From: a virus
Taxonomy: Duplodnaviria > Caudoviricetes
Strand: one strand, 5' to 3'
Virus record (IMG/VR): IMGVR_UViG_3300035396_000161
Span: 1 to 25,792 of that record
DNA length: 25,792 bases
The notes beneath the pieces are model-generated. The model saw only the letters and a program-made list of their open reading frames with translations. It was not told where the DNA came from and made no database searches. The translations under genes were made by a program, and so were the position numbers. Each line of letters starts with the position of its first letter. The stretch's first letter is position 1. Shown here piece by piece: positions 1 to 25,792 of this stretch.

Positions 1-570
1 AAAGATAGATGGAAATTGGCTGTTGAGGAATTTGAAAAACTTGGTATTGATGACAGAGTTCAAAGATTTGCAGCAGTTGAACATAAAGATGGTAGAATTG
101 GATTAATTAAATCTTTTTTACATCTTTTTAAATACGCTAAACAAAAAGGATTAAAAAACATCTTAATATTTGAGGATGATATTAAATTTTTAAATAATCC
201 AAGTCAAACTTTAGAAGCAGTTAAATCACAATTACAATCTTTTGATATGTTATATTTAGGTGCAAACACTCATACTAAATTACAACAATATTCTGAAAAT
301 GTATATCATTTAAACAATGCTTTTGCTGCACATGCTATATGTTATAATGAAAGTGTATATGATGAAATTATAGAAAGATTTGAAAAGACAAATCAAATAT
401 TAAAACAAGAAGATATAAATGATGTTTTTTTCTGTTCATTACAGAATAAATATAAATGTTATCTAACATATCCACTACTTGCAACACAAAGACCAAGTTT
501 TTCAAATCTTGATAATAGAAATGTTGATTATAGTTTTATAGAAGAAAGATATAAAGTAAATGTAAAATAA
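1..570 (+). CDS. Glycosyltransferase family 25-like protein (5' end lies outside the window)
   Basis: Frame is open from base 1 (KDRWKLAVEEF...). GT25 motifs: RFAAV, G-L-x-x-S-F, ILIFEDD, FDMLYLG, AHAICYN, YPLLATQRPSFS. Confidence 0.8.
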   Translation, partial: KDRWKLAVEEFEKLGIDDRVQRFAAVEHKDGRIGLIKSFLHLFKYAKQKGLKNILIFEDDIKFLNNPSQTLEAVKSQLQSFDMLYLGANTHTKLQQYSENVYHLNNAFAAHAICYNESVYDEIIERFEKTNQILKQEDINDVFFCSLQNKYKCYLTYPLLATQRPSFSNLDNRNVDYSFIEERYKVNVK

Positions 571-571
571 T

Positions 572-1497
572 ATGATAAATGTAAATTTAATAGGTGGTGG
601 GTTTCATCATGATTTTACCTCAACAGCAGCAAAAAAATCAAAATATATAACATACGATAAAAATGTTATTAAAAATCTAATCACATTTTATGTTGATGGT
701 GGTATATATAGGGTGTTAAAATTAATTGAACATTTTTAAAACACATTTTCAAATATTGTTTATTTATTTTTAATATGAAACAAAAAATTTAAAAGTAAAT
801 TATTTTTGTTCAAAAAATTATAATACTCTATATATCATGGTATTGAAAAAAGATATAAAATAGAAACTTGTAGAGTTGCTTGGTTAAATGAATCTAAAGT
901 TATATTTGATTATGAAAATTTTTTACAAACCCTAATCCCTTAATAAATAATTTTGATATTATTTTAACTTATGATGATAGATTTTTAAAATATAGTGAAA
1001 AGTTTAAATTTATGAATCCAGACGGTTTTTGGATTAAAGAGCCTAAGATTTGTGAAAAATCTAAATTAGTTTCAATGATAACATCTAATAAACAAATGTG
1101 TAATGGTCATAGATATAGATTAGAAATTGCAAACAAATTAAAAAGTAAATTAGATTTATTTGGTAGAGGTATAAACAATATTACATTAAAAGAAGAAGGA
1201 TTAAATGATTATGCTTTTTCTATTGCAATGGAAAATGATATGGTTGATAGTTATTTTACGGAAAAAGTTTTAGATTGTTTTGCAACAGGAACTATACCAA
1301 TTTATCATGGTACTAAAAAAATAACAGATTATTTTAATACAGATGGTATTATATTTTTAGATGAATTAAATATTGACGATTTAAATATGGATTTATATTA
1401 TTCTAAATTAGATGCAGTAAAAGAAAATTTTGAAAAAGTTTTAAGTATGGAAACCTCAGAAGATAATATTTATTTAAAATATTTAATTAGAAAATAA
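572..1497 (+). pseudogene. GT10 (fucosyltransferase-like) glycosyltransferase, split by a MITE and a 1-nt frameshift
   Basis: ATG 572 gives MINVNLIGGGFHHD...FYVDGGIY. The same frame resumes after the insertion as HGIEK...VAWLNESK. A shift at about 919-930 leads to NPLINNFDIILTYDD...KF, joining ORF 1012-1497 (SMITSNK, LDLFGRG, FSIAMEN, YFTEKVLDCFATGTIPIY). Confidence 0.8.
710..829. mobile_element. 120-bp MITE / internally deleted IS
   Basis: Imperfect 23-bp terminal inverted repeats (agggtgttaaaattaattgaaca vs revcomp agagtattataattttttgaaca, 18/23). Direct repeat atatat at 704-709 and 830-835. Removing the element plus one repeat copy restores the codons GGT ATA TAT CAT. Confidence 0.85.
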
Positions 1498-1524
1498 AAA
1501 CAATAATATATAAATAAAAAATAT

Positions 1525-2343
1525 ATGAATAGATATATAATAGCAGGTAAAGGTGATATTTATAACGATAATAGTGATTTAACTAAATATTTTGAACTTG
1601 GTTGGGAAGTATCTACAACACATGTTGATATTAAATACTTATATAGTATTGGATATTTAGATGTTGATGATATTATAGTAACAAGCGATGATAGAAAATT
1701 TTTCTATGAGGGTTTATTTAATAATGTTATATCTTGGAATGAATATATTACATCTAAAAATAACATATTAGATGTAATTGATTTAGTTGATAATACTATA
1801 AATTTTCACCATAATAAACCAAATGATAAAAATCTGATATGGGATACTATTACTTATATTCCAAATGAGATTATTTCAAATTTTAATTACGATAATATCA
1901 ACATCAATAATAAACAATATGTTTGTTTAGCTTATAGAAGTAGAAATCATTCAAATAATAGAAATATGAATGATGAATATTTCACGTATTTAATAAATTC
2001 AGCTTTAGAAATGAATTATGATGTATATGTTATTGGTGTAGGTGGTGAAAAATTTGCAAATAATACAAATGTATTTTATGTAAATTTAAAAGAGGGTTGT
2101 ACATTATTAAATAATGAAAATTGTAAATATATTATATCTACAATGACAGGAACAGCTAATTTAACATTTTTTTGTAATAGTTTAAAAACACAATCGTTTA
2201 TATTAGATTTAGGTATGAATAGAAGTGATGGTAGTAATAGAATTATATCTGGAAATTGTTTAAATATGAGAAAAATAAAAACACATTTTGTTGGAAGACC
2301 AACTAAAGAAGAATTAATGAATTATATAAAATCTAATATATGA
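1525..2343 (+). CDS. Putative glycosyltransferase-like protein (GT-B-like C-terminal half)
   Basis: 272-aa ORF in the sugar cluster. The pattern YVCLAYRSR...RNM...VYVIG...IISTMTG resembles the donor-binding half of GT-B enzymes. Confidence 0.45.
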   Translation: MNRYIIAGKGDIYNDNSDLTKYFELGWEVSTTHVDIKYLYSIGYLDVDDIIVTSDDRKFFYEGLFNNVISWNEYITSKNNILDVIDLVDNTINFHHNKPNDKNLIWDTITYIPNEIISNFNYDNININNKQYVCLAYRSRNHSNNRNMNDEYFTYLINSALEMNYDVYVIGVGGEKFANNTNVFYVNLKEGCTLLNNENCKYIISTMTGTANLTFFCNSLKTQSFILDLGMNRSDGSNRIISGNCLNMRKIKTHFVGRPTKEELMNYIKSNI

Positions 2344-3260
2344 AAAGAATATTATTATTAAATCACAAAGAAAAAAGATGTGGTATTTATCAATATGGTT
2401 TTAGAATAGGAAACATATTAAATAAAGCCACATCTTTTATATTTAAATACGAAGAAATAAATAGTGTAGTTGAATATGACAATGTTGTAAATAATTTCAA
2501 TCCAGATATTATAATATACAATTATTATGATATAACTATGCCATTTTTAAATGATTATGAAATTAAAAAATATAATAGTATTAAACACACTTACATTCAT
2601 CATGCTGGAAATTATAGTAGATATTTTGAATATATTATACAATCCGACCCAACAATAGTTGAAACTAAAAATAGTATTAGTTTACCACGACCATTATTTG
2701 AAAATTATGAATTAGAATATAAAAATAATAATATACCAACAATTGGTAGTTTTGGATTTGGTTTTTATGATAAAGGTTTTGATAAAATATGTACATTAGT
2801 AAATAATGAATTTGATGCTGCTGTATTAAATTTACATATAACATTTTCATATTATGCAGATAATTTTGGTGATATGGCTAAAAAAATTGCAGATATATGT
2901 AAAAGCAAAATTACAAAACCAAATATAATATTAAATATTACACACGACTTTTTAACAGATGAACAAATGTTAAATTTCTTATCAAATAATGATGTGAATA
3001 TATATTTATATGATGATGCTCCGAAGGGAATATCGTCAGTTATAGATTATTCATTAAGTGTACAAAGACCATTAATTATAAATAAAACTTATATGTTTAA
3101 ACATTTACATAGTGTGAATGATAATTTATGTATTGAAAAAAATAATATTAAAAATATTATTAATAATGGTTGCAACGATACCGATATATTTAGGGATATG
3201 TGGAGTAATGAGAATTTAATTAAAAAAATTGAGAAACTAATTACTATAATATATAATTAA
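2340..3260 (+). CDS. Putative GT-B (GT4-like) glycosyltransferase
   Basis: CGIYQYG, IGSFGFGFYDKGFDKI, DVNIYLY...GISSVIDYSLSVQRPL. ATGA overlap with the upstream gene. Confidence 0.65.
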   Translation: MKRILLLNHKEKRCGIYQYGFRIGNILNKATSFIFKYEEINSVVEYDNVVNNFNPDIIIYNYYDITMPFLNDYEIKKYNSIKHTYIHHAGNYSRYFEYIIQSDPTIVETKNSISLPRPLFENYELEYKNNNIPTIGSFGFGFYDKGFDKICTLVNNEFDAAVLNLHITFSYYADNFGDMAKKIADICKSKITKPNIILNITHDFLTDEQMLNFLSNNDVNIYLYDDAPKGISSVIDYSLSVQRPLIINKTYMFKHLHSVNDNLCIEKNNIKNIINNGCNDTDIFRDMWSNENLIKKIEKLITIIYN

Positions 3261-3278
3261 AAAAATAAATAAACACAT

Positions 3279-3938
3279 ATGAATATAATTTTAAATGGTA
3301 GTCAAAGAATAGTTTATAACGATGTTATTAATGAATTGTTTGAGTTATGTCCTGAAACAATGAAAAGAAAAATTGCAGAAGCTAATGTTCAACAAGCTTT
3401 TGTTTTAGATTATGTTAGAAAAAATTTTAATAAAGATTCTAATATTTTAAGTGTTGGTGCTTATCAAGATACTGCAACAGAAAGTTTAGTTAAATTAGGT
3501 TATAATGTAACACAAATAGACCCAGATAATAATATGTTTGTAAAAACTATTATTAATAAAGATATAATCAATTTAGATTTACATAATTATTATTTACAAA
3601 ATACAGATAAAAAATTTGATTGTATTTTATCAACTTCTGTAATTGAACATGTTCAAAATGATGAGGAATTTGTTGATGATATGTGTAAAATGTTAAACAT
3701 TGATGGTATTGGTGTTTTAACATGTGATTTTAATAACGATTATAAAGCAGGTATGAATAAACCACACGTTGATTATAGATTATATACAAAATACGATTTA
3801 TTAGAAAGACTTAATAAAATTATAATTAATAATGGTTGTGAAATAATTGGTGAAATAAATTATGATGGTATAGTAGATTTTCATTATGAAAATTGTTTAT
3901 ATACCTTTGCAACATTAACATTTAAAAAAATAAAATAA
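3279..3938 (+). CDS. Class I SAM-dependent methyltransferase
   Basis: Motif I ILSVGAYQD, FDCILSTSVIEHV, L-x-x-x-G-x-x-VLT. Confidence 0.8.
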   Translation: MNIILNGSQRIVYNDVINELFELCPETMKRKIAEANVQQAFVLDYVRKNFNKDSNILSVGAYQDTATESLVKLGYNVTQIDPDNNMFVKTIINKDIINLDLHNYYLQNTDKKFDCILSTSVIEHVQNDEEFVDDMCKMLNIDGIGVLTCDFNNDYKAGMNKPHVDYRLYTKYDLLERLNKIIINNGCEIIGEINYDGIVDFHYENCLYTFATLTFKKIK

Positions 3939-3943
3939 AATAT

Positions 3944-6199
3944 ATGAAAGATTTATTCAGTTTAGGTAAACTTTATGTGTCAGATTTCATTAAAGATGAA
4001 AATGATATTAGATGTGATAAAGTTGAAATGAAAGTTGTTATGGATGAAAGTATAGGTGCGGTTAGATTATCGGAATTAGCACCATTAGATGCTATGTATG
4101 GAAAATATTGGTATCGTTCAGGTATTAATGATACTATGAAAAGAGAATTAAAAGATATTGTTGATAGCATATTGAAAGTTTACAAATTAAAAGAAAATGA
4201 TGTGTGGATTGATTGTGCTTGTAATGATGGTACTTTATTAAGTTGTTTACCAACAAATTTAACAAGAATAGGTATAGACCCAGCAGATGATACATATAAA
4301 GCTGAATCATCTAAACATTCAGATTTAATTATACAAGATTATTTTACAGCAAAATCTTATAAAAATTCTAAATTTGGAAATCAAAAAGCAAAAATATTTA
4401 CATGTATTGCAATGTTTTATGATTTAATGAATCCAGACGATTTTATAAAAGATGTTTATGAAATTTTAGATGATAATGGTATGTGGGTAATGCAATTATC
4501 ATATACACCATTAATGATTGAACAAATGGCATTTGATAATTTCTGTCATGAACATGCTTATTATTATTCATTATTTAATATTAAAAAATTATTAGAAAGA
4601 AATGGTTTTAAAATTGCAGATTGTCAATTGAATGATGTGAATGGTGGTAGTTTTAGAATATATATAATGAAAGAAAATTCTAATGAAAAGGTATTTGGTA
4701 CTCAACCATATAGAGATGTGTGTGATTTTAGAGTAAAATCTATATTAGAATATGAAAAATCTTTAAAATTAGATGAAGAATCTACTTGGTTAAAATATTT
4801 TGATGATATAAATAAATTGAAAAAACAAACTGTAGATTTTATAAAAGCTGAAAAGGCTAATGGTAAAGTTGTTTGGGGGTATGGTGCTTGCCACGATTCA
4901 AAAACAAGATTAATTACTGAAAACGGATTTAAAAATTTTGATGAAATAGAAAAAACTGATAAAATTTATACATTAAATCCAACAACAAATCAAATAGAAA
5001 TATCAACAATTGACGATATTATGATATATGATTATGATGACGATATGGTACATTTTTATGGTAAAAGAATAGATATGTTAGTAACACCTAACCATAATAT
5101 GTTATATCAAACATATAATAATAAAAATTTAAAATTTAAAATAGCCGATGAACTAATGAAAAATTGTCATTTTGCATTACCTAAAGGTGAATGGGTTGGA
5201 AAAGATACTGATAAGTTTTTAATTACAGATTTTGTTGACCAAAGCACATATAGTAATAAATGTAGAAAGATACAAAACGAATTTGAAACATCCGATTTTT
5301 TATATTTATTAGGTTTATTTATTGGTGATGGTTATGTTAAAAATCAAGAAGGTGATTTAGCTTCTGCATTTTGTATTCCTAAACAAGATAAAGCAAGACA
5401 AAAATTGATTAGTACATTAAATAATATGAATTTGTCATTTAGAGAATATGATGCTGAAATACAAGTTGCTTCACAAGCATTAAGAACAATATTTTTAGAA
5501 TGTGAACAAGGTGCAAAAAATAAAAGAATACCCAAATGGGCTTTAGAATATTCACCAAAATATTTAAGATGTTTATTAGATGGTTTGGTTGATAGTGATG
5601 GTTGGTATGAAAAAAATAGTAGAAAAAAATATGTAACAACATCAATAAATTTAGCCAAAGATGTTGTAGAATTATGTATTAAATTAGGTTATTTTCCATC
5701 AATAACAACAAAAAATCCACCTAAAAAAGCACCTAAAATAAAAGGTCGTGAAATACATTGTTCAATAGCATATCAAATCAATATAGGAAAAAGTCAACCA
5801 TATTGTTATAATACCAACACTAAATATCCAACATTAAAAGAAAAATATACTGGTAAAGTGTGGTGTTTATCAACAAATAATAAAAACTTTTTAGTTGAAA
5901 GAAATGGTAAAGTTGCTTTTTCAGGTAATTCAACTAAAGGTAATACACTATTGCAATATTTTGAATTAGATAATACTTTAATAGATGGTATTGCTGAAAG
6001 AAGTAAATATAAGTGGGGATTAAAAACAATTGGAACAAATATTCCAATCTGTTCAGAAGATGAAATGAGAAAAGCTAAACCAGATTATTTATTAGTATTA
6101 CCTTGGCATTTTATTAATGAATTTGTTGAAAGAGAAAAAGAATTTTTAGATGGTGGTGGTAAATTTATTGTACCTTGCCCAAAATTTGAAATAATATAA
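3944..6199 (+). CDS. NDP-hexose C-methyltransferase (Methyltransf_14 type) containing an intein
   Basis: YWYRSG, IDCACNDGTLL, GIDP, DNFCHEHAYYYS, VNGGSFR, WGYGA/STKGNTLL, PDYLLVLPWHF, GGKFIVPCP. The spliced extein is 404 aa. Confidence 0.9.
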   Translation: MKDLFSLGKLYVSDFIKDENDIRCDKVEMKVVMDESIGAVRLSELAPLDAMYGKYWYRSGINDTMKRELKDIVDSILKVYKLKENDVWIDCACNDGTLLSCLPTNLTRIGIDPADDTYKAESSKHSDLIIQDYFTAKSYKNSKFGNQKAKIFTCIAMFYDLMNPDDFIKDVYEILDDNGMWVMQLSYTPLMIEQMAFDNFCHEHAYYYSLFNIKKLLERNGFKIADCQLNDVNGGSFRIYIMKENSNEKVFGTQPYRDVCDFRVKSILEYEKSLKLDEESTWLKYFDDINKLKKQTVDFIKAEKANGKVVWGYGACHDSKTRLITENGFKNFDEIEKTDKIYTLNPTTNQIEISTIDDIMIYDYDDDMVHFYGKRIDMLVTPNHNMLYQTYNNKNLKFKIADELMKNCHFALPKGEWVGKDTDKFLITDFVDQSTYSNKCRKIQNEFETSDFLYLLGLFIGDGYVKNQEGDLASAFCIPKQDKARQKLISTLNNMNLSFREYDAEIQVASQALRTIFLECEQGAKNKRIPKWALEYSPKYLRCLLDGLVDSDGWYEKNSRKKYVTTSINLAKDVVELCIKLGYFPSITTKNPPKKAPKIKGREIHCSIAYQINIGKSQPYCYNTNTKYPTLKEKYTGKVWCLSTNNKNFLVERNGKVAFSGNSTKGNTLLQYFELDNTLIDGIAERSKYKWGLKTIGTNIPICSEDEMRKAKPDYLLVLPWHFINEFVEREKEFLDGGGKFIVPCPKFEII
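4889..5929 (+). mobile_element. Intein (347 aa) with LAGLIDADG homing endonuclease
   Basis: Starts CHDSKTRLITENG (C1), block B VTPNHNM, LAGLIDADG motifs LLGLFIGDG and LLDGLVDSDG, ends VWCL...NFLVERNGKVAFSGN followed by Ser(+1). Removal rejoins GYGA-STKG. Confidence 0.93.
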
Positions 6200-6418
6200 A
6201 AATAAATTAAAATATATATGAATTTTTACGCAGAATTTGAAACAGACCGTATAATTAGAGAAAAATACTTTTCAGATTATACATTTAAAGGAACAATGGT
6301 TGAAGTTGGTGCAGGTTTACCAGACTTTATAAGTGTTTCTAAACATTTTAGAGATAATGGCTGGAGATGTATATGTGTTGACCAAATCCAAAATTTGTCA
6401 TAACATTAGATAATTAAT

Positions 6419-6438
6419 TTTCGTACAAATGTACGAAA
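6419..6438. repeat. Perfect 9-bp inverted repeat (tttcgtaca-aa-tgtacgaaa) at the element left end
   Basis: Directly visible about 20 nt inside the inferred left boundary. Confidence 0.75.
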
Positions 6439-6533
6439 CTATAAATAAAAAAGCAAATATTATTTAATATATTTTTATTTAAAATTAGAAAATAAATTTA
6501 TTTATATATAATAATAAATAAATTTTATTTCTA

Positions 6534-8138
6534 ATGTTTAAAACATATAGCTTTAATATACGTAAAAATTCAGACAAAGATACATATAATGATATTATTT
6601 ATCGTTATACAGGTATGTATTTTAAGCTATTCAACAATGTTGATTCATTAGACGATAAAGACTTCATAACAGAAAATAGAGATAAATATAACTTTTCAAG
6701 AGATATATACGATTCATGTTGTGAGGATGTTAACATGATGCACAAATCAGTAGCAGAAATTAGACAAGAAAAAGAAGAAAAAATTAAAGAAATTAATGAA
6801 TGGCTTGACGAATACGATAAAAAAACATCACATACTAAAAAACAAAAGCATCATAGAAGAAAATTAATCAAAACTAAAGAATTTCTTATTCGTACTAAAG
6901 ATAATGGTATATGTTTTGGGGGTAAACACATACTTAGACAAATAACTGAATTACACAACAAAATACGAAATACACAAGATAAAACAGAAATATATAAATT
7001 AGACGGAAGATTAAGAAATTTAAAAGCAACATACAAAAGTAATAGAGAAAGAACTATATTTATCATTGGTAGAGCTAGTGAAGGTGGAAATAGATACTTC
7101 GAGTTTCATTTAGATGAAAACTACATCATTTTTAAATTCGACAGAAATACACACATTAGATTAGATTTAACACAAATGCACGGAAGCGAAAGACAACAAA
7201 CAATAATAAAATTACAAGAATTAGCTGTTAATGAAGATATACCTATCACTGTACGCTTAGGAAGACATAAAGTCCACATATCTTTTGATACAGAAATAGT
7301 ATATGGTTATGGTTTTGATACTAAAGCTTTCAACATCGCTGTTAAAGATAATCCTGAATTGGATAAAGCTACTATTAGACAAGAATTCTTTAAAGAGCAA
7401 GAAAGTAGAAAACTTGATGGTAAAATAGTTAATAGAGTTGCAGGTTTTGACTTGAATCCTAGTGAATTAGGATTTTCAATTGTTGATGTTGATGAAAATG
7501 GAGAAGTTGTAAATATAGTATTTCATCATGCTTATCATGTTGGTTTTTATGTAAACAAAAAGAAGATGAGTAGAAGAGATAGAAACAAATACTACTATGA
7601 ATTAGCTATGTGTGTTAAGGACGCTTTTAAACACTGTGTACATTATAAAGTGTCTATGGTTTCGGTAGAAGAATTGAAAAAAATAACCACTAAAGATTTA
7701 AAATCGAACAGTAAATATTTCAATAGAATAACGAAAAATAATTGGAATAGAATTTTACAAATTGAGTTAATAAATAGTTATTGTGATAAAAACGGTATAT
7801 TATACAGAGAAGTAGAAGCTTATTACTCTTCTTTTATTGGTAATATGATGTATAAAATATATGATTGTTGTGCTGCTGCTGTTGAGTTAGCACGTAGAGG
7901 ATATTTAAAATTTAATAAAAACTGTAAGAATCGAGTATATCCAAGAATAAGTAATGATGTCTATCAGTACATGTGTTATCTGGTAGGTTGTGAAATTACT
8001 AAACCATCTTGGATGAAATGTTATAAAATATTTAAAATGTTTGATTCTGTATTAATTGAGGGCTGGTGGAGAAACAAAAACTTCACTGAAGGTAAATACT
8101 TAAACACCAAAAAATCTAATGTAGTATTTAGATACTAA
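6534..8138 (+). CDS. tnpB: TnpB-related RuvC nuclease (Cas12-ancestor family, zinc-finger-less variant), 534 aa
   Basis: RuvC-I VAGFDLNP, RuvC-II VSVEEL, VEAYYSSFIG, RuvC-III YDCCAAAVELARRG. N-terminal ICFGGK and IIG-x5-GNRYF motifs match the TnpB-related accessory family. D-E-D triad intact. Confidence 0.8.
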   Translation: MFKTYSFNIRKNSDKDTYNDIIYRYTGMYFKLFNNVDSLDDKDFITENRDKYNFSRDIYDSCCEDVNMMHKSVAEIRQEKEEKIKEINEWLDEYDKKTSHTKKQKHHRRKLIKTKEFLIRTKDNGICFGGKHILRQITELHNKIRNTQDKTEIYKLDGRLRNLKATYKSNRERTIFIIGRASEGGNRYFEFHLDENYIIFKFDRNTHIRLDLTQMHGSERQQTIIKLQELAVNEDIPITVRLGRHKVHISFDTEIVYGYGFDTKAFNIAVKDNPELDKATIRQEFFKEQESRKLDGKIVNRVAGFDLNPSELGFSIVDVDENGEVVNIVFHHAYHVGFYVNKKKMSRRDRNKYYYELAMCVKDAFKHCVHYKVSMVSVEELKKITTKDLKSNSKYFNRITKNNWNRILQIELINSYCDKNGILYREVEAYYSSFIGNMMYKIYDCCAAAVELARRGYLKFNKNCKNRVYPRISNDVYQYMCYLVGCEITKPSWMKCYKIFKMFDSVLIEGWWRNKNFTEGKYLNTKKSNVVFRY

Positions 8139-8629
8139 TTGTTTAGATTTGTTTATATATTTAATACCTCGAAATGCACAAAAAATTAAATAATGAAATT
8201 TATCAATATGCTTGTTCAAATGAAAATAGTGATGATAGTACATTTGAAATTATTGATAATGGTGCTTGGGACGAAAATAAAATGGGAATTAGCTATTCTT
8301 CTTTAAAAGTTAAAGATGAATATTTAAAACATGATAACGTTAGTATGAATACATTTAAAAATGTTGAGGTTATAAATGTTAAAACAAGAAAATTAAATTC
8401 TATATTAGAAGAAGCAGAAGTTGAAAGTGTTGATTTTTTGAGTGTTGATACGGAAGGTTGGGAGTTGGAAGTTGTGCAAGGTTTCAATATTGAAAAATAT
8501 AATCCAAAAGTAGTATTATTAGAAAATTATATTTATACACCAACATATGAACAATATATGGATAGTATTGGATATAAATTAGATACTAGATTGAATTATA
8601 ATTATATATTTGTAAAAAAATAAAAATTT

Positions 8630-9304
8630 ATGGAAATTAAACATTTAAATAAAAATATAAATATACATTTATATGAAAACGAAGTTGTTAGCGATATTAT
8701 AAAAAATAGTAAAACTTTTTTTGAATTAAATTTTTTAGAATATATTAGAAAAAATTATAGTAATCAAAAAAACATAATTGATATAGGAGCTAACATTGGT
8801 AATCATTCATTATATTTTTCAGAGTATTTAACATATAATAAAATAATTTGTTTTGAACCATTCTTAGATAATTACAATTTATTATCTAAGAATATGGTTG
8901 ATAAAAATTGTGAGTTATATAATATTGCTTTAAATGATAAAGAAGAAGAAATACCATTATACAATAGTCAAAAAAATAATAATGGTGGATTTTCTTTACA
9001 TAATTATAATGGAATATCTTATGAAGTGTATAATAAAATTAAAACTACAACATTAGATAGTTATAATTTTAATGATGTATCAATGATTAAAATTGATGTT
9101 GAGGGACATGAAATACCTGTTTTAAATGGAGCTAAAAATACAATATTGAGAAATAACCCAATAATGTTTATTGAAAATTTGGCTTATGACTATCCGAATT
9201 TATTTAATATTAATCAATATGATGAATTTTTTAATAGTATTGGATATAAAATTATTGATAAAAATATAGCTGGAAGTTATATGGATTTGTGGATTAAAAA
9301 ATAA
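8630..9304 (+). CDS. FkbM-family methyltransferase
   Basis: IIDIGANIGNHSLY, ICFEP, TLDS, MIKIDVEGHE, PIMFIE. Confidence 0.92.
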   Translation: MEIKHLNKNINIHLYENEVVSDIIKNSKTFFELNFLEYIRKNYSNQKNIIDIGANIGNHSLYFSEYLTYNKIICFEPFLDNYNLLSKNMVDKNCELYNIALNDKEEEIPLYNSQKNNNGGFSLHNYNGISYEVYNKIKTTTLDSYNFNDVSMIKIDVEGHEIPVLNGAKNTILRNNPIMFIENLAYDYPNLFNINQYDEFFNSIGYKIIDKNIAGSYMDLWIKK

Positions 9305-9315
9305 TAAAATAATAT

Positions 9316-9570
9316 ATGGATACTTTTGGAAATTTAATTGATAAGCTGACTGTTACAAATTTAAAAATTTGGATGTTAGAAGATGTAAAACGTAATGTTG
9401 ATGCTAATGATAGTACAATTGCAGAAGCAACTAAAAAAACAAATTTATTAAATCAACAAAGAAACGATTTGATACAAGAAATAGATGAAATGTTTATAAA
9501 ATGTTCAAATGGTGTTGTTGATTTTAAAAATTATAAACAAGGTGATACAAAATCGTATGGAAGGCAATAA
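9316..9570 (+). CDS. DUF4254-like small helical protein
   Basis: MDTFGNLIDKLTVTNLKIWMLED...LNQQRNDLIQEID pattern, a family commonly found in glycosyltransferase clusters. Confidence 0.7.
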   Translation: MDTFGNLIDKLTVTNLKIWMLEDVKRNVDANDSTIAEATKKTNLLNQQRNDLIQEIDEMFIKCSNGVVDFKNYKQGDTKSYGRQ

Positions 9571-10351
9571 TTTAATAATAGGTAATTCACAACTATCTCA
9601 CTATTTTCCGAAAGATTATATTACTATTTCATCAAGAAATATTGATAAGAAATATTTAATGGAAAATAAGTGGGATAGTGTTTATATTACATTTGCTGAA
9701 CAAAGAATATATGATAATAATATAGACTTTATAACACCAAATTGTAAATATACATTAGAATTGATTGATATACTAATTAAAAATTCAAATAAAATTACTG
9801 TATATTTATCATCTGAATTATGGAATAATGTTAGTGGTGAAATTAATATAAATACACCTGTAAATTTTAAACCTACTGGTAATGATTATGCACTTTCAAA
9901 ATATATGTTATTTGAGAGAATAAAAGAATTAAGAGTTAAAAATAATGATTATAATAAAGTTGTTGTTTTAGCTCCTTTTTATTTTAATTCTATTTATCGT
10001 AATGAATATTTTTTATTTGGTAAAGTTTTTAATTCTATTATAAATAAAAAGAAAATTGAACTTTCAAATATAAATTTTTTTAGAGATATTAGTCATGCAA
10101 AATATGTTGCAGAAAGAAGTATAAATTCTTATAAAGATGATGTTATTGGTAGTGGTAATTTAATTAATGTACGAACATATATAAAGGATTTATATTATTC
10201 ATTTAACATGTATTATAATGATTATGTAATCGAAACTAATACAGAATATAGAAATATAAATTTATTCTATACTAAAAATGAAAATATATATTTATATAAA
10301 GATTTACTAAATGATACAATTAATGATATAAAAACAATAGTAATAAAATGA
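9557..10351 (+). CDS. Divergent NAD-dependent sugar epimerase/reductase (extended SDR)
   Basis: Likely start ATG 9557 (MEGNNLIIGNSQL). YLSSELW, catalytic YALSK (YxxxK), FFRDISH, IGSG. Confidence 0.7.
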   Translation: MEGNNLIIGNSQLSHYFPKDYITISSRNIDKKYLMENKWDSVYITFAEQRIYDNNIDFITPNCKYTLELIDILIKNSNKITVYLSSELWNNVSGEININTPVNFKPTGNDYALSKYMLFERIKELRVKNNDYNKVVVLAPFYFNSIYRNEYFLFGKVFNSIINKKKIELSNINFFRDISHAKYVAERSINSYKDDVIGSGNLINVRTYIKDLYYSFNMYYNDYVIETNTEYRNINLFYTKNENIYLYKDLLNDTINDIKTIVIK

Positions 10352-11028
10352 AAATAAGTTTTTTAATTCCATCCTACAATAGACCACAAAATTTATACAA
10401 CACTATAAATTCAATAATAAATAATGTATATAATGATTACGAAATACTTATAAGATGTAATGATGATGATTATAATACAATAAATGATACAGATATAAAT
10501 AGTTTATTATATACATACCACAATAATTTAAAATTAATAGTTGGTGATAAATTAAATGGTTATAATAGTTTACATGAATTTTATAATGAATTAGCGAGTG
10601 TATCAACGGGGGATTTTATATGTTTATATAGTGATGATATGGTTGTTTTAAATAAAAATTTTGATTTAGAATTAAATAAATATAGTGGTGATAATATACA
10701 TTATTTTTTACATAATAAAGTCAGAGGTAAATCGAGTGATAGTGGAGATTACTATTTTCCAATTATTAGTAGAAAATTAAAAAATATTTTAAATAATAAA
10801 TTATCACCTATATATTTATATGATGGTTATATGTTGGAATATGCAAGGCAAACAAATATAATGAGAAGATTGAATATTGATATTGAACACATACATTTGA
10901 ATGATGATACAAATATATCAAATAGTATATCTCATCAAACATTTCTAAAAACAGATACAAAGGAGGATTCATTAAAAAGATGTGAATCTATGAAAAATGA
11001 TGTATTAAAAATAAAAAGTAATTTATGA
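10348..11028 (+). CDS. Glycosyltransferase family 2 (GT-A)
   Basis: KISFLIPSYNRP, YEILIRCNDDD, GDFICLYSDD. Confidence 0.85.
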   Translation: MKISFLIPSYNRPQNLYNTINSIINNVYNDYEILIRCNDDDYNTINDTDINSLLYTYHNNLKLIVGDKLNGYNSLHEFYNELASVSTGDFICLYSDDMVVLNKNFDLELNKYSGDNIHYFLHNKVRGKSSDSGDYYFPIISRKLKNILNNKLSPIYLYDGYMLEYARQTNIMRRLNIDIEHIHLNDDTNISNSISHQTFLKTDTKEDSLKRCESMKNDVLKIKSNL

Positions 11029-11873
11029 ATATAATTTTTTACAACGATTTTCATAATGGTGATTTACACTATTGTAGAGAATTTATCAAAGATATTATGT
11101 GTAAAGTATCTGCAAATTTTTATTTTGCACACAAATGTAATACTGAAACTTTTAAAGATATACCTAATTTGAATTATAAAAATATAATGGAAGTATATTC
11201 TATAAGAGATTATAATAGTATATCTATAACAAATATAAATGATAATATTTATATAAATACGTGGATGGGTCAAAAACATCTATTATATTATAAAGATACT
11301 ATGAGTTCAATATATACTGTTTATAAAATATTTACCGATGTTTATAAACAATTAAATATTGAAATAAATGAAATAGAATATTATATACCTGAAATTGATA
11401 AATGCTATTTAAATATTCAAAATATTGACAATTTTTTAAATAACCATAAAAATAAAAAAGTACTTATATCTAATGGAGATGTTAAATCTGGACAATCAAA
11501 TAATTTTAATTTTAATAATATAATTATTAAATTAGCTGCACAATATCAAAATATAGATTTTATATTGACAGATAATAAATCAAAAATAAATATGAATAAT
11601 ATATACTATACAAATGATATTATAAATCAACAATATGATTTAAATGAGGTATCGTATATATCAACATATTGTGATGTTATTGTTGGTAGAGCTTCTGGGA
11701 CATATAGTTTTAGTTTTGTAAAAGATAATTTATTTAATCCTAATAAAACATTTATAGGATTTTCACATTGGGAGAATGAAAGTATTTTTTATAAATCTAA
11801 TATTTGTAAACAGTTGTGGTATAATAATTATGATGAAAATTTTATAATAGAAAAAATAAAAGAAAATTTATGA
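11025..11873 (+). CDS. Putative glycosyltransferase-like protein
   Basis: [25 protein letters not shown] resemble a GT-B (GT9-like) fold; located in the sugar cluster. Confidence 0.45.
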
Positions 11874-12889
11874 AAAAAAGAGCTTTGATAACTGGAATAA
11901 CTGGACAAGATGGTAGTTATTTAGCAGAAAGATTATTAGAATTAGATTACGAAGTACATGGTATAATTAGAAGAAGTAGTAGTTTAAATACATCGAGAAT
12001 AGACCACATATTTGATAAATTAAATTTACATTATGGTGATTTAAGTGATAGTTTAAGTTTAGATAACATTATGTTTGATGTTAAACCAGATTTGATTTTT
12101 AATTTAGCTGCTCAATCACATGTTAAAGTTAGCTTTGAAATACCAGAATATACAGGTCAAGTCGATGCTTTGGGTACATTAAAACTAATAGAAGCAATGA
12201 GAAAACATTGTCCAAATAGTAGATTATATCAAGCTTCTACATCGGAATTGTTTGGATTAGTTCAGGAAACACCACAAAAAGAAACCACACCTTTTTATCC
12301 AAGAAGTCCTTATGGTGTTGCAAAATTGTATAGTTTTTGGATTGCTAAAAATTATAGAGAATCTTATAATTTATTCATATCTAATGGTATATTATACAAT
12401 CATGAATCTGAAAGAAGAACTGAAACATTTGTTACAAGAAAAATAACATCAACCTTATCAAAAATACATAAATCTATTTTAAACAATGATATGAATTTTA
12501 AAACATTAAAATTAGGTAATATTTATTCTAAAAGGGATTGGGGATATGCTAAAGAATATGTTGATGGAATGATTAAAATATTATTACATGATAAAGCCGA
12601 TGATTTTATATTAGCAACAAATGAAACACATTCTATTAAAGAATTTATAGAAGAAAGTTGTAAATATACTTGTATAGATTTAAATTGGATTGGTGAAAAC
12701 GAAAATGAAAAAGGTGTTGATAGAAAAACAGGTAAAGTTATTATTGAAATTGATAAAAGATATTTCAGACCAGCAGAAGTAGAATTATTATTAGGAGATT
12801 ATACTAAAGTTAAAACTGAAATCGGTTGGCAACCTAAAGTTAAATTTAAAGAGCTTGTAGAAATAATGATGAAACATGATTTAAAATAA
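11870..12889 (+). CDS. gmd: GDP-mannose 4,6-dehydratase
   Basis: [74 protein letters not shown]. Confidence 0.97.
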
Positions 12890-12932
12890 TGATATTTAAT
12901 TTTTTTATATATACAATAAAAAATATATTATT

Positions 12933-13526
12933 ATGAAAATAAATGAAAAAGATTATAGCCATGAAAAACGCATGGAATATGCTGAAAAAGGATACGCTTT
13001 ACCAGATGGTAGTTTTCCAATAGTTGATAAAAAAGATTTAGAAAATGCTATCACAAGTTATGGACTTGGAAGAAATAAAAATATAGCTAAAAATCACATT
13101 ATAAAACGTGCAAAAGATTTAAATGCTGTTGATATGCTTCCAGATAAATGGAAAGTAAATGAAAATTACTATCAAACATTTGAACAATTCTCAATTCCTA
13201 AATATAATACTGAAAATATTATTGAAAATAATGATATTAGAATACAAGATTATAATAATTTCAATAGTTTAGTAAGAAGAATATTTATAAAAAGAGGATA
13301 TAAATACGATTTATCAAACACATCTTATTCATTAATAAATGTTGAAAAAACACATAAATATATATTCAAATTAGAAAATTACGATAGCAGTAATTATATT
13401 GTTTATTGCAATAGTATAAAAATAGCTGATGATAGTATAACCGAAAAGGTATTTAAAAGTAAAAATAAAAATGTAAATAAAGCTGTTGATGAATTTACAT
13501 CATTTTTAGATAAATATGTGAAATAA
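12933..13526 (+). CDS. DUF6582-like N-terminal domain protein, putative virion internal protein
   Basis: ALPDGSFPI...DLENAI...HIIKRAKDL...LPDKW, followed by VNE-NYYQTFEQF. Confidence 0.6.
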   Translation: MKINEKDYSHEKRMEYAEKGYALPDGSFPIVDKKDLENAITSYGLGRNKNIAKNHIIKRAKDLNAVDMLPDKWKVNENYYQTFEQFSIPKYNTENIIENNDIRIQDYNNFNSLVRRIFIKRGYKYDLSNTSYSLINVEKTHKYIFKLENYDSSNYIVYCNSIKIADDSITEKVFKSKNKNVNKAVDEFTSFLDKYVK

Positions 13527-13547
13527 TTACCAACACAATAATTGAAT

Positions 13548-13585
13548 AAATCCACATCCTATTTAAAATAAGATGTGGATTTTTT
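13548..13585 (+). terminator. Intrinsic terminator
   Basis: aaatccacatc / gatgtggattt stem followed by a T run, just after the 13526 stop. Confidence 0.7.
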
Positions 13586-13609
13586 ATATATAAATAAAAA
13601 ACAATATTT

Positions 13610-14377
13610 ATGAAAATTTATTATAATGATTATTTAAGAATTGTCGAAAATTTAAACAATATTAAATATGAAATGGAATATGATGAAGAATACGATAGAT
13701 ACGAATTTAAAGCTGTATATAAAGGTAAGAAAATTGCAAAATTATCAATAGATGTTGTAAATTGTGCTTATGACTACGATTTTAATGATGTAATTGATGA
13801 AGATGAATATAATGACATATTTACATCGGATGAATTAGTAAAGATTTCATATTTGGAAGTAGATGATGAATATAAAAATAAAGGTATTGCAAAATCTTTG
13901 TTACAATATGGAATGGATGAAATGAAAAAATTAGGATATAATGAATATTATTTAAATGCTTCTCCTATGGGATTTGGTGGTTTATATTTAGATGATTTGA
14001 TTGGATTTTATGAAAGGTTCGGATTTAAAGTTTTAAAACACCAAGGAAATAATGCAATGATGTATTATATAAGCGATAAAAGTATTAATGAAAATTATTC
14101 TGATGTGAATAAATTGCCATCATTTTTCAGAGAAACTAAATATAGATTACCAAATATCGAAGAAATAAAAGAATTTGAAAAATATGATTTAACTCCACAA
14201 GAAATATTAAATGGATTTCATTATTCAATTGTTGGTAGAGGTATTTTAGATGGTAAAAGAAAACAAATGATTATAACAGCTATTAAAATGTTGATAGATT
14301 ATTATTTAGATATTAATAATGAAATATATAAACAAGCTTTAGAATTAGCTGAATCTTTAAAAAGTAAATTTTTATGA
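13610..14377 (+). CDS. GNAT-family acetyltransferase with C-terminal extension
   Basis: Motif A LEVDDEYKNKGIAKSLL and motif B LIGFYERFGFK. Confidence 0.85.
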   Translation: MKIYYNDYLRIVENLNNIKYEMEYDEEYDRYEFKAVYKGKKIAKLSIDVVNCAYDYDFNDVIDEDEYNDIFTSDELVKISYLEVDDEYKNKGIAKSLLQYGMDEMKKLGYNEYYLNASPMGFGGLYLDDLIGFYERFGFKVLKHQGNNAMMYYISDKSINENYSDVNKLPSFFRETKYRLPNIEEIKEFEKYDLTPQEILNGFHYSIVGRGILDGKRKQMIITAIKMLIDYYLDINNEIYKQALELAESLKSKFL

Positions 14378-14807
14378 ATTATAAAAAGTTTAAAACATTC
14401 GATGGATTAATAAAAACTTATCCTATATCGAATTTAGAAAATTATTTGGTAAGATATTTCAATTCGTGTAATATACTATATAGAGCATTAGAATTTTTTG
14501 AACAAAAATAATTTACTTTTAAATTTTTTGTTTCATGTTAAAAATAAATAAACAATATTTTGAAATGTGTTTTAAAAATGTTCAATTAATTTTAACACCC
14601 TATATAACATACCATCTAGAAAGATTATATGTAGTGTTTGATGAATATCAAAATAAAAAAAGTAATTATAAAATTCTAAAAATAGATACACAAGATTTAG
14701 ATTTAAGATTTATGAAAGATTGTAATTGTGTATTAGATAATGAAAGTGATGTATTTGCTTATTATACATATTCAATAATTCCACCAAATAAAATAGAAAT
14801 AATTTAA
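14374..14807 (+). pseudogene. Fragmented phage gene (45-aa ORF 14374-14511 plus ORF 14535-14807), possibly ART/Tpt1-like fold
   Basis: MNYKKFKTFDGLIKTYPI... stops at 14511. The next ORF ends YHLERLY...YKILKID...FMKD...YTYSIIPPNKI, which resembles the C-terminus of phage Tpt1/ART-like proteins. Family call is from memory. Confidence 0.35.
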
Positions 14808-14847
14808 AAATAATTTTTTTATATCAAAAAGTTTTTATACCTTTGTA
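14808..14847 (+). promoter_or_regulatory. Bacteroidota sigma70-type (early) promoter, copy 1
   Basis: -7 element TACCTTTG (TAnnTTTG) at 14838-14845. The 40-mer is 35/40 identical to 24691-24730. Confidence 0.75.
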
Positions 14848-14885
14848 CTATAATTAAATAATTAAACAATTTAAAACTTAAAGTT

Positions 14886-15305
14886 ATGAATAGAAGAAAT
14901 TTAATAGATTTAGTTGGTTTTATTTTTAATGTACCAATGTTTAAAAATTTAAACCTTATCATATTTTCAATAATTTTTTATTTGAAAATTGATACAATTT
15001 TTGATATGATGTTTGGTAAAAATGAAAGCGAATTAAAAACTATTTCAATGGTTGTATTCTTTTTAATGTTTATTTTATCGTTTGCTTATATGTTGTATAT
15101 ATTCTCAAAAGAATTTGATACTATATATGCAAAATATGAATTTAACTTTAGATTACATGTATTTTATACATTAATGTTATTTGGTTGGATACTTTCATTA
15201 TTTAGTGTATATTTTATATTAGTGTTTTTAGTATTATATATTGCCTATTATGTTAGTATTATAAAATATGATAAGTTGTATATTTTTATTAAGAATTATG
15301 AATAA
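14886..15305 (+). CDS. Hypothetical membrane protein (3-4 TM segments)
   Basis: Long hydrophobic stretches; first gene after the promoter. Confidence 0.65.
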   Translation: MNRRNLIDLVGFIFNVPMFKNLNLIIFSIIFYLKIDTIFDMMFGKNESELKTISMVVFFLMFILSFAYMLYIFSKEFDTIYAKYEFNFRLHVFYTLMLFGWILSLFSVYFILVFLVLYIAYYVSIIKYDKLYIFIKNYE

Positions 15306-15319
15306 TTAAATATTAAGAA

Positions 15320-15625
15320 ATGGTAATTTCAGCTATAAAAGAAATCATTGTGAATGATTATAAAATAAATTGGAAAAGTGATTGGAATGATATAAATACG
15401 CAATCTGAAATAATTAAAGAATCTTATAGATTGTTTAGAATGTGTTTATATCCTACACCTTTATCTATAATATTGAAACATAAATATAAAGATGTATCAA
15501 TTAAAATTATTGTAAATAATCATAATAAATTTATTAAAATTAAAAATGAGCATCCTGAATATTTTGATTGTATTGGTAATGATGAATATGTTTGTGAAAT
15601 TAAAGAATTATTTCATTTAAAGTAA
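15320..15625 (+). CDS. Hypothetical protein
   Basis: 101-aa ORF, co-oriented and tightly spaced. Confidence 0.6.
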   Translation: MVISAIKEIIVNDYKINWKSDWNDINTQSEIIKESYRLFRMCLYPTPLSIILKHKYKDVSIKIIVNNHNKFIKIKNEHPEYFDCIGNDEYVCEIKELFHLK

Positions 15626-15632
15626 AAGTAAA

Positions 15633-15776
15633 ATGGAAAACGAAAAATTAGATAAATATAATAGTTGGTATGAATCATCTCCAAATAATAAAGATTTAAT
15701 TTATATTGGAATATTTACAATTATTGCTTGTACTATTATAATAGTTGGTTGTATATTAATAAATTTATATTCATAA
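15633..15776 (+). CDS. Small single-TM membrane protein (47 aa), absent from the ORF track
   Basis: MENEKLDKYNSWYESSPNNKDLIYIGIFTIIACTIIIVGCILINLYS*; fills the gap between flanking genes. Confidence 0.6.
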   Translation: MENEKLDKYNSWYESSPNNKDLIYIGIFTIIACTIIIVGCILINLYS

Positions 15777-15787
15777 AAATATTTAAA

Positions 15788-16003
15788 ATGGTTAAAATGG
15801 TTAAAATAATCGAATACACTAAAGAACGTGTAACTTTTGAAAAAGAAAATAGAGATGATAAGTTTTTTGGAGATAACAACTGCTCACATCAGAATATATT
15901 AAAACATTTAAACTTAGATAGTAATACAACCATATCACATCAATTTGATGATGGTAAATTTATTGGCAGTTTACTTTATGTTTATTTTAAAGGTGATAGT
16001 TAA
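15788..16003 (+). CDS. Hypothetical protein
   Basis: ATG 15788 (or 15797) is more plausible than TTG 15728, which overlaps the small membrane gene. Confidence 0.55.
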   Translation: MVKMVKIIEYTKERVTFEKENRDDKFFGDNNCSHQNILKHLNLDSNTTISHQFDDGKFIGSLLYVYFKGDS

Positions 16004-16064
16004 AGTGAAAAGTTTCAAAGTTGTTTAGAACCACAAATATATTGGGATATTAAAAATAAATAAA

Positions 16065-16322
16065 ATGAGAAAATTAAATATAAGTCATAAATGTGTAATG
16101 TTAACCGAAGCAAGTTATATCTATTGTATAAGGCATAATTTAGAATATGAAACATTTATTGATGAGGTTTTTATGAATAAACTATTTGATTGTAGTGAAG
16201 GTAGTGAATTTAATAATATTTGTAAAGATTTACTATGTTATAGATATATCGATTCATACAATTTAAAAGAAATTACTAACGTTGAATATGAGATATGTAT
16301 TGATAAGTTTGGTGAAAATTAA
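16065..16322 (+). CDS. Hypothetical protein
   Basis: 85-aa ORF with A-rich leader. Confidence 0.55.
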   Translation: MRKLNISHKCVMLTEASYIYCIRHNLEYETFIDEVFMNKLFDCSEGSEFNNICKDLLCYRYIDSYNLKEITNVEYEICIDKFGEN

Positions 16323-16366
16323 CAACAAATATCATAAACATGTTATAATACAAAAAAAATAATAAT

Positions 16367-16543
16367 ATGGATAACAGTAATGAAAAATTAAATAAATTCG
16401 ATGATAGTAAATCTTTTGATGATGAAGTGGAAATAAGAGCTTTATATAAAATACCATCACTATTAAAATATTATAAATGGACAAAAATATCAAGATTTTT
16501 AGCATACGGTTTACAAGGCATTGAAATAAGAGAAATTATATAG
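16367..16543 (+). CDS. Hypothetical protein (58 aa), absent from the ORF track
   Basis: MDNSNEKLNKFDDSK...IEIREII*; A-rich leader, precedes the terminator. Confidence 0.45.
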   Translation: MDNSNEKLNKFDDSKSFDDEVEIRALYKIPSLLKYYKWTKISRFLAYGLQGIEIREII

Positions 16544-16601
16544 TTGTGGTTTGTTATAAATATAAAACCTTTATATTAATTTTATATAAAAAAAAATAAT
16601 T

Positions 16602-16640
16602 AAATCTCACAACCACATATAATAAGTTGTGAGATTTTTT
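16602..16640. terminator. Probable bidirectional intrinsic terminator
   Basis: 12-bp stem aaatctcacaac / gttgtgagattt with T tail, between convergent gene blocks. Confidence 0.75.
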
Positions 16641-16965
16641 ATTTCAAATCTTTAAATGTAATCAATTTCTTAACATCATCAAATTTTATATCAATATGTA
16701 AACTATTGCTAATATCAACTTTTTTTAATAATTTATTAAAATCTTCTAATGATATTCCAGTATTTTTCAAATAATCATCTAATCCTATTGTAATTTCACT
16801 TACATCTTTTTTATATAAGCGTAAATAATCCATAGTCCTATCTAATAGATTTTTATAAAACATTTTTTCTTTCATAAAATCATCAAATGTTATTATATCA
16901 TTATTTATATCATTTTCATTAATGAATATATCATTAAGATTTATATTTAACTTTTTTAGAATCAT
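16639..16965 (-). CDS. Hypothetical protein
   Basis: ORF track gives 16639-17007; the ATG at 16965 (MILKKL...) minimises overlap. Contains INE and TFDDFMKE motifs. Confidence 0.6.
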   Translation of the reverse strand: MILKKLNINLNDIFINENDINNDIITFDDFMKEKMFYKNLLDRTMDYLRLYKKDVSEITIGLDDYLKNTGISLEDFNKLLKKVDISNSLHIDIKFDDVKKLITFKDLK

Positions 16966-18301
16966 CTTTATCTGTTTTATTTTTATTTCCGAAATAATAA
17001 ATATCATTTACAATTTCTACATTATCTCCAACTACAGCAGTATCTGTCAATACACTACTTCTTACAATAGAATATCCCTCTATACTACCTTCTATTTTAC
17101 TATTAAATATATAACAAGTATCTAATACCGTTTCAATATCACTATAACAATTTTCAATTTTATTATTAAATAAATTACAACCTGTCAATTTACTTTCATA
17201 TATATGTGTATTTTTCGCATCAACATTATAAAAACTACAATTTTCATATATACCAGAATTAATACTACAATTTATAAAAATATAATCTTCTAAATCTCCA
17301 ATACCATTAAAAGTTGCATTCACTACTTCTAATTTACCATTATCTAAATTATAATTAATAATACAATCTTTTATATTTTGTGTATTAATTATTAAATCGT
17401 ACATTTTTTCATAAAAACTATTATAATATGTTTTAATAATATCTTTTGTACTGGATTTATTTACTTGTAATTTAATGGTTGGAAATTCACTTATAAATGT
17501 TTCATAACTACTAAAATTTTTAAATTGGTTTATATTTTTCATAAGGTAATCTCTTAACTTACTATTATCACTTTCATCTAATTCAACATCAATACTATTA
17601 TATGTTAAGATGATAAAATAATCCATCAATTCCAATATTTCATTTGTTTTAAATTGGTAATCTAATCCACCAACATATCTAAATTCTAATCTACCAGTAT
17701 GAACATTTGCAATATTTATTCCATAATATTTAGTATTTGGTAAATCAATAAGATTGTATGCAATTTTTTTCATAGCAGCAGAAGCATAATCAAATCCTTT
17801 AAATGGTATTAAATTTTTTATACTTCTTGCATAATAGTTATCTTTACGATTTGGAAATAAACTATATATATAATTTTCATCTGTGTTTAAAATTAATTTA
17901 AATGGATTTAATTTATCTAATGTTTTATTAGTTTTTTCTTTATCGAATGATATGTTTATATGTATAGATGATTTTTCAGTAGTGCTGCAATTTTCTTGTA
18001 TGAATTTTAATATTTTTAACAATATTATTTTTGAATCAACATATTTTAATTTACCTGTAATTAATTCAATCATATCTGCACCACCACTAAAATCACATTC
18101 AATTTTAAAATGATTTTCGTCTGGTTTAAAACTGCTATGATATACTTTAAAACCTAAAACCTCAATAGGACTTAAATAAAAATTTAATTTAGTTAGCAAC
18201 ATATAATATGATAACTCACTATAAAATTCAAATTCAAATCCTATAATGGCATTTTTAAGTATATTAATATCATTGTAATGTATGTTTGTATATTTTTTCA
18301 T
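16934..18301 (-). CDS. Putative amidoligase (COOH-NH2 ligase type 2) with C-terminal beta-helix-like repeats
   Basis: IGFEFEF, IECDFSGG...IELIT, SSIHINISF, KYYGINI...RLEFR. C-terminal short repeats such as FINCSI, YENCSF, IENCYS. Confidence 0.75.
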   Translation of the reverse strand: MKKYTNIHYNDINILKNAIIGFEFEFYSELSYYMLLTKLNFYLSPIEVLGFKVYHSSFKPDENHFKIECDFSGGADMIELITGKLKYVDSKIILLKILKFIQENCSTTEKSSIHINISFDKEKTNKTLDKLNPFKLILNTDENYIYSLFPNRKDNYYARSIKNLIPFKGFDYASAAMKKIAYNLIDLPNTKYYGINIANVHTGRLEFRYVGGLDYQFKTNEILELMDYFIILTYNSIDVELDESDNSKLRDYLMKNINQFKNFSSYETFISEFPTIKLQVNKSSTKDIIKTYYNSFYEKMYDLIINTQNIKDCIINYNLDNGKLEVVNATFNGIGDLEDYIFINCSINSGIYENCSFYNVDAKNTHIYESKLTGCNLFNNKIENCYSDIETVLDTCYIFNSKIEGSIEGYSIVRSSVLTDTAVVGDNVEIVNDIYYFGNKNKTDKDDSKKVKYKS

Positions 18302-18319
18302 ATTCTCATATAATTTTTA

Positions 18320-20113
18320 TTAGTATTTGTAAATATAATAGCCATTTACCAAACCTTCTTCACCATCAAACGTCGATAATGCTAAAATCCTACATTCTTC
18401 TTCACCACAATAAGATATATATTTATTAACATCAAAATAAAAGTCAAAAGATTTACCTTTAAAAAAATCAACAACAGAAATATTACCATATATATCACCA
18501 ATATAATCATTAAAATCTTTTAATTCGTCTCCATTTTTATCATATATTCCGTCTGAATCTTCAACATATTCATCTTCAAAATCATCACCATTTTCATCGT
18601 ATATACCATCTTCATCTTCAAATAAGTTATCGTCTTCGTCCATACTATATTTTTTCTTATTTTCATTTTTACTATATCTCTCTCTATCATCATATTCTTC
18701 TTTAAATTTATCAAAATCAAACCAAGGTTCGACAATAATGTTAGTAAGTTGTTCATCTCCAATATATTCTAATATATTGTCATTAAAATGGTCTCTTGTA
18801 TATTCCATAGCTTCATCATAAGTATAAACCGTATATTTTTTACCAAGACTTTGTACTGAAAACTCATATTCACTTTCTTCCACTATATCATCAATATCAA
18901 CACCAAAATATTCTGCTAATGCATTTGCTTTTTCACTATCATTACCAACATTATCTAAATCTATCAATTTATATTTATCCATATAAGGTTTTGGAAGTCC
19001 TTTTACACCATGTATATAATATGAATCTTTTTCACTACCATTATTTTCTAATCCTGTACATTCTTCTACAATTTTATACATAATATTTCTCATATCAATT
19101 GGATAAACTCTATCGAACATAATTTTTTCATTTTTTTCATTATATCTAATCATCATTCTTGATATAGTTGTGTATGGATGTTTATTTCCTTTATCATCAA
19201 CATATTCAATATCAAACATTAAATAAGCTACTTTAGAATTAAAGTCAAAAACATTTGAAAGTAATTTCATATTATGTTTTGTTCCACTTTCACCACCTGT
19301 ATAAATATTTTGACAACTATCATAAAAATTACTAATACTCATACGTAATTTATCATCAGCTTTATCACTTATATATAAATATAATTTAGAATTTTCAATA
19401 TTTTCTATATTTGTTTCAACATTTGAAACAGGTTGTCTAAGACCACTATATTCTTTATCATTATTCGGATTCCATTCTATATTTTTACCATAAGCTTTAT
19501 TATACGATTGAATGAATTTATATAAATTACTTTTATTATTACTAAATTCTTTAGTTTTAACATCTATCAATCTAATATCATTTGAGTATAACAGTTTTAA
19601 CATATCAATAGTGTTTAATGCATTTGATGTGTATTTGATATTTAAACTATCATGTAATAAAATATTTAATTGTTCGTTATCTATTAATATACTATAAATT
19701 TTACTTTTACGAAATTGTTTTAATAAATTAGTTTTAAAATATAATACTATTTCTTTAATTGTTTTATTAGTTATATTTTCATCTAATACTTCTATTTTAA
19801 CATTAGGTATTTTATCGGTATGTGCAGGTACATCCATATCTAAATATTTACTACCATGTCTTTTTGATAAAATATCAGACATATAAGATGGTATATCATC
19901 TCTTAGTGCTTCAAAAATAATATAATTTTGAAAATTTAAATAATAATTATTATTTTCAATCAAAATCATAAAATCTTTAATACTATCATTAGTCATATTT
20001 GAATCTACTACTTTTAAAACTTTTTCTGATACGACTTTTCTATCAGTTTCACCTGTCCTAACAGAATAAACCAATTTAAAAAATGCTTGTTGTTGTTTCG
20101 TTGTACTCGGCAT
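18320..20113 (-). CDS. DUF3008-like N-terminus fused to an uncharacterised phage domain (paralog of 21075-22508), acidic C-terminus
   Basis: MPSTTKQQQAFFKLV...GE...SIKDF resembles DUF3008. Core DKLRMSISNFYDSCQNIYTGG...FDRVYP...PYMDKY is shared with the paralog. Confidence 0.7.
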   Translation of the reverse strand: MPSTTKQQQAFFKLVYSVRTGETDRKVVSEKVLKVVDSNMTNDSIKDFMILIENNNYYLNFQNYIIFEALRDDIPSYMSDILSKRHGSKYLDMDVPAHTDKIPNVKIEVLDENITNKTIKEIVLYFKTNLLKQFRKSKIYSILIDNEQLNILLHDSLNIKYTSNALNTIDMLKLLYSNDIRLIDVKTKEFSNNKSNLYKFIQSYNKAYGKNIEWNPNNDKEYSGLRQPVSNVETNIENIENSKLYLYISDKADDKLRMSISNFYDSCQNIYTGGESGTKHNMKLLSNVFDFNSKVAYLMFDIEYVDDKGNKHPYTTISRMMIRYNEKNEKIMFDRVYPIDMRNIMYKIVEECTGLENNGSEKDSYYIHGVKGLPKPYMDKYKLIDLDNVGNDSEKANALAEYFGVDIDDIVEESEYEFSVQSLGKKYTVYTYDEAMEYTRDHFNDNILEYIGDEQLTNIIVEPWFDFDKFKEEYDDRERYSKNENKKKYSMDEDDNLFEDEDGIYDENGDDFEDEYVEDSDGIYDKNGDELKDFNDYIGDIYGNISVVDFFKGKSFDFYFDVNKYISYCGEEECRILALSTFDGEEGLVNGYYIYKY

Positions 20114-20120
20114 AATATTT

Positions 20121-21068
20121 TTATTTTATTTTTTTAGCTTTAATTAATAAAGTATTGAAATTATTTAATTCACTACTATAAAAGTTTTTTAAATAATCAC
20201 TACTACTTATTGATATTTGATAGTTATAATATTCTTCAATTTCTTCTACACTACTACCATTATTTAACATATCAATATAATGGTATTTATTAGGTTGTTC
20301 ACGCTCTAATTTATTATTTAAAAGATATAGGTTATTGTCCCAAAATACTCTTTTTATTAAATTTGGTGGAGTATTTAAATCTGGTCTTCTAATTCCTAAA
20401 TAATCCCAATCGATTTCATCATCATTATCACATACCTCAAAATCATCAACATCTATTTGAAATATTGGATAAAATGTTTCAATTTTTAATTGATATGTTA
20501 TTTCTTTTTTAGTTGAATTTTGGTCAAATCCTATATCTCTTTTAAAATCTATTGTTTTTGAATCTGGTAATTGAAAAAAAGCATCTATTTTTAATCCAAA
20601 ATAATCAACACTAATAAACATATAATTATATAATACATTCAATAACTTCTCACTTACTTTTAATATATCATTTTCATTAGATAAAATAATTTTAATATCA
20701 TAAGACATTTCAACCTTTACAGCTTTAACTTTTGATATTATTTCAATCATTTTATCATTCAATACAGTTTTTTTAGATATATATTGATTCGGATTTGCTA
20801 ATTCACTAGAAACTACACTTATATCTTTTAATTCTACAACACCTCTTGGTATTTTATCAACATTAGTTTCAACTCTTCTATCAACAATATCATCATTAAA
20901 AGCATCAAATATAAAATTAGCATCACCTGTGAATGGCATGTAGAATGGTATTGCAACTCTTATGTTCTTATTCTCAAATCTGTTTATATACATCATTCTC
21001 TTATTCAAAGTTCTTGTTAGAGCAATCCCAACTTCTCTAAAAAATATATTGTCAAAATTTTTAGCCAT
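20121..21068 (-). CDS. T4 gp15-like tail terminator / sheath stabiliser
   Basis: FFREVGIAL...RVAIPFY...KIPRG...KVEMSYDIKI...ITYQLKIETFYP layout and size fit gp15-like proteins of large myoviruses. Confidence 0.6.
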   Translation of the reverse strand: MAKNFDNIFFREVGIALTRTLNKRMMYINRFENKNIRVAIPFYMPFTGDANFIFDAFNDDIVDRRVETNVDKIPRGVVELKDISVVSSELANPNQYISKKTVLNDKMIEIISKVKAVKVEMSYDIKIILSNENDILKVSEKLLNVLYNYMFISVDYFGLKIDAFFQLPDSKTIDFKRDIGFDQNSTKKEITYQLKIETFYPIFQIDVDDFEVCDNDDEIDWDYLGIRRPDLNTPPNLIKRVFWDNNLYLLNNKLEREQPNKYHYIDMLNNGSSVEEIEEYYNYQISISSSDYLKNFYSSELNNFNTLLIKAKKIK

Positions 21069-21074
21069 TATTAT

Positions 21075-22508
21075 TTATTTAATTTTATATATATAATATA
21101 TTACATCTTTATAATTTGAAACATATTCAATATCGGTATTATTTGATAGTGCAATCAATCTACATTTTTCAATACCATAATAACTAACATATTCGTCTAT
21201 GTTTATATATTTATTTAATTTAATCACCTTATTTAAATCAAAAATATTTGTAATGTTATTAGTGTTTATTTTTCTAACATCTACTAAATATTTATTTTTA
21301 TTAAACCATTTCATATCAATTATATCATCAATACTATTTTCATCATATATAATTGAAAAATTGTTTAATATATACTCTTTAGTTTTAAATAAACTTTCAT
21401 TTTCATTATAACAGCTATATATACTACCATTTTTTAAAATATATTCATAATTATCATATTTCTTTACATCCGATTTATCAAAGTTAAAATAATTAGAAAG
21501 TATTTTAATTTTTAATTTATTATAATCAACATCATTATAATCAACTAATTTATATTTATCCATATATGGATTGTGTAAACCTTCTATTCCATTAATGTAA
21601 TAGTTTTCATCATTTATTCCACTATCAATCAAATCTGTATATTCTTCTATTATATTATATATCAATTTTGTTGCTGAAAATGGATAGGTTTTATCAAACA
21701 TTATTTTATCATCAACTACATTATATCTAATTATAGTTCTTGCAATTGGTGTGTATGGGTGTATATTTCCACGATTGTCTGTAAATTCAACATCAAACAT
21801 CAAATAAGCTATTTTAGAATTTACATCAAATACATTTGAAAGTAAATGTAAATTATACATATTTCCACTTTCACCACCAGTGTAAATATTTTGACAACTA
21901 TCGTAGAATTTACTAATACTCATACGTAATTTATCATCGGCTTTATCGCTAATATATAAATACAATTTAGAATTTTCAATATTATTTATATTTTCGTCAT
22001 AATTTGTAATTATATCTCTAAGTCCACTATATTCTTTATCGTTATTAGGATTCCAATCTATATTTTTTTCATAAGCTTTATTATAAGATTGTATGAATTT
22101 ATATAAATTACTTTTATTCCTGCTAAATTCTTTTGTTTTAGAATCCAATAAATTAATATCATTTGAATATAAATATTTCAAATCTGTTAATTGTAAATTT
22201 TTAACATCAATGTTTAACAATTCTCTTAGTGTAGTATCGGATTTTAATAATTTAAAGATACTACTTTTTTTAAATTGTTTTATTATATTAGTGTGTAAAT
22301 GATTAATAATTTTATCAATACATTTATCAACTAATTTCTTATTATCAACTTCTATTTTTACATTAGGTATTTTATCTGTATGTGATGGTACTTCCATATC
22401 CATATATTTACTACCATGTCTTTTTGATAGTATCTTATTCATATAAGATGGTATTTCATCTTTAAGTGCTTCCATAATGATATAATTTTCAAATTTTAAA
22501 TAATACAT
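21075..22508 (-). CDS. Uncharacterised phage protein, paralog of 18320-20113
   Basis: Long near-identical blocks (ILSKRHGSKY, NKSNLYKFIQSYNKAY, IENSKLYLYISDKADDKLRMSIS, PYMDKYKL). Confidence 0.7.
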   Translation of the reverse strand: MYYLKFENYIIMEALKDEIPSYMNKILSKRHGSKYMDMEVPSHTDKIPNVKIEVDNKKLVDKCIDKIINHLHTNIIKQFKKSSIFKLLKSDTTLRELLNIDVKNLQLTDLKYLYSNDINLLDSKTKEFSRNKSNLYKFIQSYNKAYEKNIDWNPNNDKEYSGLRDIITNYDENINNIENSKLYLYISDKADDKLRMSISKFYDSCQNIYTGGESGNMYNLHLLSNVFDVNSKIAYLMFDVEFTDNRGNIHPYTPIARTIIRYNVVDDKIMFDKTYPFSATKLIYNIIEEYTDLIDSGINDENYYINGIEGLHNPYMDKYKLVDYNDVDYNKLKIKILSNYFNFDKSDVKKYDNYEYILKNGSIYSCYNENESLFKTKEYILNNFSIIYDENSIDDIIDMKWFNKNKYLVDVRKINTNNITNIFDLNKVIKLNKYINIDEYVSYYGIEKCRLIALSNNTDIEYVSNYKDVIYYIYKIK

Positions 22509-22603
22509 ATAATATTCAAATATTTTTTATTATATATTAAAATTATTATTTATAAATTAGAAACTATTTTATAAAATATATAACAATAAAAAAATATTAA
22601 ATT

Positions 22604-23578
22604 ATGAGTGAAAAAATAGAAGGATTAGATGAATTAGATTCATTATTAGGTGGTGGTAAATCTAATGAAAAAAAGGTTAAGATAGATACTAATATTGTTA
22701 TTGAAAATGACGTTGAAAATATTAGTAATTCAACATTTGTTGTTGTAGATATGAATTTACTTCCTGGTAAAAAATACTATCGTACCAATACCGTTATTAA
22801 AATTAAAAAACCTGAAAGTATTGATATACAAAAGTTTTTATCAATTCCAGATAGTGGAAGTTATGGTGGAAATTTAAGTGGATTATATTATTTACAAGTT
22901 ATGGAAAAATTAACAGAACTTGTAAAATCTTGTACAAAAGTTTTTGTAAATGGTGTTGAAATTTCAAACGATTGTATTAAAACAGATGATTTGATACCAT
23001 TGTCATTATTAATAAAGGAATTAAAATATCCAAATCATGATGTTAAAAATGCTATCAAATGTGATAAATGTAAAAAAGATGATGAATATCCTGTTAGATT
23101 AGGTAAAAATAAGACATTATTTTTAAGAGATTTTGAAGATGATTATGAACATCTTTTTAATGATGAAAAGAAATGTTATGAATTTAATATTAATAGTATA
23201 ATATACGAAGTAGCACCATCTAATATTGGTATCAATGCAACTTTTATAAAAGAATATTTACTACCAGCTTATACAAAAGGTGGTGAAATTAATGTAATAT
23301 TTATGGCTGTATATTCATTATTAAAATATAAAGATTATAGTATTACTAAAAAAGGTATTGATGAAAAATTAAAAGAATTTGAAAAATCTTTTGACGAAGA
23401 AGCTATGCAAGTACTTTATCAATTTTCACAAACACTTTTAATATCTAAAAGCGATTTAAAATGTAATTGTAGTAATTGTGGTAGTGAAATAGAAGATGAA
23501 TTTACACATTTACATAGTGGATTTAAATCATTATTTACAAATGAAAGTGCTTTAGATAAATTTAAGAAAAAGAATTAA
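22604..23578 (+). CDS. T4 gp26-like baseplate hub assembly protein
   Basis: LLPGKKYY...IKIKK...SCTK..., CDKC and CSNC zinc-ribbon pairs; paralogous layout to the next gene. Confidence 0.55.
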   Translation: MSEKIEGLDELDSLLGGGKSNEKKVKIDTNIVIENDVENISNSTFVVVDMNLLPGKKYYRTNTVIKIKKPESIDIQKFLSIPDSGSYGGNLSGLYYLQVMEKLTELVKSCTKVFVNGVEISNDCIKTDDLIPLSLLIKELKYPNHDVKNAIKCDKCKKDDEYPVRLGKNKTLFLRDFEDDYEHLFNDEKKCYEFNINSIIYEVAPSNIGINATFIKEYLLPAYTKGGEINVIFMAVYSLLKYKDYSITKKGIDEKLKEFEKSFDEEAMQVLYQFSQTLLISKSDLKCNCSNCGSEIEDEFTHLHSGFKSLFTNESALDKFKKKN

Positions 23579-23585
23579 TATTATT

Positions 23586-24692
23586 ATGTTGGAAAAACAT
23601 TTATTTGATGAGTATTTTGAAAGATTAGAAAAATCAAATAATAAGATAAATAAATTGGTATATCAATACGTTGATATACCAAATTTTTTACCATTTAGTT
23701 TATTCTATGAAAAAGGATTGAAAATATTATTCCGACCATGTACATTAGAAGAAATATTTTTATTTGGTGTAGTAGATTTAAATAGTGATGACGATGTTAT
23801 GCACAAATTAGATATGTTATTAGAAAATTGTACCGAAATAACAATAAGAGGTAAAAAAACAAGTTATTTAGATTTATATGAAAAAGATAAATTTATTATA
23901 TTATATCTTATAAAAGAATTTACATTTATTAATTCAAAAAATTATACTATCAATTATCAATGTGATAACATACGTTGTAGAAAAGATTTAAACATACCAT
24001 ATCGTGCAACTTTTAGTAGTAAAAGAAATCGGACATTATATGCTAAGACTCTTCCACATATTATATTAGATGTAATTGATGTAGATGGTGTTATAAAATT
24101 TTATAATGATGAAAATGTAGTAGTATTTAAAATGAGACCACCTACTTTAAGAGTTGAAAAATTATTATATAATAGTTTATTAGAGGATAGTTTAAAGAGA
24201 ATATTAAAATTTATGTTTTTAAATAATGATGATGTAAATGAAATTAAATTAGAAGAGAATATAAATTTATTGAAAGAAATAGATGATTTAGATTTAATTT
24301 CAGCTATTAATGAAATAATTAATACTTTTGAAAATAGTGTATATTATGAAATAAGATATGTGTGTGATGAGTGTAAGAATCTAATAGTAAATCCGATACT
24401 TATTCCAAACTATAAAGATTTATTTTCATTATTTCAAGGGGATTTTGATAAGATTGTAGAGAATGAATTTGAGCTTTTTTATCAAAATGGATTACAACCT
24501 TCTGAATTGAATAATATGTTTTATTTTAAATATGAAAAATATATAGAAGCTTTAAATGTTAAAATTGGTGAGGAAAATAAACAACGTGAAAAAGAAAATC
24601 AACAACAAGAATCTATGAATAATATGCCTAATTTTAATGGTATGAATAATATTGCAAATAATTTTAAAAATTTTAATGGATATAAACGATAA
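23586..24692 (+). CDS. T4 gp26-like baseplate hub protein with gp51-like C-terminal domain
   Basis: LPFSLFY...FRPCTLEEI...DKFIILYLIKEFTF, CDNIRC and CDEC, MRPPT. C-terminal QPSELNNMFYFKYEKYIEAL...EENKQREKE is gp51-like. Confidence 0.6.
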   Translation: MLEKHLFDEYFERLEKSNNKINKLVYQYVDIPNFLPFSLFYEKGLKILFRPCTLEEIFLFGVVDLNSDDDVMHKLDMLLENCTEITIRGKKTSYLDLYEKDKFIILYLIKEFTFINSKNYTINYQCDNIRCRKDLNIPYRATFSSKRNRTLYAKTLPHIILDVIDVDGVIKFYNDENVVVFKMRPPTLRVEKLLYNSLLEDSLKRILKFMFLNNDDVNEIKLEENINLLKEIDDLDLISAINEIINTFENSVYYEIRYVCDECKNLIVNPILIPNYKDLFSLFQGDFDKIVENEFELFYQNGLQPSELNNMFYFKYEKYIEALNVKIGEENKQREKENQQQESMNNMPNFNGMNNIANNFKNFNGYKR

Positions 24693-24730
24693 ATAATTTT
24701 TTTATTTCAAAAATGTTTTGTATCTTTGTA
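24691..24730 (+). promoter_or_regulatory. Bacteroidota sigma70-type (early) promoter, copy 2
   Basis: TATCTTTG at 24721-24728; 35/40 identical to 14808-14847; upstream of the tRNA and cassette array. Confidence 0.75.
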
Positions 24731-24845
24731 GCATATTAATACCATTAAATTATTAATGTGATTTATTGATTAAATATCAATAGCAGTAATATACTATAAC
24801 ACTATGTCAACATTTTTATACTGTGTTATGAGTTAATTTTTCTTA

Positions 24846-24918
24846 GGAAACATAGTGGTGTTAGTCTATGCTCTGGACTGTAAATCCAGAGAAAAAGGTT
24901 CGATTCCTTTTGTTTCCA
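24846..24918 (+). tRNA. tRNA-Tyr(GTA), atypical
   Basis: Acceptor GGAAACA/TGTTTCC plus discriminator A; anticodon arm CTGGA-CTGTAAA-TCCAG; T arm AAAGG-TTCGATT-CCTTT. Weak D arm, no encoded CCA. Confidence 0.85.
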
Positions 24919-25080
24919 CTAAGGTGGTTTGATTCCCACTCGTTTATCGAGGTCAGATGAGACGGGAGTTTGGTTCGATTCCAAATGATTAGGGTAGTTT
25001 AAACACTACTAACTCTTGGTGAGCATAGATACGGCAGAACGATGTCGTTAGTCAGTGGAGGAATCCTTCTGATGTCGTTA
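24919..25080 (+). ncRNA. Structured, GC-elevated tract: pseudo-tRNA or unknown ncRNA
   Basis: T-arm hairpin tttgg-ttcgatt-ccaaa (24969-24985), gtgg-tttgattc-ccac (24924-24939), gtagt/actac stem, and the repeat gatgtcgtta at 25041 and 25071. Confidence 0.35.
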
Positions 25081-25091
25081 TTTAAAATAAC

Positions 25092-25223
25092 TTATAACGT
25101 TCGCAGGTATATTTCAGTTGCGGACTACAAAGCAAATAACTGTCAAATTATAAATAACTTAAATACGAGATATAATGATACAAGAAACACAAAACTCGAA
25201 ATTGAATACACCTGTTGTTATAG
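25092..25223 (+). repeat. attC-like site 1 (132 bp)
   Basis: ttataac-gttcg-caggtatatttcagttgcg ... cgaaattgaatacacctg-tt-gttatag: imperfect inverted repeat with AAC/GTT core boxes. Confidence 0.7.
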
Positions 25224-25432
25224 GTAGTTTTGTTAAATTTTACGACTGCCAACAAGCAAATAATGATAAAGATTTTTCAGGTGTAAACCCTAAATATTAC
25301 CCGATTGGTAAAGTAATAAATATTTATGATTATAAATCAACATTCGGTTATACTGATATGGTTTGTGATATACAAATAGGTGAACGCATTAGCAAGGCAC
25401 ATTTTGTGAGAGGTGTTGAAGTTGTTTCTTAA
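25175..25432 (+). CDS. Cassette gene 1, small hypothetical protein (possibly SH3-like beta barrel)
   Basis: 85 aa. Starts in the loop of site 1 and stops 4 nt before site 2. Confidence 0.65.
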   Translation: MIQETQNSKLNTPVVIGSFVKFYDCQQANNDKDFSGVNPKYYPIGKVINIYDYKSTFGYTDMVCDIQIGERISKAHFVRGVEVVS

Positions 25433-25436
25433 AATC

Positions 25437-25490
25437 ACCTAACGGTTGCAAATAAAACATCGTTTTAATGTGTTTTATTTGTTGTTACCA
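25437..25490 (+). repeat. attC-like site 2 (54 bp)
   Basis: acctaac (RYYYAAC)-ggttg-caaataaaaca ... tgttttatttg-tt-gttacca, with a perfect 11-bp inner stem. Confidence 0.72.
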
Positions 25491-25524
25491 ACAGTACGGA
25501 TTATTAACTTAAAAAACAAAATAG

Positions 25525-25737
25525 ATGAAACAAAAATTAGTATTAACAGATGAAGAATTAGAGAAGTTATTAATTGACACAGGTTCTTTTGATGATTGTC
25601 CAACAGAAAACGATAAGCAAAAAATGAGAGATTCTTATCGAAAAGTAGAAGCAGAAACAAATCAGCAAATAGAAGAAGCTGGTGGGGTAACTCAATGGTA
25701 CGAAAGCGGAAGAGGTCGATTAATGCACTCAAAGTAG
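25525..25737 (+). CDS. Cassette gene 2, small hypothetical protein
   Basis: 70 aa with A-rich leader; stop lies directly before site 3. Confidence 0.65.
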   Translation: MKQKLVLTDEELEKLLIDTGSFDDCPTENDKQKMRDSYRKVEAETNQQIEEAGGVTQWYESGRGRLMHSK

Positions 25738-25743
25738 TATTGT

Positions 25744-25792
25744 TGGTAACGGACGGTGCTAACCAACACACCGCCAACCTTTCGTGTCATAA
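25744..25792 (+). repeat. attC-like site 3, left arm (runs out of the window)
   Basis: gtattgttggtaac (25737-25750) is the 13/14 reverse complement of gttaccaacagtac (25484-25497); followed by a 5-nt spacer and a GC-richer arm. Confidence 0.6.

Follow-up and report, generated by a model that had tools for sequence, protein, structure and literature searches.

The array at the 3′ end of the contig

The window, that is, the whole stretch of DNA analysed here, is a phage contig of 25,792 nt with ~22% G+C. Judged by its relatives, the contig appears to derive from a large (jumbo) phage of Bacteroidota. Its sequence occurs mainly in microbial-mat metagenomes, a habitat call for which runs with a small share were left out. 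The last 700 nt or so (25092–25792) carry hairpin sites and small co-oriented genes (Table 1).

Table 1. Coordinates of the features at the 3′ end of the contig
Feature	Position	Strand	Remarks
tRNA-Tyr(GTA)	24846..24919	+	flanks the array on its 5′ side; no link to the cassette system seen
Site 1, attC-like hairpin, ~126-nt class	25095..25220	+ (bottom-strand equivalent)	from TAAC at 25095 to GTTA ending at 25220
Cassette 1 (hairpin 1 and ORF1)	25098..25442 (approximate)	+	345 nt; boundaries based on the indels of the family
ORF1	25175..25432	+	85 aa; the hairpin arm codes for its N-terminus
Site 2, 48-nt class hairpin	25440..25487	+	perfect 11-bp stem, conserved loop
Cassette 2 (hairpin 2 and ORF2)	25443..25749 (approximate)	+	307 nt
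ORF2	25525..25737	+	70 aa; predicted all-helical; no family match
Site 3, hairpin start of cassette 3	25747..25792	+	cut by the contig end

The original prediction described three TAAC boxes, two of them with complete hairpins, and this is what we find: the complete sites measure 126 and 48 nt (132 and 54 nt with 3-nt flanks) and the third is truncated. The geometry said to be common to them, TAAC + 5 nt + arm ... arm + TT + GTTA, is present in both complete sites. The proposed alternation of sites and ORFs holds for the stops, which precede the next TAAC by 7 nt (ORF1) and 9 nt (ORF2), but not for the start of ORF1. Its ATG falls within site 1, which lies at the distal end of the array and contains the 5′ leader and the first 15 codons of that gene.

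A detector of this geometry, run over the 25.8 kb, returned exactly two sites, sites 1 and 2. Shuffling the entire window (40 times) gave 0.4 sites per shuffle, and shuffling its final 793 nt gave 0.01; in the latter, two sites never arose in 2000 shuffles, a test that is biased toward sites 1 and 2 because the geometry was originally derived from them. Independent support comes from other genomes, across which sites of the same type recur. A site in a related locus (L145) shares 82% identity with site 1 across 134 nt, and other contigs match the region of site 1 from 25092/25094 to 25177. Exact copies of site 2 occur at 14 other loci among those compared, one of which is the same phage. The exact patterns of sites 1 and 3 gave no match among viral contigs.

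Several features of the surrounding DNA were noted. Downstream of the tRNA lie T-arm-like 11-mers at 24926 and 24972 and a repeated 10-mer at 25041 and 25071; the elements in 24897–25080, just 5′ of site 1, may be remnants of tRNA genes or a further small RNA. Further upstream, a C-methyltransferase-like gene (3944–6199) has within it a LAGLIDADG homing-endonuclease region that is likely an intein, and a 534-aa ORF without a family match (6534–8138) is flanked by two pieces of a methyltransferase-like gene. Two large paralogous minus-strand ORFs (18320–20113 and 21075–22508) show ~77% likeness at the DNA level over part of their length. A search for viral relatives of the 368-aa neighbour protein found none, and its one metagenome contig match (L400, 99.97% identical) stops at 25711. 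Therefore, no relative extends the array past 25792.

Hairpins that sit among co-oriented small genes could be terminators or RNA-processing signals, and the original prediction named such behaviour as grounds for abandoning a cassette array. A terminator scan found no terminator-like site, a promoter scan gave no signal above background and the tRNA was the sole Rfam match in the window. Signals of this kind would also leave unexplained both the pairing of cassette ends and the whole-unit indels described below. As the sole role of the hairpins this reading is refuted, and we give it next to no weight; a side role in expression is conceivable.

A family of arrays with self-complementary cassette ends

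Site 2 matches sequences in Polaribacter and Tenacibaculum phages and in two huge phages. A search with its pattern class located 112 loci in bacteria, with Bacteroidota as the predominant label among the 80 matches listed, and at least 122 in viral contigs. These loci are long arrays of hairpins whose arms are mutually unrelated in sequence. Pairing between a cassette's own two ends at six or more of 8 positions was observed in 308/466 viral intervals, compared with 12/462 for the flanks of the same site and a random expectation of 3.7%. In the window, the 13/14 complementarity reported for the ends of cassette 2 was confirmed (25484–25497 with 25737–25750). So was the looser pairing reported for cassette 1, whose ends are complementary only with a 2-nt slip.

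In modelled circles the junction of cassette 2 would form one long stem, with the + strand favoured (−19.3 vs −16.0 kcal/mol), and the coding strand is predicted to fold better in 295 of 303 viral cassettes. The full stem of site 1 is not the minimum-energy structure when that site folds freely in the circle model. Six runs, one of which (X1) may be the source sample, were searched as assembled contigs and yielded no joint or circle, a result that does not argue for their absence.

The mobile unit and the position of crossover

Own-end pairing fits either polarity, and the assignment of hairpins to genes was therefore tested with indels, linkage and junction variants. All clean indels between near-identical phage loci (3/3) break within TAAC and include the upstream hairpin, with an ambiguity of 4–18 nt. 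These are only three events, and our counts throughout are of non-independent events, the loci having been chosen via the site pattern or the recombinase with near-copies included. Of the near-identical loci L167 and L193, the former has 392 extra nt, comprising one hairpin with its following gene, and the latter has 762 extra nt that form two cassettes adjoining the recombinase gene. A methylase cassette of 781 nt distinguishes the cultured phages Danklef_1 and Danklef_4.

Linkage was scored for seven identical cassette bodies with differing sites. The upstream hairpin was kept and the downstream one changed in five, one of them in a true-IntI array; both were kept in the other two, and the reverse was seen in none. 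Moreover, the site 3 junction of the window is polymorphic across other samples. A contig of run X2 follows 25458–25756 with 1 difference and then enters another hairpin, and in contigs of run X6 an ORF2-like end is joined to a third hairpin, while site 3, starting at 25747, stands behind a different gene end. Among 270 viral cassettes, 99 have an ORF that starts within the hairpin upstream of it, and one has a stop beyond the next TAAC. In genes that start inside a hairpin, the GTT is a valine codon in 67/99 and an N-terminal peptide recurs, often xLNISDVxxS (viral loci L137–L399); this peptide could act as a protein-level marker of the system.

Compared as sequences, the loci show that the unit is an upstream hairpin plus its gene, with the crossover placed within TAAC, equivalent to G|TT when the non-coding strand is read. 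From the indels, linkage and junction variants follow the approximate boundaries of cassettes 1 and 2 (Table 1), with the exact TAA|C cut of cassette 1 inferred by analogy with integron chemistry. The expectation that related phages would gain, lose and reorder cassettes was thus borne out, and in whole units with exact joints, but at TAAC and not at the + strand G^TT where the crossover had been placed.

The opposite polarity, in which a cassette is a gene with its downstream hairpin and crosses over at the + strand G^TT, is contradicted by all three indels, by the linkage counts and by the junction variants of the window array, and it would separate the 99 genes counted above from their start codons. 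In its favour, one hairpin sequence stands before 6 different cassette starts, and an ORF1 homologue in L122 shares 10 nt of the start of the downstream site. We regard this polarity as very improbable; contradicted as the main route, the + strand G^TT would survive only as a rare wrong-core event. The hairpin before 6 different starts is the exact 48-nt site 2, and in near-identical body pairs (n=9) both hairpins differ in five, the upstream one being the closer in six and the downstream one in one. Therefore, hairpins are also replaced by a second route.

Cargo genes

ORF1 matched nothing in Pfam, NCBIfam or PHROG. Its predicted fold is a small beta-barrel with weak SH3/Tudor-like matches, none of them at E ≤ 0.001 in the fold searches. 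We found 33 homologues of ORF1 and 32 of ORF2. The homologues of ORF2 in L118–L121 (about 5016–5220) are ordinary site-free phage genes, and several homologues of ORF1 lack the N-terminus that the hairpin encodes; both observations offer a clue to how cassettes arise. A 640-kb phage holds a homologue of cassette 1 with decayed flanks. Related arrays carry DNA methyltransferases.

A short tyrosine recombinase adjoins related arrays

The window was said to hold no integrase, and we agree: positions 1–25,792 contain neither a recombinase nor an attI-like motif, which counts against the explanation that we favour below. The suggestion that a tyrosine recombinase be sought in phage and host was fruitful for related phages and for Flavobacteriales, but not for the contig itself.

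In Flavobacteriales genomes a tyrosine recombinase adjoins such arrays, with matches in 36 of 151 genomes at E ≤ 1e-60. The order there is recombinase, G|TT core and then cassettes, and a loose core pattern was present at 18/29 loci. Genes are read normally in 25 of 31 of these cassettes, and the '5/2' reading of the spacers lies on the opposite strand. It follows from this locus order that the + strand of the window is the bottom-strand equivalent and that the window genes are inverted. The same arrangement prevails in viral cassettes, of which 270/308 have inverted genes and 3 have genes in normal orientation.

The phage-encoded version of the recombinase is 265–277 aa long, and 433 viral stretches encode a relative of it. 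We examined 85 phage loci, namely the best 80 of the 433 viral stretches and five cultured-phage regions, near-copies included. Within 5 kb upstream of the recombinase gene there are 358 sites on the same strand and 1 on the other, against 6 downstream. An array lies upstream in 59 of the 62 loci that have 2 kb of upstream DNA, and a strict attI-like TAAC...ATATA motif precedes the gene in 53/82. This positional link suggests that the short recombinase is likely the enzyme that moves the cassettes. The phage's own copy would then either lie 3′ of the contig end or have been lost.

In the cultured phages Freya, Leef, Ingeline and Danklef (L315–L319) the recombinase gene stands behind cassette sites or an attI-like core, and in Danklef it is split. 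In the accessible text of PMC8776804 the recombinase gene of such cultured phages is taken as a sign of a temperate lifestyle. On a Chryseobacterium plasmid (L404, 12955–17560) the array behind the recombinase includes three copies of a differently spaced hairpin, and an IS110 transposase and a group II intron have inserted between its cassettes. On an Acinetobacter plasmid (L403, 5043–7064) a 221-aa relative of the recombinase is followed by an attI-like G|TT and then tet(X3), at whose 3′ end we see a matching TAAC together with the beginning of a hairpin. Among known systems, the 'xerD/tnpF' beside tet(X) comes close to this family but has the bacterial orientation.

The same cassettes might instead form an orphan or decaying array, served by no working recombinase of this phage and placed by the enzyme of the host or of a co-infecting phage. 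The contig lacks a recombinase and the ends of cassette 1 are 2 nt out of register. A PF00589 match is absent from four of five phage records with sites, the fifth having a broken gene only, which counts against a resident enzyme: two huge and two cultured phages with sites show no such match, and in the 640-kb phage that carries an ORF1 homologue the half-sites are decayed and the recombinase gene is broken. On the other hand, the contig stops within site 3, on the side where relatives have the recombinase, sites 1 and 2 are intact, and samples differ at the site 3 junction. We consider an orphan array a serious possibility, although on balance it is doubtful; at the level of the family it is compatible with the explanation that we favour.

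Comparison with integrons

The arrays resemble integrons in being composed of one-gene cassettes with folded AAC/GTT-core sites and with cassette ends that are complementary to one another, as exemplified by VchIntIA of Vibrio cholerae. Cassettes likewise appear to be gained at a fixed site beside a tyrosine recombinase, and one strand folds better than the other. Read on the strand opposite the genes, sites 1 and 2 have the inverted cores RYYYAAC/GTTRRRY and the paired inner arms of attC. Mutually complementary ends are found in cassette 2 (13/14), in slipped form in cassette 1 and across the family (308/466), and whole units are gained and lost at G|TT, on the minus strand. The genes, however, are not read toward attC from a promoter near attI: phage cassette genes are inverted and often start within the site.

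The enzyme differs too. IntI carries an insertion labelled I2. According to the accessible text of PMC8138268, this insertion of ~40 aa is regarded as essential for integron function. It is absent from the short array-linked enzymes, in which the spacing from R to HxxR is 83–92 aa (a range with one motif mis-call, L273) vs 130–132 aa in 12 IntI, and the alignment of a short enzyme to VchIntIA (PDB 2a3v) splits at the insertion. The L066 recombinase scores 203 bits against TIGR02249, for which the cut-off is 265; its top NCBIfam match is XerA_Arch, also below cut-off. A quick tree places IntI and the short enzymes in one group, apart from XerC/D, and the six Xer rows, among which there is no archaeal XerA, form a branch of their own (100) separate from the short enzymes. 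The system does not belong to XerC/XerD/XerA-dif. The tree leaves its inner order open and therefore we claim no direction of descent.

The sites also lack the canonical extrahelical base. In the window the L-box base is missing, the stem of site 2 being perfect and the bulge of site 1 lying on the other arm. True-IntI arrays have a canonical bulged base in 79/99 sites, whereas phage sites have it at most twice in 346 and Flavobacteriales sites never (0/61). Phage sites without a bulge instead retain a G-T pair at a distance of 15 nt from GTT (257/291).

An enzyme without the insertion acting on sites without the bulged base, together with the recurrence of identical hairpins across many arrays, might suggest double-stranded exchange at short cores or repeated hairpins, effected by the short recombinase or by phage homologous recombination with no folding of single-stranded DNA. 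However, for two of the three indels the swapped neighbours have just 4–6 nt in common around TAAC, the arms co-vary in unrelated sequences and the retained G-T pair favours one strand. We therefore think such exchange unlikely.

A sample of 201 genomes of the phylum Bacteroidota contained 67 with a true IntI (TIGR02249 above cut-off), in many cases beside long arrays (L428–L445). Complete integrons are known from Chlorobi, Ignavibacteriae and Salinibacter (PMC9024848, from its accessible text), and our frequency exceeds what that text would suggest. We compared 15 of 18 such loci (L431–L445), most of which share one site family; the other three, with sites of ordinary geometry or none, were left out. 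These arrays share the long spacer asymmetry (5/8, top strand) with those of the phages, but unlike them have the IntI insertion, the bulged base and normal gene orientation (53/62). The 5/2 spacing is thus no distinctive variant, as the original prediction had supposed, but an attC-like site read on the bottom strand, which again implies that these genes run opposite to those of bacterial cassettes.

A CALIN is defined by at least 2 attC without an integrase nearby; the contig shows two full sites and no integrase, and is cut within the array. Qi et al. 2023 (PMC9892861) classed Polaribacter phage P12002L as a CALIN with two sites and named its site attC. Ordinary attC sites served by a true host IntI would fit that naming and the 67 genomes above, many of which have IntI beside 5/8-spaced arrays. 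The P12002L attC1 is a member of the site family of the window, with the loop class of site 2, and the phage's cargo includes DNA methyltransferases. In the available part of that paper, five of six phage sites recombined with IntI1 and P12002L_attC1 alone did not. This failure, the near absence of the bulged base and the ending of phage arrays at the short enzyme make service by a host IntI improbable, somewhat more so than double-stranded exchange. In the same part of the paper P12002L is treated as integrase-less and bacterial-type, and neither a cognate recombinase nor an attI-like site nor an inversion of its genes is described.

In Riemerella anatipestifer, the accessible text of PMC13148043 describes homology-free gene uptake that involves 27 bp upstream and a 140-bp downstream attC-like hairpin, the enzyme being unidentified there; it likens the hairpin to attC. 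The literature that we searched, subscription papers falling largely outside it, contains no description of the system in the text available, the only partial mention being the P12002L attC; the accessible parts of PMC8618304, PMC8435808 and bioRxiv 2022.02.06.479319 do not describe it.

A proposed mechanism and its implications

In summary, cassettes in this family are bounded at TAAC, the upstream hairpin travels with its gene, the genes are inverted, and relatives have an attI-like motif and a recombinase. We therefore consider it probable that the window is the far end of a swappable row of hairpins and genes that exchanges at TAAC, likely through a short tyrosine recombinase of phage or host that would act on a folded strand in integron-like fashion.

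For excision, cutting, insertion and replicative resolution we draw on integron chemistry as set out in the accessible text of PMC8946536. By analogy, the recombinase would release cassettes in circular form, each with its hairpin closed by the paired ends of the cassette itself, and would cut the folded coding strand at TAA|C. The circle would then enter the attI-like site just before the recombinase gene and be resolved by replication. Insertion beside the recombinase would imply that the newest cassettes lie near the enzyme and that the window is the oldest end of the array. The lopsided internal loop and the conserved G-T wobble would determine strand choice, in place of the bulged base that the I2 insertion recognises. 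Inversion would place cassette genes and recombinase on one transcribed strand, with the hairpins supplying leaders and often start codons.

The system seems to work like an integron and, judged by its sequences, stands outside the IntI systems in the insertion, the bulged base and the direction of its genes. A wider proposal, to which we give even weight for and against, is that a second integron-type system, widespread and run by a recombinase without I2, is common to Bacteroidota and the phages that infect them. The phage version would be minimal, with reversed genes, and its new cassettes would arise when ordinary phage genes are fused behind a few reusable hairpins that provide the leader and start codon. 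The system would perhaps be ancestral to IntI integrons and the route of first capture for genes like tet(X).

The missing extrahelical base, the inverted genes and the recombinase without the IntI insertion appear to be real differences from known integrons. The insertion and the bulged bases are regarded as the basis of integron chemistry, and here a natural system without both yet swaps cassettes at exact joints. That view, and the origin of integrons, become directly testable in the cultured phages Leef, Freya and Ingeline. The contribution of the window, though the enzyme is absent from it, lies in junction variants from independent samples. The occurrence of the same genes with and without sites, and of one hairpin at the head of many genes, bears on how cassettes are made. 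Such arrays are likely overlooked by standard integron tools, and their recombinase family is also found beside tet(X3). Through this system phages would have a site-specific trade in accessory and anti-restriction genes.
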